Shown one piece after another: positions 1 to 64,000 of a DNA stretch of 64,000 nt. Source of the DNA: Ostreococcus lucimarinus (Eukaryota). Numbering within the stretch: position 1 is the first letter of the stretch; every line of letters begins with the position of its first letter. A program made the position numbers and the translations under genes. Below the pieces are notes generated by a model. That model was not told the origin of the DNA, made no database searches, and saw only the letters and a list, made by a program, of their open reading frames with translations. Where the stretch lies: assembly GCA_000092065.1 (NCBI GenBank), contig CP000589.1, one strand, 5' to 3'.

Positions 1-367
1 GTCCTTTACTCAGCTCGGCGACCTCGACGTACGTCTCGTGCGCCGCGCCTTCGCCTTCGCCTTCGTTCGCGTACATGCGCTTCGGCGCGAAGACGCAATC
101 CACGCCCCGCGCCCGCGCCGCGCGCTCGTCCGCGTCCCCGACCCTCGGATACGCGTCGAAGTCCTCCCCGGGCGCGAACTGGGTCTCGTTGACGTACACC
201 GACAGCACGACCGCGTCGCACGCGCACCGCGCGCGCGCGATGTCGACGAGCGCGAGGTGTCCTTCGTGCAGCGCGCCCATCGTCGGGACGAAGGCGACGC
301 GCTCGCCGCGCGCTCGCCGCGCGCGCGTCCACGCGCGCATCTCGCGCGCGTCGGTGATGATCTCCAT
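1..367 (-). CDS. panC: Pantoate-beta-alanine ligase (pantothenate synthetase), 5' part; gene continues past window start
   Basis: Reverse-strand translation from ATG at 365-367 gives [49 protein letters not shown]..., matching the PanC N-terminal HIGH-type motif PTMGxLHxGH. The frame stays open to position 1. Confidence 0.75.
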
Positions 368-564
368 CGCACCGGCGCGTCGCGCGACGTCGCGTCGCGT
401 CGCGCACTGCCGATGGATCCGCACTCGACGACGGACGCGCGTCGTTCGTCTCGCGCCGCGTCGAGCGCGACGCCGCGGCCGCGCGACGCGCGCGCGACGC
501 GCGGTTCGCGCGAAGGCGCGCGCGAGGGCGCGCGCGACGAAGACGCGACGAAGACGCGGGCGAG

Positions 565-2880
565 ATGGATTTCAACGAATTGGAACGACGCGAGGGCGTG
601 CGGTTGTCGTGGAACGCGTGGCCGTGCTCGCGGATCGAAGCCACGCGCGTGGTGCTGCCGATCGGCGCGCTCGTGACGCCGGGACGCGATCTCGGGGACG
701 CCGCGCCGACGCTGCCGTACGAACCGGTGGTGTGCGAGGGGTGCCAGGCGGCGTTGAATCCGTACTGCTCGGTGGATTACTACGGCAAGACGTGGCGATG
801 CTCGCTGTGCGATGGGCTGAATAAATTGCCGAGGAATTACGAACAGATCAGCGAAAATAACCTGCCGGCGGAGCTGTTTCCGACGTACACGAGCGTGGAG
901 TACACGATGACGAATAAGACGCCGACGGCGCCGTGCTTCGTGCTGTGCGTGGATTGCGCGTGCGGGAGCGCGGAGGAGTTGCAGGACGCGAAGGACAGCG
1001 TGATGCAGTTGGTGAGCTTGTTGCCGGAGGATGCGTTCGTGGGGTTGGTGACGTTCGGGTCGACGGTGCGCGTGCACGAGTTGGCGGAGACGAACGGGGC
1101 GATGCGGCGATCGTACGTGTTTCGCGGGACGAAGGATTGCGAGCAGGAAGATTTGCGCAAGATGTTAGGGCTGGATTTCAATCGTCAGCGCGCGGGGATG
1201 AATGGAATGAATGGAATGAACGGCGCTGCGGCGATGATGCCGAATGGCGTGGACGCCAAGCCGGTGAGACGATTCGTCGCGCCCATCAGCGAGTGCGAGT
1301 TCACGCTGCAGAGCGTCCTCGACGAGGTGACACTGGACGAGGAGAAGACAGAGCGCGGGAAGCGCGCGCTACGGGCGATGGGTGCGGCTATCAGCATCGC
1401 CGCCGGACTTTTAGCCGAATCGCACTCGTCGCAAGGGGGTCGTGTGCTCACGTTCACCTCCGGGCCGTGCACCGTAGGGCCTGGCGCCGTCGTGGGGACG
1501 GATATGAGCGAGAATTTGCGCTCGCACCAAGACTTGGAAAAGAACGCGGCTAAGCATTACAAGGAGGCGTGTAAAGTTTATAACGCGATCGGAATTCGAC
1601 TAGCAACGAATTCTCATACATTGGACGTCTTCGCGTGCTCTCTGGATCAAGTCGGACTGGCGGAGATGAAAATAGCGGTGGATCAAACAGGCGGGAACAT
1701 GATTCTCGCCGAGCAGTTCCGCGCAGAGACTTTCAGGCAATCATTAGCGAAGATGTTTGCGAGAGATCCGAAAACTGGTGCCTTGGAGATGAAGTTCAAC
1801 GGAACTTTTAGCGTGTTCTGCACGCCGCAAATCATGGTGTGCGGCGCCATCGGGCCAATTAGCGCTTTGGCGGTCAAGTCGCAGCGAATTAGTGAAAACG
1901 AAATCGGTTTGGGACAAACCACATCGTGGCGCATGTGTTCGTTCACGCCCACTTCAACCATAGCGGTCTACTACGAAGTCGTCAACCAGCACAGCAATCC
2001 GATCCCCAACGGGCAACCATTCTTTCTGCAGTTTTGCACGAGATTTAAGACGAGTGACGGGCAGATTCGCCTGCGAGTCACCACCGTGGCGAGACGCTGG
2101 GTCGAAAGTAGTTTGGCGCCCGAAATCGTGGGCGGGTTCGACCAAGAGGCGTGCGCTGTACTCATGGCGAGAATTGCAACGTTTAGAACTGAGAATGAAG
2201 AGTCCTTCGACTTGTTGAGGTGGCTCGATCGCACACTCATTCGCGTTGGCGCAAAGTTTGGGGAATATCAGCGAGACGCGCCGGATAGCTTCCGCATGCC
2301 ACCGAGCATGTCCATCTATCCACAGTTCATTTTCCACTTGCGCCGCTCACAGTTCTTACAGACCGCGAATAACTCACCGGATGAAACAGCGTTTTATCGC
2401 ATCATGCTCTCTCGCGAGACGGTGACAAACTCGTTGGTGATGATTCAACCGACGCTGTTGAGTTATTCCTTCAACGGCCCACCCCAACCGGTGCTTTTGG
2501 ACGTCAGCGCAATCACGCCCGATACGATCTTGCTGTTAGACTCATACTTCTTGATAGTCGCACATAGAGGCAGCACGATCGCGGCGTGGCACAAAGCCGG
2601 ATACCAGGATCAACCAGAACACGAGGCGTTCCGCGCCCTGCTCGCGGCGCCGGTACGCGACGCGAAAGCTTTGGCGGCAGATAGATGTCCGACGCCGCGT
2701 CTCGTGGAGTGCAATCAAGGGGGGTCGCAGGCGAGGTTCTTGCTCGCCAAGTTGAACCCTTCGGCAACGCACAACACCGACCTCGGGTACGGTCAAAGTG
2801 GTGGAGAGATCATCTTCACCGATGATATAAGCATGAACGTATTCGTCGACCATTTAGCCAAGCTCGCAGTTAGTTCGTAG
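565..2880 (+). CDS. SEC23: COPII coat protein Sec23
   Basis: 771 aa ORF starting at ATG 565. It carries the Sec23 zinc-finger motif ([12 protein letters not shown]...WRCSLC), then trunk, helical and gelsolin-like regions. A low-complexity MNGMNGMNG insert lies at 1196-1224. Confidence 0.9.
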
Positions 2881-2929
2881 ATCATATCATCAATGAATGC
2901 GCAAGTACATTAATCACTACATTTCGCTT

Positions 2930-5587
2930 CTATTCTGGCCACGCCACCGCCGGGGCCAATTCTTCATCGAGCGTTGGCGTGGCGAAATCTGGCACGCTTA
3001 CCGATCGCTTGTGCATCGATCGCTGCGGTGTTTCGAACGCTGCAACGGTGGTCGTCTTTTCAACGTGCAACTCCGCGATACCCTTTTGTCGCCACTCCAA
3101 ACCGGGCACGATTTCTGAGGCCCTGGTCGGTTGACGACGCGGCGACAAAATGCCAGCTTCTTTCTTCACGGGTATGTTGCCCCCTTCATCAGCCTTCTTC
3201 ACGGAGAGCGCGCGACCAGTGGATCTCGCCACTGAACGAACCCTCTTCCCGACGTTGTTGATCACTCCAGGTTTTTTGCCCGGCACCACCGTCACCTGTG
3301 GTGTCGCCTGTGGTGCCGCGTGTGGTTGTTCCTGCAGAATGTCTGTTGGCGTACCGCCCAACTTTGAACGCGTTCGTGCATGCTTCTTCGTCGGAGACCG
3401 AGGAGAGACGACGAGTGGTGAGTCAGCTGTTTCGACGTGTCTCGGTACTGGCGTCGAACGAACTTGCTTGACTATCGGACTCCCGTAAGTGGTGACGTCC
3501 TCACGAGAAGGCTTCTTTTCGATCAATCCCTTCTTCTTTCTCGAAAACATTCTGCTAGTCATTCTGCTCAACGTGCTTGGCTTCCTTTCAGTCTTCTTCT
3601 CGCGCGCTTTTTCCTCGGCAACCCGCTCAGCGACATCTCCCTTGACTTCAGGGTGCAGTAACACGGAAAGAAACTCGAACTCAAACGTCAACGAGCCAGA
3701 CGGCGTGTTCGTGAGCTCGAAGACCTCCTCCACGGGCGTGCCGATGAGCGTGCAACGAGACAGGACGGCTCGTGTGTCAAGTTCGAGATGGCCGAGCGAT
3801 GTCTTCACACCGAATGCGTCGCGATCCCATACTTCGAGCAGGATATTATTCGAGTTTTCGAGCTCTTGCTCGCCGATGATGAACTCAAACTCTTCTTCCC
3901 AGACCGGTTGACGCGTGTTAAACTTGGTACTGCTCTTCCGCTTTTGTCGGTTCATGCGCATCTTCACGAAGGGGTCGGGTGCCTCGCCAACGCCGGCTAA
4001 ATTCTCGCCGCGCAACAGTCGCACGTACAACACACCAGAAAACTGTTCCATCATCATTTTGTTGTCAGTTTCCGCAGAAACCATTGTAGTCGCGGGCACG
4101 GTCTTCGGTGGATGCGCCGCGGCTTCCCCGTGAGGTTGTTCCCTTTTCTTGAATGGATGATACGAAACTGAGATGTTAATTGTCGGGCCGTCAGGAGCGT
4201 TGAACCCGTGCGGCCCGGATGCCCTGGGCGATGACCCACCACCGGTCGGAATAGAGAGCGCGCGTTTCGCCAAGCCAGCGCCGTACAACAACGGTGCCAC
4301 TGCGAGACTGAGCGCCGTCATATCCTTAGCCCTTACCAACGGTACTTGCAGTGCAACTGTCTGTAATGGCGTGTCGTGGCACAAAGAAACATCACACATG
4401 GCCGAACCGATGCTCGGTTTATTCGCTCGCAGCTGCTCGCCGTCGTACTTAGAACTCATGCCTCGTGTGTTACTCCGATTCAACAGCGCGCTCGGCGCTC
4501 GAATAGTGGATCCCACCGTCACGCGAGTATCGATGACGTTGAGACGAAGTTTTGCACTGTGAATATCCGTAACGGTAAACTCGAACGTCTCCTCCCAAAT
4601 CGGGTCTGAGCCTCGCTTAATCGTCGTAGACCGCTTTACGTCCGCGCGTTGGGTCAAGCTAACCTCGACCGCCGCTTTCGGCGGCATCCCCAACCTCCCC
4701 GGCAACTGGCTCGCGCTATGGACGGTGACGCGGAGCAAGCCACTGTTGTGCGCAACTTCATCAGGCTGCCAATCCGACACCGCGCACCACAGACGCGCGG
4801 GCCAGACCATCAAATCTACGAGCTGGTTCTTGATCAAATCGCGCAACATCGAAGCGACCAACGGAACGGCTGTGATATCGCCACCTACGAGCTTTAGCGA
4901 AAAATCGATCGCCGGCTTGTCCACGAATGCAAGTTTCAACGCGCTAAACGACGGCCACCAAGGCACGAGTGGACCAAAAACCAATCGAAACGTCCCGTAC
5001 GCCTCCACGTTGTTCATCTCTATCGGCAACTTGATGCCCAGCGTCGACACGTCCAACACTATGCTCGCATCCTTCGCCGCCCACTTGAACTCGATATCGA
5101 GAATCACCTCACCCTCGCTCTCCGTGCTCACCTTGACGCTCGCCAATATCGGCGGCTCCACTCCACACGTAAACTTTTTAAAATTCATCGACATGCCCGT
5201 CGATTTCGCCAAATCGTTCAACGTCGGTTCCAGCGCCTCCACGACGGACACCGCGATCGCCTTATCCAGCGACGGCCACATCTGTCTCGCCGCCTTATTC
5301 AACCACGGCACCCTGTCGACGTCCGCGTACTTGATCCACTTCGGCAGGTGTCCGATCAATCGTCGCAGCGTGCGTCCGTTCGCGACGACGCTCCCGCTCG
5401 CCGTCTCGTCGCTCAACTGTCGCACGACGCTCGCGAGCTCGCTCCGTTCGCGCCGGCTCGAGCGCGCGCCGATCGCGACGCCGAGCGCCAACGCGCCGGC
5501 GAGCGCCGCGCACGCGAGGCACAGCGCGACGAGCGCGACGAGCGCGACGAGCGGCGTCGGCGTCGGCGACATCGCGAATCGCACCAA
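2930..5587 (-). CDS. Extended-synaptotagmin / tricalbin-like lipid-transfer protein (N-terminal TM, SMP domain, multiple C2 domains)
   Basis: 885 aa ORF with a hydrophobic N-terminus (LVALVALVALCLACAAL). The SMP-domain signature WLNKAARQMWPSLDKAI and at least two C2-like segments (e.g. LLRVTVHSASQLP...DPIWEETFEF) are present. Confidence 0.7.
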   Translation of the reverse strand: MVRFAMSPTPTPLVALVALVALCLACAALAGALALGVAIGARSSRRERSELASVVRQLSDETASGSVVANGRTLRRLIGHLPKWIKYADVDRVPWLNKAARQMWPSLDKAIAVSVVEALEPTLNDLAKSTGMSMNFKKFTCGVEPPILASVKVSTESEGEVILDIEFKWAAKDASIVLDVSTLGIKLPIEMNNVEAYGTFRLVFGPLVPWWPSFSALKLAFVDKPAIDFSLKLVGGDITAVPLVASMLRDLIKNQLVDLMVWPARLWCAVSDWQPDEVAHNSGLLRVTVHSASQLPGRLGMPPKAAVEVSLTQRADVKRSTTIKRGSDPIWEETFEFTVTDIHSAKLRLNVIDTRVTVGSTIRAPSALLNRSNTRGMSSKYDGEQLRANKPSIGSAMCDVSLCHDTPLQTVALQVPLVRAKDMTALSLAVAPLLYGAGLAKRALSIPTGGGSSPRASGPHGFNAPDGPTINISVSYHPFKKREQPHGEAAAHPPKTVPATTMVSAETDNKMMMEQFSGVLYVRLLRGENLAGVGEAPDPFVKMRMNRQKRKSSTKFNTRQPVWEEEFEFIIGEQELENSNNILLEVWDRDAFGVKTSLGHLELDTRAVLSRCTLIGTPVEEVFELTNTPSGSLTFEFEFLSVLLHPEVKGDVAERVAEEKAREKKTERKPSTLSRMTSRMFSRKKKGLIEKKPSREDVTTYGSPIVKQVRSTPVPRHVETADSPLVVSPRSPTKKHARTRSKLGGTPTDILQEQPHAAPQATPQVTVVPGKKPGVINNVGKRVRSVARSTGRALSVKKADEGGNIPVKKEAGILSPRRQPTRASEIVPGLEWRQKGIAELHVEKTTTVAAFETPQRSMHKRSVSVPDFATPTLDEELAPAVAWPE

Positions 5588-5737
5588 CCGAATCTATCCT
5601 CCGCGCGGCGTTCGTCCACCGTCCTCGCGACGCGCGCGCGCGCGCGCGGCGAGCGCGCGCCGACGCGCGTCGCGCGCGTCGCCCGCGTCGCGGTCGCGTC
5701 GCGGTGTGCGACGCGCGACGCGTCACTCCGCGCCTCG

Positions 5738-6349
5738 ATGCCGACGACGCCGACGACGCAAACATCGCGCGTCGCGCCGCGCGCGCGCGCGCCGCGAACC
5801 GCGAGCGCGCGCGCGAACGCGCGAACGACGCGCGCGCGCGCGGGGAAGCTCGTCGGCGAGAGCTGGGTCGAACTGAGCGACGCGTCGTACGCCATCGAAA
5901 ACGGACGCGAACTGTACGCCGCGGGTGACGTCGCGTCGGCGCTCAAAGAGTTCGAACGCGCGCTGACGCTGCCGGGAAGCGGCACGAAACGCGATCGCGC
6001 GAAACCGGCGGAGCTGTCGAACGGCGAGCGACAGGCGGCGCTGTATAACATCGCGAGCGCGCGGTGCGCGTTGGACGACCGGAGCGGCGCGCTCGAGGCG
6101 CTGGACGGATGTTTCAGAGCGGGGTACGCGAACCCGCGCGCGTACGGCGCGGCGAGAGGGATGCGAGATTTGGACGCGATGTGGGCGGACGAGGACTTGA
6201 CGCTCGCGACGCGCACGGATGAGTTTCGGGCGATGGTGAAAAAGTACAAGGTGACGCCGAACGCGATGGCGTTGCAGTTCGATTTCAACAACTCCATCAT
6301 CGGCGGCGTCGTGGGCGCGGTGAGCGACAAGATGACGCCGAAAAAGTAA
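5738..6349 (+). CDS. Small TPR-like helical-repeat protein, hypothetical
   Basis: The listed ORF 5348..6349 overlaps the 5' end of the opposite-strand gene. The first ATG clear of that overlap is 5738 (MPTTPTTQTSRVAPRARAP...), followed by TPR-like helices. GC3 is high. Confidence 0.4.
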   Translation: MPTTPTTQTSRVAPRARAPRTASARANARTTRARAGKLVGESWVELSDASYAIENGRELYAAGDVASALKEFERALTLPGSGTKRDRAKPAELSNGERQAALYNIASARCALDDRSGALEALDGCFRAGYANPRAYGAARGMRDLDAMWADEDLTLATRTDEFRAMVKKYKVTPNAMALQFDFNNSIIGGVVGAVSDKMTPKK

Positions 6350-6477
6350 CCCACGAGAAAGTAACCCGCGAGCGCGACGCGATTCAGCGCTCGCGTAGAC
6401 GCGCGTAGACGCTCGTGACGGACGCTAAAACTAAAACTAAAAGCGTCCTCTCTCTCTCTCGCGCGCCGCACTTACCG

Positions 6478-6927
6478 ATGCTCCCTCGCGCCGTCCTCCG
6501 CCGCGCGCCGCCGCTCGCGCGCGCGTCCGCGCACGCCTACGCCTCCACCTCGCGCGTCGCCGACGCCATCGTGCTCCGCGACATGGAATTCTTCGCCAAA
6601 CACGGCGCGCTCGCGCCCGAGCGCGAGCTCGGTCAAAAGTTCACCGTCAACGTCGAGCTCGCGCTGTGCCTGCGCCGCGCCGGCGCGTCGGACGCCTTAG
6701 AAGACACCGTAGATTACGCCCGCGCCTGGGCGCTCGTGCGCGACGTCGTGCAGCGCGGACCGACGCGCGTGACGATCGAAGCCGTCGCCGAGGACGTGAG
6801 TCGAACGTTACTAGAAACCTTCGCGGACGTCCGCGCGTGCGTCGTGAGCGTCGACAAGCGCGAGGTGGCGATCGAGGGGCATCTCGGGTCGCTCGGCGTG
6901 CGCGTCGCCCGCGCGCGCGACGCGTGA
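6478..6927 (+). CDS. folB: Dihydroneopterin aldolase (folate biosynthesis)
   Basis: The ORF contains ...IVLRDMEFFAKHGALAPERELGQKFTVNVELAL...DTVDYARAWALVRDVV..., matching the FolB/DHNA family pattern (GQxFxVD, DTVDY). Start chosen at MLPRAVLRR (6478); the ORF listed from 6415 begins in a CT-rich leader. Confidence 0.75.
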   Translation: MLPRAVLRRAPPLARASAHAYASTSRVADAIVLRDMEFFAKHGALAPERELGQKFTVNVELALCLRRAGASDALEDTVDYARAWALVRDVVQRGPTRVTIEAVAEDVSRTLLETFADVRACVVSVDKREVAIEGHLGSLGVRVARARDA

Positions 6928-7052
6928 CGGGGCGAAAACGTTGTAACGCGATGCGTTGAGCGCTCGACGAGAGCACGAATCGCCGCACTCGCGCGCGCGC
7001 GCGACGCGGATCGCGCGCGCGACGCCGCGCGAAGCGACGAAACGCGCGCGCG

Positions 7053-8036
7053 ATGGCGAGCGCGCGCGGCGCGAGCGGCATGCCGCGCGAGGTGGACTGG
7101 GAGCGGTTGGATAAGCGGAAGTTTTTCATCACCGGTGTCGGCGTCTTCAGCGGTGTCACCATGGCGCTGTACCCGCTGAGCGTGATCAAGACGCGGCAGA
7201 TGGTTTCTGCGCACGCCACGCAGGCGCGAGTGACGGACATCGCGCGAGAGGTGATGCGAGAGCGAGGGGTTCGTGGGTTTTATAGAGGATTCGGCACCAT
7301 CGTCGTCGGGGCGATTCCCATACGGGTGGTGTATCTGAGCACGCTGGAGGCGGTCAAGGCGTACACGAACGCGGCGTTCGACGCGTGGGATGTGCCGGTG
7401 ATGTATAGGGGAGCGGCGGACGCCGCGGGGGGGGCGACGGCGAGTTTGGTTTCGCAGGCGTTGGCGGTACCCGTGGACGTTATTTCGACGCGGCAAATGG
7501 TGCAGGGGATGCGGAGCGGCGGCGCGGTCGGCGCCGAGGACGCGGTGTTCGTGGGATATAGGAACGGGTTCGACGCCGTGCGGACGATCGTGGCGAAGGA
7601 AGGCGTGCGAGGGCTGTATCGAGGATTCGGCGTGAGCGTGGCGACGCTCGTGCCGGGGAGCGCGCTGTGGTGGGGATTTTACGGAACGTACAAGCGCGCG
7701 CTGTGGCAAGTCGCCCCAGAGGATTGGCGCGATGAGGCGACGACGAGCGATGCGAAGGTGATCGCGGTGCAAGCCGCAAGCGGGGTGTGCGCGGGGATGT
7801 CGAGCGGGTTTCTCACCACGCCTCTGGACGTCGTCAAGACGCGCCTCCAAGTTCTTAGCGGGCAGCCGGGAGGGGAGAAGAATAACTTGTCGAGCACGGT
7901 AAGCACTATTTATCGCGAGCACGGCGCGCTCGGGTTCTTTCGAGGCGTCCGGCCTCGCATGGTGAGTGTATCCATATGGGGCACGGTGATGGTGAACGTT
8001 TACGAGATAACGAAGAGAATGGCCATCAAAGAATAA
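7053..8036 (+). CDS. Mitochondrial carrier family (SLC25) protein
   Basis: 327 aa with three Mito_carr repeats, each showing a P-x-D/E-x-x-K/R-like signature (YPLSVIKTRQM; VPVDVISTRQM; TPLDVVKTRLQ) and GFYRGF motifs. Confidence 0.85.
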   Translation: MASARGASGMPREVDWERLDKRKFFITGVGVFSGVTMALYPLSVIKTRQMVSAHATQARVTDIAREVMRERGVRGFYRGFGTIVVGAIPIRVVYLSTLEAVKAYTNAAFDAWDVPVMYRGAADAAGGATASLVSQALAVPVDVISTRQMVQGMRSGGAVGAEDAVFVGYRNGFDAVRTIVAKEGVRGLYRGFGVSVATLVPGSALWWGFYGTYKRALWQVAPEDWRDEATTSDAKVIAVQAASGVCAGMSSGFLTTPLDVVKTRLQVLSGQPGGEKNNLSSTVSTIYREHGALGFFRGVRPRMVSVSIWGTVMVNVYEITKRMAIKE

Positions 8037-8159
8037 AGCAACGTTTCGGCAAACGAAAACAAATCGCTAGCATTATTATCATCCATCATTTTTCGCCGTC
8101 TTTAGTCTCGACGGCTCCTTGTAGCGAGCGTATGCTCCGTGTAGAAAACTAAAATCGGA

Positions 8160-8705
8160 TCAAGTCGTGGCGTGCACGTCGTGCAGCTGCGCTATGTATG
8201 CTTTCGCCTCCGCTACGCGATTACTCATCGCCTCAACGCGATCGGCACGTTCAAGACTGTCCAAAACGATTTTCCACGCGGTGCGCTCTATATCAGCCTC
8301 CATTTCGTCGAAGATCTCTTCCGCTCGCTCGTGCAATTCTCTCATCGTTTGTCTCGCCGCGTGGAGGCTCGACATCGCGTTATCAATCGCTTGCGCCGCC
8401 TCGACGGCGCTCTCGCGACACTCATCATCATCATCGCCCTCAAACCGCGATGTGAACTGAGAGAGTGCCTTCTCGAGTTCGGCGAGCCGCGAATCATCCG
8501 GCGTCGTGGACCCCTCGAGCACTCGCGTCGCCGGTTCATCTTCCCTCGCGCGTGCGTCCATGGCGTCGTCCATGGCCTCGTCGTCCACTGCGCTCACCGT
8601 TCGATCGCTTCGCGCGCTCCCTTCGACGTGATCGTCGTTCTCGCGCGGGTGCTTCGGTCGAGGAGTCGTGTCGTTCTCACGCGGGCGCTTCGATCGAGGA
8701 GGCAT
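8160..8705 (-). CDS. Hypothetical acidic coiled-coil protein
   Basis: 181 aa ORF with acidic and coiled-coil character. A ~33-bp direct DNA repeat at 8640-8700 encodes PRENDTTPRPKHPRENDDH. No family recognised. Confidence 0.3.
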   Translation of the reverse strand: MPPRSKRPRENDTTPRPKHPRENDDHVEGSARSDRTVSAVDDEAMDDAMDARAREDEPATRVLEGSTTPDDSRLAELEKALSQFTSRFEGDDDDECRESAVEAAQAIDNAMSSLHAARQTMRELHERAEEIFDEMEADIERTAWKIVLDSLERADRVEAMSNRVAEAKAYIAQLHDVHATT

Positions 8706-8772
8706 CGCGCGTCGAAGTGTGCTTGCTTATTCTTTACATTGGTGGTTGACATCGTCGTCTGTGATCGTGGAG

Positions 8773-9867
8773 CTATTCAGAGCGGCGCCACTCCGCGTTG
8801 TCGATCGCACGGCTTCGATCGGTATCGAAAATCCTGAATAGTAAATCAAATACTTCCGTCTCGCTCGGCGCTCCGACGTTCCCGGCTTCGGTGCGCATGA
8901 CGTCGCGAAGCGCCTCGCGAGTCACCGAAGATCCGTCGACGCCGGAAAAGGCGTTGTCGAGCGAATCGAGATTCCCGAGAATATACTGCATCGACGCTAG
9001 CTCGCCCGCGCGAGCGCTCGTAAGCTCACCAGCCTTGCGGAATCTGCGCATGAACGCGTACCAAACCGCAGTGGAACCGATGAGGATACCGCCAGCGACG
9101 CTCCAGAATACTCCAATCGGCGCGGTTTCCAAGCCGTGCGGCATATTCATGCCTCCGAGACCCGCCGGCACCGCGGCTACGGCGGCGGAGAGGGCGAAGA
9201 CAGTTGCCCTAAAGTTCATCTGTACGGTACGATTCCTATCACCGTCGAGCTGAAGTTCCCAGAGTTCGCGCGCGCTGTCTAGATCCGCACTAAGCTCTCG
9301 CACTAAGCCTCCGACGGCTGCCAAGCGTCTGGCGTGGCTCGCCAGCACGTCCGTCACCGCGTCGTTTCGCTCCTCCGCCGCCTTTTCGTCGAACACAACA
9401 TCCATGGGTGTCGGTACCAAGTTTGTCGTCGTCATCGCCGCGTTTAACGCTTCCGAGGCTTCGCGAGCGTCTTGCTCAAACTCCTTAATCGCGCGACGAA
9501 TCGGCGGCAACTTTTGCCACTGCGCCGCGTTGTAATTCAAGCTCCCTCCCGTCACGATCCCGCTCTTCCCATCGCCTCGCAAATCGCTCGAGATCTCATC
9601 CACGCAGTGCCTCGCCAACCGCCGCAACCTAAATATTTTTTCTTCAAAATATCGCGAGCTCGCCTCGAGCGCGCACTCGAGCGCCGCCAGCGGAAAATCC
9701 TTCACCGTCCGCGCCTCCGCCCCCGCGCTTCCCTCCGCCGCGTCTCGTTCGCCGACCCACGTCCGCAGCGTATCCACGATGTTCTTCGCCACGCGCGTCG
9801 CCGGTTCGAACACGTACGCGCACTTCGGTCCGACGAGCGTCGTCGTCGGCCCCATTCGCACAACCAT
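8773..9867 (-). CDS. CorA/Mrs2-family magnesium transporter with C-terminal EF-hand
   Basis: GMN motif (LGGMNMPHG) followed by two C-terminal TM helices and a terminal canonical EF-hand loop DTDRSRAIDNAE. The listed ORF opens on GTG at 9888; the first ATG is at 9865-9867 (MVVRMGPTT). The frame stays open upstream with no ATG, so the 5' end is uncertain. Confidence 0.75.
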   Translation of the reverse strand: MVVRMGPTTTLVGPKCAYVFEPATRVAKNIVDTLRTWVGERDAAEGSAGAEARTVKDFPLAALECALEASSRYFEEKIFRLRRLARHCVDEISSDLRGDGKSGIVTGGSLNYNAAQWQKLPPIRRAIKEFEQDAREASEALNAAMTTTNLVPTPMDVVFDEKAAEERNDAVTDVLASHARRLAAVGGLVRELSADLDSARELWELQLDGDRNRTVQMNFRATVFALSAAVAAVPAGLGGMNMPHGLETAPIGVFWSVAGGILIGSTAVWYAFMRRFRKAGELTSARAGELASMQYILGNLDSLDNAFSGVDGSSVTREALRDVMRTEAGNVGAPSETEVFDLLFRIFDTDRSRAIDNAEWRRSE

Positions 9868-10160
9868 CGCCCCGTTCGCCCTTCGCACGAGCGCGCTCGG
9901 CGCGCTCGCGAACGACGCTCGGCTCGACGCGTGTTCCAGCAGCGCCCAATCCCGCGGTCGCAGCGTCGCCAGCAGTCCCGCGGCGCTCGGTCGCGCGTCC
10001 GGTCGCGCGCGGAGCGTCAGCGTCGCGACGTCCTCGTCGCGCGCGACGAGCGCGTCGTTCGCGCGCGCCGCGTCGCGCGTCGCGCGCGCGCGCGGTCGCG
10101 CGCGCGTCGCGCGACGGCGCGGACGCGGGATCCGAATCGATTCGCGTTCGTTACGACGTC

Positions 10161-11501
10161 GTGCGCGCGCGCGCGACGGCGGCGCTGCGTCGCGTCCTCG
10201 ACGACGGCGCGGACGCGAGCGCGGTGCTGCGCAAGGCGCTCAGGCCGGGAACGGCGCGCGTGACGAACGACGAGCGCGCGGCGATCGCGCGCGCGACGCT
10301 CGGCGCGACGGCGTGGCGACTCAGGTTGGAAGCCGAACTCGCGAGCGCGACGAGGCACGGAACGCGCGAGGCGCGCGCGTGCGCGGAACGCGCGGGCGAT
10401 CGAGCGGAGAAGTTGATTTTGATGTACTGGAGCGGCGATCGGGGCTCGGGGGGGAGGGCGGTGGTGCCGAGCGCGGAGGACGCGCGCGCGATGTACGGCG
10501 ACGGCGCGGCGGATTTGAGAATCGCGGCGAGGGAGGAAAACGTGCGTTGGTCGAGCGACGACGCGATCGCGGTGGGGCAGAAAACCGCGCTGCCGCGACC
10601 TTTGGTGGATGCGCTGATTCGAGAGTATGGACGAGAGGAGGCGCTGGCGTTCGGAGCGGCGATAAACGCGCCGGGACCGGTGACGTGTCGAGCCAACGGC
10701 GCGCTCGCGCGCGGGGGCGCGGATGAGGTGGCGGCGATGCTCGCGAGGGAAGGCATCAGGACGGAGAAGACGAAGTATGGACTTGCGGCGCCGCTCGCGT
10801 TCGTCCTTCCCGATGGGCCGCCGAAAAACGGCGGGATCTTTGGATGCGACGTCTGGCGTCGCGGATACTTTGAAGTCATGGACGAGGGGTCGCAGTGCAT
10901 CGCAAACGCCGTCGGCGCGCGAGAAGGCGAGCGCATCTTGGACGCGTGCGCGGGAAACGGCGGAAAAACACTCGCCATGGCGGCGAACATGAATGGACAC
11001 GGCGAAATATGCGCGTTTGACATCGACAAACGACGTTTATTGCACTTGAAGGCGAACGCGGCGCGCGCGCGCGTCGACGCGCTGGTGACGACGACGGAAT
11101 CGCTCGACGAATTAGCCTCGGAATCGTTCGATGCGATTCTCGTCGACGCTCCGTGCTCGTCCGTCGGTGCTTTACGACGAACACCATCGCTACGTCACTC
11201 GTACGACGATCCGCGCGAGCTGGCAAAGGTCCAGGCGGAAATTCTCGACGGCGTCGCTCGTTTGCTAAAGCCAGGCGGGCGATTGGTGTACGCGACGTGT
11301 TCGGTGTTGTCGATCGAAAATCAAGACGTCGCCGAGGCGTTTGAAAGAAAGCACGACGATTTTGCGCCTTGGCCGTTCGAGGACTCGGTGCTCACGTCGC
11401 CCGCGGTCGAGTTGCGATCGCACGAACGTTTGTTTCTACCACACGTGCACGGAACGGATGGATTCTTCATCGCGCGTTTTGTTCGAAGAACCGCTGATTA
11501 A
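10161..11501 (+). CDS. NOL1/NOP2/Sun (RsmB-like) RNA cytosine-5 methyltransferase, probably organellar
   Basis: SAM-binding and catalytic motifs DACAGNGGKT, ILVDAPCSS and LVYATCS are present. The ORF frame is open from 10161 (GTG) but its first ATG is at 10427, so the true start is unresolved. Confidence 0.75.
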   Translation: MRARATAALRRVLDDGADASAVLRKALRPGTARVTNDERAAIARATLGATAWRLRLEAELASATRHGTREARACAERAGDRAEKLILMYWSGDRGSGGRAVVPSAEDARAMYGDGAADLRIAAREENVRWSSDDAIAVGQKTALPRPLVDALIREYGREEALAFGAAINAPGPVTCRANGALARGGADEVAAMLAREGIRTEKTKYGLAAPLAFVLPDGPPKNGGIFGCDVWRRGYFEVMDEGSQCIANAVGAREGERILDACAGNGGKTLAMAANMNGHGEICAFDIDKRRLLHLKANAARARVDALVTTTESLDELASESFDAILVDAPCSSVGALRRTPSLRHSYDDPRELAKVQAEILDGVARLLKPGGRLVYATCSVLSIENQDVAEAFERKHDDFAPWPFEDSVLTSPAVELRSHERLFLPHVHGTDGFFIARFVRRTAD

Positions 11502-11518
11502 AACTTCTAGTCTAGATT

Positions 11519-13764
11519 CTAGGTTGTCTTTCTAAGCCTGAGTAGCATTCTAATTTCCGCGATATTCTCGTGAGCGTGAGCTTCGAGTTCATACACGAAA
11601 TCATCAAGCGCATCTTCCGGTACGACGAGCAAATTCAGGCGAGTCGACAGAGCTTCGAATCGCTCGATGCTCTCGCGAGCTGTCATCGTCTTTCGTACCC
11701 ATGAAACGTACGCGTTGACGTCGAGCTTGAGTTGCATAGCGCCAACTATGGTATACGTATATCTGCACACGTGTCTGAAGAGCAAGGAATAAAATTGAGC
11801 GCCGATTTCATTCAAGAGCGTCGCCGCGTTTGCCGAATCCAAGCATTCGAGCGTCGTCTTCGCCAAACCGTCGAGAGCATCAACCACGGCTACGCACGCC
11901 TCTGTCTCACGCTCGGCAAACGATGATTCGTCATTGAAGTCTACCGCTCGCTGCGTACCACGGAATTTAGCGTCCACTAGCGTCATGCCGCGCGTCGTCA
12001 TGGCCTCTAAGACCTCCGACATTTCCTCGGCGAGTCGGCTTTGCGCGACGGCAAACATTTGCCGCACTGTGCCAGGAGAGAGCTCCGAGTTCATCGTATC
12101 GATCGCATCGCGCGCACGTGCGAGCCACGCGTTCATGTTCCTGGAAGCGAGCAACACGGGCTCGAACACATCGGCGCGTGCTTCTTCACGCGTCGTCCAG
12201 GCGTTGAGACGCGCGCTCGCCGACTTTGTCGCCGCAATCGATTCGCGAAGATGCCTCTGCGCGAGACGGGTGACGCGGCCCAGGAATGCCTCGGCGAGCC
12301 GTGCTCGCACGCTTTCAATCGAAGTCCCAGGCACGCACGATTCGACTCGAAGAAGCGCTTCTTTGTAACGAGCACATAAATCATCCAGAGAGAACTCAGT
12401 CGCGTCGCGCTGCGGCAAGACGTCGTCATCGCTGGGCACCGAGTCCAAACAAGCGCACTCATCGTCCACGAGCGTCTCACACCCGATGCCAAAAAACACG
12501 TCCGGATCGATCGCCTCAACGTCTGCGTCGTCGTTCGTCATTTCACGTATCGCGCGATTCAAAATCTCAATCTCGCGCAACGACAGCGCCGTGAGTGCCA
12601 GGCGCTGCCGAAGCGACGCTGCGGTGCGCAATTCGGTGGTGAGAAAAGTCTCAACGTACGCCCCGATTCGCTGCTCCGCGATCCGATGCACGAGAGTGTT
12701 AAGAACGACGATAGCGCGCGAATCGAACGCGGCGGTAATCGATTGAAATTCCCTTTTCACCGCGCTTTGAATTTGCGCAAAAAATGTGCGAACGCACTCG
12801 GTGCACAAAGATTCATCCTCGCCGAGAATCACCGATCGCTCGACGACGTTACGAAGGCGTTGAATCTCTTCCATCGCGTTCGCAGAGATGAACATTTCAC
12901 GGCTCGCGACGTACCGCGAGACGACGCTGTGTCCGCCGTTGAACTCAAATAACGCCTCAGCGTCGGCTCGCGCTGCTGCGTACGACTTATTCGCGCACGC
13001 CGCGGCAAATTTGTCCAAAAGTGCGTTTTCAACGTCTTCACAGTACCTTTGCAACGCCGTCGAGGCGTCCTTGAGCGCTAATCGCTCCGCGCCCGCGTCC
13101 TCGTCCGCGATGCGACACGACTGCGCGCGTTCGACGACGGAGAGTGATCTTTTCGCCAAGCGTCCCGCTTCGCCTCGTCGCGCCGCGTCCGCAAACAGTC
13201 CATCGCACGCCTTCGCGACCGCTTCGCCACCCTTAGAAAACGCACACACGCACTCCAAAACATCAGCCAACGTCCCCAACGCGTCGGCGCGTCGACTCGC
13301 GCTCGCAGCTTCCGCGTTCGCCGGCGACTCCAACCGTTCCAACACGCGTTCCGTCATTAACGACGCCCTCGCCATGTCCTCGCACACACTTTCGCGTTCT
13401 ACCGCGTGTTTCTTCACCGTCTCCCGCAGTGTGCGCGCCGCGCCCTCCGCGCTCGCTCGCCGAAGCTCGGCGCGCGCCGCGCTCTCCGCCCTTCGTCGCT
13501 CCAGCGCGTCAACCACCTTCTGCGCGCCCGCGATCGCGTCCTCCACCCCTCCGCGCGCGGCTTCGGCGCAGAGTGACACCGCGACGTCGCGCGCGCGCCT
13601 CGCGCCGTGCTGCGCGCGTCGATGCGAGTCAGTCACCGCGCGTCGTCTCGACAAAGTTCGTTGGTTCGAGTTGGTTCGAAAGACGACGCGAAACGCACCT
13701 CGGCGAAGGCTTCGAGGGACGTGGAGACATCGTCGAGCGCGCGGTCGAGGGCGGCGACATCCAT
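11519..13764 (-). CDS. SEC10: Exocyst complex component Sec10 (EXOC5), two exons: 13699..13764 and 11519..13609
   Basis: The C-terminus ...LSTRLNLLVVPEDALDDFVYELEAHAHENIAEIRMLLRLR aligns with the human EXOC5 C-terminus (CNLLVVAPDNL...). The N-terminal exon MDVAALDRALDDVSTSLEAFAE joins through an 89-nt intron (donor GAG|GTGCGT, branch GGTGACTGAC, acceptor CGCGCAG). Confidence 0.8.
13610..13698 (-). other. Spliceosomal intron (89 nt, phase 0) in Sec10
   Basis: Minus-strand sequence GTGCGTTTCG...GGTGACTGACTCGCATCGACGCGCGCAG. Splicing removes the in-frame stop and joins the MDVAALDR... exon to the main ORF frame. Confidence 0.7.
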
Positions 13765-13950
13765 GCGTCGCGCGCGCGTCGCGCGCGAGGGCCGACGCGA
13801 CGGAGTCTGTGGCTTCGCCTCGCCGTCGCGCCAAAGCGACAAAACGGATTCAGTTTACAATAACAATGAAATGTGTGTGATTGAGCTGCTCGCGAACGGT
13901 TCTCGGGCGAAATGCGCGCGAGCGTTCGGTGAGCCTTCGCGCCGAACGCG

Positions 13951-15000
13951 CTAGTCGATGAAGATGCGCCGAAGCGGGTCTCTGGCGAGTTCGCGCATGC
14001 GCGCGTCGTAGTGCAACTGCGCCCAGCGCGCCTTGCCGCCGTCCGATTCCATATCCCGCCTAAACTGTCGCGCCACGTCGTCGCCGATGATGCTCAGGGG
14101 TGAACCGGTGGACATGGCTAAGATTTGCACCTCCGCCGCGCGCTCGAGATAGTACAAATCATCGAACGCCTCGGCGACGGAGGCGCCGCACACGATGACG
14201 CCGTGATGCTTGTGCATCAACACCCGTTTCCCATCCATCACCTTCACCAATCGCTCGCCCTCGGTGTTATCCAACACCAATCCGTTAAAAGTCGGGTCGT
14301 ACGCCACGTCTTCGGCGAATCGCAACGAGTTTTGATGACACATCGCCAACTCGAACGACTCCACGCAACACAGCGCGCTCGCGCGCGGCATGTGCGTGTG
14401 CAGCACGCACGCCACTCCCGCGCGGTGTATCGCGAGATGTATAAAAAACGCCGTCGCGTCCACCTCTCCCGACCCCTCGAGCAACTTCCCGCGCCCATCG
14501 ATCATCACCAGATTACTCGCCGAGACCTCGCTCCACGCCAACCCGTACGGCGCGCACAGAAACGCATCCTCTCGCCCCGGCGCCGCGCACGTCAGGTGAT
14601 TGCACACGCCCTCGTTGAATCCAAGCTTATCGCACAGCTGATAGCACGCCGCGAGCTCGACGCGCGCGCGCCAGACGTCGGCGTCGTACCCTTCGATCGG
14701 CGGCGTGAGGTCGACGTTCCGCCAGGGGTCGCGCCGCGCCGCCGCGTCGCCGTCGCCGACGCGCGGGTACGCGCGCCTCGGCGCGTCGTCCGCCATCTCG
14801 CGCGCGCGCCGGTGCCTCGCGCGCGTCGCGCGTCGCGCCGTGACGTCGTCGCGTCGAGCGCCCGCGACCGACCGATAGCCGCTGACTGTTTGCGCATACG
14901 CGTCATCCGCGACCGACGGCGCGACGCTTCGTATATCGCGCGCCGCGTCGGCGGCGACACATCGCGACGGCGCGCCGCGCGCGCGGAGGCGCGACGCCAT
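13951..15000 (-). CDS. Class II aldolase/adducin-domain protein
   Basis: Class II aldolase fold motifs (CVLHTHMPRASALC; HGVIVCGASVAEAFDDLYYLERAAEVQ) are present. An alternative start at ATG 14794-14796 (MADDAPRR...) would avoid overlapping the divergent gene's start. Confidence 0.75.
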   Translation of the reverse strand: MASRLRARGAPSRCVAADAARDIRSVAPSVADDAYAQTVSGYRSVAGARRDDVTARRATRARHRRAREMADDAPRRAYPRVGDGDAAARRDPWRNVDLTPPIEGYDADVWRARVELAACYQLCDKLGFNEGVCNHLTCAAPGREDAFLCAPYGLAWSEVSASNLVMIDGRGKLLEGSGEVDATAFFIHLAIHRAGVACVLHTHMPRASALCCVESFELAMCHQNSLRFAEDVAYDPTFNGLVLDNTEGERLVKVMDGKRVLMHKHHGVIVCGASVAEAFDDLYYLERAAEVQILAMSTGSPLSIIGDDVARQFRRDMESDGGKARWAQLHYDARMRELARDPLRRIFID

Positions 15001-15206
15001 GCTCGACGTCGACGGCGACGAGTGCGAGGACGCGGTGCGCGCGCGATCGCGCGAGCGCGGTTCGAGCGCGCGCGCGACGCGCGAGACGCGCGATGCGCGC
15101 GAAAGATGGCGACGGCGGCGGCGACGCGGCGAGTCATCTTGCGCGCGCGAGGACGACGCGCGGCGACTGACGGCGCGAATGGCGCGCGCGATAGGGGCAC
15201 GAACGC

Positions 15207-16502
15207 GTGCGACGAGCGATCGAGGCGCTGGAGGTGATGACGGGGGCGGCGGCGAGGCGGGAGGGGGTGGCGAGGCTGTGCGCGGAGATGACGGCTGGGG
15301 CGAGCCGGGCGTCGCTGGCGGAGGCGCTCGGCGCGAGGCCGGTGCTGATCAAGGCGCTCGATCGCGCGGTGCGGGATGACGACGAGATGATGATGGACGC
15401 GATCGGGAGCGCGCTGGGGAAGGCGTCGGAGATGGCGAAGAGGGAGAGTTCGGTGGAGTTGCGGTCGGTGGCGGGGAGTCAGGTGGGCGAACGCGCGGGG
15501 GCGAAGCCGTCGACGCTCGAGGTGCGGCTTCCGGTGTCTGATATAGTCGTTCGAGTGCACGAGAGCGAATGGCGCGACGCTGGGTTGGCCTGGCGCGTCT
15601 GGGGGTCGTCGCAGATCATGTCGAGGTGTTTAGATGCGGCGCCCGAGCTTGTGCGAGCGCTCGACGTGTTGGAAATCGGCGCCGGGTGCGGGCTCGCGGG
15701 GTTGACGGCGGCGCGTGTGGGCGCGAAGCGCGTGCGCATCACCGACGGTGCGCCGGGGGCGATAGATGCGATCGCGCGGAGCGTGAGCGAGCTGCCGCCC
15801 GAGTGTGCGGCGACCACAAAGGCGATGTTTCTAGACTTTCGCGACGACGACGACATCTTAGCGGGCGTCGTCTCGCTTGAGCAAGCCCGCGCATCGAATG
15901 AGGCGAGGCACTGGGTGCACGCGCGCTCCGCAGCGCACAAATCAATGATTGAGTCGTGTAAACTTCCCGTCGACGACGTCTTCGACGTTGTCTTGGCGAC
16001 GGATGTTTTGTATTCCGACGAACACGCTGCGCCGCTCGCCGCGAGTCTCACGCGACGAATTCGGCCGGGAGGATGCGGCTACATTCTCAACGTGTGTCGC
16101 CACGGAGGCATTCTCGCCGACTTTACGCACGCTCTGCTGTCTCGAGGGATGCGGTTGCAAATATCCGCCATCGAACGTTTCGACGGCGAGGACGACGTCA
16201 AGGAATACCAAGGCGGTCATTTGCACCGCGCCCTGCCGCCGCAAGCCGACGCCTGGTGGACGGCGAGCGCGAAAGAGCTCGTCAAGTTTGGCGCGTCCAC
16301 CATCGTCGCCGACGAAGAAGCGTCTATCGCCATGCTCGCTGACGTCGACGTCTTGCGGGAATTCATGACTTCCTTCGAAGGACGCTTCATATTCATTCGC
16401 GTCTCGAGACCGGATATCGACGCCACCGAGACGCCGGCGATATCCGACCGCGCGCCCTCCACGCGAGCGTCCTCGCCCGAAGACGCCACGGCGTCGTCGT
16501 AA
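15207..16502 (+). CDS. Protein-lysine methyltransferase, Methyltransf_16 (METTL21/FAM86-like)
   Basis: The motif LEIGAGCGLAGL and downstream acidic and hydrophobic motifs are typical of the family. The listed start is GTG; the first ATG is at 15237. A possible upstream mini-exon 14999..15034 is described in findings. Confidence 0.7.
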   Translation: MRRAIEALEVMTGAAARREGVARLCAEMTAGASRASLAEALGARPVLIKALDRAVRDDDEMMMDAIGSALGKASEMAKRESSVELRSVAGSQVGERAGAKPSTLEVRLPVSDIVVRVHESEWRDAGLAWRVWGSSQIMSRCLDAAPELVRALDVLEIGAGCGLAGLTAARVGAKRVRITDGAPGAIDAIARSVSELPPECAATTKAMFLDFRDDDDILAGVVSLEQARASNEARHWVHARSAAHKSMIESCKLPVDDVFDVVLATDVLYSDEHAAPLAASLTRRIRPGGCGYILNVCRHGGILADFTHALLSRGMRLQISAIERFDGEDDVKEYQGGHLHRALPPQADAWWTASAKELVKFGASTIVADEEASIAMLADVDVLREFMTSFEGRFIFIRVSRPDIDATETPAISDRAPSTRASSPEDATASS

Positions 16503-16627
16503 TATTTATTATTTGAAGGTTTGTACCAAGACCGTCTTTAGCACATTAAACATTGCACTATTCTTTCGCGCGAGCGCGACTCGCAGTCGTGGTGGTGGAT
16601 GTTACCTCACAATCGACCTCGCTCACG

Positions 16628-17554
16628 ATGCTCAACCCGCGATCGTCTCGATCCGAGCGCTCGCGCCGACGCACCGCGATCGCGCTCACCGTATGCCTCG
16701 CATTGACGACTCGCCGAGCGTTCATCGCGCACGTCGACGCCGGTGAAGTCGACCCCGCGATCGACATGGTGGACGAACACTCCGACAACTATCGCTCACT
16801 CGTCTACGGCATACGCTGCGGTGCGTGCAAGGCGGTGGTGAAAGAGATTGGCGATACGTTTGATACCGTCGCGGCGAAGCATAAGCGCGACGCGGGACCG
16901 ACGAATGTGTTCGGATCGCGATACGTGTCGCTGTTTCGGAGCACGCTGACGCGAGAGGTGGACGGCGTGTGCGCGGCGAACGGGGCGATCGAACGCGATT
17001 GGGGGTACAGCGAGAAGGGGGCGGAAAACATTATCGCCACAAGTCGCGTGTTCGATCGCATGGGGAAGAACTTGACCAAGGAGGAATCATCGATGATACA
17101 GTTGACGGTGTACGGCTTGGGACTGTTCACAAAGAATCCGAGCGAACGATTTCATTATCAAGGCCCACCGGGCAGCGAGATCTCGGGAAGCGATAACTTT
17201 TCGATGATCTCGAACACGTTTGCCAGGCAAACGTTGCGCACGGCGTGTCAAGCGGTGAGCGATAGCTTAGAATTCGACGACGCCATTGACGCGGCTGTGG
17301 CCGACATGGAGAGCGGCTTCGATTACAGCGTGCAGCACAAACTGTGCCTCGACCTGGACTATTGCAAAGTCAAGAATCGTAAATCAGGTCGGAGTGCCCC
17401 GGTGCAGCGCATCGAACAGGACGACGGTACGGTGGCGTACGAGACGGAAGCGACGGAAGCCGACGAGGACCTCGGCGACCAAGGCGTGAGAATCGATCCC
17501 GAAGAGCTCGCGAAGCGAGGCGCCGCCGTCGGCGAAGAGAAAACCGAGCTGTGA
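16628..17554 (+). CDS. Hypothetical secreted Cys-containing protein (possibly saposin-like)
   Basis: Signal-peptide-like N-terminus MLNPRSSRSERSRRRTAIALTVCLALTT, with CGAC...C...CLDLDYC cysteine spacing. GC3 is lower than in flanking genes. TGTAA lies 12 nt after the stop, at 17566. Confidence 0.4.
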   Translation: MLNPRSSRSERSRRRTAIALTVCLALTTRRAFIAHVDAGEVDPAIDMVDEHSDNYRSLVYGIRCGACKAVVKEIGDTFDTVAAKHKRDAGPTNVFGSRYVSLFRSTLTREVDGVCAANGAIERDWGYSEKGAENIIATSRVFDRMGKNLTKEESSMIQLTVYGLGLFTKNPSERFHYQGPPGSEISGSDNFSMISNTFARQTLRTACQAVSDSLEFDDAIDAAVADMESGFDYSVQHKLCLDLDYCKVKNRKSGRSAPVQRIEQDDGTVAYETEATEADEDLGDQGVRIDPEELAKRGAAVGEEKTEL

Positions 17555-17895
17555 GCGCCCTTGTAACATCCTCCCCGCGCCGCGGTCTCACCATCGCGCA
17601 CCAACGCGTTTCCCTCGAATCCTCATCCATCGACGCGTCGCCGCGCCCGCGGGCTGAAGTGAAAAATCTCCAGACCGACACCGCGATCCAGCCAGCTCGT
17701 GGCGCGCCGTCATAACGCGACGCTTGCATGCGACGCGCCGCGCACGCACTAAAACAAAGCGCGACAACTCTCACTACGCACACATCGCACGCGAACGCGC
17801 CCTCGCGCGCGCGTTTCGCGGTAAAGAACGCCGTCGTCGACGGATTCGGTCGACGCATTCAGGGTGGGAATTGTCGACGCGAATTCTCGCTAACG

Positions 17896-20796
17896 ATGGC
17901 GCACGCGGTGCGCGCGAGCGCGATACACGCGCAGGACGCGCGAGTGAATGAACGACTTTCCGCAGCGCGCGCGGGACGCGGACGAAGGGCGTACGCGGTG
18001 CGCGCGGGGACGTCGCGGGGACTCGACGATCGGCGACGGACGGCGACGACGAGCGCCGCGAGCTCGACGACTCGATGGGCGTTCGGACGACAGTACGCGA
18101 TTTCGCCCGCGAGTCAAGAGGCGAGTGAGATGGAGGATGATTCGGGAGGAGAAAGCGACGAGGATAGCGATGAAGATCTCACGGGTGAGTACCGAGGGGC
18201 GGTGCTGGTGCGTTCGAATGGCCAGAAAGGCTTGGCGACGACAAATAGGACAAACAACGGCCGGATCGGTGGGAGCTGGAAAAAGGCGCTGGGAGATTTC
18301 GACGTGAGAACGAACGGGGCGATGACGGTGAATGGGGCGAAGGGAGATGCCAAGGTAACGGATGATGATGAAATCGCGACGGGATTACGAGACGAGGTGC
18401 AGACGGTTGAGACGGTGGAGGAAGCGAGGCGAGTGTTGAAGATATTGCTCGACAACGCCGGAACCGAGGATCAACCGATGTATCACGCGTGTGATACCGA
18501 AGTTGCGTACATAAGCGTCGCGGATCAAACGCCTGTTGGCCACGGGCAAGTTACGTGCTTCTCCGTCTACGTAGGACCGGATGTCAACTTCGCTCCCGAA
18601 GGCGAAAGCAAGAGGAGTTTGTTGTGGGTCGACACCTTGCGTGGTGGCGACGGCGTTTGGGAGGTGTTCAAGGAGTACTTTGAGAACGCAAACGTCAAGA
18701 AAGTTTGGCACAACTATAGCTTCGATCGCCACGTAGTGGAGAACCATCACGGCATCAAACTCGCCGGGTTCGCGGCGGATACCATGCACATGGCACGTCT
18801 ATGGAACTCAAACAGAAAACTCGACGGTGGCTACAGCTTGGAAGCTTTGTCTTCGAGCGCAGACGCAATGAGCGAATGCGCTGAGATGCTCGGTGCGGGA
18901 GCGGAGATGATGCGTGCGAAAAGAGGTATGAAGAAAATCTTTGGCAAGCCCAAGCTCAAAAAGGATGGGACTCCTGGGAAGACGATGATTCTGCCACCGA
19001 TTGAAGAAATTCAAGAAGCTCGCGATTCGCGTGATAGATGGATTGAGTACTCCGCGCTCGACGCGCAAGCGACGTGGTTCTTGCGCGAATCTCTCGAAGC
19101 GAAACTCCGCGGGATGTCGTGCGAAGCGTGTCCGATTTTGGCGAGCAAGCCTGGATACCGCAAGTGCGTCACGCTTTGGGACTTTTACACGTTCTACCTC
19201 GCCGAATTCGGCAATTTGTTGACGCAGATGGAACGAAATGGCCTTCTTGTCGATAAAGCTCATTTGGCGCACGCGGAGAAGATGGCGCACGAAGATAAGC
19301 GCGTGGCGGAAGACTACTTTAGAAACTGGGCTGCTTCGAAATGCGAAGGCGCGCGAATCATGAATGTCGGTTCAGGGTTGCAAGTTCGTCAGCTTTTATT
19401 CGCCGGTGCGAAGAACAAGCGTCGTGACAAACCTGGGGTTGAGCTCACCCGCGAGTTCACGCAAGAGTCTTCCGAATGGATCGCTTGGGATGCCGCCGGT
19501 CGAGAAGGCAAGGCGCCGAAGAAGACGATGAAGGTTGCTCTTCACGGTATCACGGTGAAGCCGATCCAAGTGCAGACGTTCACCGCAACTGGACTTCCTG
19601 CTGTCAGCAGTGTTGTTCTGCGCGCTCTTGCGGGCAAACCTGGCGCCGCTCGCGCCATCATGGATACTTGGGACTCGCTCGCGGACGCCGAGAAAACCGA
19701 AGATGTGTTGAAGAAGGCGTGCGGCACCGCATTTGAAGCCTTTGGCGGCGGTAAAGAGGGCGTACAAGCGTGTGCCGCTATCGATGCGTTGAACGACGTG
19801 GCGGCCATCGACACTTTATTGTCGAACTTTATCATTCCTCTGCAAGGGGATGATATTCGTGGACCCGAAGGCCGCGTGCACGGCGCGCTGAACATCAACA
19901 CCGAGACCGGACGCCTATCCGCTCGTCGGCCGAGTTTGCAAAATCAGCCCGCGCTCGAAAAGGACCGTTATGGTATCCGTAAGGCGTTCACCGCGGGGCC
20001 TGGGAATATTCTCGTCGTCGCCGATTATGGTCAGCTCGAGCTTCGCCTTTTGGCGCACATGGCTGATTGTAAGTCGATGCAAGAAGCCTTTGAAGCCGGC
20101 GGCGATTTCCACAGCCGAACGGCGCTCGGAATGTACTCCAACATTAAGGAAGCCATCGATAAGGGCGAAGTTGTCTTGGAATACGGCGAACAAGAGGAAA
20201 CCGTGGACGAGAAAGATCGCCCTGCGCTCGTAAAGGATGTGTTCGCGAGCGAACGTCGCAAGGCCAAGGTACTCAACTTCAGTATCGCATACGGCAAAAC
20301 TGCGCACGGCTTGGCGAAGGATTGGGGCACGTCTCTCGAGGAAGCCGCCAACACGGTTGAGCTTTGGTACGCCGACCGCCCAGAAGTTCGAGAATGGCAA
20401 GAAGTGCAGAAGAAGATGGCGGTGGAAAAGAACCTGGTGCGCACCCTCCTCGGGCGCGTTCGCAACTTACCCGACGCCTCGAGCAAGAACGAAGCCTTCA
20501 AATCGCACGCGCTTCGCGCATCCATCAACACCCCGATTCAAGGCGGCGCCGCCGACATCGCCATGTTAGCCATGCTTCAGATTCAACGCTGTCCACGCCT
20601 AAAAGAGCTCGGTTACAAGCTCTTGATGCAAATTCACGACGAAGTCATCTTAGAAGGTCCCGAAGAGCACAAAGATGAGGCGTTGGCGCTCACCAAGTAT
20701 CACATGGAGAACCCATTTCCCGGCCACGTCAACTTGTTGAACGTCGCGCTAGCCGTCGACGGCGATTACGCCAAGACGTGGTACGAGGCTAAATAA
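17896..20796 (+). CDS. Organellar family-A DNA polymerase (plant POP-type) with 3'-5' exonuclease domain
   Basis: Exo motifs (HACDTEVAYIS...) are present, along with Pol A motif A (VADYGQLELRLLAH), motif B (RRKAKVLNFSIAYGKTAHGLA) and motif C (QIHDEVILE). The N-terminus MAHAVRASAIHAQDARVNERLSAARAGRGRR looks like a transit peptide. The in-frame ATG at 17728 is an alternative start. TGTAA at 20832. Confidence 0.9.
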   Translation: MAHAVRASAIHAQDARVNERLSAARAGRGRRAYAVRAGTSRGLDDRRRTATTSAASSTTRWAFGRQYAISPASQEASEMEDDSGGESDEDSDEDLTGEYRGAVLVRSNGQKGLATTNRTNNGRIGGSWKKALGDFDVRTNGAMTVNGAKGDAKVTDDDEIATGLRDEVQTVETVEEARRVLKILLDNAGTEDQPMYHACDTEVAYISVADQTPVGHGQVTCFSVYVGPDVNFAPEGESKRSLLWVDTLRGGDGVWEVFKEYFENANVKKVWHNYSFDRHVVENHHGIKLAGFAADTMHMARLWNSNRKLDGGYSLEALSSSADAMSECAEMLGAGAEMMRAKRGMKKIFGKPKLKKDGTPGKTMILPPIEEIQEARDSRDRWIEYSALDAQATWFLRESLEAKLRGMSCEACPILASKPGYRKCVTLWDFYTFYLAEFGNLLTQMERNGLLVDKAHLAHAEKMAHEDKRVAEDYFRNWAASKCEGARIMNVGSGLQVRQLLFAGAKNKRRDKPGVELTREFTQESSEWIAWDAAGREGKAPKKTMKVALHGITVKPIQVQTFTATGLPAVSSVVLRALAGKPGAARAIMDTWDSLADAEKTEDVLKKACGTAFEAFGGGKEGVQACAAIDALNDVAAIDTLLSNFIIPLQGDDIRGPEGRVHGALNINTETGRLSARRPSLQNQPALEKDRYGIRKAFTAGPGNILVVADYGQLELRLLAHMADCKSMQEAFEAGGDFHSRTALGMYSNIKEAIDKGEVVLEYGEQEETVDEKDRPALVKDVFASERRKAKVLNFSIAYGKTAHGLAKDWGTSLEEAANTVELWYADRPEVREWQEVQKKMAVEKNLVRTLLGRVRNLPDASSKNEAFKSHALRASINTPIQGGAADIAMLAMLQIQRCPRLKELGYKLLMQIHDEVILEGPEEHKDEALALTKYHMENPFPGHVNLLNVALAVDGDYAKTWYEAK

Positions 20797-20931
20797 GTAG
20801 TGAACGTCGCTCTTTCGCTTCGTTCGTTTGTAAATCACTTAGCTTTCACTCAAATGACCCTCAGCCTCGAAAGTCGACGCTGAGTGCGCCAGTCATCAGA
20901 CCAAACCTTACATTTTGCCTCGGCGCGCGCC

Positions 20932-23823
20932 ATGTCCGCGCCTGAATGGCACGGCTACGCCGATGGCGCGAATGGTGACGATCCCTACACCGCTGCCGCG
21001 CGATCGTACGACGAGACGCACGCGACGAGCGACGCGAACGCCGACGCCACGCTGCAATCAGACTTCGAGCACATGTCGATCAACCACGCGCACACACTCG
21101 TCCACGATCTACTGGACGAGGACGATGACGAGGAGTACGACTACGTCGACGGGGAGCACGCCGGCGGTGCGCGACGGAGCGAGTTCGCGTGCGCGTACTG
21201 TGGGATATCCAACGTCTCGTGCGTGGCGCAGTGCGTGAAGACAAAGAAATGGTTTTGCAACGGGCGATCGAATGGATTGCCGGCGAGCTGCTTGATATAT
21301 CATCTCGTGCGGTCAAGAAACAAGGAGGTTCGACTGCATGAGTCGTCGCCGCTGGGCGATATGACGCTGGAGTGTTACGTGACGGGGGCGACGAACGTGT
21401 TCAACCTCGGGTTCGTCCCGTGCAAAGACGAAAACGTGGTGGTTCTCGTGACGAGAGAAGCAGCGCAGAGTAATCCGGCAACTCTTAAGGAATTGAATTT
21501 AGACTTAGCGCTCTGGGAGCCGCTGATTCAGGACAAGGTGTTCTTGCCTTGGTTGTTGCAGATGCCGGACAAGAAGGAGATTGATCGCGCTCGGCCGGTG
21601 AACCCAGGAAAAGTCATCAAATTGGAGGAACTATGGAAAACAAATCCCGAGGCTACGCTAGACGACGTAGAGAACGATGACGGTGACGGCGAGGTACGTC
21701 CTGTAGCGCTGACGTACGAGGACGCGCATTTATACCAAGGCGTCTTTGGACCGTTGATACAGCTCGAGGCAGATTACGACAAGGCGCAGCGAGAGAGCCA
21801 AACGAAGGACGACGTCACAGTCCGCTGGGACATTGGCTTGAATAAGCGTAGGATTGCGTATTTCAGTTTTGGTGCCGATGAAAATGCGGTGTCAGTGACG
21901 TTGGGAGATTCTTTGCAGTTGCGACTGCTGATACAGACAAAGAACGAACAGCGAAGTTGGCAAGGACAAGGCGTCGTGATCAAGTTCACCGCACAAGAGG
22001 AAGTCGGGGTGGAAATGTACGGCATGGATGCCCCCGTGGAATACACCAATGGCTACAGTGTCGACTTTTTGTGGAAAGGGACGAGTTATGAGCGCGCGCA
22101 ACAGGCGTTGGAATCTTTCGCTGAAGATGAAACTTCGGTTTCGGGGTACATTTACCTCAAGCTCATGGGCAAAGACCCGGAAGATATGTTCTTATCCGGA
22201 GATTTTCCGAAGAAGTTAACCGCCCCGGGGCTGCCTGAGCTCAACCAAAGCCAACACGATGCGGTTAAAACGGTCCTCCAGCGACCACTGAGTCTAGTTC
22301 AAGGTCCACCGGGGACTGGGAAGACGGTGACGTCGGCGACGCTCGTGTACCATTTAGCCAAGCGCGGCAACGGTCAAGTCATCGTGTGCGCGCCATCAAA
22401 CGTCGCAGTAGATCATTTGGCCGAGAAGATCGAAAAGACGGGCCTAAAAGTCGTTAGAATCAGTAGTAGAAGTAGAGAGCATTTGGTGTCTTCGGTTGAG
22501 CACCTGACGCTGCACTATCAAGTAGCCAACATTGGTGGGTCGACGCACAAAGCGTTTCAGAAGTTGCAGCAGCTGAAGAACGAGCTCGGCGAATTGAGCG
22601 CTGGAGACGAGAAGAAGTATCGCAACGCTCAAAAGAAACTTGAGCGCGAAATCCTCGAGAACGCGGATGTCATTTGCACCACAGCAGTCGGTGCCGGTGA
22701 TCCGCGACTCGCAAACTTCCGCTTCCGCATGGTGCTCATCGATGAGTCGACGCAAGCCACCGAACCGGAGTGTTTGATCCCAATCGTCATGGGTGCGAAA
22801 CAAGTCGTCATGGTTGGCGATCACAAACAGCTCGGCCCGGTTGTGACGTGCAAGCAAGCGTACGCCGCGGGTCTGGCGCAGTCGTTGTTTGAACGCCTCA
22901 TTGCGCTCGGTATACAGCCCATCCGCTTACAGATTCAGTATCGTATGCATCCATGCCTGTCCGAGTTTCCGAGCAATACATTCTACGATGGAACGCTGCA
23001 AAACGGTGTGTCTGCGATCGAACGAACGCTTTCACACATCGACTTTCCTTGGCCCGTACCATCCAAACCGATGATGTTTTGGAGTCAAACCGGACAAGAA
23101 GAAATGAGCGCGAGCGGGACGTCATTCCTCAATCGCGCGGAGGCGTCGGCGGTCGAAAAGTGCGTCACGCATCTGCTGAACGCCGGGGTGAGTCCTGAAC
23201 AGATCGGGGTGGTGACGCCGTACGAAGGACAGCGCGCGTACGTGGTACAACACATGACGCGTGTTGGTGTGCTGCATCCGCAACTGTACAAGGACATTCA
23301 AGTCGCAAGTGTCGACTCGTTCCAAGGAAAAGAAAAAGACTTCATTATTATGACCTGCGTGCGCTCGAATGAAAAGTCTGGAATTGGGTTCTTGAGCGAT
23401 CCAAGACGTTTGAACGTCGCCATAACACGCGCGCGAAGTGGGCTTATCGTCATCGGCAATCCAAAGGTTTTGAACAAACAACACCTATTCCACGAGATGT
23501 TAACGCACTTCAGAGAGAACGGGTGCCTCGTTGAAGGGACGTTAGGCTCATTAAAGGAGTGCATGGTGGCCCTTCCTGCCGAACACCCGGACAAGGACCC
23601 TTGGAAGCGATTCGAATCGCGCCAAAATGGTGGTCGCGACCGTCGAGCCGCGGCGGAGCAGCGCGCACAGCACGAATTTCCAGACCTCGCCGCCGCCTAC
23701 GGGCGCTTTGGAAACTATCGCGACATCGATTCCGAGTCCGAGGCTTCCTACGGGAGCGAGTACTCCTACCAACCGCCGAGCGAAATCGATCACGGTTCGT
23801 CCCGAAACGCGTACGAGTTTTAA
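20932..23823 (+). CDS. UPF1: UPF1 (regulator of nonsense transcripts 1) RNA helicase
   Basis: Cys/His-rich CH domain (FACAYCGISNVSCVAQCVKTKKWFCNGR...) followed by SF1 helicase motifs ([21 protein letters not shown], ...). The listed ORF opens on GTG at 20884; the first ATG is at 20932. Confidence 0.9.
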   Translation: MSAPEWHGYADGANGDDPYTAAARSYDETHATSDANADATLQSDFEHMSINHAHTLVHDLLDEDDDEEYDYVDGEHAGGARRSEFACAYCGISNVSCVAQCVKTKKWFCNGRSNGLPASCLIYHLVRSRNKEVRLHESSPLGDMTLECYVTGATNVFNLGFVPCKDENVVVLVTREAAQSNPATLKELNLDLALWEPLIQDKVFLPWLLQMPDKKEIDRARPVNPGKVIKLEELWKTNPEATLDDVENDDGDGEVRPVALTYEDAHLYQGVFGPLIQLEADYDKAQRESQTKDDVTVRWDIGLNKRRIAYFSFGADENAVSVTLGDSLQLRLLIQTKNEQRSWQGQGVVIKFTAQEEVGVEMYGMDAPVEYTNGYSVDFLWKGTSYERAQQALESFAEDETSVSGYIYLKLMGKDPEDMFLSGDFPKKLTAPGLPELNQSQHDAVKTVLQRPLSLVQGPPGTGKTVTSATLVYHLAKRGNGQVIVCAPSNVAVDHLAEKIEKTGLKVVRISSRSREHLVSSVEHLTLHYQVANIGGSTHKAFQKLQQLKNELGELSAGDEKKYRNAQKKLEREILENADVICTTAVGAGDPRLANFRFRMVLIDESTQATEPECLIPIVMGAKQVVMVGDHKQLGPVVTCKQAYAAGLAQSLFERLIALGIQPIRLQIQYRMHPCLSEFPSNTFYDGTLQNGVSAIERTLSHIDFPWPVPSKPMMFWSQTGQEEMSASGTSFLNRAEASAVEKCVTHLLNAGVSPEQIGVVTPYEGQRAYVVQHMTRVGVLHPQLYKDIQVASVDSFQGKEKDFIIMTCVRSNEKSGIGFLSDPRRLNVAITRARSGLIVIGNPKVLNKQHLFHEMLTHFRENGCLVEGTLGSLKECMVALPAEHPDKDPWKRFESRQNGGRDRRAAAEQRAQHEFPDLAAAYGRFGNYRDIDSESEASYGSEYSYQPPSEIDHGSSRNAYEF

Positions 23824-23851
23824 TGCAGTTCTGACGCCGACACATCGCGGC

Positions 23852-25303
23852 ATGCCCCCGATCCCGCGATGTCTCCTCACGACCACCGACCCGAGCGCGC
23901 TGAACCAGGCCGACTTACCGCGCCCCTCTGTGTCGTCCGTGTCGTCCGAGTCGGAAACGGCGTCGGAATCGCCGTCGACGTCTCGCCGAGACGAAAAGTT
24001 GAGCGGGACGGTGCCGAACCTGTTTTGGCGCGCCGTCGCCATGGATGACCTTCGCGCGGCGCGAAACTTCGTAGGATTACCGGAAGAGTCGCAGGTGACG
24101 TTAGCAGGGGCGAAATCATTCGCGTACGTGCGTCAGGGCACGGAGGTCTGGGACGCGTTGCACGATGGCCGCCTGACGACGGGAGTCCTTAAAGCGGCGC
24201 TCGGCTTCGTTGAAGATGGTGTCGATAAACGCGCGCTAGGACTCGGCAAGCGGCACGGTGGACACAACGCGATATTGAGTGCATGCCGTCGATTGCAACG
24301 AGAAAAGTGGTGCGATGACGACGAAGTGGGGGACGTAGCAGACGCGAGACGTCGAAACGAAGCGGCGACGGCGGCGTTTAATCGACAGATAGACGGGGAC
24401 GATGACGACGAGACTGAAGATGAATGTGACGATGTCGGACTATGCGATGATAGTGCCGGCGAACTGTTGAGCGGCGTTGGATCGAACGCGTCGGCGATGG
24501 ATATCTTGGCGGCGTCTCTGGCGTCGGCAGCCAAGAAGAAGACATCGAAGAAAGGGAAGAAGAAGAAGAAACGTGGGAGCGGGAAGAAGAACAGAGTCGC
24601 GGGCGATAGCTCCATGCTCACGAACGCGCAGTACTCTCGAGCGCTCGCGCGAGGTGGAGAGCACGCCATACGCTTAGCGTGGGGATCAGCGCAGGAAGCG
24701 TCGACGCTTTGTTCCATGATGGTTCATTTCAAAGGATCCACTGTGTACGAAGCCGGGCTGTGCATGCTCGATGCTGCATCAGACGTTCCAAAAGCGTGGG
24801 GCGTTGGTCCACTCCCACCCGTCGGCGCCAGCCCGGACGGATTGATAACCATGGCGAGCGGTGAACGTTTTGTGGTCGAGGTGAAGAATTCATCGCCGTT
24901 TCGCCAAATGCCAGGTCGATACGTTGTCGCCGACCGCGAGCCGTATGCCAAACCACCCGCGTATCACATGCCTCAAGTTCAATTAGAGATGCTCTGCACG
25001 GGGACGCGCTCAGCGTTATTGGCGATGCAAAGTATGACGTACGGAATAAAAATATTTCGCGTCGAGCGAGACGACGACTTCATAGCGAGTATGCTCCGGA
25101 GAATTTCGCGTCTGTACACCACGTACGCGCGTAAGGGTAAAGACCCACCCATGAACTGGGAGGTTCGATCGATAGAACACAAGAAAATGGTGGGCGCTGC
25201 CGTTCGACTCGCTGGCGCAGCAACGGTGTACGATCACATTCCTACGTCTTTAGTTCCTAACGATGGATCGATTCATGTCGAAGAGAACGCCTTCGTCGCG
25301 TAA
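23852..25303 (+). CDS. YqaJ-like (lambda-exonuclease-type, PD-(D/E)XK) viral-recombinase-domain protein
   Basis: C-terminal domain with GASPDGLI ... FVVEVKNSSPF ... YHMPQVQLEMLC, matching the YqaJ D-x(n)-E-x-K plus Y-x-x-Q-x-Q signature. The N-terminal half is Ser/acidic low complexity with a KKKK patch. The start could instead be ATG 24041. TGTAA at 25358. Confidence 0.6.
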   Translation: MPPIPRCLLTTTDPSALNQADLPRPSVSSVSSESETASESPSTSRRDEKLSGTVPNLFWRAVAMDDLRAARNFVGLPEESQVTLAGAKSFAYVRQGTEVWDALHDGRLTTGVLKAALGFVEDGVDKRALGLGKRHGGHNAILSACRRLQREKWCDDDEVGDVADARRRNEAATAAFNRQIDGDDDDETEDECDDVGLCDDSAGELLSGVGSNASAMDILAASLASAAKKKTSKKGKKKKKRGSGKKNRVAGDSSMLTNAQYSRALARGGEHAIRLAWGSAQEASTLCSMMVHFKGSTVYEAGLCMLDAASDVPKAWGVGPLPPVGASPDGLITMASGERFVVEVKNSSPFRQMPGRYVVADREPYAKPPAYHMPQVQLEMLCTGTRSALLAMQSMTYGIKIFRVERDDDFIASMLRRISRLYTTYARKGKDPPMNWEVRSIEHKKMVGAAVRLAGAATVYDHIPTSLVPNDGSIHVEENAFVA

Positions 25304-25329
25304 GGGCGGTATTGTTTTTTTTCCTAGCT

Positions 25330-25362
25330 TACAGTTAGAATTGCAGAGTGTAAAATTTGTTA
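25330..25362. terminator. Convergent 3'-end region with TGTAA-type poly(A) signals for both flanking genes (TTACA at 25330 for the minus-strand MFS gene; TGTAA at 25358 for the plus-strand YqaJ-like gene)
   Basis: An AT-rich 150-bp spacer between convergent stops contains the chlorophyte UGUAA motif in both orientations. Confidence 0.55.
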
Positions 25363-25453
25363 CGCGCGGCTATCTAGATTGTACAGACTCCATATTAATG
25401 AGTTCATTAAGCGATTGATTCGCTGCACGTCGGCAGTGTGTAACATTTGTCGT

Positions 25454-27160
25454 TTACGCATAAGCGACCTCCCCCTCGTCTGTCGATTTACGCTCGTCAT
25501 CGTCCGTGTCAGCGTCCAAATACTTGGGGTTCGTCGATGCGAGCATGGTGACGATTGAAAGCGCGCTGAGAACAGCGAGCGTGACGAAAAGTGCGCCCCA
25601 TCCGTACTTTTCAGCGATCACCGCGGTAAGCGCGCCTTGCAGCACGGCGCCGACTGATCCCATACCGTTCACCACACCCGCTGCGGTTCCGAGAACTTCT
25701 TGGCCGTAACCCGCTTGTTCGCAGCAGTCAGAGACTGCGGTCGAACCCAGCATAGCGTCGGGACCGGCGACTAAGAAACCGATGAGACCCATGACGATGG
25801 CGTTGGTGAGCATTCCCATGCTGCATGCCGTTTGGTAGCCCCCGATCGCAAAAGTGAGCAAGGCGCACGACAACGCGCCGAGCACCGTGCGCTTGCCTTC
25901 GAAATACTTGTCACCAATAATGCCGCACGCGAGTCCTCCCAGTACGCCGCCCAAATCGTATATGCACGACATGTAGCCAGCAATGGCGACGGACATCTTG
26001 TACTCTTGCGATAAATAAAATGGCAACCAGAAAAGCAAACAATAACGAACGATCTTCACGAAGAAGTAGGACAGCATGAGCATCTTTAACCTAGGGATGG
26101 CCAAAATTTCCATGAAGGAAACATTTTTGGACGCCGGCTCGATGTCCGCGCGCTTCTTCGTCGACGTCAAAGCTTCTTGCTTATACGTCGTCGTTTGCAA
26201 CCACGGCGGATCGAGCTGCATCGCGGCGACGAGCGCCGCAGTACACAAAGCGAATGTCGCCGGCAAACTAATCGACAGTCTCCATCCAACCTTACCCAAT
26301 AAAAATGCGGTGGCAACGGTAGCCAGCGTCGCGCCGACTTGTTGGCTCGTCGCCCAAATCCCCATCGCCGTTCCTCGCTCCTTCGAACTGAACCACGGAT
26401 TGAGGAGCTTCACGTGTAACGGATACGATGCGGCTTGCGCGAGACCATTCAACGCCCACAGCCCCATGAGAATGTACGGCACCGAGATATATCCAAAAGC
26501 GAGACAACAGGCAAACGACACCACGCCGCCGACGACGATGACCGCCTTCGCGCCAATCTTATCCCCAATCGAAGGCATCACAAACTGCCCCAGCGCATAC
26601 GTGAGCAAAAACGCACTGTCGATTAACCCCATCGTCCCCGTGGTGAGCCCGAGCGCTTCCTTGACCGGCGCCTTCACCACGCTCAACGGCTTGCGCACAA
26701 AGTACGCCGACGAGTACGAAATAAACATCCCAGCAAGCGTCAACCGCTGCAACCGCGTCACCTCCGAACGAGGAAACTCTTCCTCGATCACCGTTCCCGG
26801 TTTACATTCCTCTCCGGCGCTTTCCCACAGGCATTCATCGTCTTCGGGCGGGAAAGTATACGTGACCGCCTCCTCCAGCGCCGTCGCCGCAGTCGCCTCG
26901 GGTTCTCCCGCGTCCCTCACCACCTCGTCCGCCGCCGCGCGCGTCCCCGCGTCGCGTCGTCGACGCGCGCGTACGATTTCGTGCGTTCCGCGCGTCTGTG
27001 CCCTCGACGGCGTCCTTCGCGGCGCGTCCAGCGCGCCGCGAACGCTTCGAGCGCGCGGGATCGCGGCGACCCGTTTCTCCGCTCGACGCGCTCGCGACGC
27101 GCGCGCGGGCGCGGCGCGCGATCGATCGACCGCGCGCGGCGCGGACGCGAGCGCGAGCAT
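25454..27160 (-). CDS. MFS transporter, organophosphate:Pi antiporter type (glycerol-3-phosphate/sugar-phosphate permease-like)
   Basis: 12-TM MFS topology with GlpT/UhpC-like motifs, and an Arg/Ala-rich N-terminal presequence. Confidence 0.8.
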   Translation of the reverse strand: MLALASAPRAVDRSRAAPARASRARRAEKRVAAIPRARSVRGALDAPRRTPSRAQTRGTHEIVRARRRRDAGTRAAADEVVRDAGEPEATAATALEEAVTYTFPPEDDECLWESAGEECKPGTVIEEEFPRSEVTRLQRLTLAGMFISYSSAYFVRKPLSVVKAPVKEALGLTTGTMGLIDSAFLLTYALGQFVMPSIGDKIGAKAVIVVGGVVSFACCLAFGYISVPYILMGLWALNGLAQAASYPLHVKLLNPWFSSKERGTAMGIWATSQQVGATLATVATAFLLGKVGWRLSISLPATFALCTAALVAAMQLDPPWLQTTTYKQEALTSTKKRADIEPASKNVSFMEILAIPRLKMLMLSYFFVKIVRYCLLFWLPFYLSQEYKMSVAIAGYMSCIYDLGGVLGGLACGIIGDKYFEGKRTVLGALSCALLTFAIGGYQTACSMGMLTNAIVMGLIGFLVAGPDAMLGSTAVSDCCEQAGYGQEVLGTAAGVVNGMGSVGAVLQGALTAVIAEKYGWGALFVTLAVLSALSIVTMLASTNPKYLDADTDDDERKSTDEGEVAYA

Positions 27161-27355
27161 CGCGCTCGGCGTCCGCGTGAGCGCGCGAGTGGTGGGCGCG
27201 CGCGCGAGCGTGTGCGGGAGGCGAGTGACGGCGATAACCTCGAACGACGCGCTTTTTGATCTTTACCTCTTCGCGTCTCGCGGCGCGAGGGCGGATTCGC
27301 GGATGATTACAACGCGTACAAGACGAAAAGATCGCGCGAGGGCGCGAAGAGAGGA

Positions 27356-29656
27356 CTAACGCGCGTTGCGCGGTTTGGGGATGGCGACGCCGCTGCGAGT
27401 GCGAGGAAGCTCGGACTGAGGGACGACGCGCGACGCCGGCGGCGAACCGCCGGCGGCGAGATCGGGCGGCGAGCGGACGCCGAGATCGGGTGGAGGTGCG
27501 TGGACGTTTGAGCCGAACATGGACATGCCGGTGGCAAAATGCTGGGAGATTTCGTCGACGGCGTGCGCGGTCGGCGGCGGCGGATTGGATTGGCGCGCCG
27601 GGGCGTCGAAAAATAAGCCGCCGCCGCCGGAGGCGATGCTCGAGAAGACGCCGCCGCCGAGGCCGCCGTTCGAAAAGCCACCGTTGGCCGGAGGGGGTGC
27701 GCCAAACGAAGGTAGCGCCGTTGCCATCGGCATCTGTGGCTGCGGTGGTGGCATCTGCAGCTGCGAAGTCGGACCGAAACCGGGCGGTAGGCCGCGCTGT
27801 TGCTGCGGCTGTTGCTGCGGCTGCCCAAACAAACTCGCCACCGGGATCTGCGTCGTGCGACCTGGCTGCGGTGGCGGCTGTCCCTGTTGCATGTGCTGCT
27901 GGATTTTTGCTTGTTCCATGCGCAAAAGCTCTTGCTGCCGTCGCAGCAACAACATCTGCTGCTCGCTCGGTTGCGACTGGTCTCGCTGCGCCTCCGCTTG
28001 CACCTGTCGTTGACGCGTCAACATCGCCAAAATCTCCTCCGCCGACGCTCCTGGCGCGACTTGTCTGCCGAGCATATCCAACGTGTGTTCATTGAGCGAC
28101 TTTGCTGGCTGTTGAAGCATCACAGGTGGGCCTTGAGGAGGTCGCGGTGCTCCCGGCAACCCCGGCGGCTGCGGCGCGCCGCCCATGCCGGGGAGCGTCG
28201 GTCTGAGACGCGCCAAGACTTCGGATGGTACGCTCTTATCACCGAGCAAGCACAGTAACGAGCGCATGAACTGTACGTTGTCCGTGGCGTGCAGCATCTT
28301 GGATATATCTGCACACGCCGCAGGAAAAGCGTTCAACACGTAATCTCTCGTGCGCATTTGAACCGCTCGAGCGACGTTGTCGCCGGCGGCAAACGGATCT
28401 TCCACACCGAGTGGATATTTGAACGCTTGCCAAGAGCTACCGACGATGAACGTACCATGATACGTGGACGCGTTCACCGCGTTCCGAAACAAATCTTTGA
28501 TGGCGCACAAGTGCGCGAAGAAGCTCACAAAGAGTTCCGCGAGCGTCTCGGTGTTTTCCTTTCCGAAACCCGCGAACTTATCGGCGCGGTACTTTACCGC
28601 CGCGATGTCCCTCGATGCATCACTCACGACGCGAGCTTTACTAACTTTCCAAGTATCGAACTGGTCGTCCTCACTTTTCAAATGCTCCTCGAGTTCGCGC
28701 TTTTCCGATTCCACCAAATCGGGACGAGGAAGCGTGAGCAGCATCGTCGGCGGCAGAATTGGCACTGGTCGGCGCTGCAAATGATGCATACAAAGCAAAC
28801 ACAACGAGTACGAGTTGAACGATCCCTCCATGGCGTTGTTCACATCGTAATGCTTGGCCCAAAGCTTTATCAAGAACACCAAGTCGCGATAACGTTGATC
28901 GATATCCGCGACGACGCCGAGCACGGCGCTCTTGTACACCCCGTCGTTCTCGATGCACACATCGCACGCGACGCCCGTCTGCGGGTCTTTGAACTTGATC
29001 AAAGGCACCCGAGCCTTGGAGATGAGTTGGACGTCGCGGTAATTGCGATACCGCAACTCCGAGGCGACTTTGCGCAACAATTGCGCGCGTTTCGTTCGAC
29101 CCTGGCGCTGTTGTCGACGCGCGCGCACCCCGCCCCGCTGCGATCGGCGCGCCTGCGCTTCTTCCTTTTCATCGTACCACGGTCCATTCTTGTCTATCTG
29201 CAGCGAAATATCTATATCGCTCCCCGCCGAGTGAAACGCGCTCACGTACGACCCAAACGGCGCCACCCGCACGCCCTCGAACCGCGTGCTGATCATCGTT
29301 TTAAACTTATTCATCAGCGCCTGTCGCTTCGCATCGTCCTGCGGCGTCGTCTTCAACGAATTCACTATCCTACGCAACTCCGAGTCTAACTTTTCCATCG
29401 CCTCTCGCGTCGGCGTCCCCGCGCTCGTCCCCGCGCTCGCCTCCTCGCGCGCCTCCTCGCCCCATCGCCCGTCCCCGTCCGTCGTCACGCGCGCGTCCGC
29501 CATCGCGATCCTCGCCCGCACGCGTCCCAGCACCGTCGCCGGCGACACCCACTCCCGCGGATCCCGCGCGTCGTCGTCCTCCTCCTCGCGCGCGTCCGCC
29601 TCCTCGTCCGAGCGCCCGTCGCTCGACGACCGCGCGTCCTCCTCGCGCGTCGACAT
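27356..29656 (-). CDS. Non-canonical poly(A)/poly(U) RNA polymerase (Cid1/GLD2/Trf4-type nucleotidyltransferase) with C-terminal P/Q-rich region
   Basis: Pol-beta NTase motif (FGSYVSAFHSAGSDIDISL) and a PAP-associated domain (LVFLIKLWAKHYDVNNAMEGSFNSYSLCLLCMHHLQ). The ORF listed to 30052 is Arg-rich upstream; ATG 29654-29656 (MSTREEDARSSS) is the likely start, but this is uncertain. Confidence 0.7.
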   Translation of the reverse strand: MSTREEDARSSSDGRSDEEADAREEEDDDARDPREWVSPATVLGRVRARIAMADARVTTDGDGRWGEEAREEASAGTSAGTPTREAMEKLDSELRRIVNSLKTTPQDDAKRQALMNKFKTMISTRFEGVRVAPFGSYVSAFHSAGSDIDISLQIDKNGPWYDEKEEAQARRSQRGGVRARRQQRQGRTKRAQLLRKVASELRYRNYRDVQLISKARVPLIKFKDPQTGVACDVCIENDGVYKSAVLGVVADIDQRYRDLVFLIKLWAKHYDVNNAMEGSFNSYSLCLLCMHHLQRRPVPILPPTMLLTLPRPDLVESEKRELEEHLKSEDDQFDTWKVSKARVVSDASRDIAAVKYRADKFAGFGKENTETLAELFVSFFAHLCAIKDLFRNAVNASTYHGTFIVGSSWQAFKYPLGVEDPFAAGDNVARAVQMRTRDYVLNAFPAACADISKMLHATDNVQFMRSLLCLLGDKSVPSEVLARLRPTLPGMGGAPQPPGLPGAPRPPQGPPVMLQQPAKSLNEHTLDMLGRQVAPGASAEEILAMLTRQRQVQAEAQRDQSQPSEQQMLLLRRQQELLRMEQAKIQQHMQQGQPPPQPGRTTQIPVASLFGQPQQQPQQQRGLPPGFGPTSQLQMPPPQPQMPMATALPSFGAPPPANGGFSNGGLGGGVFSSIASGGGGLFFDAPARQSNPPPPTAHAVDEISQHFATGMSMFGSNVHAPPPDLGVRSPPDLAAGGSPPASRVVPQSELPRTRSGVAIPKPRNAR

Positions 29657-29828
29657 CGCGCCGTCGCCGGCGCCCGCGCCGTCGACGGCCGTCCGTCGCC
29701 GCGCGCGTCGTGTGCGGCGCGTCGCGCCGCGCGCGCGCGGTCGCGCGACCGAATCGTCGATCGGGCGATTGTCGACGACGAGTCGGGACTCGAGCGCGAC
29801 CCCCTCGCGCGCCGCCCTCGTATTCGCG

Positions 29829-29885
29829 CGCGAAAACGTCCGTGCTCGCGAAAACGTCCGTGCTCGCGAAAACGTCGATCGCGCG
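29829..29885. repeat. Tandem 18-bp repeat (CGCGAAAACGTCCGTGCT x2.x) in the divergent intergenic region between the poly(A)-polymerase-like and FtsH genes
   Basis: Direct reading: cgcgaaaacgtccgtgct cgcgaaaacgtccgtgct cgcgaaaacgtcgatcgcgcg. Confidence 0.8.
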
Positions 29886-29890
29886 GACCC

Positions 29891-29961
29891 GCGCGATCGA
29901 TCGATCGTCGATCGCGCGAAATCGAAAAACCTCGCGCGATCGATCGATCGTCGATCGCGCG
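29891..29961. repeat. Two copies of GCGCGATCGATCGATCGTCGATCGCGCG (~43-bp period) built of CGAT/GATC micro-palindromes
   Basis: Direct reading of 29881-29970; lies in the same bidirectional promoter region. Confidence 0.75.
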
Positions 29962-30540
29962 ATCGATCGCGCGACGTCGTCCGACGGCGTGACGTCGACG
30001 TCACGCGCGACGCGCGCGTCGGCACACACGCGCGCGAGTTTCGACGACGCACGATGCACGCCGCGAGCGCGCGAACGATCGCGACGACCGCGCCGCGGGC
30101 GAATAAAAATGTTTCCGAGCGCCGCGCGCGACGGGGGGCGCACGCGCGACGCGCGGCGGCGAGAGAGGTGCGCGAACGATGCGACGCGACGCGCGATGCG
30201 GGCGCGTGGGGTCGGGGGGGGACGCGACGCGCGATGCAGGCGCGCGCGAACGCGCGCGGGGGACGAAGGCGCGCGAATGCGATGGGGGACGTTTGCGCGA
30301 CGCGAACGGCGGCGCGCGCGGCGGTGGATCGCGCGGGCGTCGTCGGGAAGGGGTGGATAAGCGAGATGACGATGGATGACGACGTGGCCCTGGACCGGGG
30401 CGACGACGCGCGGGCGGGCGGCGACGCTCGCGACGATTGGCGAACGCGGGTGACTGACGGTGATGATTGGGTTTGTGAACGCGTAGGATACGACGAACGA
30501 TGTCGCTAAAGTGGCGGCGACGCTCGCGGCGGTGGCGGCG

Positions 30541-32496
30541 ATGACGAACGGCGCGTTCGCCGGGGCGGCGCGCGCGGACGCGTTCAACGCGGCGCCGACG
30601 GAACAAGTGCAACAACAGCGCGGTGAGGCGGTGTCCGCGTTCGCGGATGCGTCCAAGGAAGCACCGGCGGTGAACGCCGATGGGTTGCCGGAAGGGAACA
30701 ACTGGCGTTACAGCGAATTCATCAAGGCGGTGATGAGCGGCAAGGTTGAGCGCGTGCGCTTCTCCAAGGATGGCTCCGCGTTGCAGTTGACCGCGGTCAA
30801 CGGTGCGCGCGCGACCGTCATCTTGCCCAACGATCCGGAACTCGTCGACATCCTGGCCAAGAATGGTGTCGACATCTCCGTCAGCGAAGGCGAGCAACAG
30901 GGCAACGCCGCCTCTTTGGTCGGCAACTTGTTGTTCCCGCTCGTGGCGTTCGGAGGTTTGTTCTTCTTGTTCCGCCGCGCGCAAGGTGGCGATGGCGGCA
31001 TGGGTGGCATGGGTGGTATGGGCGGTGGACCCATGGACTTCGGTAAGTCCAAGTCCAAGTTCCAAGAAGTTCCGGAAACCGGTGTGACGTTCGCGGACGT
31101 CGCCGGCGTCGAAGGCGCCAAGTTGGAATTGCAAGAAGTCGTCGACTTTTTGAAGAACCCAGACAAGTACACCGCGCTCGGTGCCAAGATCCCGAAGGGT
31201 TGCCTTTTGGTCGGTCCGCCGGGTACCGGTAAGACCCTGATCGCCAAGGCGGTCGCCGGTGAAGCCGGTGTGCCGTTCTTCTCTTGCGCCGCGTCCGAGT
31301 TCGTCGAACTCTTCGTCGGCGTTGGCGCGTCTCGCGTTCGCGACTTGTTCGAAAAGGCCAAGGCCAAGGCTCCGTGCATCATCTTCATCGATGAAATCGA
31401 CGCCGTCGGTCGCCAACGTGGCTCCGGTATGGGTGGTGGCAACGACGAGCGCGAACAGACCATCAACCAGCTTCTCACCGAGATGGATGGTTTCGAAGGC
31501 AACACGGGCGTCATCGTCCTTGCGGCGACGAACAGACCGGACGTGCTCGATAGCGCGCTCCTTCGCCCGGGACGTTTCGATCGTCAAGTTACCGTCGATC
31601 GTCCGGACGTCGCTGGTCGCATCCGCATCCTCAAGGTGCACGCCCGTGGCAAGACTTTGGCCAAGGACGTCGACTTCGACAAGATCGCTCGCCGTACGCC
31701 GGGTTTCACGGGTGCCGATTTGGAAAACCTCATGAACGAGTCCGCGATTCTCGCCGCGCGCCGTGAACTCACGGAAATCTCCAAGGAAGAAATCGCCGAT
31801 GCTCTCGAGCGCATCATCGCCGGTGCCGCCAGAGAAGGTGCCGTCATGTCTGAGAAGAAGAAGAAGCTCGTGGCGTACCACGAAGCTGGCCACGCGCTCG
31901 TCGGGGCCCTCATGCCGGATTACGACGCCGTGACGAAGATTTCCATCGTCCCGCGCGGTAACGCCGGTGGTTTGACTTTCTTCGCCCCGAGCGAAGAGCG
32001 TCTCGAATCTGGCTTGTACTCTCGCACGTACCTTGAGAACCAAATGGCTGTCGCCATGGGTGGTCGCGTCGCCGAAGAACTCATCTTCGGCGCTGAAGAC
32101 GTCACCACGGGCGCGTCCGGTGATTTCCAGCAAGTCACCCGCACCGCGCGTATGATGATCGAGCAAATGGGTTTCTCCAAGCGAATTGGTCAAATCGCCA
32201 TCAAGTCTGGCGGCGGTAACTCTTTCCTTGGCAACGACATGGGTCGCGCCGCTGATTACTCCGCCGCCACCGCCGCCATCGTCGATGAAGAAGTCAAGAT
32301 CTTGGTCACTGCGGCCTACCGCCGCGCCAAGGACTTGGTTCAATTGAACATGGACGTCTTGCACGCCGTCGCGGACGTGTTGATGGAGAAGGAGAACATC
32401 GACGGCGACGAATTCGAGCGCATCATGCTCGGCGCCAAGTCGGAGCTCTACCTCAAGGCGGACGAGCCTTCGGTCGCAGTGCCGTACCAAAACTGA
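30541..32496 (+). CDS. ftsH: ATP-dependent zinc metalloprotease FtsH (thylakoid type)
   Basis: FtsH_ext-like N-domain (NNWRYSEF...), Walker A/B (GPPGTGKT; [10 protein letters not shown]), SRH, HEAGHA zinc site and C-terminal helices. The first ATG in the exon is 30541, but the frame opens right after TAG at 30484-30486. An upstream exon at 30108..30167 is possible (see findings). Confidence 0.9.
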
Positions 32497-32631
32497 TTCG
32501 CGCGCCAAAAGCAACACATTCGAAACGATAGATGTATCTAATAGCAATTACAACTGACATGTAGTCGAACCATTCACCGTTGAACCGAACCGAACCGAAC
32601 CGCGCTCGACGTTCGTCGTCGCGCGTCTCGT

Positions 32632-32817
32632 CTACTTCTTCCCCACGCGTCGCCCCGTCCCTCGGAACTTCCCTTTCCCGCGCGTCCGCCCGCGCCCGCC
32701 GAACGCCTCTCGCAGATCATCCCTCACCCTTCGCACGCATCTCGACGCGAACGCGAACGCGTCGACGCCGTATCGCGCTTTAAAGTGCTCGTTCGCCGTC
32801 TTCGCGAGCATCGCCAT
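32632..32817 (-). CDS. Small basic Gly/Arg/Lys-tailed ORF (61 aa), hypothetical
   Basis: MAMLAKTANEHFKARYGVDAFAFASRCVRRVRDDLREAFGGRGRTRGKGKFRGTGRRVGKK with high GC3. No family recognised. Confidence 0.2.
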   Translation of the reverse strand: MAMLAKTANEHFKARYGVDAFAFASRCVRRVRDDLREAFGGRGRTRGKGKFRGTGRRVGKK

Positions 32818-32965
32818 CAGACCAAACTTCACGACGGCGTCGCTCGACACCGCGGTGCGCCTCTTCGGGACGAGCGCCCCCGTCGCGCGGTCGAACGCGT
32901 CGCCGACGGCGCCCGCGCGACGGGGCGCGCGTCGAGGCATGACGCGGCGAAGTGCGGCACCGCAC

Positions 32966-33367
32966 ATGGCGACTCGCAAGGTGACCATCGCGACGCTCAC
33001 GCGCGACGCGCGGTGCGAGACGCGCGACGACGGCGCGGTGACGTTCACGCTCGATCGGGCGCGATCGGGCGCGCGCGCGACGGCGCTGCGCGCGGTGTGG
33101 ACGCAGGGCGAGGCGATGGAGGACGACGGGGCGCGCCTCATCGTGCGCGACGGTGACGCGCGCGTGCGCGTGCGACGACGCGCGACGGCGACGGCGGTGC
33201 GCGAGGGGACGTACGTGTGCGTGCGGGGCGAGCCGGCGCGCGCGAGCGACGGAGAGGTGGAACTGGCGAACGCGGTGGTGGCGGCGGCGGAGGACGCGGG
33301 ACGACGCGAGGCGTGGAGCGACGAGTGCGCGGAGGCGTGGCGCGCGATCGAGCGGCTCGAGGGATGA
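32966..33367 (+). CDS. Small OB-fold-like protein (TEN1/RPA3-like pattern), hypothetical
   Basis: MATRKVTIATLTRDARCETRDDGAVTFTLDRA...YVCVRGEPARASDGEVELANAVV with alternating beta-strand pattern and very high GC3. Two TGTAA signals lie downstream at 33517 and 33531. Confidence 0.3.
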   Translation: MATRKVTIATLTRDARCETRDDGAVTFTLDRARSGARATALRAVWTQGEAMEDDGARLIVRDGDARVRVRRRATATAVREGTYVCVRGEPARASDGEVELANAVVAAAEDAGRREAWSDECAEAWRAIERLEG

Positions 33368-33550
33368 TCGCGTGTGTATCAAAACCATTCCAGCACATGC
33401 ACCTGTTGGAGACAATGTCTAATAGACCGCCTCGGGAACGCGGACGTCTCGCAGGAAAAAGCCAGACTTTTGATTCGGCGCGTAGCGTAGCGTATCGCGT
33501 AAGAATGATGATGTACATGTAACAACAGATGTAAAACTAAGGTGAATGTT

Positions 33551-34651
33551 TCAAAAGAATCGATCGTTCGTGGCGTTGAACTCGATTCGCAGGCGCGGCC
33601 GACCGCGCGGTCCCGTTCGACGACTCGGTTCGCTTTGCGCTTCTCGAGAGACGGGCAAGGACAGCACGGGATATTGCGTGATGAATCGCACGACTTGGTG
33701 TAATGGGTGCGTAAGCGAGACGAGCGCGCTGAGCGGGCCGCTGCACAACCCCAGAAGCGCGCGTCCGACGCCCGCGATGGGCTCGGCGATTCGCGGCGCC
33801 ATTTCGGGCTCCGCCGTCACCGCCGCGGACGCCATGAGATCGATCCCAATCTCGCTCAATCCCGCACCGAGGTACAAAAACACAAACAAACTGTGCGTCC
33901 ACTCGCACGCGTGGCTAAAAGTCGCGAGCGAGCGGAAGAACCGATTCCCCTTTCTGATCTCTCGGTTGGCCCAAATCCGCGCCTCGTTCGCCGACACCAC
34001 GGGCACCAACTGCCTCGGCCTCGTCAGCGTCTCCGCGTCGTCCCCCCCGAGCACCGTATTCAACACCGTTCGCAGCGCGAACTTCGCGTACTGCTCCACG
34101 CGATCGTGCGCGCACGGCGAGAACCACTGCGCCAGCCTCGCCGCCGCCGGCGCCTTGGCCAACGCGAACGTCTCCCCGCACACCCGACACGCGTTCTCCT
34201 CCACGCCGTGCGTGCGCAGCGACACGCGCTGCCACCGCCTGAGACAGTGCACGTGTACGAACGCCGCCGTTCCCGCGCACGCGCACGGGCTCACGAGATC
34301 GCCGCGCGGCTCGAAGCAAAATCGACAACTCGGCCGCGCGGCTTCGTCGCCGTCCTCGTCGCCGTCGTCCTCCTCGTCCTCCATCGCCGTCGTCGCCGCC
34401 GTCTTCGCGCTCGCGCGCGCGCTCGACGTTCGTCGACGTCCCTCCGCGCTCGCGAACCACCGTCTCGCGCGCGCGTCGTCGTCGCCGTCGTCGTCGTCGT
34501 CGCCGTCGCGAATTCTGTCGAGCGCGCGCTCGTCAACCTCGAGCGCGAGCGCGAGCGCGTCCCGCGCGCGCCGCGACGCCGCGGCGCGCTCGCGATCGGC
34601 GCGCGCCTTGACCGCGCACGCCGCGCACGCGACGAGCGCGAGCGGGAGCAT
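33551..34651 (-). CDS. RING-CH (RINGv/MARCH-type C4HC3) zinc-finger membrane protein, likely E3 ubiquitin ligase
   Basis: The RING-CH spacing is seen in CRFCFEPRGDLVSPCACAGTAAFVHVHCLRRWQRVSLRTHGVEENACRVCGETF. Signal-like N-terminus and a C-terminal TM segment. Confidence 0.7.
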   Translation of the reverse strand: MLPLALVACAACAVKARADRERAAASRRARDALALALEVDERALDRIRDGDDDDDGDDDARARRWFASAEGRRRTSSARASAKTAATTAMEDEEDDGDEDGDEAARPSCRFCFEPRGDLVSPCACAGTAAFVHVHCLRRWQRVSLRTHGVEENACRVCGETFALAKAPAAARLAQWFSPCAHDRVEQYAKFALRTVLNTVLGGDDAETLTRPRQLVPVVSANEARIWANREIRKGNRFFRSLATFSHACEWTHSLFVFLYLGAGLSEIGIDLMASAAVTAEPEMAPRIAEPIAGVGRALLGLCSGPLSALVSLTHPLHQVVRFITQYPVLSLPVSREAQSEPSRRTGPRGRPRLRIEFNATNDRFF

Positions 34652-34668
34652 GGCGCGCGCGAGTCGGT

Positions 34669-34694
34669 GCCGTCACACGTCGACGTGTGACGGC
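34669..34694. promoter_or_regulatory. Perfect 26-bp palindrome GCCGTCACACGTCGACGTGTGACGGC at the RING-CH / small Cys-rich gene head-to-head junction
   Basis: It is its own reverse complement and is centred on GTCGAC. It lies 18 nt from the RING-CH ATG and between the two candidate ATGs of the divergent small gene. Confidence 0.6.
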
Positions 34695-34721
34695 ACGCGC
34701 GCGCGCGGCGCTCGCCGCGCG

Positions 34722-35230
34722 ATGCGGCGACGACGGCGCTCGCGCGCGCGCGCGCGCGCGGTGGTCATCGCGTGCGTCGTCGCCGCGCTGTGCGCGGGGT
34801 GCGAGGTGCGCGCGCGACGCCGCGGGCGCGCGAAGGCGACGTCGCGAACATCGTTGACGCGACGACGAACGACTGACGACGACGACGCGACGACGGGGGC
34901 TCGCGACGCGCGCAGGGCGCGAGCGGGAATAAAAAACGACGGCAGCGCGCGCACCGCGCGAATTCGCTCGATCGAGAGCTGTCGGTGAAGCGGGAGGCGT
35001 GCGCGGCGAGCGCGCGCGCGGAGCGGCCCGAGTGCGACGACGGGGACGACGCGTCGGTGATGGAGAATTGCGTGTTGAGGTGCGCGAGCGCGAGTTGTTA
35101 CGACGAAGTGTACGGACGCGATGCGCTGGAGGAGGGAGAGGTGGACACGGAGCGTGGACGGGCGTTTCGGTCGTGCGCGAGGGAGGAGTTGAGGCGGTTG
35201 CGCGGGTATCAGACGTTCGGGACGGAGTGA
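34722..35230 (+). CDS. Small Cys-rich protein with N-terminal signal-like segment; two exons 34722..34805 and 34916..35230 (alternative ATG 34650)
   Basis: Exon 1 encodes MRRRRRSRARARAVVIACVVAALCAGCE. The 110-nt intron has donor GAG|GTGCGCGCGCG, branch CGACTGACGACG and acceptor CGCGCAG. Exon 2 (GASGNKKRRQ...REACAASARAERPECDDGDDASVMENCVLRCASASCYDEVYG...SCAREELRRLRGYQTFGTE*) has high GC3. Phase 0 on both sides. Confidence 0.5.
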
Positions 35231-35349
35231 CGCGACGACGGCCGTTTCGCGACGCGCGCGTTCGCGCCGTCGCGCGCGCGAACGCGCGCGTAGTCGTAGA
35301 CGTAGTGTAGTGAAGTGAATTAAAATTAGACAGCGGCGCGTGAACAAAT

Positions 35350-36012
35350 CTACTTTTCCTCAACCGCCGACGACTCGTCGCCGACGACGTCCGCCTCACC
35401 CGCGAACACCCCCTTCTGCGCGTACACCACCGCCATGAGCAGCACATCCGCCGAAAACACCCCCGCAAACGATTTCCACACGAACGGAATCAACACGTTC
35501 ACCAACGGCATCGCCACAAACAACAAATTCAACGCGTCCTTTTCCTTGGCGTCGCAGTCCCGCGCCCGCAGGCTCGGCACCGTAAACATCCACAAGCTCC
35601 ACATCCCCATCAACCGCGCGATCGACGGTTCATCCGACGGATATATCACATTAAACGCCAACAATCCACCGACGATGACGGCCAGATACGCCTGTACCTC
35701 GAACACCGTGTACAAAACGCTTCCCTTGTACGCCGGGTTCTTCTTCTTCTTCGCCTCCCCCGACGAGCTCGGCGCGAACGTCGTCGCCGTCTTCTTGACG
35801 AACTTGCTCAGATTGCGCTCGAGTTCGGCGTCGGTGATGCTCTTCGTTTTATCGTCGTCCGTGTCCGTCGTCGCGCGCGTCGTCGTCGTCGTCGCGCGTT
35901 CGACGCGCGCGAGGTGCGTCGTCGTCGTCGTCGTCATCGCGCGTCTGTTTCGCGCGCGCGCGCTCGCGGGCGCACCGCGCGCGACGCCGAGGCGCGCACC
36001 GATCGTCATCAT
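35350..36012 (-). CDS. Small membrane protein (two TM helices), hypothetical, presequence-bearing
   Basis: 220 aa from the MM start at 36007-36012. Arg/Ala/Thr-rich presequence, then ...VLYTVFEVQAYLAVIVGGLLAFNVIYPSDEPSIARLMGMWSLWMFTVPSLRARDC...LLFVAMPLVNVLIPFVWKSF... Confidence 0.45.
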   Translation of the reverse strand: MMTIGARLGVARGAPASARARNRRAMTTTTTTHLARVERATTTTTRATTDTDDDKTKSITDAELERNLSKFVKKTATTFAPSSSGEAKKKKNPAYKGSVLYTVFEVQAYLAVIVGGLLAFNVIYPSDEPSIARLMGMWSLWMFTVPSLRARDCDAKEKDALNLLFVAMPLVNVLIPFVWKSFAGVFSADVLLMAVVYAQKGVFAGEADVVGDESSAVEEK

Positions 36013-36515
36013 CGCGCGCGACGTTCGCGCGCCGTTCGCGCGGCGTCGTGTGCGGCGCGGCGCGCGTCGATCGCGTCGGTGGATAACATTGGCGCCGCGC
36101 GCGAGTGTCAAATCTCTCGACGTCGCGACGACGCGCGGCACACGCGCGCGCGGCGACGCCGAGCGCGCGCGCCAACGGCGAGGATGGTGCGCGCGAACGA
36201 TGCGCGTCGAACGGCGCGCGCGATGCGCGCTCGCGACGCGCGCGCGCGCGCGGCGGGAGATGATTGCGTCGAACGAACGAATGCGCGACGACGCGTTCGA
36301 CGCGCTGACGACGACGCGATGAGGGACTGACGACGGCGCGAACGCGCGAACGCGCGCAGAGTTCGTTCGTGAAAGCGGGGTCGTACGACCCGACGCTCGT
36401 GGACGTGGAGCTGACGGCGGAGGAGGCGAAGACGCGGGCCAACCGCCGGGACGCGTTTCGGGAGCACCTGCGCGCGACGCTCGCGGAGAAGGAGCTCGTG
36501 GGGGCGTTCGCGAAG

Positions 36516-37055
36516 ATGTATAGGATGAATGAGAAACCGAAGGATCCGTTACAGTGGTTGCTGGATTACTTTGAACGCGATCAGAGGGAGCATATACGAC
36601 GCGCGGAGGAGACGGCGGAGACGTATCGCTCAGAGTTGCTGAGAGCGGAACAAGAGCGGGATTCGTTGATCGCGAAGATGGAAGTGATGCGGCAAAAGGT
36701 GAGCAATTTGGAGCGCACGGTGCAGGAGCTTCGCGACGGAGGGCGCAAGCACGTCGTGGGAGTGTACGGTGGGGAGGAGATGCCCACGGGGGCCGACGCA
36801 CCCGCGCCCGCCGAAAAGGAGAACGACAAAAAGGAGAAGAAGGAGAAGAAAGAGAAGAAGGAGAAGAAGGAGAAGAAAGAGAAGAAAGAGAAGAAGGAAA
36901 AGGAGAGCGCGGCGAGGCCTCCATCCGATGATGAGTTTTTCGGCAACTCGAAGGAAACCTTCGGGTCGATGAAAATGAAGACGACTCCCGATATGTTCGA
37001 CGACAGCGACAGCTCAAGCCTACCGAAACAACAATCTCTTCGCGATCAAGTGTAA
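36516..37055 (+). CDS. RIIa/DPY-30-like dimerisation-motif coiled-coil protein with (KEKKE)n repeat
   Basis: PKDPLQWLLDYFERDQREHIRR is a DPY-30/RIIa-like motif, followed by a coiled coil and KEKKEKKEKKEKKEKKEKKEKKEK. The listed ORF opens on GTG at 36369. An ATG-only first exon at 36184 plus a 173-nt intron is possible. Confidence 0.5.
   Translation: MYRMNEKPKDPLQWLLDYFERDQREHIRRAEETAETYRSELLRAEQERDSLIAKMEVMRQKVSNLERTVQELRDGGRKHVVGVYGGEEMPTGADAPAPAEKENDKKEKKEKKEKKEKKEKKEKKEKKEKESAARPPSDDEFFGNSKETFGSMKMKTTPDMFDDSDSSSLPKQQSLRDQV
36829..36900 (+). repeat. Hexanucleotide-based AAGGAG/AAGAAG tandem repeat encoding (KEKKE)n
   Basis: aaggagaagaaggagaagaaagagaagaaggagaagaaggagaagaaagagaagaaagagaagaag. 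Confidence 0.85.
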
Positions 37056-37297
37056 TCGTGTATGTATTCTCAAGCTAAACGATCCGTTCGTGTGCGTCGC
37101 CATCGCTCGGTCGTTTTTTGTGCGGGCGCACGAGTGCCGCCACGACGGGCGCGGGAAAAAGAAGGTAAGAGTGTGTATGGGCAAGCGGTACGCGAACGGC
37201 ACCCGTTTGAACGGCACCGATGTGAAAATGTCTGTTCGCGAAATGTCTGTTCGCGGCGGGACGCGGCGAAGGGAAACTAATGTAAAACGACAAGAGG

Positions 37298-40200
37298 CTA
37301 GGTGTACAGTGAATCGGCGAAGACGATGCCGTGGCGCAGACTCTCCGCGCCTTGCTCGAACTTTTTCGCCAAGCCGTCGTCGCCGACGGCGACGCACGAG
37401 CGATGTAATTCCATCATGAGTTCGTCCAGGCGACGCATGGCGCGAATGATGGTGCCCTCGAATAGATCTGTCTTTTTGACGATTTCGGAAAACGGTTCGC
37501 CTTTGGCCCAGCAGTACACGATTTCGACCATGGTTGGCTTGAATGATTCGACGAAGTCGTCGACTTCGATGTCGATTTTACACTCTTTTTGTACGTTGCC
37601 AATTTCTCGAGCGGCGTCCTGAAGGGCTTTGAGCGGCTTCGCGAGCGCCTTTGCGGATTTATCCATGTTCGATGTGTTGCTTTTCTCTACGGGCATGAAG
37701 CACGACGCCAAGGCAACGAGCTCGTGAGGGCTTAGACCGGCGAATACGCCATTGAACATGAGCTCGGTGACTAGGAGTTCGTCAGCGGTGTCGATTTCGC
37801 ACGCGGCGCGACCTTTCGTCAAAACGACGCCATCATTGTCGATGTGCCCGAGTTTCTTCAAAACTCGACTTCGCGCGCTCAAATCGTCGCGGAACTTTGT
37901 CAACTCGCTCGATTGAATCTGTGTCTCCAGTCTCGACGCTTCAGCGAGGAGCTCTGATTTCTGCTCGATGACGTCGATTTTTGCCGTCATTTCGCTGCGC
38001 TCGAGCGCATCCGCTTCGCTGTACAACGCGTGCGAGTGGAACTTGTCGCGTAACGCGCCAAGTGAACGGTATGTGCGCACAAATGCGACGTCATTAATCC
38101 CCATATCATCGACAGGATGTATTTGCGGAATCACCTGGCCTTTTTCGGTGAGTTTCTTCGTAACAGTTTCGACGGCAATCCAAACGCTTTCGCGCGCTTC
38201 TTTCGTGCGCAAATCACCTGGAAGCGTGAAGCGCATCGCGCTAATAGCATCAACGAGATGTGTGCCCACAGGTACGATTTCCGTTGTGTTCATCTTCAGA
38301 TTCTTTGCGTCCGCAGGCGCAAGTCTACCCTCTGCCGCGCCTGGACCGCAACGAAGCAAACAGTCGAGCACGTGTACGTCGCCACCCTTCGCATCTTTAA
38401 CTGTGGAAACTTGGATGACAACACCCCACCCCCAATTCGTGTCGCCATCTCTTATGCGAACTAGTCTACCCGAAGTGAAGAATCGCAAGCAGTTTGCCGG
38501 TTGGAGCATCGTGCGCAAGACCACTTTCTCGGCTTCGCGATAATCGCGTCTGAGTTTGATATACTCTTGAATCTCTTCGCTACCCACCGACTTTATCTTC
38601 GCCGCCTCCTGTTGTACTTCAGTGAGCCGAGCCTTTAATTCTGGTAACTGTTTGGCGTGCTGAAACTGATGAAACGAGCGAGCGATGACGTACTCTGCGT
38701 CAATCGTCCCCGTCGCGCGTTTTAAGAGGTTCAAAATACTGTAATAACTCAGCTTAAACTCTGAGTTCAACGGCTGCGGCTTCCCAAGAATCATCTCCTT
38801 CATCGCGTGTTCTTCCATGCGCTCATCGCACATGACGATGCAGATACCACGGTCGTCTTTACCACGTCGACCAGCTCGGCCGGACATTTGCGTATACTCT
38901 CCGGGCGCGAGAACGCGCATATCGGTGCCATCAAACTTTTTAACAGCGGTGAAAATGACGGTTCTCGCCGGCATATTCAGTCCCATGGCGAACGTCTCAG
39001 TTGCAAATAAGCACTTAATCAGCGACTCGCCGAACAGAATTTCTATGAGCTCCTTCAAAACCGGAAGTAAACCACTGTGATGAATGCCGATGCCCGCCTC
39101 GAGCAATGGCAAAATCGCTTGCACCGCCGTCAACTGACGGTCTTCTTCGGACAAATTCAGCAGTGCGGCGTTGTACACCTCACGAACCTGCTCAGCCTCC
39201 TCGGGAGTGTTGAAATTCAATTTTGACACGAATTTGGCGTACTCTTCGCACTCGCGTCGGCTAAAACTAAACACGATGACGGGGAAGAAGGTTTTCTCCT
39301 TCACCATACGCACGATGCGCAAAATATCGGCGTCCGCCATCGACCCGCCGCCGCGACCGCCACCGCCACCGCCACGACCGCCGCCGCCGCCGCGTGCGCG
39401 TCCACCGCCACGACCGCGACCGCGACCGCCGCCTCCTGAACCACCGCTCTTCTCAGCCCCATCCGCGATCGCCTGCTGCAACCTCGCAAAATTGTCCGAA
39501 CGAAACTGACTCTGCTCGTTGACGACTAAATGTAAACCGCTCCCGCCCTTGGGAAACGCGTAATGCTGCAGCGGCGTCGGTCGATGATCCGTGTACACCA
39601 CGTGACACGGATGATTATGTAAGCTCGTCACCCACTGCGCGAACTCGAGCGCATTCGGCAGCGTGGCGCTCAAAAACACCAACCGCGCGTCCTTCGGCGC
39701 AAAGATGATCGACTCTTCCCACACCACCCCGCGTTCTCTGTCCCGCATGTAATGCACCTCGTCGAACACGATCCACTTCACCTCGCGAATTACGTCCCCG
39801 CCTCGATATAACATCGACCGCAGCACCTCCGTCGTCATCACGATGCACGTACTATTCGGATTAATCGACGCGTCCCCCGTCATCAACCCGACGTCGCCGA
39901 ATTCCTCGCTCAACTCCCGATACTTTTGATTACTCAGCGCCTTCAACGGCGACGTATATATCACCCGCTGTTTATCCCGAAACGCCATCGCGATCGCGTA
40001 TTCCGCCACCACCGTCTTCCCCGCCGACGTGTGCGCGGCGACGAGCACGCTTTCGTTTCGTTCCAGCACCGCCGTCGCCGCGCGCTGAAACGCGTCCAGC
40101 TCGAACGGGTACTCCTTCGCCCTCGCGCCGTCGTACCGCGGGTCCCGCAGCGCTTTCACGTCGCCGACCCAGTCTCGCGGCACCGCGACTTCGTGCACGC

Positions 40201-40369
40201 AGCTCGTCCTCGCGCGCGCGCGCGCGTCGCCGTCGTCGTCGCCGCCGCCGTCCGCGATTCCATCCGCCGCCGCCTCCGTCGCCTTGCGTCGCTTCGCCGC
40301 GTCGCGCGCGCGCGCCGAGTGTTCGGACGCGCGCGCGTTCGCGCACTCGAGCTCGGCCGTCGCGGACAT
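37298..40369 (-). CDS. Ski2/Mtr4-like DExH-box RNA helicase (exosome cofactor) with GAR insert and DSHCT C-terminus
   Basis: Helicase motifs (AHTSAGKTVVAEYAI; DEVHYMRD), an internal GGRGRGRGGGRARGGGGGRGGGGGGRGGG (Gly/Arg-rich, GAR) tract, an arch/KOW-like region and a DSHCT-like C-terminus. Start taken at ATG 40367-40369 (MSATAELE...); the ORF listed to 40615 is Arg-rich upstream. Confidence 0.85.
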   Translation of the reverse strand: MSATAELECANARASEHSARARDAAKRRKATEAAADGIADGGGDDDGDARARARTSCVHEVAVPRDWVGDVKALRDPRYDGARAKEYPFELDAFQRAATAVLERNESVLVAAHTSAGKTVVAEYAIAMAFRDKQRVIYTSPLKALSNQKYRELSEEFGDVGLMTGDASINPNSTCIVMTTEVLRSMLYRGGDVIREVKWIVFDEVHYMRDRERGVVWEESIIFAPKDARLVFLSATLPNALEFAQWVTSLHNHPCHVVYTDHRPTPLQHYAFPKGGSGLHLVVNEQSQFRSDNFARLQQAIADGAEKSGGSGGGGRGRGRGGGRARGGGGGRGGGGGGRGGGSMADADILRIVRMVKEKTFFPVIVFSFSRRECEEYAKFVSKLNFNTPEEAEQVREVYNAALLNLSEEDRQLTAVQAILPLLEAGIGIHHSGLLPVLKELIEILFGESLIKCLFATETFAMGLNMPARTVIFTAVKKFDGTDMRVLAPGEYTQMSGRAGRRGKDDRGICIVMCDERMEEHAMKEMILGKPQPLNSEFKLSYYSILNLLKRATGTIDAEYVIARSFHQFQHAKQLPELKARLTEVQQEAAKIKSVGSEEIQEYIKLRRDYREAEKVVLRTMLQPANCLRFFTSGRLVRIRDGDTNWGWGVVIQVSTVKDAKGGDVHVLDCLLRCGPGAAEGRLAPADAKNLKMNTTEIVPVGTHLVDAISAMRFTLPGDLRTKEARESVWIAVETVTKKLTEKGQVIPQIHPVDDMGINDVAFVRTYRSLGALRDKFHSHALYSEADALERSEMTAKIDVIEQKSELLAEASRLETQIQSSELTKFRDDLSARSRVLKKLGHIDNDGVVLTKGRAACEIDTADELLVTELMFNGVFAGLSPHELVALASCFMPVEKSNTSNMDKSAKALAKPLKALQDAAREIGNVQKECKIDIEVDDFVESFKPTMVEIVYCWAKGEPFSEIVKKTDLFEGTIIRAMRRLDELMMELHRSCVAVGDDGLAKKFEQGAESLRHGIVFADSLYT
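39343..39440. repeat. GC-rich (GGN)n low-complexity tract encoding the Gly/Arg GAR insert of the Ski2/Mtr4-like helicase
   Basis: cgaccgccaccgccaccgccacgaccgccgccgccgccgcgtgcgcgtccaccgccacgaccgcgaccgcgaccgccgcctcc. Confidence 0.8.
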
Positions 40370-40513
40370 CGCGCGCGTCGCGCGCGCGCGTGCCGCGCGC
40401 GCGCGTCGACGAATGTCGCCGACACTCGCCGACGCGACGTTCGGCGTCGCGCGCGCGCGCGCGCGCCGCGGCGACGCCGACGCGCTCGCGGCGACGCGCG
40501 ACCGTCGCGCGCG

Positions 40514-40939
40514 ATGTCGGACGACGACGCGTCGTCGGACGGCGAGGTGTACGCGAACGGCGTCGCGTTCGCGCGCGCGGCGTCCTGGCTCGGCGCGGCG
40601 TCGACGCTCACGCACGACGCGTTCGCGGCGGTGGAGACGCGCGAGAGCGCGCGCGAGGCCGCGGCGCGCGCGCCGCGGTTAGGGCTGGGGGCGACGCGGT
40701 CGAGGGCGAAGGCGACGTGGGAGGAGACGGCGAATCAGGGGGCGACGGCGACGGCGCTGCGCAAGGCGTTGGCGCGAGGACGGCGAGAGGGCGACGGCGA
40801 TGGGAAGCGCGAAAGGGATCGGGCCGCGCGCGAAGAGAGCGAAAGCGAGAGTGAGGACGATCGGTCGAGGGCGGTGGCGCGGGAGAAGAAACGGAAGGGT
40901 AAGATTGGCGTGTACGGCGGAGGGAAACGCGCGAAGTGA
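40514..40939 (+). CDS. Small hypothetical protein (141 aa) with acidic middle and KRKGKIGVYGGGKRAK tail
   Basis: Sits in the 3' part of a long antisense-looking ORF (39926..40939) but has high GC3 and two TGTAA signals just after its stop (40953, 40968). Low confidence. Confidence 0.3.
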   Translation: MSDDDASSDGEVYANGVAFARAASWLGAASTLTHDAFAAVETRESAREAAARAPRLGLGATRSRAKATWEETANQGATATALRKALARGRREGDGDGKRERDRAAREESESESEDDRSRAVAREKKRKGKIGVYGGGKRAK

Positions 40940-41002
40940 CGGCGAGAACGAAGAACGCCGTGTAATGCTACTGTTGTGTAATGTGATTTGAATGGTCCTA
41001 CT

Positions 41003-42847
41003 TCACACGTCGATTGGTTTGTGCACGACGTACTCGACGTCACCGGCGTCGTTGGCGACGGACTCGACTCCGACGCGCTCGAGCAACCGCTCGCTCGCCG
41101 GAACGCGAAGGGCGAGTAGACTCCACGCGAGCACCTCGCAGTCTGCCTCGGAGTACTCGTCCAAATATCGTTCGATGACGTCATCTAATATGTTCTTCAC
41201 GCGCGCGTCGTCTTCGTCGAAGACGAAGTGCAGACGCGCCAGAGATTGAAGGATGGTTTTCGTCTCGAGCGCGGAAGCGATCGGCGCGACGTCGAGGTAC
41301 GCGTACGCGGCCATGCGCGAGGTGTCTTCACCGATATCGTACTCCGCCGCCGCGAACGACCAAAGCATTAACGTGAGGTTTTGAGGCTTCTCCGCGTAAC
41401 CCGAAACGTCGGCGCGAAACCTGTCTCGCGCGAGTTCCAAGAGCTTTGGATTCGTCACGCGAAGCGACGTGAGCGCGTGCATCGTCGGCGCCAACTCGAA
41501 AGGCGCGAACGCGTGCACAGACCGCTGAACCGCACCGCCCAGCGCGTCAAGAAACGTTGAATGAATGTATACGTTATCCTCGCTCGGTCGCATGGTGTTC
41601 AACGACCACGCAATCATTAGAAGAGCGCGTTGGTTGAGGGTGTCGATTTCTTTCGCCAGCGTCTTGCACGCCACGTCGTGGTAATCGCCATCGGCAAAAC
41701 CGACGTGTTCGGCACCGAGCCTGGCGACGGCGTACATATTCATCGCGATATCGCGCGAAGCCACTTTTTCGCCACGATCGAGTTTTGCGCGAGTGACAAA
41801 GTGCAACTCATCCGTGTGCTTCGTCGACACCAAACCGCTCTTCAACGCGTCCATCTTCGCGTAGCTCCACAACAGCGCTGAAACAGCCGCAAAGGGCGTC
41901 GATTCGTCGACTTGCATGATGTGTGAGAATGATGCGATGACTCGCTCCGTTAAAATATCCGTCGCCTTCGCCGAGACAACGTCGTGCAAGATGAACGACA
42001 CTTGCATCGGCGAAAATGCCACCGCGTTATGCGACGCCACGTTCACGAGCGAGGCGATGAAATCCATCGGCACGGGCTCGCCCGTGATTTTATGAATCGC
42101 GATCACGTGCTTCAGCGCCCGACACAGCGTCGCCGCCCCTCGCTTGTCCTTGGCCGAATCCCACTCGACGAAGACGCTCGCCGCCGCGGCGCTCGCGACG
42201 CGCGCAAACTCTCGAAGCGCCCGCATATCCTCCGAGTCCTCGCGCACGTCCCGCCGCCGCCAATAGTTCTCCACGCCCCAAATCGCGCTCGTCACGTCCC
42301 TCGCCGCCGTCGAAGCTTCCCGCTCGCGTTCGATCCGCGCCGCCGCCGCGCGCAGCAACGTAGTCGCCGGCGCGTCGAATCGCGCGCGAGCGGAATCGTG
42401 AAACGCCCGCGCCAACGCCCTCAAACTCATCGTCCCAGACGCGCTTTCGAACGCGTCGCGCAGCTTCGCCGCCAGCGCCTTCCCTCCTTCGCCTTCGAAC
42501 GCGTCGCGAGCGTCCGCCGCGTCGACGCTTCGCAGCGCCGCGAGCGCCGCCGCCGCGCTCACCGCGCTCGTCTCCAACGCCGCGCGGTGCAGCGCGTCCA
42601 CCGTGCGCGCGGTCGCGAACGCCTCGAGGCCTCCGTCGCGATCGATCGCGCGCGCGCGTCGTCGGCGTTCGCGCTTTCGCGCGAGGAGTTCGTCCAAGTT
42701 TAACGACTTTTCGTCGCCGTCTTCACGACCGAGCGACGCGCGCGCGACGTCCGCGCTCGAACCGACGGACGCGCGCGCGACGCCGACGCGCGGCGACGCC
42801 GCGACGCCGCGCGAGGCGGCGGCGCGACGGGCGATTCGAGCGAACAT
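41003..42847 (-). CDS. Organelle-targeted helical-repeat RNA-binding-like protein (FASTK/RAP/OPR-like)
   Basis: Presequence-like N-terminus MFARIARRAAASRGVAASP... followed by repeated ~35-40 aa helical units with conserved W/L positions (ALLWSYAKMD, MIAWSLNTM, LMLWSFAAAEY, VLAWSLLALRV). The family call is from pattern only. Confidence 0.4.
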   Translation of the reverse strand: MFARIARRAAASRGVAASPRVGVARASVGSSADVARASLGREDGDEKSLNLDELLARKRERRRRARAIDRDGGLEAFATARTVDALHRAALETSAVSAAAALAALRSVDAADARDAFEGEGGKALAAKLRDAFESASGTMSLRALARAFHDSARARFDAPATTLLRAAAARIEREREASTAARDVTSAIWGVENYWRRRDVREDSEDMRALREFARVASAAAASVFVEWDSAKDKRGAATLCRALKHVIAIHKITGEPVPMDFIASLVNVASHNAVAFSPMQVSFILHDVVSAKATDILTERVIASFSHIMQVDESTPFAAVSALLWSYAKMDALKSGLVSTKHTDELHFVTRAKLDRGEKVASRDIAMNMYAVARLGAEHVGFADGDYHDVACKTLAKEIDTLNQRALLMIAWSLNTMRPSEDNVYIHSTFLDALGGAVQRSVHAFAPFELAPTMHALTSLRVTNPKLLELARDRFRADVSGYAEKPQNLTLMLWSFAAAEYDIGEDTSRMAAYAYLDVAPIASALETKTILQSLARLHFVFDEDDARVKNILDDVIERYLDEYSEADCEVLAWSLLALRVPASERLLERVGVESVANDAGDVEYVVHKPIDV

Positions 42848-42914
42848 GACGAGGTGTGCGGCGGCGAGGCGACGAACGCGGCTTCGCGAGCGAAAACGTA
42901 ATCACTTCTATCCC

Positions 42915-43560
42915 TTACAAAGCGTGGTCGATCAATCCGAAATCTATCGCTTCGTCCACGCCCATATACGTGTCGCGCGCCATCATCGCCTCCAACTCGT
43001 CCGCGTCGCGCCCGGTGTACTTGGCGATGAAACCGACTTGCGCCTTCGCGTTTCTGTTCAACTCCGTGGCTTGAATCTTCACCTCGATGGACGTCCCCGC
43101 CAACCCCCCGAGCGGTTGACTGAGCACGATTCTCGCGCTCGACATCCCATATCTCTTCCCCTTATCCCCCGCCGCGACGAGCATCACCGGCGGTCCCGCC
43201 ACGCACCCGAGCGCGACGGTGCTCACCGGGCACGACACGTACTCCATCGTGTCCAAGATGGCCGTCACGCAATACTGCGTCCCCGCCACGCAGTTCACCC
43301 ACACGCGAATCTCCCCCTCGGGATCCTCCGATTCGAGCTGCAACAATCGCGCGCACGTCTCCGCGGCGACTTGCTCGTCGATCCGCGTCCCCAGGAACAC
43401 GATGCGGTCTCGCGCGAGCGCGCCGAAGACGTCCTCGCCGCCGCCGCGCCCGTCCGGCACCATCACCGGCACCGTCTCCGGCCCGCTCGTGATCGCGCCC
43501 GGTGGCGCGTGCGGTCGACGCGCGCGCGTCGTTCGCGTCGTTCGCATCCCTCGCGTCCCT

Positions 43561-43604
<44 letters not shown>

Positions 43605-43610
43605 GCGCAT
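42915..43610 (-). CDS. clpR: ClpR-type (catalytically inactive) Clp protease subunit, plastid
   Basis: ClpP fold with VFLGTRIDEQVAAETCARLLQLE... but the catalytic Ser is replaced (ALGCVAGPPVMLVAAG instead of G-x-A-A-S-M-G) and His is replaced (RIVLSQP instead of IHQP). The N-terminus has poly-Thr; the start may instead be at 43547. The stop TAA lies inside a TGTAA. Confidence 0.8.
43563..43602. repeat. (GTC/GAC)13 trinucleotide repeat (poly-Thr if translated on the minus strand)
   Basis: cgtcgtcgtcgtcgtcgtcgtcgtcgtcgtcgtcgtcgtcg. Confidence 0.9.
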
Positions 43611-43918
43611 GATGGATGCGAAACCCTACGCCCGTTCGCCGCGTCTTCGCGCGTCTTCGCGCGTCTTCGTCACCGCGTTCGCGCGTCTTCGTCACCGCGG
43701 TCGCGCGTTCGCGTCGCGCGTCCTCGTCTCGCGCGCGCTCGACCGTCGCGCGCGCGCGTCGCGGTGTGCGCGCCGGACGCGCGCGCGCGGGGGTCGCGGC
43801 GAGACCGACGACACGAAGCGACAACACGGACCATCCGAGCGCCCGATGGTGTTGGCGCGCGCGCGACCGCGACGGCGCGCCGGACGCGCGCGCGCGACGG
43901 CGACGCGACCGCGGCATG

Positions 43919-45616
43919 GACGCGCCGCACGCGCCGCGCGAACGGCGACCGCGACGCGACCTCGCGTGGTCGGCGGCGTTCCTGACGACGATCGGACTCG
44001 CGCTCGCGCTCGGCATCGCGGCGACGGCGACGACGACGACGACGCGCGACGCGAGGGACGCGCGCGCGCGGTGGACGGACGTGCGCGACGGAGGCGCGTG
44101 CTTGGTCGGGGACGAAAGCGCGTGGCGCGAGACGCTGGCGACGAACGCGGCGAGGATCGAGACGACGACGGGACGCGCGGCGAGCGCGCTGGGCCTGGGC
44201 GCGGCGAAAGGGCTGGGACGACGGTCGTCGGTGTTCTTGGGACGGCTGGGCGCGAACGAGAGCGCGGTGGAGGGAGATGACGACGGCGAGACGCTCGCGG
44301 ACGGCGCGGCGGTGATGCGAAGGTTCGCGCCGTGGGCGGCGAGCGCGTTCGCGGCGTCGTTCGCGCTCGGCGCGGGGCTGATGTACGCGCTGAAGAATCA
44401 CGCGCGCAGGGTGGTTTGGGGGGTGATGATCGCCGAGGTGGGGTTGATGGCGGCGTACACGCTGTACGCGATGATGACGCTCGATGGGAATTGGGTGCTG
44501 TTGTTGGTTTTCACGCTGCTCTCGGCGCTCGTGGCGTACACGTGGAGGGACGAGTTGAACTTGGTGGCGTCGATGATTTCTGTGTCGACGATTAGCTTGT
44601 CGGATAACCCGCACCTGGTGACGGTGACGATCGGTTTGCAGTGTCTCGTGATGGCGTTCGTGGCGCCGATGGCGTGGTTCGCCGTCCAGGCGTCGCAGCA
44701 CGGCTCGGCGATTATCAACCAATACGCCACCGAATTCAGTAACGACGCGTGCACTGGGTATTACGGTCAATCCGTCGATTGTTGCAAGTGGAACATCGAC
44801 AGTTGGGTGGGGCCTTATTACGCGCTCGTCGTCATAGCGTGCGTGTGGTTCACGTCGTGCGCGCTCGAAGCGCGCATGTACGTCATCGGAGGCGTCGTCT
44901 CGCAGTGGTACTTTGCCCCGGCCGGGACAAAGAGTTTCAAGGGCACGACGAGAACGTCCGTGAGTAACGCGTACGGACCGTCGTTTGGGACGATTGCGTA
45001 CGGCGGCTTCGTGATCACCGTCGTCGAAATAATTCGAAGCATGGCGAACAAGTCTCGCCGGGAACGCAACAATTACGGCAACCCGCTTTGTTGCCTCTTT
45101 TACGCGATGCTGGACTGCATCTTTGCCGTTATCGAGTACCTCAGTCGATTTGCCATGATTCAGGCTTCGATCACCGGCGAAGCGTTTTGCGATGCCGCGA
45201 GGAGCATCAACGATCTCCTCAAAAGAAACTTTCTCTTGGCGTACGGCGCGTACGCCTTTCCGAAACATATTTTGGGCTTCCTCGTCTTCGTCTTGGCCGC
45301 CCTTCTCGGCTACTGCGTCAACATTTTGAGCAAGCACGTCTTCGCCGCGAACTCCCTCGGCGCGATCGTCAACGGAATCGGCTCCTTCTTCATCGCTTAC
45401 ATCGTCCTCAGCTTCTTCGTCATGATTTTGCTCAACTGCGTCGACGCCGTCTTCGTCTGTTACGCCTTGGACAAGGATCGCGCCGCGGTGCACCATCCAG
45501 ACTTGCACAAAGTCTTCGACGAGGTCACGCGCAAGCAGCGCGCGATCGAAGAGTCCGATGCGGAGGGTATGGAAGAGCCATTGATCTCGGGCAAGCCCAA
45601 GTACGCGTCCATGTAG
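43919..45616 (+). CDS. Choline transporter-like (CTL/SLC44, Pns1) family membrane protein
   Basis: ~10 TM protein with conserved CTL C-terminal region (NAYGPSFGTIAYGGFVITVVEIIR...). The ORF opens at ATG 43616 but its first ~100 aa are Arg/Ala-rich; MDAPHAPRERR at 43919 is an alternative start. TGTAA at 45632. Confidence 0.65.
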   Translation, partial: DAPHAPRERRPRRDLAWSAAFLTTIGLALALGIAATATTTTTRDARDARARWTDVRDGGACLVGDESAWRETLATNAARIETTTGRAASALGLGAAKGLGRRSSVFLGRLGANESAVEGDDDGETLADGAAVMRRFAPWAASAFAASFALGAGLMYALKNHARRVVWGVMIAEVGLMAAYTLYAMMTLDGNWVLLLVFTLLSALVAYTWRDELNLVASMISVSTISLSDNPHLVTVTIGLQCLVMAFVAPMAWFAVQASQHGSAIINQYATEFSNDACTGYYGQSVDCCKWNIDSWVGPYYALVVIACVWFTSCALEARMYVIGGVVSQWYFAPAGTKSFKGTTRTSVSNAYGPSFGTIAYGGFVITVVEIIRSMANKSRRERNNYGNPLCCLFYAMLDCIFAVIEYLSRFAMIQASITGEAFCDAARSINDLLKRNFLLAYGAYAFPKHILGFLVFVLAALLGYCVNILSKHVFAANSLGAIVNGIGSFFIAYIVLSFFVMILLNCVDAVFVCYALDKDRAAVHHPDLHKVFDEVTRKQRAIEESDAEGMEEPLISGKPKYASM

Positions 45617-45649
45617 AGCGCCCGCCGCGTGTAAAACAACTCAGTAACA

Positions 45650-47320
45650 GTGTGGAATCAGTTCCACGCCTCTCTCCCCGCCGCACTTCCCGTCGCGCGT
45701 CCCGGCATGTGGCGCCGGCGCGCGGGCACCGCCCTGAAGGCCACGCTCGCGGCGTACACCGCCGCCGAGCTCACCGCCTTCGTCGGGCACCAGCGACGCA
45801 TCGCGAGCGTCGAAAACGCCCCCACGCGCAAGCTCGACCCAAACTTTGACGTCAAGGCGCACGCCGCGTGGTTCGCCCGCGAGCTGCGACGGGAGCCGAA
45901 CCCGCGGCGATTGTTCGAAGAAGTCTTCAACGATCGCGCGATCGAGACGATACCGCGGAACCGCGCGCACGCGATGCTGTGCTTTTACCTGAGCGCGAAG
46001 GAGGCGAACGAGTTCGCGAGCGGGACGTACCCGAGCGTCATCACGCGACGCGCGGATTCGTTGCTGCGAGAGCTCGAACGCGCGCATGGATTGAAATTTG
46101 CGCGCGATTGCCCGGTGTGGCCGGCGAAACTCGGGGATGAGCGATTGGCGGATGTGGTGGAGGACGAGCGGAAGGCGGCGGAGAGCACGGTGGCGGCGGG
46201 CGCCAAGGCGGTGGGGGATTGGAATCACGGCGTGTGGCGGTGGGTGATGCGATCTTTCGGGTACAGAGAATCGAGAATATCGAGTCCGGTTGAGGGCACG
46301 CCGGATTTCATACGGACAAATACGCATAACATTACGGCGTGGTACAAGCCTTTGGCGTTGCGGTTTATGATTTGGCGGTACAGAGAGCGAAGCGAGAGGA
46401 CGCTCAGGGCGAATGGGTTTAAGATGTACAGGGACGTAGACACCGACGTGAAACTGTGGGTGCGCATTCCTGAGGAGTGCTCGACGGATACGGTGCTTTA
46501 CTTTCTACACGGCTTTGGCATGGGCGTGCCGCCTTACACGTCGTTCATAGAAAAGTTACCAAAGGACAGAATAGTGGTTTGTCCCGAGTGGCCGAACATT
46601 TCGTACGGACTGGATCGGTCGCACGAGTACCCAACGCCGCGAGAACTATCGAATGTGCTCGCGCGCACCGTTGAGCGCGTGCAAGACGAGAAGTTGCTGC
46701 TGTATCCGCAAATCGAAGAAGTCGACGACGCGCGTTGGTATCGCGAACGCTTTGGCGGTTGGTTTCGTAAGAAGCCATCAAAGCGCGAGATCACGAAGTG
46801 CGACGTCATCGCACACTCATACGGCACAGTAGTGCTCACTGGTTTCAAGCGGCACTTCCCCGAAATGTTGCGACGTTGTGTGTACATCGATCCGGTGTGC
46901 TTTCTGCCGGCATTTGGGAGCTATCTCAAGTACGCGTACGACGACCATTTGCTTGAGTGGCAAAACCTCATGCATTACGTGTCCAATAAACTCGCCAATC
47001 CAGACGAGCCTATGGATCTTTTTAACATCCTTTTGAGTTCGTGGTTTGTCAAGGGCGATGTTGGCACGCAGCAGTTGATGAAGCGCTTGTTGTTCCCGCA
47101 CGAGGCTTGGGAACGCGGACCGATGACGAGCGAAGATATGATCGTGCTCTCGGGTTTGGATGAAATAGTCGCGTCGAAAGAAGTGTCCACGCGTTTACGT
47201 ATCGCTTGGCCTAGCGTGCGTATGATTTACGAGAAACAGTGGCAGCACGGCGGGTTTTTACTAGAGCCTGACCCCCACGACGTAGTTCCTCGCATTATTC
47301 GTTTTGTGAGCAAAGTTTAG
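45650..47320 (+). CDS. Alpha/beta-hydrolase fold protein (lipase/esterase-like)
   Basis: GXSXG nucleophile elbow (IAHSYGTVV) in an alpha/beta-hydrolase context (YFLHGFGMG... upstream). Confidence 0.6.
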   Translation: MWNQFHASLPAALPVARPGMWRRRAGTALKATLAAYTAAELTAFVGHQRRIASVENAPTRKLDPNFDVKAHAAWFARELRREPNPRRLFEEVFNDRAIETIPRNRAHAMLCFYLSAKEANEFASGTYPSVITRRADSLLRELERAHGLKFARDCPVWPAKLGDERLADVVEDERKAAESTVAAGAKAVGDWNHGVWRWVMRSFGYRESRISSPVEGTPDFIRTNTHNITAWYKPLALRFMIWRYRERSERTLRANGFKMYRDVDTDVKLWVRIPEECSTDTVLYFLHGFGMGVPPYTSFIEKLPKDRIVVCPEWPNISYGLDRSHEYPTPRELSNVLARTVERVQDEKLLLYPQIEEVDDARWYRERFGGWFRKKPSKREITKCDVIAHSYGTVVLTGFKRHFPEMLRRCVYIDPVCFLPAFGSYLKYAYDDHLLEWQNLMHYVSNKLANPDEPMDLFNILLSSWFVKGDVGTQQLMKRLLFPHEAWERGPMTSEDMIVLSGLDEIVASKEVSTRLRIAWPSVRMIYEKQWQHGGFLLEPDPHDVVPRIIRFVSKV

Positions 47321-47373
47321 ATATTAGACACCGTTTAGAACAATAGAGATTCTTTGAATAGGAAACAAATGGT

Positions 47374-49533
47374 CTAGGTTAAAACGCCCATTCTCTTCAA
47401 GAATGGGTCCAGTGACGCGCCTCTTCCGAGGAAATTTTGCAACATGCTGTCGCCGTCCACCGTAGCGCACGGGGACAAAATCGTCTCTCTGTATTTGCGG
47501 CCGAGCGCCGGATCACACACGTTCGGTTTCTTCGCCTCGAATTCACTGAATAAATCCGCAGCGAACGCTTCACTCCACAAGTATCCGTAGTAACCAGCGG
47601 CATATCCCATCATCGGGTGATACCAACTCGCCGCAGGGAACGCCCCCTCGACGCTCGGAATTTTGCTCAACGACTCGGTTATGACGTTGTAGAAGTCAAT
47701 TGTGTCGTGTTTTTCACCTTCGAACTCGTACGGGCCCGGGCCACCGTGCACCGCTAAGTCAAAGAGCGCCATCGAGATAAAACGCGAGCGAGCGTAGCCT
47801 TCGAGCGCTCCGCGGCTCGCGCTCAACGCGTCGATGTCATCTTCGGGTAAACTGTCTCCCGTTTCGTAGTGCTTCGACAAACGCCGAAGGACCTCGGGTT
47901 GCCAGACAAAGTTTTCGAGCATCATCGACGGCACTTCCAGGAAATCCTGCTCTACGCCCCCCGGCCATGGCACCGCGCTCCATGCCCACGCGTGCACGCT
48001 GTATTTGCTCTTGCTCAATACGCAGTGCATGACGTGACCGAATTCGTGAAAGAACGTCTCAACTTCGCGAAAGCGCAACAGCGCGGGTTTGCCATCCGCC
48101 CCCGGCTTGCTCAGATTACCTATGTTCACGCATGCGGCGGTAACAACATCATCGCCGTCTTCGAAAGCGGGGCGCAATGGATACACACACTGATGCGCGT
48201 ATTTCCCAGGCCGAGGGAACAAATCGAGATAAAAGAATCCCAACACCTGTTGTTCACCCCCCGCCTCGCGAACCGAATAGCACTCCACCTCCTCGTGCCA
48301 CACCTCGGCGTCGACGCGCGCGAACGTTAGGCCGAGCAAGTTTTGATACGTGCTCAAAATTTCGTGTTTCACGTGCTCGAGAGGAAAATACTCGCGAATC
48401 TTCGCCTCGTTGACGCCGAGCGTCGCCTTATACTTGGTCGAGTAGTACGACACGTCCCAGCTCTGCAGCGGGCCGGCGTTCGGGCCTTCTTCCTCGTCCT
48501 TCAGCTTTTGTAAGTCCGTAAGATCTTCGTGAAGCTTGCCTTGCGCTTTATCGAGCAAGTCTCTCAAGAAAGCTTCCGCACGCGCCGGTGTGCTCGCCAT
48601 CTTTGGCTTCAACATGTACTCGGCGTGCGACGCGTACCCGAGCATTTGCGCGCATTCGTTTCGCAACTCGATGACGCGAAGGAATCGATCGGTGTTCACG
48701 TCTTGGCACTGCTTTGCCTTGGCTTCCGCCATGCGTTTACGCGTCGAAGCTCGCCTCGCAAACTGCAGCACGGGCATGATGTCCGGTGCGATGAGACCAA
48801 CGCGACGCGTGCCCTCCATATCGCCCTGCGCGTAGGCGCTTACGTCGACACCGTCCAATTCGGCCTCGGCAAAATCTACGCATGTCGCGTCCTCATTCAA
48901 CGCAGCGCAAAAGCTCGAGCATAGCGCCTCGATTTCTCCGAGCTTACTCATGAGCACCTCTTGTTTCTCGGCGCTCAACGCCGCACCGTTCCTCTCAAAC
49001 TCTCGCATCAAATACTCGCTCGCGCGTCTCGCCTCGCTCGTCGGCGCCGCGTCCGCGCCGACCGCTTTCATCGCCTCGTACACCTCCCTTCGCGCGAATG
49101 TCCCGTCAAACATCGCTTTCAACTTATCCTTCGCCTTCGTGCTCGCCTCTCGCACGTCGCGTTCGCGATGCGTCATCGCCGGAAGCGTCGCCGCGGCGCT
49201 CGCCTCGCTCGCGCGTCCAAGCGCGCGCAGCGTCGTTGAAAACGTCGATTCCCACGTCGTCCCGCGCGCGGCGTCGCGCAGCGCGCGCTCGTACTCGGAG
49301 ACGATCGTCGTTACCAACGCATCGACGCCATCGGCGGTGATATCAGAGGTGAAGCGCGGCGTCGAGGGCGGTGCGGGCGCGACGGTGACTGGCGAAGCCT
49401 GGACGCGCATTCGTCTCGCGCGCGGCGGCGGTGCGCGCGCGCCGGGCGCGACGACGCGCGGAGTCGACGCGTGACCAACGACGCGTCTCGCACCGTTCTC
49501 GACGAGCGTTTTGGCGAGCGCGCTCGCGCGCAT
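47374..49533 (-). CDS. M3-family zinc metallopeptidase (thimet/organellar oligopeptidase-like)
   Basis: HEFGHVMH zinc-binding HExxH motif with the downstream Glu, and an M3 fold length of ~700 aa. Arg/Ala-rich presequence. Confidence 0.85.
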   Translation of the reverse strand: MRASALAKTLVENGARRVVGHASTPRVVAPGARAPPPRARRMRVQASPVTVAPAPPSTPRFTSDITADGVDALVTTIVSEYERALRDAARGTTWESTFSTTLRALGRASEASAAATLPAMTHRERDVREASTKAKDKLKAMFDGTFARREVYEAMKAVGADAAPTSEARRASEYLMREFERNGAALSAEKQEVLMSKLGEIEALCSSFCAALNEDATCVDFAEAELDGVDVSAYAQGDMEGTRRVGLIAPDIMPVLQFARRASTRKRMAEAKAKQCQDVNTDRFLRVIELRNECAQMLGYASHAEYMLKPKMASTPARAEAFLRDLLDKAQGKLHEDLTDLQKLKDEEEGPNAGPLQSWDVSYYSTKYKATLGVNEAKIREYFPLEHVKHEILSTYQNLLGLTFARVDAEVWHEEVECYSVREAGGEQQVLGFFYLDLFPRPGKYAHQCVYPLRPAFEDGDDVVTAACVNIGNLSKPGADGKPALLRFREVETFFHEFGHVMHCVLSKSKYSVHAWAWSAVPWPGGVEQDFLEVPSMMLENFVWQPEVLRRLSKHYETGDSLPEDDIDALSASRGALEGYARSRFISMALFDLAVHGGPGPYEFEGEKHDTIDFYNVITESLSKIPSVEGAFPAASWYHPMMGYAAGYYGYLWSEAFAADLFSEFEAKKPNVCDPALGRKYRETILSPCATVDGDSMLQNFLGRGASLDPFLKRMGVLT

Positions 49534-49685
49534 GTCACGGAGTGGCGCGGCGAGTCGGGACGGGACGCGCTACGCGGCGACGCGGCGACGCGCTCGCGGA
49601 CGGCTTGAGTCGCTAGAGAATCTACTGATATTGACGATGACTAAATGGTTGAGCACTCGACGCGCGCGCGCCGAACGAGGGAAAT

Positions 49686-50960
49686 CTAGAGGTATCGCAC
49701 CAACGACGTGAAGAAGTGCTTGTCCGTGCACGCGCGATGCCACACGAAGGACGTCTTCGCCTTGAAACCGCCCTCGGTGGGGATATTTTGCACCCAATCC
49801 TCCACGTCTGATTCGGATTTCGTGGGCGATCCCGTGCGCGCGGCGGATTCGGCTGACTCTAACATCGCAGCCTTGCGCTTCGCGTGGGCGTCCGTCTCCA
49901 TGTCGTCGCGGCTGTCTTCGTAGTCGTCGTCCGAATCGCGCATTAATCCTAAAGCCTCTTTCCTCATGTCCGTGCGCTCGCGACGGCGCGTCATGTCGTT
50001 GAATAGGTTCACGCAGAAGATAGCCATCTCCAATCCGTGCCCGATGAGCGGAGGCCCCCACGTGGACCAAGACTCGTGCATCACCGCCTTTTGAATCGTC
50101 GCCCCGAGCCCGCCCGCGACGGACAGCGCTAATCGCATGTAACTCATCGCCCCCGAACCTTTGGAGTGTACGGACTCCCACAACTGCGGCACGTATCGCG
50201 TGGTTTCTAAAACTGCGTTCGTCAACCCTAAGAAAATCGCATAACGTTCAAACTCAAAACACGTCGATCCGAACAACATCCTCGCGACGGGCGCCGCGAG
50301 CAACGCGCACGGCACCGCCCACAACGCTAACCCGTACCACGCCGCCTTACGCTTAGACATGACGTACCCAAAGTATTCCGTCTTGCGATCGCTCGTGAAG
50401 TGCGCCGCGAGCGGGTAGAGCGGTATCCACAGCAACGTGTAAATCAACGTGTAATACAGCGTCAACAGCGACGCCTGACACCGCTCGTACTCGTACCCCG
50501 CCGCTCCCGCGACGCACCGTCGGATCTGCTCGTAATGCAGAATGAACACATTCATCGTCGCGCACACGTTCGACACGTTCATCAGCGCCAACGAGCTCAG
50601 CGACAGCCCCTCCGAAGTCCCCAACACCACCACCTTCAGGTACTGCGGCACCGCCCCGAGCACGCACCCGCTGATGAAGACGAACATCACCGCCGTCGCC
50701 GCGTCGCTCGAGCGATACGCGTCGACGAAGCACGACGTGTCCGTCACCGGCCGGAAATCGACGCCGTCGGTGATGATTTTCGCGTGTTCGTTCAAGTCAT
50801 CGAGCGACGACGTCCCGCGCGTCTTCGCCGCGCCGAGTCGCCGCAGCGTCGCCGCGCCGGCGTCCGCGACGCCGCTCGCGGACGTCGACGCGCTCGAGGC
50901 CGTGCGTCCGAGCGCGGCGACGCGTCCGAGCGTCGCCTCGACGACCGACGCGAGCACCAT
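49686..50960 (-). CDS. PQ-loop repeat membrane protein (cystinosin/LAAT-type)
   Basis: Two PQ motifs (LGAVPQYLKVV; TRYVPQLWESV) in a ~7-TM protein. Start taken at ATG 50958-50960 (MVLASVVEATLGR); the ORF listed to 51479 is Arg-rich upstream. Confidence 0.55.
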   Translation of the reverse strand: MVLASVVEATLGRVAALGRTASSASTSASGVADAGAATLRRLGAAKTRGTSSLDDLNEHAKIITDGVDFRPVTDTSCFVDAYRSSDAATAVMFVFISGCVLGAVPQYLKVVVLGTSEGLSLSSLALMNVSNVCATMNVFILHYEQIRRCVAGAAGYEYERCQASLLTLYYTLIYTLLWIPLYPLAAHFTSDRKTEYFGYVMSKRKAAWYGLALWAVPCALLAAPVARMLFGSTCFEFERYAIFLGLTNAVLETTRYVPQLWESVHSKGSGAMSYMRLALSVAGGLGATIQKAVMHESWSTWGPPLIGHGLEMAIFCVNLFNDMTRRRERTDMRKEALGLMRDSDDDYEDSRDDMETDAHAKRKAAMLESAESAARTGSPTKSESDVEDWVQNIPTEGGFKAKTSFVWHRACTDKHFFTSLVRYL

Positions 50961-51161
50961 GCGCGCCGTTCTGGCGCCGTGGGTGTTGCGGGGCGGTCGC
51001 AGACGCCGACGCGCGGCGACGCGCGGCGACGCGCGCGCGCTCGAGCGCGCGAATCGCGCGAATCGCGCGCGGGCGTTCGAGCGCGCATGCGCGGACTCGC
51101 GCGCGCGCTCGCGCTCGCGGACGCGCGCGCGTGGACGCGCGGACGCGCGCGCGCGGGACGG

Positions 51162-51875
51162 ATGGCGTCGAGCGCGCGCGACGGCGACGGCGATGGCGAC
51201 GCGAAGCGGTCGATGCGCCGCGCGGCGCGGGACGCGCTGAGACTGATGACGACGGAGGCGATGCGCGCCGCGGACGCGGCGATCGCGGGACGGTTGAGGG
51301 AGATGAAGGCGTCGGCGAACGCGCGGCGCGTCGGCGCGTACTTGGCGAGCGAACGCCTGCGAGAGTGCTCGATGGCGACGTACATCGACGACGCCGCGGT
51401 GCGAGGGGCGACGGACGACGTCATGGTTTTCGTGCCGATCGTTGACGACGCCGGGTCGTCGTCGATGCGCATGCTTCACGTGCGAGACGTCGAGGCGGAC
51501 GCGACTCGCGGCGCGTACGATTTGGCCGAGCCGCGCGAGACGTACGCGGACGGGTCGCGGCGCTTAGACGCGGTGAGGGACATCGCGAAGGTTGGCGCGT
51601 TGGACGTCGTCGTCGTTCCTGGCGTGGCGTTCGGCGAGGATGGGCGCAGACTCGGTCGCGGAGGCGGGTATTACGACGCGTTTTTGACGCGGTACGCCGA
51701 CGAGGCGGCGCGCGTCGGCGCGACGCCGCCACTCGTCGTCGCCCTCGCGTACGGGTGTCAAGTCTACCCCCCAGGTGCCGTTCCCGTGGACGCGCACGAT
51801 AAGTTAGTCGATATCATCGTCACCGAAACCCGCACGATCGCGTGCACCGACCGAGGCGTCGCCGCGGCGTCGTAA
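51162..51875 (+). CDS. 5-formyltetrahydrofolate cyclo-ligase
   Basis: The 5-FCL signature GRGGGYYD plus VVPGVAFGEDGRRLGRG. Start at ATG 51162 (MASSARDGDGDGDAKR), in frame within a longer spurious ORF. Confidence 0.75.
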   Translation: MASSARDGDGDGDAKRSMRRAARDALRLMTTEAMRAADAAIAGRLREMKASANARRVGAYLASERLRECSMATYIDDAAVRGATDDVMVFVPIVDDAGSSSMRMLHVRDVEADATRGAYDLAEPRETYADGSRRLDAVRDIAKVGALDVVVVPGVAFGEDGRRLGRGGGYYDAFLTRYADEAARVGATPPLVVALAYGCQVYPPGAVPVDAHDKLVDIIVTETRTIACTDRGVAAAS

Positions 51876-51917
51876 CCGCCGCACTGCGGGACGCGCCGTG
51901 GCGACGGCTCGCGCGTC

Positions 51918-52832
51918 ATGTCCGACACCGTGAGCGATTTTTGGCGCCAAAAATACGAAACAGACGCGCGAAAAAACTGGGACGTCTTTTACAAGACGCA
52001 CGCGACGAATTTCTTCAAGGATCGGCACTGGTTGGCGCGCGAATGGCCGGACGTGTTCGCCAAACCTCCCGAGGAAACCGCGCTCGAGGACGTCGACGAG
52101 GACATGGGCGCGCGCGTGGACCGCGCGCGAGGTCCCGCGCCGTCGTACGCGCCTCGTGAAGACGCGCCGCGCGCGTTTCTAGAGCTCGGGTGCGGGGTCG
52201 GGAACACGGTGTTTCCGCTGCTCGAGCTCGACGCCGAAGCGACGGTGTACTGCTGCGATTTTAGTAAGCGCGCGATAGATATGGTGCTCGAACGCGCGGC
52301 GACGCTGCCGCCACGCGATCGCGATCGCGTCAAGGCGTTCGTGTGCGACGCGACGTGTGAGAGCTTGTTGGAGAACGTACCCGCCGGATGCGTCGACGTC
52401 GCCACGATGGTGTTCGCGCTGAGCGCGATGTCGCGAGAGAAGATGAAGTACTGCGTACGAAATCTATCGACCGTCATGCGAGACGGTCAACGAGGCGCAA
52501 TATGCGTTCGTGACTACGCCGCGGGGGATTTAGCGCAGGAAAGGTTCGAAGGGAAGGTGGCGGCGAATCAAAAGTTGTCGGAAAACTTTTATGTGCGACA
52601 CGACGGCACGCGCGCGTACTACTTCACAATAGAAGATTTGGTGGCTTTATTCGCCGAGGAGGGAATGGAGATGCGCGAGGTGTTCATTCATCAGCGCACG
52701 ATCACCAATAGAGCGGATTCTTTGGACATGAATAGACGATGGATCCAAGCGAATTTCGCCAGCGCAAAAATCTGTCCAATGACGTTTGCGCCTCCCGAGC
52801 GTCTCAAACCGACGACGCCGTGGGGAAAGTGA
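51918..52832 (+). CDS. METTL2/6/8-family methyltransferase (tRNA m3C-type)
   Basis: N-terminal family signature FWRQKYETDARKNWDVFYKTHATNFFKDRHWLAREWPD, then SAM motif LELGCGVGN. Confidence 0.75.
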   Translation: MSDTVSDFWRQKYETDARKNWDVFYKTHATNFFKDRHWLAREWPDVFAKPPEETALEDVDEDMGARVDRARGPAPSYAPREDAPRAFLELGCGVGNTVFPLLELDAEATVYCCDFSKRAIDMVLERAATLPPRDRDRVKAFVCDATCESLLENVPAGCVDVATMVFALSAMSREKMKYCVRNLSTVMRDGQRGAICVRDYAAGDLAQERFEGKVAANQKLSENFYVRHDGTRAYYFTIEDLVALFAEEGMEMREVFIHQRTITNRADSLDMNRRWIQANFASAKICPMTFAPPERLKPTTPWGK

Positions 52833-53028
52833 ACATCTGCGCATGGATGTGGTGGTGGTTGTTGAAAGTAGTACGCGTGGAACGCGTGGGGTGTTAGTGC
52901 GTTGGAACCTCTTCGGCGCGTCTTCGCGAAACCGTCTGGAAACGACACGAATGGACGAAGAACGATGCGCGCGCGTAAGCAATACGATGGTATTATTAAT
53001 GTGCAACGATCGAGGCGATACGACGAGA

Positions 53029-53760
53029 TCAATCAGCCTTCAAGAATCCCTTGGCGTCCAAATACTCGATGATTTTGTGCGCCATGTCTCGCGGCGGCGC
53101 CAAGACGCCGTCCTCCTTGGCGACTTCCATTTCAATCTCCGCGTTCACCGGTTCTTCGTACGGATCGTCGATGCCGGTGAATCCCTTAATCTTACCCGCC
53201 CGAGCAGCCTTGTAAAGCCCCTTCGGGTCGCGTTCCTCGCACACGCTCAACGGAATCTTCATGTACACCTCGACGAAGCGGTCGCCGACGCGTTCCCGCA
53301 CCGCCAACCGATCCTTCTTATACGGCGAAATGAAGCTCACGAGCGTGATCATCCCGCTATCCGCGTACAGTTTCGAAACCTCACCGATCCTGCGAATGTT
53401 CTCCTCTCGATCGGCCGCGGTGAACCCCAAATTCGAGTTCAACCCGTGTCGAATGTTGTCGCCGTCGAGCACCTGCGCGATCTTCCCTCGCTTGAACAGT
53501 TCGTGCTCGAGCGTGTACGCCACCGTGGACTTCCCCGATCCCGACAGGCCGGTGAACCAAAGCACGCACCCTCGCTGCCCGAGCGCCCTCTCGCGCGTCT
53601 CGCGATCGACCGCGCCCTCGTGCCACTTGATGTTCGTCGACTCGCCCACCTTGTACGCGTCGACCGCGCGCGCGCGCGCGTGCGTCATCGTCGCCGGCGT
53701 CGCGAGCGCGCGCGCGTCGACCGCGCGCCGCGCGAGTTCCCTCGCTCCGCGGCGAAGCAT
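53029..53760 (-). CDS. Adenylyl-sulfate (APS) kinase with presequence
   Basis: VLWFTGLSGSGKSTVA P-loop, NIRHGLNSNLGF and other CysC motifs. Start taken at ATG 53758-53760 (MLRRGARELARR...). Confidence 0.85.
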   Translation of the reverse strand: MLRRGARELARRAVDARALATPATMTHARARAVDAYKVGESTNIKWHEGAVDRETRERALGQRGCVLWFTGLSGSGKSTVAYTLEHELFKRGKIAQVLDGDNIRHGLNSNLGFTAADREENIRRIGEVSKLYADSGMITLVSFISPYKKDRLAVRERVGDRFVEVYMKIPLSVCEERDPKGLYKAARAGKIKGFTGIDDPYEEPVNAEIEMEVAKEDGVLAPPRDMAHKIIEYLDAKGFLKAD

Positions 53761-54055
53761 GCGTCGCGCGTCGTGCGCGCGCGCGCGTGTGCGCGCGCGC
53801 GCGGGTCGACCGCGAAACCCTCGCGCGCGGGTCGATCGACGCGCGATCGATCGCGCGTCGATCGCGATCGACCCTCGCGCGAGTTTCGATCGCCGAAATT
53901 CGAACCTCGCCCGCGCGGGTCGAAAAAGCGCGGGAGAGGGGAACCGTCGCTGAGTCAGTGCCTTTTCACGAAGTCGCATGCGATTGCGCGCATCGCGACG
54001 CGCGACGCGACACACGGCGACGCGCGCGCTCGTAAACGACGCGCACCGACGCGAA

Positions 54056-54886
54056 ATGACGTACTTTGAAGCGCTCGGCGAAGCGCTGCGCGATTTGCTC
54101 GAACCCGCGGCGGTGGGGGCGACGAAGGTGACGACGAAGGGACCGAAGAATTCGGCGCTCGCGGACGCGGACGTGACCGTGGACGTGAACGGCGCGGCGA
54201 GAGCGATCGCGGTGGACGCGAAGCAAACGTTTGAACTGCCGATCGATGGGGTGAAGTTGGTGGCGAAGGCGAATCATCACGGGGATCTGAGCGCGGACGT
54301 GGTGGCGAGCGGATTGGCGCTGAGCGGACTCGACGTGGCGGTGGAGGGATTGGCGCGCGATACCGCGAACGCGACGATCGGGGCGAAGCTCGCGATCGAT
54401 TCCGTCGGGATCACGGCTGATTCGGCGTTGGCGGGCGGTGATATCGTCGCGAGCGCGTGCTACGCGTTCGATGATAACACCGCGCTCGGGGCCAAGGCGA
54501 CGGTGTCGCCCTCGAGCGGGGGTCTGGCCGACTGGACGCTCGCGGCCCAGCGACGAGATGGACCGACGACTTTGAGCGCGGCGTTGAGTGATGGTGGGAA
54601 TACCGTCGCTTTGGGCGTCACGAGCGAGCTCGACGCGAAGACGACCGCGGGTTTGGAAGCCAAGCTCGCGATGGGCGGAGAACGCAATTCGTTGAGCTAC
54701 GCGCTCGGCGTGAGCAAGACGCTCCAATCCGGCGACACCATGCGTGTCGTGCACTCGAATCACGGTGACACGGACGTGACATACACCACGACGCTCTGCG
54801 AAGGCGCCATCGCCACGGGGTGCTTGCGTATGGCGTCCAAGGGGCATCACTACAAGACTGGCTTCTCCGTCGCGATGGGGCAATAA
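54056..54886 (+). CDS. Beta-barrel porin-like protein (VDAC/eukaryotic-porin-like), tentative
   Basis: MTYFEALGEALRDLL resembles the VDAC N-helix (P-x-Y-x-DLGK-x-ARD-x-F). The rest has the alternating hydrophobic beta-strand pattern with G/A/S/T richness, ~277 aa. Confidence 0.4.
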   Translation: MTYFEALGEALRDLLEPAAVGATKVTTKGPKNSALADADVTVDVNGAARAIAVDAKQTFELPIDGVKLVAKANHHGDLSADVVASGLALSGLDVAVEGLARDTANATIGAKLAIDSVGITADSALAGGDIVASACYAFDDNTALGAKATVSPSSGGLADWTLAAQRRDGPTTLSAALSDGGNTVALGVTSELDAKTTAGLEAKLAMGGERNSLSYALGVSKTLQSGDTMRVVHSNHGDTDVTYTTTLCEGAIATGCLRMASKGHHYKTGFSVAMGQ

Positions 54887-55091
54887 TCCCCCGCCGTTCG
54901 TCGTCGCACCAGACTCATCGAACAAATTTTGTTTTACAAAACCAACGTGTACGTTGACCGACATGAATAAATATGTCCTACCGGTCTCTTTTCTACAGAT
55001 CTACTCGTATACCCACGCCAAAGTAGGTGGCGAATAATACAATCTTGTCAATAACATGCGTATTCGTATTCAAACTTTTTGCGGTCTCTCT

Positions 55092-57281
55092 TCACTTTTG
55101 CAGCGGATTATACGCCATGGCGCTTCGGGATACATTCCGCGTGAGCGTCTGCACGTCTCTCGAGTGCTCCAGCTCGTGCGCCTTTTCCATGATGCTCTCC
55201 ATCGTGGCGTCGGCGTCGGGGAACGATGTGGAAAATCCGAGCATGGAGACGCGATGTTGCTCGTCGGAATTTCTCGGCGAATCCGAGCCAGCTTGAAGCG
55301 AGAGTTGCTTGAGACTCGCGAAAGTATCACTGTCGCCTCGCGCCGATTTATCACGCACCATTGTACTGAATCGATTTATGACTTCGAACACGTTTCGCAC
55401 GCTTTGCCGTCGCGCGCTCTTTTGATTCGACTCGTCAGGCGCCGAAGTCGACAAGACGTCCTTCTCTGCGGCTTCAACTTCGACCAGCGCTGCGTCGACG
55501 ACTTTTGCGGCTTCGAGATGCCGCTCCTCGGCGATCGCGTAGTCTTTGTTCAGCTGTGCGATTTCGTCGTCGAGTGAGCTCGCCCAAGTGTGAGCCTCGT
55601 CGGACATGTTCTTCGTGGCGTTGTATTGCTCTTCGTACACCTTGACCGCAGCGTGCGCCATCTTGCACGCAATCGTCGCTCGTTGCGCCTCCATATAGCA
55701 CACGCGCTCGTCGTCCGCGGCAGCATAATACTCCTCTATGCCGTTTTTGATTTCCTCATCGACGTCATCCAGCAAAGTACGCGTCGACGCCTCGAGCGCG
55801 CGCATCTCAGCCATGCACTGACTCGTGGCGTCATTTAACGAGGCTTCGGCGCGATCGCGTGCGGTGAGCGCGGCGGCGGCCTCGATGTCGAACACTTTAT
55901 CGATCTTCTTCGGTGACTTCCGCCCCACCGCGTCGATAGCGTTCATGAGCGCCTCTTCGAGCCTTGACGTCATCTCGTCGTACGCGGTGAACATAGTCTT
56001 CGTGACGTTGGACGCCCGCAGGGCAAACTCCTTCTGCCTAAACTCCAACAAATCAACGCTCGAGTCCATGGACGTTCGCACGGCTTGACGAAACGTCGTT
56101 AAAATACCCTTTTTGCGGTCGCGCGCGTTCTGCAACGCCGTCCGCGCGGCGTGGATTCGCGCCGAAGCCTCCGCCATGTTCACGTCGGCGGCGAGACGCT
56201 TGTCTTCCAACACTCGCGTGTTCTCAAACTCGCGATCGCGCGTCTCTTCGGCGGCTATAAACGTAGCCCGAGCGCGCGTCGCAGACGCCAGTCGTCTACC
56301 CTTCTTTTCTTTAATCTTCGTCAAGTGTTCACCGATATCCGAATGCGCCCGCTTCGTCGACTTGAGCTCCCAGAGCGCCACCGTGTGCGCGAGCTTCTTC
56401 ACCACGAGCGTCGCTTTGTGCGCCGCAGCGCGCGCATCGCCTTCTCTAGCTCGCGCGACGGTCACCATTACATCCCATGGCATCAATGTCGCCGTCTTCA
56501 CGCGTGGCGGCGTCGATACAACCGCACCGTCGTCCTCGCCGCCGTCTCCGCCGCTCGACCCCGCGCGCGGCTCGTCGTGTTCGCCTTCGCTCTTCGCGCG
56601 CGCCTCCGCTTCCGCCTCTCGCGTCGCCGCTTCCGCCTCGATCACGAGCTCACGCAGCCGCTCTTCCTCCACGCGCGCCGCCGCGAGTCTGCTCTCCATC
56701 ACGCGCGCCGCGGCCAACCGCGTATCGACGCCAATCGACAGAAACCAGTGCGCCTCCTCCTCGTGCTCCACCACCGGCACCGAGCTCGTGAAGCTTCCCC
56801 GTCGTTCGTGCGTCGGCATCCCGTAAATCGTCCCTCCGCCGACCTCGCGCCCGGAAGAATCGCTCTCGAATCCATTCCCGTGCGTCGTCGTCGCGCCGTC
56901 GTCGTCCCGTTCGCCGCCGCCGCCGCCGCCGCCGCTCGCCACCGCGCGTCCGCCGAACAGCCGTCCCCGCCATCCCTCCCCGTGTTCCTCCCCCTCGTCG
57001 TCGCTCAGTCCCGCGAACTTCACCAGCGACACCTTTCGCGTCATTCCTCGCTCCCGTCCCTCCAGATCGCGCTCGCTCCCGCACGGCGTCGTCGCCGCGC
57101 TCGACGCCGCCGTCCCGGTCGAGTGCGAATCGCGCGCGCTCGCCAATTCGCCCGCGATCGACGACGATTTCAGGATCGATCGCGCCGGCAGCGCGTGCGG
57201 GCCCGGCGGCGCGCGCTTCGTCGACGGCGCGCCCGCGCGCGCGCCGTCGCGGTCGATCGCGCGCGCGCACGCCGCGCCCAT
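55092..57281 (-). CDS. Coiled-coil protein with N-terminal MGAAC (myristoylation/palmitoylation-like) motif; possibly BAR/IMD-like
   Basis: The C-terminal 450 aa are continuous heptad-rich coiled coil. An acidic, Gly-rich middle precedes it. Start taken at ATG 57279-57281 (MGAACARAIDRDG); ORF listed to 57335. Confidence 0.5.
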   Translation of the reverse strand: MGAACARAIDRDGARAGAPSTKRAPPGPHALPARSILKSSSIAGELASARDSHSTGTAASSAATTPCGSERDLEGRERGMTRKVSLVKFAGLSDDEGEEHGEGWRGRLFGGRAVASGGGGGGGERDDDGATTTHGNGFESDSSGREVGGGTIYGMPTHERRGSFTSSVPVVEHEEEAHWFLSIGVDTRLAAARVMESRLAAARVEEERLRELVIEAEAATREAEAEARAKSEGEHDEPRAGSSGGDGGEDDGAVVSTPPRVKTATLMPWDVMVTVARAREGDARAAAHKATLVVKKLAHTVALWELKSTKRAHSDIGEHLTKIKEKKGRRLASATRARATFIAAEETRDREFENTRVLEDKRLAADVNMAEASARIHAARTALQNARDRKKGILTTFRQAVRTSMDSSVDLLEFRQKEFALRASNVTKTMFTAYDEMTSRLEEALMNAIDAVGRKSPKKIDKVFDIEAAAALTARDRAEASLNDATSQCMAEMRALEASTRTLLDDVDEEIKNGIEEYYAAADDERVCYMEAQRATIACKMAHAAVKVYEEQYNATKNMSDEAHTWASSLDDEIAQLNKDYAIAEERHLEAAKVVDAALVEVEAAEKDVLSTSAPDESNQKSARRQSVRNVFEVINRFSTMVRDKSARGDSDTFASLKQLSLQAGSDSPRNSDEQHRVSMLGFSTSFPDADATMESIMEKAHELEHSRDVQTLTRNVSRSAMAYNPLQK

Positions 57282-57337
57282 GATCGCGATCGGCGCGACG
57301 CGATGTGCCGCCGCGCGAACGATTCGACCGCACACCG

Positions 57338-60300
57338 ATGCGCGCCGTCGGCGCGACGAGCGAGCGCGGCGTCGAGCGCGCGACGACCGCGACGCGCGCG
57401 ACGACGCGCGCGACGACGCGCGCGGGCATGCGTCGAGCGCGGGCGCTCGCGCGCGCGCTCGAACGGATTCGGTTGACGACGAGACGACGAGACGTGTGGA
57501 CGCGCGGCGTCGCGGACGGCGATGGCGCGGGCGCGCGGGACGGCGCGAGCGTCGCGACGAGCGATTCGCTCGACGCGCGCGCGGTCGTGGTGCGTGCGAG
57601 CGCGCGAGGGCGTCGAGGGCGAGGGATCTCTGGTGAACGCGCGCGCGGTTTGATTTTTAAAAGATTGGACGGAGGAAAGACGGGCGACGGGCGAGCGATG
57701 GCGGACTGACGACGACGACGCGCGCGCGAATGATGACGCAGGATCGATTGCGCGCGGGGCTGGCGTACGAGATGAGCAATGGGTGCGCGAACGCGAAGGG
57801 GAAGGCGTTCGACGATTTTCAGAGCTTTCTCACGGCGTCGCTTCGGGAGTTGGAGCGATCGCACGCGTCGCCGATGCTCGCGCACATGGTGCGGGATTCG
57901 ACGGTGTATGGGAATTTGGACGTCGATCGACGACAGCGGTTGCTGCAGAATATGTCGACGGCGCTGCCTGGGGTGATTCAGCGCGGCGAAACGGCGCCGC
58001 CGGCGAGGTCGCCGCAGACGCCGCGAGCGTGGTCGCCGCCGAGCGCTGCGCCGGTGGTCGAGCGCGCGGGGGCGACGTCGGTAGTTTCATCGAACATGGG
58101 TGGTGTCGCGAGCGGGTCGAAGCGGACTCCGGCGGTGGCGGCTGCGAAGACGAAGGAGGACGCGCCGAAGACGAAGGCGCCGACGGTGTCGCGAGATTCG
58201 TCCGAGTTCCCCACCATTATTGTTTTCGATTTAGAGACCACCGGGTTGAGCAAGGAGAAGAGTCGAATCATCGAGCTCGCGGCGCAGTCGCTCTCGGATC
58301 CGTCCGCGGCGTTCAGCACGCTCGTGAATCCCGGTCGGTTTACGATTCCAGCCGCCATCACCTCGCTCACGGGCATCACCAACAGCATGGTGAGCGCTTC
58401 GAACGTGCCGTCGTTCGCGATGGCGGCCGAGCAGTTGGAAGCATTTATTGAAAGCGCCCGCCAGTCGCGCCCGGGGGCGCCGATCTTGCTTGTCGCGCAC
58501 AACGCGCGTCAGTTTGACGCGGCTTTTATGCAGCATGAATACCGTCGTCTTGGGCGTGAGTTGCCGTCGAGTTGGAGATTCTGTGATACCTTGCCGCTCG
58601 CGCGCGCGCTGCTGCGTCCGGAAGGATTGGCAAAGTTCAACATGGATGTCCTACGGGAATACTACGGCGTGTCGATCGATGGTGAAGACACACAAATGCA
58701 CCGCGCAGGGACGGACGCTCGAGTGTTGGCTGAAATCCTCAACAAACTACTCGAGCATCCCAATGCGAAGGACGACGAGCTTGGGTGCTTGGAGAAGTAC
58801 TCATTTTCGCTCGGCGATCCGGGCGCGGGGAGTTTGAAGCGAGCGACCGCGGATGCCAAGTCTGAGAGCGAACGCTCGTCCTACGCGGGCGGCGCGCCGG
58901 GCTGGGGCGGCGGCGGTACAGTGAACTTGAGCGACGGCGAAGAAGCCGACGTCGGTGGTGGATGGGCCGCGGTCGATGAATTCGCAAACGAAGAAAATAT
59001 GGAATTTGAGAGTGACTCGAGCTCGATGTCGTCAAACGATGTGCCTCTTCGAGGTATGCAGAAGCCGTTTTGGGCCGCCGAGGATCCCATCAACGGTATT
59101 CTCCCCGAAACTGTCGACTTTCAGAAACTCGCCGAAATCGCCGCTAAGACGGACACCTCCGAGCTTCGTCTCGACCTAGAGCGATGGAAAGAAACATCGA
59201 TCGAAGCGCTCAAGGATAAAGTCCCGAAGTCGACTATGAAGGCGCTGAAAGCCGAAGGCATCAACACCATCGAAGCCGTATTGCGCAACTGCCCGCGCAA
59301 GTATCAAGAGTACAGCGTTTGGAACAAGTCTCTCGCACAAGGCACACAAGTGACCCTCACTGGGACAGTTCGTTCGATGCAAGTGCGCGATTACATGCGT
59401 GGGCGTGCGATCCCGAACACGGTGTTGGTCGAAGTCGACGTACGCGAGGACGAACTCACGCCGACAGAGGACGATCCGTGGGGCGCAAATAAGCCTCGGT
59501 GCAAAGTTAAAGTGTGGGACTACATTTCGAAGGATGCTCGCGAAGAAATGCCGATCGGTGCTCGGGTGAGTGTCCGCGGCACTTTGGGTACGGGCGATAG
59601 GAACTGCCAGTTCAGCGTGGACGGCGGTCGTGTCGTTCCGATTGCCGCAGATGCGCCGGTATTTGCGTCCGACTCGTCGGAAATTGTCGCCACGTACGCC
59701 AAGCGTGGAGCGATGAGCAATGTTGAGTGGCATCGCGCGGTGAACGCATCGATGGACATTTTCCTAGCGAAGCTTCCCGCCGATCCCATGGAGGTATCGA
59801 TGGGCCGCGATAATCCATTGCTCGCCGAACTCGGATTGCTTTCGCATTCGGAGGCGGTGAAGAATATTCACAGGCCACGAAACGTCGAGGCTGTGGCGCA
59901 AGCGCGAGAGCGATTGGCGTTTGAAGAATTGGTTTTATTACAAGTGGCGCTTCTACAAGAACGCAGTCGTTTACAGGCGCTTCCCGTGTCCGAGTCGACC
60001 GAAGGCGTGTGCATTGTCGGCACTGCTCTCACGGACGAGTTGCGCAGCGAGTTACCGTTTGCGCTTACGCGATCTCAAGAGTCTTCACTCGAAGAAATTT
60101 TGAGCGATATGGCCGGGCCGGCACCGATGTTGCGCCTACTCCAAGGTGATGTGGGGTGCGGTAAGACTGTCGTTGCCGCCATGGCGCTCCTCGCGGCGGT
60201 CGGTGCAGGACATCAAGGCGCGTTCATGGCGCCGACTGAAGTACTCGCCACGCAGCACCACCGCGTGCTCACGGATTTGCTTTCACAAATGCGAGATCCA

Positions 60301-61419
60301 CCGAAAGTGGCGTTACTCACTGGTTCAACGAAAACTGCTGAACGTGCGCAAATTCTCGAGGATTTGAATGACGGAAAGATTGGAATTATTGTTGGCACGC
60401 ACGCTTTGATTCACGAAAAAGTTGTATTCAGCTCACTCGGCATCGCCGTCGTCGATGAACAGCATCGTTTTGGCGTGGAGCAACGCGCTGGATTATTGGC
60501 AAAAGGTAAGCTCCCACCGCACATGCTTACCATGAGCGCAACGCCGATTCCGCGCACACTCGCGATGACAAAGTTTGGCGAGATGGCTTTGAGCGTCATC
60601 GACGAGAAACCCGCTGGCCGTTTGCCAATCATCACAACGGTGTGCGGTGTCGACGAGCACTCGCAAGCCTACGATTCGATGTGCGAAGAAGTGAGCCGCG
60701 GCGGGCAGGCTTACGTCATCTTGCGTCTCGTGAACGAATCCGGATCGTCTCGCATGTCTGAAGTGAAGGGCGCGGAGGAGGAATACGCTCGTCTCGTGAG
60801 CAAGTATCCAAATGTACGATTCGGACTCTTGCACGGGCAGTTGGGCGCGGACGAAAAAGCCGCGGCGCTAGAAAAGTTTAGTTCTGGAGAAACTCAAGCC
60901 CTGGTCGCTACGTCAGTCGTTGAAGTTGGTGTGGACGTGCCGAATGCGAGCGTCATCATCATCGAAGACGCAGACGGTTTCGGTCTCGCCGCGCTTCACC
61001 AGCTTCGAGGTCGTGTCGGACGCGGCGCACGTCAGTCGAAGTGCTTCTTGTTACACTCTCCTGGCGCAGGGGAGAACGCGGAGTTGAAGGGAGATCGCGC
61101 GCGCGACCGTCTTCGTGTGCTCGAGCAATCAAACAACGGCTTCCGAATTGCCGAGAGCGATTTACAGCTCCGCGGCGCTGGCGAGCTCTTCGGCACGAAA
61201 CAAAGCGGCCAGCAGGTGAACCTGTTCCACGCATCGATGTCAACAGATCTCTATTTACTCGAAGCCGCTCGCAAGGCGGCGGCAGAGATGATTTCACGCG
61301 CCTCCTTGCAACAGGAACCACTCCCGGCGCCGGTGACGGTCGCTTTAGAAACGCGGCCCGCGTTGATCCTCGACAACGCCATCATCTCTGGCGGTGCTCA
61401 AGCAGCGGCGACGAATTGA
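57338..61419 (+). CDS. recG: DnaQ-like DEDDh 3'-5' exonuclease fused to RecG helicase; two exons 57338..57589 and 57742..61419
   Basis: Exo I IIVFDLETTGL, Exo II LLVAHNARQFDAAFM and Exo III HRAGTDARVLAEIL are present. RecG wedge/OB region follows, then helicase motifs GDVGCGKTVVAAMA, VVDEQHRFGVEQR, SATPIPRTL and HQLRGRVGRG. The upstream exon encodes an Ala/Arg/Thr-rich presequence (MRAVGATSERGVERATTATRATTRATTRAGMRRARALARAL...). The 152-nt intron has GTGCGT donor, GGACTGAC branch and CAG acceptor. Confidence 0.8.
57590..57741 (+). other. Spliceosomal intron (152 nt, phase 0) in the exo-RecG gene
   Basis: GTGCGTGCGAGCG...GGCGGACTGACGACGACGACGCGCGCGCGAATGATGACGCAG. Exon 1 ends DARAVV| and exon 2 begins |DRLRAGLAYEMSNG in the helicase frame. 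Confidence 0.6.
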
Positions 61420-61578
61420 TGAAACCCTAGTATTAACAATCGAACACATAGGCTCGCGCATGTTGACCATTTAGCGCTCACGTACACGCTAAACAAATCA
61501 TTCGACGCGCGCATTTAACCCTGCTTTCGGGTATCCGAACAACCACTCGACGCATCGACCGCATACTCGCACTCAACC

Positions 61579-62818
61579 ATGTCCACCATGTCCGCTTCCC
61601 TCCGCACCACGTCAACCGTCAACTTGCGCGCCTGCACGTACGTTTTCGGTCGCGTTAGCGCGTCGCGTCGCGCGTCACGACGTCGCGCACGTCGAGTAAT
61701 CCGCCTTATCCGCCGAGGGCCGACAAACAGGGCGCTTACGACAGTGTCGCGGTGTCTTCTCGGTGCAGTGACGGCGCGATCACGAAGCGATAAAGTATAC
61801 TGACGATGAACCGCGTTTTCGTGTGATACGCAGGACCCGACGCGCTAGCGTTCGAGCGTCCCGCTCGGTCACCGTGCGCGCCGCCGCCGACTACTCGCCG
61901 AAGAAGGCCTTCTTCTTCCCGGGACAAGGCGCGCAAACGGTCGGCATGGCGAAGGAGCTGTGCGAAGAGTGCCCCGCGGCGAAGGCGATGTTTGACACCG
62001 CGTCCGGCGTGCTCGGGTACGACTTGCTCGATGTGTGCGTCAACGGCCCGGCGGAGCGCTTGAACTCGACGGCGGTTTCCCAGCCGGCGATTTACGTGTC
62101 TTCTTTGGCGGCGCTCGAAAAGATGAAGATGTCGGACGAAGGTAAGGCGATGATCGACTCCATCGACGTCGCCGCGGGCTTGTCTCTCGGCGAGTACACG
62201 GCTTTGACCTTTGCCGAGGCGTTGTCTTTCGAAGACGGCTTGAAGCTCGTGAAGATTCGCGGTGAGTCCATGCAAGAGGCTGCCGATGCCACGCCCTCCG
62301 GTATGGCGTCCGTCATCGGCCTCTCCGCGGATAAGGCCGAAGAACTCGCCGCACGCGCCGCCGCCGAGTCCGGGGCGCCGTGCTCGGTTGCCAACTACTT
62401 GTGCAACGGTAACTACGCCGTGTCCGGCGCCATCCCGGCTATCGACAAGGTTGAAGAAATCGCCAAGCCGGAATTCAAGGCGCGTATGGTCGTGCGTCTC
62501 GCCGTCGCCGGTGCGTTCCACACCGACTTCATGGCCCCGGCCGCGGACAAGCTCAAGGCTGCGCTCGAAGCGACACCGATTAAGGAGCCGCGCATCCCGG
62601 TCATTTCCAACGTCGACGTCAACCCGCACACGGACGCCGCGAGCATTCGCGCCACGTTGGCGAAGCAGCTCACCAACCCGGTGCAATGGGAAACCACGAT
62701 GACCACGCTCCTCGGTAAGGGCTTGGAGTCTGCGACGGAAGTTGGTCCGGGCAAGGTGATCAGCGGTATCATGAAGCGCGTGGATAAGGCGTTTGCGTGC
62801 GACAACTTCACCGTTTAA
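61579..62818 (+). CDS. fabD: Malonyl-CoA:ACP transacylase (FabD), plastid type II FAS; two exons 61579..61637 and 61834..62818
   Basis: FabD motifs FFFPGQGAQ and GLSLGEYTAL are present, with an ACP-binding region. Exon 1 encodes MSTMSASLRTTSTVNLRAC (transit-peptide start). Splicing is phase 2 with donor GTACGT, branch TATACTGAC and acceptor ACGCAG. The in-frame result is ...LRACT|TRRASVRASRSV.... TGTAA at 62830. Confidence 0.85.
61638..61833 (+). other. Spliceosomal intron (196 nt, phase 2) in FabD
   Basis: Donor GTACGT at 61638, branch TACTGAC at 61797-61803, acceptor CAG at 61831-61833. Exon 1 carries 19 codons plus 2 nt, matching the phase needed by the downstream FabD frame, which has no ATG of its own. 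Confidence 0.8.
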
Positions 62819-62897
62819 ACTCGAACGCGTGTAATAAATTATTAGCTACAACATCCAATGGGTGCGTCATTAAATAATAGGGAAACGGATGCTACGG

Positions 62898-63959
62898 TTA
62901 CTTGACTTGTCTGATTTTGCACTCGCGCACGAGCGGAAATTTTGTTTTGATGGCTTGCGCGATGGAGAAGGCGAGCGCTTTCGGTCCTCTAAACTTCAAC
63001 ACGCACACGCCCCTTTCGAGCGACTCCACGCTCGCCTCGCCCCCGTAGCTCGCGATAGACTTTCGAAGCTTTTCCAAATGCCCCTCGATCGTCTCGATCG
63101 TCATCTCTTCCAATTCACCGCTCACGTCGACGACTTCTTCCACGGCGTCGCCGAATTTTTGCTTTAAAAGTTTTTCGATCCCCCCCTTCATCGTCGCCGA
63201 CGACGACGCGCACGTCCCGCACGCCCCATTCAACCGCACGACGATGATCTTGCCTTCAATCTTCACGAGCTCGACGTTACCACCGTCGGCGACCAAATAC
63301 GGTCGCACCTCGTCGAGCGCTTCGTCCACGTTTTCCATCGTCGGCGGCAACTTCGGCGACTCGTCCACCGCGTCCGCGTTCTCCTCTTTCGCCGCCTCCG
63401 CGAACGGACTCACCACGCTCGCGCTCGCATCCGCGCCCTCGATTCCCGTCGCGCTCACCTCCGCCTCCGCCGTCCCGCTCGCCGCCCCGTCCTCCGCGTC
63501 CCGCGCCCCGTTCGCCCCCCCCGTCTCCCCCTCTCCCAGCGCCTCCCGCCACCGTCGCGCCTCCGCGCGCAGCGTCGCTCGCGTCGCCATCGCCGCGTTC
63601 CGAAACGCCATCACGCGCGCCGTGCGCGCGCCCTCGCCGTCCCGCGCTCGCGCCGCCCGCAGCGCCGTCGCCACGTTCGTCGCGTAGTCCACCCCCGTGC
63701 ACGTCCCTCGCGCGTCGAACGTCGCGAACACCCCCGCCGGCGCGTCGCGCGCGTACAGTTCCAGCCACGCGTCGACGCTCGCGCGCGCCGTGCCGTCCTC
63801 GGCGAGCGCTCGCGGCGCGCGCGCTCGCGCCGTCGCGCGCCGACGGTCCGCGCGCGCGCGCACGCGCCGCGCCGCGACGCGCGCGTCGCGCGCGCGCGTC
63901 GGCGCGCGCGCGGGACCGCGCGACGCGACGCGCGCGTCGGCGCCTCGCGTCGCGCGCAT
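62898..63959 (-). CDS. NifU-like (NFU/CnfU-type) iron-sulfur cluster scaffold protein with tandem NifU C-terminal domains; 5' end uncertain near window edge
   Basis: The first NifU-like domain (MENVDEALDEVRPYLVADGGNVELVKIEGKIIVVRLNGACGTCASSSATMKGGIEKLL) has the CxxC motif. A second, degenerate NifU-like domain follows, as in plastid NFU proteins. Confidence 0.75.
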   Translation of the reverse strand: MRATRGADARVASRGPARAPTRARDARVAARRVRARADRRRATARARAPRALAEDGTARASVDAWLELYARDAPAGVFATFDARGTCTGVDYATNVATALRAARARDGEGARTARVMAFRNAAMATRATLRAEARRWREALGEGETGGANGARDAEDGAASGTAEAEVSATGIEGADASASVVSPFAEAAKEENADAVDESPKLPPTMENVDEALDEVRPYLVADGGNVELVKIEGKIIVVRLNGACGTCASSSATMKGGIEKLLKQKFGDAVEEVVDVSGELEEMTIETIEGHLEKLRKSIASYGGEASVESLERGVCVLKFRGPKALAFSIAQAIKTKFPLVRECKIRQVK

Positions 63960-64000
63960 CGTCGGCGCGTCGCGCGGCGTCGCGCGGCGTCGGCGTGTGC

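Follow-up and report, generated by a model that had tools for sequence, protein, structure and literature searches.

The window, by which we mean the whole 64,000-nt stretch of contig CP000589.1 analysed here, is nuclear DNA of Ostreococcus lucimarinus CCE9901, a very small green alga of the sea, and carries on its minus strand a gene for Sec10. Its main reading frame (exon 2, 11519–13609, minus strand; 696 codons plus stop, with a Pfam Sec10_HB domain) has a first in-frame ATG only at codon +78. Adjoining it are a phase 0 intron of 89 nt (13610–13698, minus strand; GTGCGTTT ... tgACTGACtc, branch A 19 nt before CAG) and the coding part of exon 1 (13699–13764, minus strand), which comprises 22 codons (MDVAALDRALDDVSTSLEAFAE). 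The spliced product is exactly identical to RefSeq XP_001419797.1 from strain CCE9901, and the intron is thus already present in RefSeq. Both its position and its signals recur in the orthologous sequences L022, L023 and L024 (51% amino acid identity to Sec10), where exon 1 counts 22 codons in L022 and L024 and 21 in L023 (peptides MEVSALDRALDDVATSIDVFAE in L022 and MHVAALERAIDDITSLDVLAE in L023).

The remaining six genes considered here lie on the plus strand. In the Methyltransf_16 (lysine methyltransferase-like) gene, a first exon of 12 codons (14999–15034; MLDVDGDECEDA) is followed by a phase 0 intron of 160 nt (15035–15194; GTGCGCGC ... cgACTGACgg, branch A 24 nt before TAG), the acceptor TAG of which reads as a stop codon in the frame of exon 2. 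The orthologous exon 1 likewise has 12 codons (MLDVDADEDEDA in L023, MLARAIDACDDE in L022), and the intron position is kept with lengths of 167 nt in L023 and 152 nt in L022. The FtsH gene begins with 38 codons (exon 1, 30054–30167) that, judged by composition, resemble a transit peptide. These are followed by a phase 0 intron of 319 nt (30168–30486; GTGCGCGA ... tgACTGACgg, branch A 29 nt before TAG). Orthologous introns at the same codon and phase measure 323 nt in L028 (GTACGC/ACTGAC/CAG) and 338 nt in L025 (GTGCGT/ACTGAC/AAG). RefSeq XP_001419590.1 lacks FtsH exon 1, begins with MTNGAFAG and comprises 651 aa, as compared with 707 aa for the spliced product.

The gene described at first as a small Cys-rich gene encodes, according to Pfam, a DUF4787 protein. 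Its exon 1 (34722–34805; start ATG at 34722 or 34650) specifies an Arg-rich and then a hydrophobic stretch, a signal- or anchor-like arrangement by its appearance, and is followed by a phase 0 intron of 110 nt (34806–34915; GTGCGCGC ... cgACTGACga, branch A 39 nt before CAG). The orthologous first exons in L028 and L025 likewise end in a hydrophobic segment followed by E|G or D|G across the junction, and the introns at this position are 120 nt (L028, branch ACTAAC) and 117 nt long (L025, branch ACTGAA, acceptor TAG). The ACTAAC in this one Ostreococcus orthologue is a yeast-like branch motif. RefSeq XP_001419592.1 corresponds to the final 56 aa of the spliced DUF4787 protein (~132 aa) and cuts the Pfam domain. 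The label ‘RIIa’ of another gene found no Pfam support and is retained here for convenience. The coding part of its exon 1 is the ATG alone (36184–36186), and the start codon is directly abutted by an intron of 173 nt (36187–36359; GTGCGCGC ... ggACTGACga, branch A 29 nt before CAG). When read unspliced, this gene has its first in-frame ATG 52 codons downstream. The orthologues in L025 and L026 are intronless, begin with MSARARDGSRDPTL, and are colinear with the spliced M|SSFVKAGSYDPTL.

The exonuclease-RecG gene has a first exon of 84 codons counted from the ATG at 57338 (57338–57589; a second ATG lies at 57428), the Arg/Ala/Thr-rich product of which looks like a presequence. Its phase 0 intron of 152 nt (57590–57741; GTGCGTGC ... 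ggACTGACga, branch A 32 nt before CAG) contains an in-frame ATGATG at 57730, the two ATGs lying 12 and 9 nt before the acceptor, so splicing is not strictly required here for a start codon. This raises the question of whether the RecG intron might be facultative, its removal yielding an organelle-targeted protein with an 84-aa presequence and its retention, or internal initiation, a 1229-aa protein from ATG 57730, in the manner of a dual-localisation switch. The exon-2 frame indeed continues without a stop through the adjoining 81 nt of the intron, and gene callers report the 1229-aa ORF on 25 contigs. However, these entries are prokaryote-style ORF calls on genomic contigs and are no proof of expression, and in L018, which is 93% identical, the ATGATG has become GACGAC while donor, branch and acceptor as well as the ATG and peptide of exon 1 are kept. 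We therefore consider such a switch very unlikely. Between these two sequences, the intron interior differs by many indels with lengths not divisible by 3, as opposed to a single in-frame 3-codon indel in exon 1.

Finally, the gene for FabD (malonyl-CoA:ACP transacylase) starts with a coding exon 1 of 19 codons plus 2 nt (61579–61637), followed by a phase 2 intron of 196 nt (61638–61833; GTACGTTT ... atACTGACga, branch A 30 nt before CAG). The corresponding RefSeq entry, XP_001419598.1, starts at an internal Met, does without the intron, cuts the Pfam domain, and comprises 290 aa instead of the 347 aa supported by cDNA.

Signals and phases shared by the seven introns

A preliminary description of this DNA had proposed that all seven introns share one set of splice signals, and this was borne out on the strand assigned to each of them: they start with GTGCGC (n = 4), GTGCGT (n = 2) or GTACGT (n = 1), end with CAG or TAG, and hence have GT...AG ends on the coding strand in 7/7 cases. 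The hexamer ACTGAC is invariant among them and is part of the longer form GACTGACG in five of the seven; the exon base preceding the donor is G except in FabD, where it is C. The distance from the branch A to the 3' splice site had been put at 15–30 nt, which proved slightly too narrow, as we measured 19–39 nt, with RecG (32 nt) and the DUF4787 gene (39 nt) as the outliers. The shortest of the introns measures 89 nt and the longest 319 nt. Each intron is the first of its own gene and sits inside the first 84 codons. All are in phase 0 apart from that of FabD (phase 2), and their removal gives one continuous frame with a start codon in every one of the seven genes. With the exception of RecG, these genes have no in-frame ATG ahead of the acceptor. 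The notion that splicing is needed to obtain a start codon or a conserved N-terminus stands for Sec10 and FabD, yet not, as regards the start codon, for RecG.

For Sec10, the methyltransferase, FtsH and DUF4787, the introns of divergent Ostreococcus sit at the corresponding codon and in the corresponding phase. In these four genes, the signals are kept across the divergent genomes while the interior varies freely, both in size and in its remainder modulo 3. As judged from the orthologue lengths modulo 3 and from the RecG indels, the intron interiors thus behave as non-coding DNA between constrained exons. Contigs L011–L017 and L019–L021 are 99.5–99.9% identical to the window and too close to inform this comparison. 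A scan of the window against Rfam at the gathering score gave no matches to snRNAs or other structured RNAs.

Transcript evidence for splicing

Removal from mature mRNA was seen for FabD and for the orthologue of the FtsH intron. In the case of FabD, splicing is proven by ten cDNA contigs (L001–L010) that contain the exact exon-exon junction predicted beforehand. In four of the ten (L006–L009), a SMART template-switch oligo marks the 5' terminus and a poly(A) tail is present as well. The 5' termini of the cDNAs lie near 61563, and the protein encoded by the cDNA is the spliced FabD product. The source of these cDNAs was a set of closely related field metatranscriptomes, the SRR28369xxx runs. 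In the case of FtsH, the transcript-derived peptide P0065 (MMETSP0929, Ostreococcus sp. RCC789) crosses the junction (...ATNE|DSSKTTF), as opposed to the genomic ORF P0071 from the same clade, which has intron sequence at this point (MNTQ|DSSKTTF). The Logan contig L020, which may be DNA or RNA, spans the FtsH region without a splice; it begins 50 nt before the proposed ATG.

For the six junctions other than that of FabD, no transcript from O. lucimarinus itself was recovered. Exact look-up returned no identical entry for the spliced FtsH and methyltransferase products (alleles of the window, L011, L012, L019 and L020) or for the spliced DUF4787, ‘RIIa’ and RecG models (window allele). Besides, the concatenated junction-spanning N-termini, used as a protein query, matched only genomic ORF representatives, and a second, longer concatenated query, dominated by Ala/Arg-rich words, produced one match. 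A metagenome scan with the junction peptides of Sec10 (EAFAEHGA) and DUF4787 (CEGASGNK) retrieved genomic contigs only, which is a weak negative since both genes are probably lowly expressed. For the Sec10, methyltransferase, FtsH, DUF4787, RecG and ‘RIIa’ introns, we infer excision in O. lucimarinus itself.

Gene context as the source of the signal

In GC-rich DNA, hexamers of this kind are common, and the seven sites could in principle reflect their chance co-occurrence, in which case the genes would be intronless and begin at internal ATGs (for RecG, at the ATG inside the proposed intron). We searched the window for the strict triple of donor, ACTGAC and YAG with a span of 45–400 nt and found 8 distinct acceptors, as compared with 4.7 +/- 2.3 in dinucleotide-preserving shuffles; GTGCGC alone occurs 141 times. 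In six of the eight strict matches, a mini-exon that begins with ATG runs on in frame into 150 or more open codons, and the DUF4787 gene was left unscored because its 104 downstream codons fall below this cut-off. The eighth strict match (60901–61030, minus strand), antisense within RecG, was rejected as it has no intron context. Letter-permuted decoy grammars applied to the real sequence never exceeded 5 sites (391 decoys), but 23% of their matches likewise joined ORFs, since long open frames are plentiful in GC-rich DNA. A relaxed grammar combined with an ORF-boundary rule recovered only the previously noted sites plus two antisense false matches. The intron signal consequently stems from gene context and not from the motifs alone. 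The set had been put forward as a rule for re-annotation, and as such it is usable when combined with ORF-boundary and conservation checks, whereas the motifs on their own occur at about the chance rate.

Seven of the 17 ACTGAC hexamers in the 128 kb of two-strand sequence fall within the 1.2 kb made up by the seven introns, a count with some circularity, given that this motif guided the choice of sites. When the other ten ACTGAC sites in the window were inspected for intron context, none was seen. We also considered selection against cryptic branch sites, as CTGAC occurs 48 times against 108 expected. Among the 512 5-mers, however, it comes only 24th in order of depletion; the deficit is therefore nothing special and the idea was dropped.

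Taken at face value, the modest excess over shuffles, the decoy rate, the RefSeq models that begin at internal Mets without introns (XP_001419590.1, XP_001419592.1 and XP_001419598.1) and the readability of RecG from the in-frame ATG 57730 would all be compatible with chance. Against this stand the FabD cDNAs, spliced precisely as predicted, and the splicing of the orthologous FtsH intron in the transcriptome of a sister species. Exon-1 peptides and splice signals are moreover kept in divergent species, the intron interiors are not, the internal-Met models cut the Pfam domains of FabD and DUF4787, the ATG inside the RecG intron is not conserved, and the ACTGAC hexamers cluster as stated, with the circularity noted above. 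Chance co-occurrence in intronless genes is therefore extremely unlikely.

Discussion

We consider it almost certain that the seven sites are ordinary U2-type (GT-AG) nuclear spliceosomal introns of O. lucimarinus CCE9901 and, by their signals, belong to the canonical class that this species uses outside chromosome 2. The central claim of the preliminary description, namely introns with shared signals the removal of which restores start codons and N-termini, is supported by the FabD cDNAs, the FtsH orthologue transcript and conservation. This class has a near-invariant (A)G|GTGCG[TC] donor and a yeast-like, rigid (G)ACTGAC(G) branch 19–39 nt before YAG. With each of the seven introns taken out, the main ORF is continuous with a short first exon that supplies the ATG. 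Recognition by the U1 and U2 snRNPs would presumably proceed in the standard manner; the point that the C at +4 is a mismatch to standard U1 comes from the Micromonas literature. GC content in the window is 55–68%, which, along with the sparse, long-consensus introns, would fit the type outside chromosome 2. As for the first exons themselves, those of FtsH, FabD and RecG resemble presequences and may serve in organelle targeting, and that of DUF4787 resembles a signal or anchor peptide and might act as one.

Hemiascomycete yeast introns are biased to the 5' ends of genes. The yeast set (GTATGT ... TACTAAC ... YAG) and the introns described here are alike in being few, in their rigid 5' splice and branch sites and in their position at the 5' end, sometimes just after the ATG. 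They differ in the motifs themselves (GTGCGT and ACTGAC here, not GTATGT and ACTAAC), in the lineage and in the GC-rich DNA that surrounds the algal introns. Irimia & Roy (2008, PLoS Genet 4:e1000148, PMC2483917) regard this likeness as a convergence of genomes with few introns.

The novelty implied by the preliminary description did not hold up, given that the grammar was published for O. lucimarinus in 2008 and for the order in 2013. Irimia & Roy (2008) reported the donor of this species as an ‘atypical consensus GTGCGTG’ and found ACTGAC in 87.2% and GACTGACG in 66.5% of 319 EST-confirmed O. lucimarinus introns outside chromosome 2. Our seven introns come from the same species and are of the same kind, with GTGCG[TC] in 6/7, GTACGT in 1/7, ACTGAC in 7/7 and GACTGACG in 5/7. 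Their lengths (89–319 nt) are likewise comparable with those of all predicted O. lucimarinus introns (median 111, mean 168; Table 2 of PMC2483917). In kind they do not depart from the published class. The gene models in RefSeq omit at least three of them. In Micromonas RCC299 and CCMP1545, canonical introns have an AG|GTGCGT donor and an NCTGAC branch, and this canonical class has been described in all Mamiellophyceae (Verhelst et al. 2013, PMC3879977). There, the branch motif lies 43–52 bp before the acceptor, as opposed to the 19–39 nt between branch A and 3' splice site measured here. Mamiellales have besides been reported to favour ‘GYGCGY’ donors (bioRxiv 10.1101/2022.06.08.495308).

Uniform signals might also be explained if the introns were copies of a mobile, repeated family that spread recently, akin to the introner elements of Micromonas, and this would account for the absence of the ‘RIIa’ intron from a sister species. 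Elements of the Micromonas introner class IE-C, which are spliceosomal and occur in the same algal order, indeed share the GACTGACG branch, several of our introns begin with strings resembling GTGCGCGCG(A)ACGATGCG, one species has the ‘RIIa’ intron that another lacks, and local alignments between interiors exceed mononucleotide shuffles (z = 10 for FtsH-RIIa, z = 9.7 for KMT-RIIa). Measured against GC-matched segments of the window, however, the best pair reaches only p ~0.003, uncorrected for 21 pairs, with the others at 0.04–0.19, and the best alignment consists of (CG)n low-complexity sequence. Introner elements form repeated families with similarity between copies, whereas here only splice signals and CG-rich low complexity are shared, lengths spread from 89 to 319 nt, and a common core is absent. 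Besides, five introns sit at positions conserved across species and, as these include species with only 51% Sec10 identity, must be old; most of the seven thus occupy positions of ancient conservation. Comparison of the seven copies in the window revealed no interior similarity beyond the splice motifs, and we rejected an introner-like repeat family, to which we would attach next to no probability, in favour of ordinary canonical introns.

With the signal set itself already known, fresh value lies only in the correction of truncated public gene models. At least three RefSeq proteins in the window, FabD, FtsH and DUF4787, are truncated at the N-terminus, their first exon and intron having escaped annotation. 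Missing from XP_001419598.1 (FabD) are the presequence and the first part of the acyltransferase domain, from XP_001419590.1 (FtsH) a presumed transit peptide, and from XP_001419592.1 (DUF4787) a signal-like peptide together with half of the domain. Such truncations skew predictions of subcellular location as well as orthologue comparisons.

For biology at large, the introns described here mean little, as they are a textbook case of rigid splice signals in intron-poor genomes. The ‘RIIa’ intron (36187–36359) carries the complete GTGCGC/GACTGACG/CAG set and could, as a tentative and rather doubtful reading, have been gained recently and solely in the lineage of O. lucimarinus; because only two species were compared, gain in O. 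lucimarinus and loss in the other lineage are not told apart. If it were a gain, it would represent a datable one in an intron-poor genome, and it would suggest that new introns bring the rigid consensus with them or acquire it very soon.

Splice signals and layout of the introns

The donor, branch and YAG signals assigned to seven introns in the preliminary description are present on the proposed strand in all of them: Sec10 (13610-13698, minus strand), a Methyltransf_16, lysine methyltransferase-like gene (15035-15194), FtsH (30168-30486), a small Cys-rich gene whose product is a DUF4787 protein (Pfam E = 5e-17; 34806-34915), the gene labelled 'RIIa' (36187-36359), RecG (57590-57741) and FabD (61638-61833). 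Each interval starts with GTGCGT, GTGCGC or GTACGT, ends in CAG or TAG and contains an invariant ACTGAC hexamer, extended to GACTGACG in five introns, while the branch A lies 19-39 nt from the acceptor, a slightly wider range than the proposed 15-30 nt. Six introns are in phase 0 and that of FabD in phase 2, and all are located at or before codon 84, the coding part of exon 1 in the 'RIIa' gene being the ATG alone. All seven are best explained as ordinary spliceosomal introns of the U2 type. Each is the first in its gene and has the rigid signals typical of an intron-poor genome. The window itself, with a GC content of 55-68% and genes densely packed on both strands, is nuclear DNA of a very compact green alga genome.

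This intron class is already known. In their section on O. lucimarinus, Irimia & Roy (2008; PMC2483917) described 319 EST-confirmed introns outside chromosome 2, with ACTGAC in 87.2%, GACTGACG in 66.5% and a strong 5' splice site (4.8 bits) of the 'atypical consensus GTGCGTG'. The seven introns agree with this canonical class in every sequence criterion. Canonical Micromonas introns (AG/GTGCGT, NCTGAC) belong to a class found in all Mamiellophyceae, and GACTGACG has been cited as the extended Ostreococcus branch site (Verhelst et al. 2013; PMC3879977). U1 and U2 presumably recognise these sites in the usual way; Mamiellales reportedly favour such donors, and in the U1 snRNA of Micromonas pusilla the C at intron position 4 is reportedly matched by no compensatory change (2022 preprint, bioRxiv 10.1101/2022.06.08.495308). 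An Rfam scan of the window returned no match at gathering score. Introner elements were rejected as an origin, given that the interiors of the seven introns resemble one another no more than they resemble GC-matched segments of the window, and that the best interior alignment was CG-repeat sequence.

Removal of each intron would fuse the main ORF to a short exon 1. Judged by composition, this exon may encode an organellar presequence in FtsH, FabD and RecG, and a signal or anchor peptide in DUF4787. Six of the seven genes have no in-frame ATG ahead of the acceptor, and in FtsH and the methyltransferase gene the acceptor TAG doubles as an in-frame stop. The claim that splicing is needed to obtain a start codon fails for RecG, where an in-frame ATGATG precedes the acceptor by 12 and 9 nt.

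Transcript evidence at FabD

The predicted 347-aa spliced FabD protein was found in a protein collection and is encoded uninterrupted on 12 contigs. The ten contigs examined (L001-L010) are 99.1-100% identical to the window in alignments broken by one gap of 196 nt, and each has the two exons joined exactly as predicted. Four of them (L006-L009) open with a SMART template-switch oligo and close with poly(A), identifying them as cDNA. The FabD intron is thereby proven, and the spliced transcripts anticipated in the preliminary description exist for this gene. The FabD mRNA starts at ~61563, 16 nt upstream of the ATG; full-length cDNAs have a 16-nt 5' UTR, together with a 3' UTR of ~40 nt.

Besides, some of the cDNA-derived contigs L001-L004 (window 58063-63177) start within RecG and continue unbroken across the RecG-FabD intergenic region and FabD to beyond its stop, L001 extending to 63177, with the FabD intron removed. 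Such contigs point to overlapping or read-through transcripts, or else to assembly merging, in a compact genome.

Comparison of the introns with Ostreococcus relatives

Spliced Sec10 (exon 1, 13764-13699; exon 2, 13609-11519; minus strand) and XP_001419797.1 (O. lucimarinus CCE9901, 670,853-bp record) agree at every one of 718 residues, which identifies the window as nuclear DNA of this alga; the intron is already in the RefSeq model. In contigs of three divergent relatives (L022-L024; 51% amino-acid identity over Sec10), exon 1 opens with an ATG and has 21-22 codons (M[DEH]V[AS]AL[DE]RA[LI]DD...), followed by an intron with GTGCG[TC], ACTGAC and CAG and then by [HRT]GARRA[RH]DVA...; intron lengths in the window and the three relatives are 89, 130, 108 and 113 nt. 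The methyltransferase gene neighbours Sec10 in L022 and L023 as well, with a 12-codon exon 1 (MLDVDADEDEDA and MLARAIDACDDE versus MLDVDGDECEDA in the window) and a GTGCGC...ACTGAC...CAG intron behind it.

For FtsH, the transcriptome peptide P0065 (MMETSP0929, Ostreococcus sp. RCC789), from the FtsH protein cluster, reads ...VRASATNE/DSSKTTFATLAAF..., while P0071, a genomic ORF of the same clade (contigs L028/L029), reads MNTQ/DSSKTTF, its residues ahead of that junction being intron sequence. On L028, an exon-1 ATG opens 43 codons ending in ...KE, followed by GTACGC, ACTGAC and CAG and then GAT TCC TCA, homologous to ...ARE/GTGCGC...ACTGAC...TAG/GAT ACG ACG in the window. This arrangement recurs, with GTGCGT and ACTGAC, in a third species (L025). 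There, the intron (L025 9729-10066) contains no YAG from its branch motif to the point where conserved exon 2 begins (GAT GCG AGC), and apparently ends in AAG, which seems to be a non-consensus acceptor amid otherwise rigid signals. Of note, P0065 (1002 aa) carries the exon-2 start twice, the extra copy lying upstream of the correctly spliced N-terminus and following residues that derive from the intron (…RVNTQDSSKTTFATLAAFA…), and its C-terminus reads through into unrelated sequence; this chimeric appearance is probably an assembly artefact mixing unspliced and spliced molecules.

In the DUF4787 orthologs of L028 and L025, exon 1 encodes a hydrophobic stretch ending in E/G or D/G, and the intron has a GTGCGT donor, an ACTAAC or ACTGAA branch and a CAG or TAG acceptor. 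As the branch is the yeast-type ACTAAC in L028 (~9000-9010) and ACTGAA in L025 (~14450-14460), the ACTGAC hexamer is not invariant across the genus.

RecG could be compared with a closer clade (L018, 93.4% identity overall), in which GTG/GTGCG[TC], GGCGGACTGACGACGACGACGCGCGCG and ACGCAG/GAT are kept. The intron interior shows scattered indels that are not multiples of 3, exon 1 a single in-frame indel of three codons; the ATG at 57338 is conserved and the in-intron ATGATG is replaced by GACGAC. The gene (57338-61419) fuses an RNase_T/DnaQ-type exonuclease (PF00929, residues 164-337 of a 1229-aa ORF) to a RecG-type helicase (DEAD, Helicase_C, RecG_dom3_C), an unusual domain combination.

The 'RIIa' orthologs in L025 and L026 are intronless, and their N-terminus (MSARARDGSRDPTLIDV...) is colinear at every residue with the window's spliced M/SSFVKAGSYDPTLVDV..., as expected if the proposed junction is correct. 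The intron directly after the start codon (window 36184-36360) is present in O. lucimarinus and absent from the otherwise colinear coding sequence of another Ostreococcus species (L025 16000-16671, L026 ~6903), which may reflect either gain or loss. The label itself lacks Pfam support: a search of the protein found no RIIa or Dpy-30 domain, its sole match being a sub-threshold Med19 within a Lys/Glu repeat. This (KKE)n repeat (window 36800-36900) is longer in the sister species (L025 16450-16620).

Motif frequency and gene models

The motifs alone are not above chance; the information comes from their context. The strict triple (donor, ACTGAC and YAG) occurs at 8 acceptor sites versus 4.7 +/- 2.3 in dinucleotide-preserving shuffles, and GTGCGC occurs 141 times in the window. 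In six of the eight strict matches, a mini-exon opening with ATG continues in frame into 150 or more open codons, a cut-off that leaves the Cys-rich gene (104 downstream codons) unscored. In the real sequence, decoy grammars made by permuting letters produce such joins in 23% of their matches, with five sites as the maximum among 391 decoys. When the grammar was relaxed and an ORF-boundary rule added, six of the seven proposed introns were retrieved plus two antisense false matches, and no others. The suggested re-annotation rule is therefore usable with ORF and conservation context, but not by motifs on their own.

Across the whole window, CTGAC is found 48 times, whereas dinucleotide shuffles predict 108 +/- 10.5. 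With 23 of the 512 5-mers more depleted than CTGAC, which is 24th, this shortfall is not exceptional and gives no evidence that cryptic branch sites are selected against.

RefSeq lacks at least three of the introns. The proteins of FtsH (XP_001419590.1, window 30541-32496; starting MTNGAFAG, 651 aa versus 707 spliced), DUF4787 (XP_001419592.1, 35060-35230; only the last 56 aa of ~132) and FabD (XP_001419598.1, 61946-62818; starting MAKELCEE, 290 aa versus the cDNA-supported 347) are N-terminally truncated at internal methionines, since their models overlook exon 1 and the intron behind it. Pfam domains are cut in the DUF4787 and FabD models, the latter being in conflict with the cDNAs. Spliced models of the methyltransferase, 'RIIa' and RecG genes were not found among NCBI proteins.

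Two of the genes have divergently transcribed neighbours whose ORF starts nearly abut theirs. The methyltransferase ATG (14999, plus strand) and that of the longest aldolase-II ORF (15000, minus strand) overlap in one CATG palindrome (14998-15001), and the FtsH ATG (30054, plus strand) lies 2 nt from the GTG opening the longest MTPAP-like ORF (30052, minus strand; 30052-30056). The true starts of the aldolase-II and MTPAP-like genes probably lie further in, and the bidirectional promoter regions at both pairs must be very short.

In summary, the observation on the seven sites is confirmed and the evidence supports its interpretation once three points are corrected: the start-codon claim for RecG, the range of branch distances and the naming of 'RIIa'. 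The practical yield for this genome is a few gene-model corrections, together with the caution that the motif rule requires ORF and conservation context.

Follow-up and report, generated by a model that had tools for sequence, protein, structure and literature searches.

In confirmed introns of Ostreococcus lucimarinus outside chromosome 2, the 5' splice sites are very strong and follow an atypical consensus, GTGCGTG; ACTGAC occurs in 87.2% of these introns and its extended form GACTGACG in 66.5% (Irimia & Roy 2008, PMC2483917). The strictness of these signals was attributed to the intron-poor state of the genome (PMC2483917). For canonical introns of Micromonas, the reported signals are AG/GTGCGT (slashes denote junctions throughout) and NCTGAC; canonical introns cluster at gene 5' ends and introner elements favor gene centers (Verhelst et al. 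2013, PMC3879977). Besides canonical introns, the systems used here for comparison were the introner elements of Micromonas, namely IE-A to IE-D (Verhelst 2013) and ABC-, D- and E2-IE (Simmons 2015), and the introners of Gozashti 2022 (PMC9860276). The latter are defined by BLAST similarity (E<=1e-5) which starts no more than 15 nt from both boundaries, in both introns, and by families of at least four.

The DNA analyzed here, hereafter the window, is a stretch of 64 kb with approximately 46 genes. An earlier sequence-only reading of the window had pointed out that several candidate introns share an extended motif at the 5' end and a module at the 3' end, and had suggested either an introner-like family, as in Micromonas-type genomes, or an extended donor consensus. 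By scanning for GTGCG...CTGAC...YAG and for ACTGAC, followed by reading-frame checks, we located seven short introns (89-319 nt), which are given below together with the first exon and the intron 5' end of the FtsH gene.

13610..13698, minus strand: intron 1 of the Sec10-like exocyst gene, 89 nt; donor GTGCGTT, branch point GACTGACT, acceptor CGCGCAG; spliced product on record.
15035..15194, plus strand: intron 1 of the Methyltransf_16 (lysine methyltransferase) gene, 160 nt; donor GTGCGCG, branch point GACTGACG at 15165-15172, acceptor TAG.
30054..30167, plus strand: FtsH exon 1, 38 codons with a transit-peptide N-terminus, ending GAGAG/GT in phase 0; read from the sequence.
30168..30486, plus strand: FtsH intron 1, 319 nt; donor GTGCGCG, branch point GACTGACG at 30452-30459, acceptor TAG (30484-30486).
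30168..30190, plus strand: 5' end of the FtsH intron, GTGCGCGAACGATGCGACGCGAC; the donor consensus GTGCGCG, then CG-rich low-complexity sequence.
34806..34915, plus strand: intron 1 of the Cys-rich DUF4787 gene, 110 nt; donor GTGCGCG, branch point GACTGACG at 34871-34878, acceptor CGCGCAG.
36187..36359, plus strand: intron of the RIIa-labelled gene, 173 nt; donor GTGCGCG, branch point GACTGACG at 36325-36332, acceptor CGCGCAG.
57590..57741, plus strand: intron 1 of the RecG-like helicase gene, 152 nt; donor GTGCGTG, branch point GACTGACG at 57704-57711, acceptor CAG.
61638..61833, plus strand: intron 1 of the malonyl-CoA:ACP transacylase (Acyl_transf_1) gene, 196 nt, phase 2; donor GTACGT, branch point TACTGACG, acceptor CAG.

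Each of the seven is the first intron of its gene and lies at the very 5' end, 3-252 nt downstream of the start codon, and six are in phase 0. Exact protein matches identify the window as O. lucimarinus CCE9901, not as a Micromonas-type genome: the Sec23 ORF (565-2880) is identical to XP_001419581.1, and the Sec10-like protein obtained by removing 13698-13610 is identical to XP_001419797.1, which confirms the intron 13610-13698 as annotated. FtsH exon 1 is a 114-nt ORF from the ATG at 30054 that joins, in phase 0, the FtsH frame opening at 30487. This junction is supported by two orthologous, transcript-derived FtsH proteins from Ostreococcus (P0049 and P0065), the N-termini of which match it, and it is precisely where the ORFs called on genomic DNA (P0046-P0048) and P0051 (729 aa) begin to differ. 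The other five introns are presumably spliced as well, judging from reading-frame continuity and conservation. The spliced products of the FtsH, RIIa-labelled, methyltransferase and DUF4787 genes had no exact match in a collection of 15 billion proteins, and the deposited O. lucimarinus gene models seem to lack at least these four short 5' exons (14999-15034, 30054-30167, 34722-34805 and 36184-36186) together with their introns.

A number of further features were observed in and around these genes. In the RIIa-labelled gene, exon 1 consists of the ATG alone (36184-36186), immediately followed by the intron. The label itself, taken over from the sequence-only reading, found no confirmation in Pfam, which returned no RIIa domain in this protein and only a sub-threshold low-complexity match to Med19. 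At 36820-36902, nine tandem copies of a 9-nt coding repeat (AGAAGGAGA) give the protein a (KEKKEKKEK)n tract. The RecG-like helicase gene (57338-61419) encodes 1309 aa with an N-terminal RNase_T exonuclease domain and has a first exon of 84 codons; prokaryote-style gene calls on metagenome contigs cut it into proteins of 123 and 1229 aa. At the methyltransferase gene, the ATG (plus strand) and the start of the longest minus-strand ORF (13951-15000) coincide in the palindrome CATG at 14998-15001, which is probably a coincidence, since the minus-strand coding signal starts further downstream. In the divergent promoter region that precedes FtsH (29829-29876 and 29893-29969) there are a perfect 2.7-copy tandem repeat of 18 nt (CGCGAAAACGTCCGTGCT) and a duplicated CGCGCGATCGATCGATCGTCGATCGCGCGA block, both of which may be promoter elements. 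Lastly, a possible 5'-UTR intron is found upstream of the APS kinase gene (53907-54046, minus strand; GTGCGCGTCGTTTACG...CACTGACTC...GCGAG); this candidate starts 10 nt from the start codon of a divergently transcribed porin gene.

Compared with the published code of the species, the window introns carry ACTGAC in 7/7 and GACTGACG in 5/7 cases, the donor is GTGCG[CT] in six and GTACGT in one, and the distance from the branch-point A to the acceptor is 19-39 nt. ACTGAC is largely restricted to introns, with a density of 5.8/kb compared to 0.18/kb in intergenic and 0.07/kb in coding DNA, i.e. it is approximately 30-80 times rarer outside introns. The window introns thus resemble the canonical O. 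lucimarinus introns (PMC2483917) in all three signals (GTGCG(T/C)G, (G)ACTGAC(G) and YAG), in being short and in their intron-poor context; in the window C is as common as T at position +6 and several of the introns seem absent from the deposited gene models, and otherwise nothing material sets them apart. Because their modules match the published signals, the 3' CTGACGACG...CGCGCAG module of the sequence-only reading is the branch point plus the acceptor, and GTGCGCG is the donor. In the form GACTGACGACG...CGCGCAG, the module is exact in two introns and the others carry variants of it. A GTGCGTG donor combined with a GACTGACG branch point is already published for O. lucimarinus, and to that extent the result is already known. 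An Rfam scan of the window gave zero matches and no snRNA gene, and splice signals are not treated in the O. tauri telomere-to-telomere preprint.

The positions of these introns are conserved between species. A search with the FtsH protein led to three orthologous loci, L007 from O. tauri and L006 and L008 from two other Ostreococcus clades (FtsH 95% and 93% identical, respectively), across which gene order is kept and the FtsH intron occupies the same position. The sequence after the FtsH donor diverges, reading GTGCGCGAACGATGCG in O. lucimarinus, GTGCGCGCGATGACGCG in L006, GTGCGATGCGAGCGACG in L008 and GTGCGTCCACGGTCGCG in O. tauri. Likewise, the intron of the RIIa-labelled gene directly follows the ATG in O. 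lucimarinus, in L006 (at approximately 16140) and in O. tauri (L007, 15513), and after GTGCGCGCG it reads AACGATGCG, ACGCGACGG and ACGACGACG, respectively. The gene span and product length of the deposited O. tauri model suggest that a second GTGCG donor, 67 nt downstream, is used instead in that species. The position of the DUF4787 intron is kept in L006 and L008. O. lucimarinus is also abundant in marine metagenomes, with same-species contigs that are 99.4-99.8% identical to the window (99.7-99.8% for L001-L004) or, in the case of L005, 100% identical. These contigs keep the five introns that they span, including those at 34806 and 36187 in L122 and those at 57590 and 61638 in L001-L004; the FtsH intron at 30168 is spanned by none of them. 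The window introns are, in other words, old and vertically inherited, and their interiors drift freely.

The strings on which the suggestion of an extended motif was based are all present, i.e. GTGCGCGAACGATGCGACGCGAC at 30168-30190, GTGCGCGCGAACGATGCGCGTCG at 36187, GTGCGCGCGCGATCG at 15035 and GTGCGCGCGCGACG at 34806, and the match of 16/18 nt between the FtsH (30168) and RIIa-labelled (36187) introns is real. The internal ACGCGCGATGCG, said to occur in three introns, is exact in those of the FtsH and methyltransferase genes and matches only 11/12 in that of the RIIa-labelled gene. For a larger sample, metagenomes were scanned with the 3' module GACTGACGACG(N10-40)CGCGCAG, giving at least 120 stretches. 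Among the matches listed, 17 had a tetranucleotide correlation above 0.92 to the window, and approximately 100 represented GC-rich soil or other DNA. One of the 17 overlaps the window, leaving, among the matches listed, 16 non-redundant new loci of approximately 150 kb, which are Ostreococcus-like by composition and apparently of mixed species; a cluster look-up tied one of them, L151, to O. lucimarinus. From these loci and the window flanks, another 31 introns were curated by donor, branch point and reading frame, giving a total of 38.

In these 38 introns the donor logo reads G/GTRCGYG, with 0.76 bits at +6 (Y), 0.37 at +7 (G) and 0.07-0.29 from +8 to +20. The extended donor consensus hence holds up to position +7, while the further (CG)AACGATGCG extension is part of no consensus. 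Neither AACGATGCG nor ACGCGCGATGCG occurs in the 31 independent introns, where 0.2-0.5 occurrences are expected. A search for further copies of the motif, GTGCGCG(N0-2)AACGATGCG, returned only the two reported sites in approximately 232 kb of distinct Ostreococcus sequence (the whole genome is 13.2 Mb), and scanning orthologous and overlapping loci added only the L122 copy of the RIIa site. The same motif is found 61 times in unrelated viral (phage-like) contigs, i.e. as simple background. There is no information beyond +7, and conservation is confined to the donor, branch point and acceptor.

The similarity that remains between individual introns does not clearly exceed chance. Within the window, the longest k-mer that is shared after GTGCG at nearly equal offset measures 11 nt (CGAACGATGCG; seven introns), and a shared 11-mer or longer arises by chance in 2%, 5% and 10% of cases under Markov models of order 1, 2 and 3, respectively, and in 12% of trials with real intergenic chunks placed after GTGCG. 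In the first 60 nt of all 38 introns, the maximum sharing of 10-, 12- and 14-mers is not above the Markov nulls (P=0.14-0.46). An all-against-all alignment of the seven window introns (21 pairs), which the sequence-only reading had proposed as a check, gave z=0.08 against dinucleotide shuffles for the FtsH/RIIa pair over its full length, and the few pairs that reach z=2.2-4.4 in the same local alignments presumably do so because the branch-point and acceptor block is common to them. As for the RIIa-labelled intron, Tandem Repeats Finder showed its first 36 nt to be a 2.7-copy tandem repeat of TGCGCGCGAACGA, with 'AACGA/TGCG' as the repeat junction that yields 'AACGATGCG'. The shared motif is accordingly a real observation, yet one that does not clearly go beyond the known donor consensus and a CG-rich composition.

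Consequently, the window introns are in all likelihood independent, ancient and canonical U2-type spliceosomal introns of O. lucimarinus. Three other explanations were weighed against this one, the best surviving of which is a recurrent element downstream of the donor, of the type GCGATGCGA(C/T)GCGAC or (GATGC)n, that would be either the decayed remnant of an introner from before the radiation of Ostreococcus or an enhancer of splicing or expression. It would concern the introns of the FtsH and RIIa-labelled genes and those in L148, L172 and L005, i.e. a minority of the 5' introns in Ostreococcus. Such an element could account for the occurrence of GATGCGACGCGA near the 5' end of 4/38 introns in unrelated genes (FtsH, L148+2868, L172-1102 and L005+6184), for GCGATGCG being found 11 times in sense and once in antisense in the independent introns (approximately three expected), and for the GATG[CA] shortly after the donor in all FtsH orthologues. 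CGATGCG, too, is enriched on the sense strand, with five occurrences in 1.2 kb of window introns compared to 0.36/kb in intergenic DNA, and with 13 in the independent introns where approximately 6-7 are expected (P=0.007-0.03). However, the excess of both CGATGCG and GCGATGCG mostly traces to (GATGC)n arrays carried by three introns, namely L172-1102, L148+2868 and L005+6184, and their strand asymmetry is paralleled by a general purine skew, as seen in CGACGCG with 61 sense and 20 antisense occurrences. We read the excess as slippage-prone low-complexity sequence. Moreover, the unbiased maximum of k-mer sharing mentioned above is not significant, the motif is lost in the RIIa orthologues, and it was chosen post hoc. 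Taken together, we consider a recurrent element improbable.

The (GATGC)n pentanucleotide arrays themselves are situated immediately downstream of the donor or close to it in L172 (minus strand, donor at 862), L148 (+2805) and L005 (+5806), and these three introns have GCGATGCGACGCGA in common with the FtsH intron.

An introner-like family, in which the window introns would have been copied from an element that proliferates and keeps its ends conserved, like those of Micromonas, is very improbable. What speaks for it are the 5' and 3' modules in common, the internal CGCGATGCG in three introns, and the introners of Micromonas, whose members are relatives in the same order. The introners of Micromonas are, like the window introns, GC-rich spliceosomal introns of Mamiellophyceae with GYRNG-type donors and a GACUGAC branch point, and IE-C of Micromonas RCC299 even carries GACTGACG. 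On the other hand, introners are approximately 80-100% identical along the whole element and exist in tens to thousands of copies, while the window introns share the splice signals only. Introners are furthermore lineage-specific, with presence/absence polymorphism and a location in gene centers, whereas the window introns are conserved in position across Ostreococcus species and are, with 7/7 first introns, all 5'-terminal, the opposite of the gene-center bias (Verhelst 2013).

Direct searches pointed the same way. All-against-all blastn of the 38 introns with flanks gave no pair with both 5'-5' and 3'-3' boundary matches, and thus no family, let alone one of four or more, whether low-complexity filtering was switched on or off. 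Megablast of the same 38 introns returned no matches. With the filter off, many matches appeared, but they were out of register, spread over several registers and present in either orientation, which is typical of low-complexity sequence and not of homology. Self-BLAST of the 232 kb of Ostreococcus sequence detected no repeat family and no high-identity repeats, only CG-rich similarity of 65-77% identity over at least 100 nt, a few matches over 29-59 nt (79-97% identical), and a single Sec23/24 paralogue. The extended motif is, as stated, absent from the 31 independent introns. Target-site duplications and terminal inverted repeats are present in DNA-transposon introners only. At the window junctions, the only repeats are the generic G/GT...AG/G, and the complementarity of the ends comes from self-complementary (CG)n runs, which confound the test for terminal inverted repeats. 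[quoted passage not shown] Finally, O. tauri, O. mediterraneus and Bathycoccus were scored without introners in the supplement of Gozashti et al., where O. lucimarinus is among the genomes surveyed and not among the introner-bearing ones. With no end-to-end similarity or homology between the 38 introns, no repeat family and no additional motif copies in the 232 kb, and old intron positions, the introner family put forward by the sequence-only reading is not supported.

An exchange of 5' ends between the FtsH and RIIa-labelled introns by local duplication or gene conversion, as their common strand, their distance of 6 kb and their 16/18 identity at homologous positions might suggest, is extremely unlikely, given that the similarity ends after approximately 18 nt and vanishes over the whole introns, that the FtsH 5' end is matched best by the intron L148+2868, which belongs to an unrelated gene on another contig (92% over 26 nt), and that the string in the RIIa-labelled intron is generated by its internal tandem repeat.

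Returning to independent canonical introns, their resemblance can be envisaged as the product of two components. Outside the intron-rich part of chromosome 2, the intron-poor genome employs unusually strict signals, i.e. G/GTGCG(T/C)G, (G)ACTGAC(G) and YAG, of which GUGCGYG would be read by U1/U6 and GACUGACG by U2, as expected from standard spliceosome biology. Owing to such strict signals, any two introns have approximately 7 nt in common at the 5' end and approximately 8-11 nt close to the 3' end. The remainder of each intron is CG-rich, purine-skewed low-complexity sequence with short repeats of CGACG, CGCGA and GATGC, as in the promoter-proximal non-coding DNA of this genome, and such sequence easily produces matches of 9-15 nt between unrelated introns. 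Chance in combination with local tandem slippage may then account for the 16/18 match of the FtsH and RIIa-labelled introns.

The significance of these findings is small and mostly a matter of housekeeping. In Ostreococcus, the shared GTGCGCG...GACTGACG...CAG frame is the normal splice code and not evidence of introners, and short matches (10-15 nt) between CG-rich introns are to be expected by chance. A by-product is the set of 5' exons that are seemingly missing from the deposited gene models of O. lucimarinus.

Follow-up and report, generated by a model that had tools for sequence, protein, structure and literature searches.

A predicted two-exon gene for a small, cysteine-rich DUF4787 protein in Ostreococcus lucimarinus

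Results

Gene structure and splicing signals

A short plus-strand gene lies between two minus-strand genes in a compact, GC-rich (55–70%) stretch of Ostreococcus lucimarinus DNA, 64,000 nucleotides long and hereafter called the window. The flanking genes encode a RING-variant (RINGv) protein and a predicted membrane protein, which matches the placement given in the earlier note on this DNA. The gene model comprises two coding exons separated by a single putative intron, and the joined product is 132 residues long (Table 1).

Table 1. Coordinates of the predicted gene and its surroundings in the window.
Feature	Position	Strand	Description
RING-variant (RINGv, PF12906) protein	33551..34651	-	366 aa; upstream divergent neighbour
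Spacer between the start codons of the divergently oriented RINGv and DUF4787 genes	34652..34721	.	70 nt
Exon 1, coding part	34722..34805	+	84 nt, 28 codons, MRRRRRSRARARAVVIACVVAALCAGCE; ends in phase 0
Spliceosomal intron (putative)	34806..34915	+	110 nt, phase 0, 75% GC
Exon 2, coding part	34916..35230	+	104 codons + TGA; GASGNKKRRQRAHRANSLDREL...GYQTFGTE; basic linker and whole Cys-rich domain
DUF4787 (PF16029) domain	34970..35176	+	residues 47-115 of the joined protein
3' region before the convergent neighbour's stop codon	35231..35349	+	119-nt gap
Predicted membrane protein	35350..36012	-	220 aa, without Pfam family; downstream convergent neighbour

The two coding pieces occupy different reading frames, as had been described: exon 1 takes the frame of the open reading frame 33546..34988, and exon 2 that of 34985..35230, since the intron length (mod 3 = 2) is no multiple of three. 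Exon 1 reads ATG (34722) CGG CGA ... TGC GAG and then continues into GTGCGCG. The frame of exon 2 is open after a TGA at 34874–34876, and its first ATG occurs only at 35062, inside the DUF4787 domain; for lack of a usable ATG in this frame, an upstream exon is needed. Exon 2 also shows the coding-like third-position GC attributed to it earlier, with GC contents of 0.66/0.55/0.82 by codon position compared to 0.68/0.55/0.83 in the neighbouring RINGv gene.

Specifically, the intron is delimited by the donor GAG/GTGCGCG at 34805/34806 (GTGCGCG, 34806–34812) and by the acceptor CGCGCAG/G at 34915/34916 (CGCGCAG, 34909–34915), the latter being the first AG past a branch point GACTGACG at 34871–34878, whose A lies 39 nt from the last intron base. 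Their description as textbook signals of a 110-nt intron is justified by agreement with the published Ostreococcus consensus. Among O. lucimarinus introns confirmed by ESTs, those outside chromosome 2 carry the 5′ splice site GTGCGTG, and the median intron length of this species is 111 nt, while ACTGAC is present in 87%, and GACTGACG in 66.5%, of non-chromosome-2 Ostreococcus introns (Irimia and Roy 2008, PMC2483917). Compared to these introns, the window intron has an exact branch-point motif, a length close to the median and a donor with one mismatch to GTGCGTG (6/7). The branch-point motif occurs at seven sites in the window versus 3.9 expected, which is not significant alone, and it is informative only in combination with donor and acceptor. 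The whole arrangement was evaluated against 20,000 first-order Markov versions of the 309-nt upstream region, generated with local dinucleotide statistics. None of the 20,000 versions combined a hydrophobic exon beginning with ATG with a GTGCG donor in phase, a branch point of the form ACTRAC and an acceptor in frame, and four of the 20,000 did so when any GT/AG was allowed. An Rfam scan of both strands from 34400 to 35500 gave no match, and thus no sign that the intron conceals a structured RNA.

The same donor, branch-point and acceptor signals recur in further candidate introns of the window. One of them would define a first exon consisting of the start codon only (36184–36359, plus strand; ATG/GTGCGCGC ... 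GGGACTGACGAC ... GCGCGCAG/AGT), in which a 173-nt intron straight after the ATG leads into the open reading frame 36360..37055 (SSFVKAGSYDPTLVDVELT..., with a KEKK repeat). A matching arrangement, ATG/GTGCGCG...GACTGACG...CAG/AGCTCG, is found in O. tauri (L007, 4243–4402), where the annotated model (276 aa over 898 nt) seems different.

Comparison with related algae

A search with the joined protein recovered the O. tauri protein XP_022839652.1 within a matched cluster. On best-hit similarity, gene order and intron position taken together, the window gene is the ortholog of this O. tauri gene. The O. tauri protein (also CEF99110.1, an "unnamed product" of 129 aa; GCA_000214015.2, CAID01000009.2) is ~70% identical over the domain, and exon 2 is 64–70% identical to its orthologs generally. 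Its N-terminus, MARPSARSRRRSMAVIALALVLARTGA-APGHRKRRERALRTSSLDREL, is built like that of the joined product, with a basic stretch after a signal-like segment, although the signal-peptide sequences of the two proteins cannot be aligned residue by residue. Homologs of the joined protein begin two to four residues before a conserved S/A-L-D-R-E-L.

The O. tauri gene has one annotated intron in the same place. Its 129 residues extend across 502 nt, so that the annotated intron is 112 nt long. The order of genes is also that of the window, namely FtsH, RMI2, RINGv (minus), the DUF4787 gene (plus) and the membrane protein (minus). The annotated junction in O. tauri falls 6 nt upstream of the canonical GAG/GT, which yields 129 rather than 131 residues; the protein there reads ...TGA/APGH, equivalent to a GC-AG intron, and the exact donor in O. 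tauri is therefore ambiguous. The gene was unannotated, as the earlier note had put it, only with respect to the collections searched, whereas its O. tauri ortholog is annotated, intron included.

Seven taxa were compared (the window, O. tauri as L007, and the loci L008, L011, L013, L015 and L018), in each of which the gene stands beside a divergent RINGv gene. In all seven, an ATG opens a first exon that is basic and then hydrophobic and whose phase-0 end adjoins GTGCG (or GTTCG, in the case of O. tauri); the intron that follows measures 96–174 nt, and its YAG acceptor keeps the frame of a basic K/R segment and of the domain. Six of them have a branch-like motif (CTGAC, CTAAC or CTGAA) 11–39 nt upstream of the acceptor, and the spliced products, of 126–138 residues, can be aligned end to end. 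The intron contains stop codons or a frameshift in five taxa, where translation from the ATG would arrive at the domain only after splicing. In the remaining taxa nothing in the intron interrupts the reading frame, and metagenome callers read through it, giving "proteins" of 161–182 residues with an odd insert between signal peptide and domain.

In a Micromonas-like sequence from a polished long-read assembly (L017, 3080–3100), the donor region reads GCGGGTGCGT and not GCGGAGGTGCGT, and the phase of exon 1 is ambiguous; between close variants of L017 the putative intron varies by frameshifts, in keeping with non-coding DNA.

Exact matches were also sought. The exon 1–exon 2 junction DNA of the window gene, and that of the more abundant L008 species, gave no matches in a collection of metagenome contigs that is perhaps free of transcripts. 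When the exact spliced proteins of the seven taxa, two SNP variants and a long-start version were compared with a collection of 15 billion proteins, only that of O. tauri was found. Overall, the exons, the DUF4787 domain and the Mamiellales orthologs agree in supporting the two-exon gene that had been proposed, and from these comparisons of sequence we infer, with a probability of about 0.85, a nuclear gene whose transcript would be spliced in vivo.

The encoded DUF4787 protein

The joined protein matches PF16029 with 62.2 bits, compared to a gathering threshold of 27, and over the full profile (positions 1–63 of 63). The 132-residue product is thus a regular member of the near pan-eukaryotic DUF4787 family, with an ortholog already annotated in O. 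tauri. An exhaustive HMMER search returned 1,074 clusters at 50% identity, the best 150 of which are mostly stand-alone proteins of ~100–150 residues. A profile search gave ~80 named or unnamed relatives; the named ones, all labelled uncharacterised, come from liverworts, mosses, a lycophyte, Ginkgo, the red alga Porphyridium, beetles, a psyllid, gastropods and a crinoid. Full-length homologs of 104–138 residues were available from Pterosperma (a transcriptome), Marchantia, mosses, Ginkgo, Porphyridium, insects, molluscs and a crinoid, and every one that we inspected consists of an N-terminal signal peptide, a short basic linker and the domain. Set against this family pattern of a stand-alone protein of ~105–140 residues with an N-terminal signal peptide, only the spliced 132-residue model of the window gene fits. 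Searches with the protein produced nothing significant in NCBIfam and, among PDB chains compared by sequence, only chance matches to cytochrome c3 (E about 0.2). No studied member of the family was found in the literature searched (PF16029, IPR031985, LEEGEVD).

The position of the single Mamiellales intron, near the signal-peptide boundary, differs from the arrangement in Marchantia and the crinoid, whose genes have several introns, and no sharing of its position with either gene could be demonstrated. Marchantia (L019) and the crinoid Anneissia (L020) share an intron just before LEEGEVD, which is probably an ancient position and is missing from the Mamiellales genes.

The signal peptide was judged from its n-, h- and c-regions and from hydropathy. 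Exon 1 encodes an Arg-rich n-region (MRRRRRSRARAR) and an h-region (AVVIACVVAALCA) with a hydrophobic core of 13–15 residues (maximum Kyte–Doolittle 11-residue mean, 3.23), followed by a c-region of small residues, GCEGASG. The combination of these three parts identifies exon 1 as a predicted cleavable signal peptide, in keeping with the signal-like N-terminus noted earlier and with the signal peptides of all full-length family members inspected. Alternatively, the exon 1 peptide may serve as a signal anchor or in organellar targeting. The window protein, which ends in ...GYQTFGTE, carries no C-terminal KDEL or HDEL.

Nine cysteines are present in the joined product, three in exon 1 and six in the mature part, rather than the seven or eight first counted. 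Across an alignment of 46 sequences, C57, C68, C84, C89 and C115 are invariant and C80 is conserved in at least 90%; the motif LEEGEVD (L99–D105) is invariant as well. Of the two roles that had been suggested for the cysteines, disulfide bonding is favoured because six conserved cysteines follow the predicted signal peptide, whereas metal binding finds no support. The product is accordingly read, from its sequence features, as a probable secretory, disulfide-bonded protein. An AlphaFold2 model of the mature part, built with the 46-sequence alignment, is confident and helical (pLDDT 84.7, pTM 0.70), with helices at 5–36, 46–57, 59–66 and 78–101, and places LEEGEVD in the loop between helices 3 and 4, ahead of the last helix.

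Alternative gene models

Other boundaries for the same gene and intron are improbable, even though each has some basis in the sequence. An ATG at 34650, in frame with that at 34722, would extend the protein to 156 residues. However, it overlaps the RINGv start codon, so that its use needs a transcript starting inside the RINGv gene, and the n-regions of the orthologs are short. Similarly, a CAG at 34943–34945 is in frame, and an acceptor at 34945/34946 would skip GASGNKKRRQ; against this choice, the first AG past the branch point is at 34914–34915, and the basic stretch K/R-K/R-R-R that would be removed is conserved in all orthologs. The annotated O. tauri protein implies a donor 6 nt before GAG/GT, but GAG/GTGCG aligns across taxa. 

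As predicted for annotation from open reading frames only, prokaryote-style callers applied to metagenome contigs from the same organism lose the 132-residue product. Some calls retain an 81-residue, GTG-started tail that still matches PF16029, and an intronless gene beginning at this GTG (34985), or at ATG 35062 to give 56 residues, would encode a cytosolic protein without a signal peptide. Such a gene is very unlikely, given that GTG initiation is unexpected in a eukaryotic nuclear gene, that ATG 35062 drops the first two conserved cysteines and a third of the domain, that conservation reaches upstream of both starts across NSLDREL and the basic stretch, and that the protein would lack the signal peptide borne by all inspected full-length members of the family. 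Other calls (L001, L003 and L004) select a 224-residue antisense reading frame (34673..35347) without family. A true gene on the minus strand with a spurious plus-strand reading, be it this frame or the 311-residue frame 34533..35468, has a negligible probability: the 224-residue frame has no Pfam match on record and no NCBIfam match, long antisense frames are expected at 69% GC, and it is the plus strand that carries a significant, deeply conserved domain. Finally, the gene might be a decaying or silent copy that keeps its structure and makes no protein. The window and five of six strain variants agree, whereas L005 (a 663-kb contig), at about 5895–5915 (about 34740 in the window), contains one additional CG unit in the exon 1 (CG)n microsatellite, which would frameshift the signal peptide. 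An indel error is more likely here than a natural null allele, and with the reading frame, all six cysteines and LEEGEVD intact, and codon-position GC resembling that of a gene, a silent copy is highly improbable. The two-exon model with the boundaries of Table 1 is therefore retained.

Flanking DNA

The RINGv and DUF4787 genes are paired head to head in all seven loci considered (the window, L007, L008, L011, L013, L015 and L017/L018), which extend from Ostreococcus-like contigs to Mamiellales-like ones at a greater distance, and the start codons of the pair are 31–98 nt apart where measured (the window, L007, L008 and L011). In the window, the spacer presumably comprises a bidirectional promoter and the 5′ UTRs of both genes. 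Inside it lies a perfect 30-nt palindrome (34667–34696, GTGCCGTCACACGTC/GACGTGTGACGGCAC) with two ACGT cores, which is found nowhere else in the window, is unchanged across six strain variants and does not occur in the O. tauri or L008 spacers; it may be a bidirectional-promoter element or a transcription-factor site. On the other side of the gene, the gap before the convergent neighbour contains a perfect 16-nt inverted repeat (35252–35267 and 35276–35291, ACGCGCGCGTTCGCGC / GCGCGAACGCGCGCGT) with an 8-nt loop. Between the RINGv and RMI2 genes, the strain variant L001 (7179–11744) has an inserted open reading frame of 1,521 residues without a Pfam match, which is missing from the window and from L002–L006.

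Discussion

The features of the locus suggest a pathway for expression of the small protein. Transcription would start from the very short bidirectional region common to the RINGv gene, and the intron would be removed by means of the strong, lineage-specific signals GTGCGYG and GACTGACG. The peptide encoded by exon 1 would act as a cleavable signal peptide that directs the chain to the ER, with cleavage expected near the exon junction, around AGC/EG. The mature part of ~100 residues may then fold into a small bundle of helices, stabilised by three disulfides between the six conserved cysteines, giving a soluble luminal or secreted mini-protein in which the acidic loop LEEGEVD is the likely interaction surface.

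For the O. lucimarinus genome and for gene catalogues derived from metagenomes, the two-exon model is a sound annotation correction, with no concept changed. The locus also adds a clean, comparatively supported case of the unusually strict splice signals of Ostreococcus, and it illustrates how small intron-containing genes of compact, GC-rich picoeukaryotes are lost or truncated by prokaryotic gene finders on metagenome contigs. In addition, DUF4787 is flagged as a widespread signal-peptide family for which no published characterisation was found in the literature searched. It is a speculative and rather unlikely proposition that DUF4787 is an ancient, near pan-eukaryotic, ER-luminal or secreted, disulfide-bonded helical mini-protein, and that its head-to-head arrangement in Mamiellales reflects co-regulation with a membrane RING-CH (RINGv) E3 ligase that acts in the same endomembrane process. 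If this were true, a compact alga would offer a tractable system for assigning a function to DUF4787.
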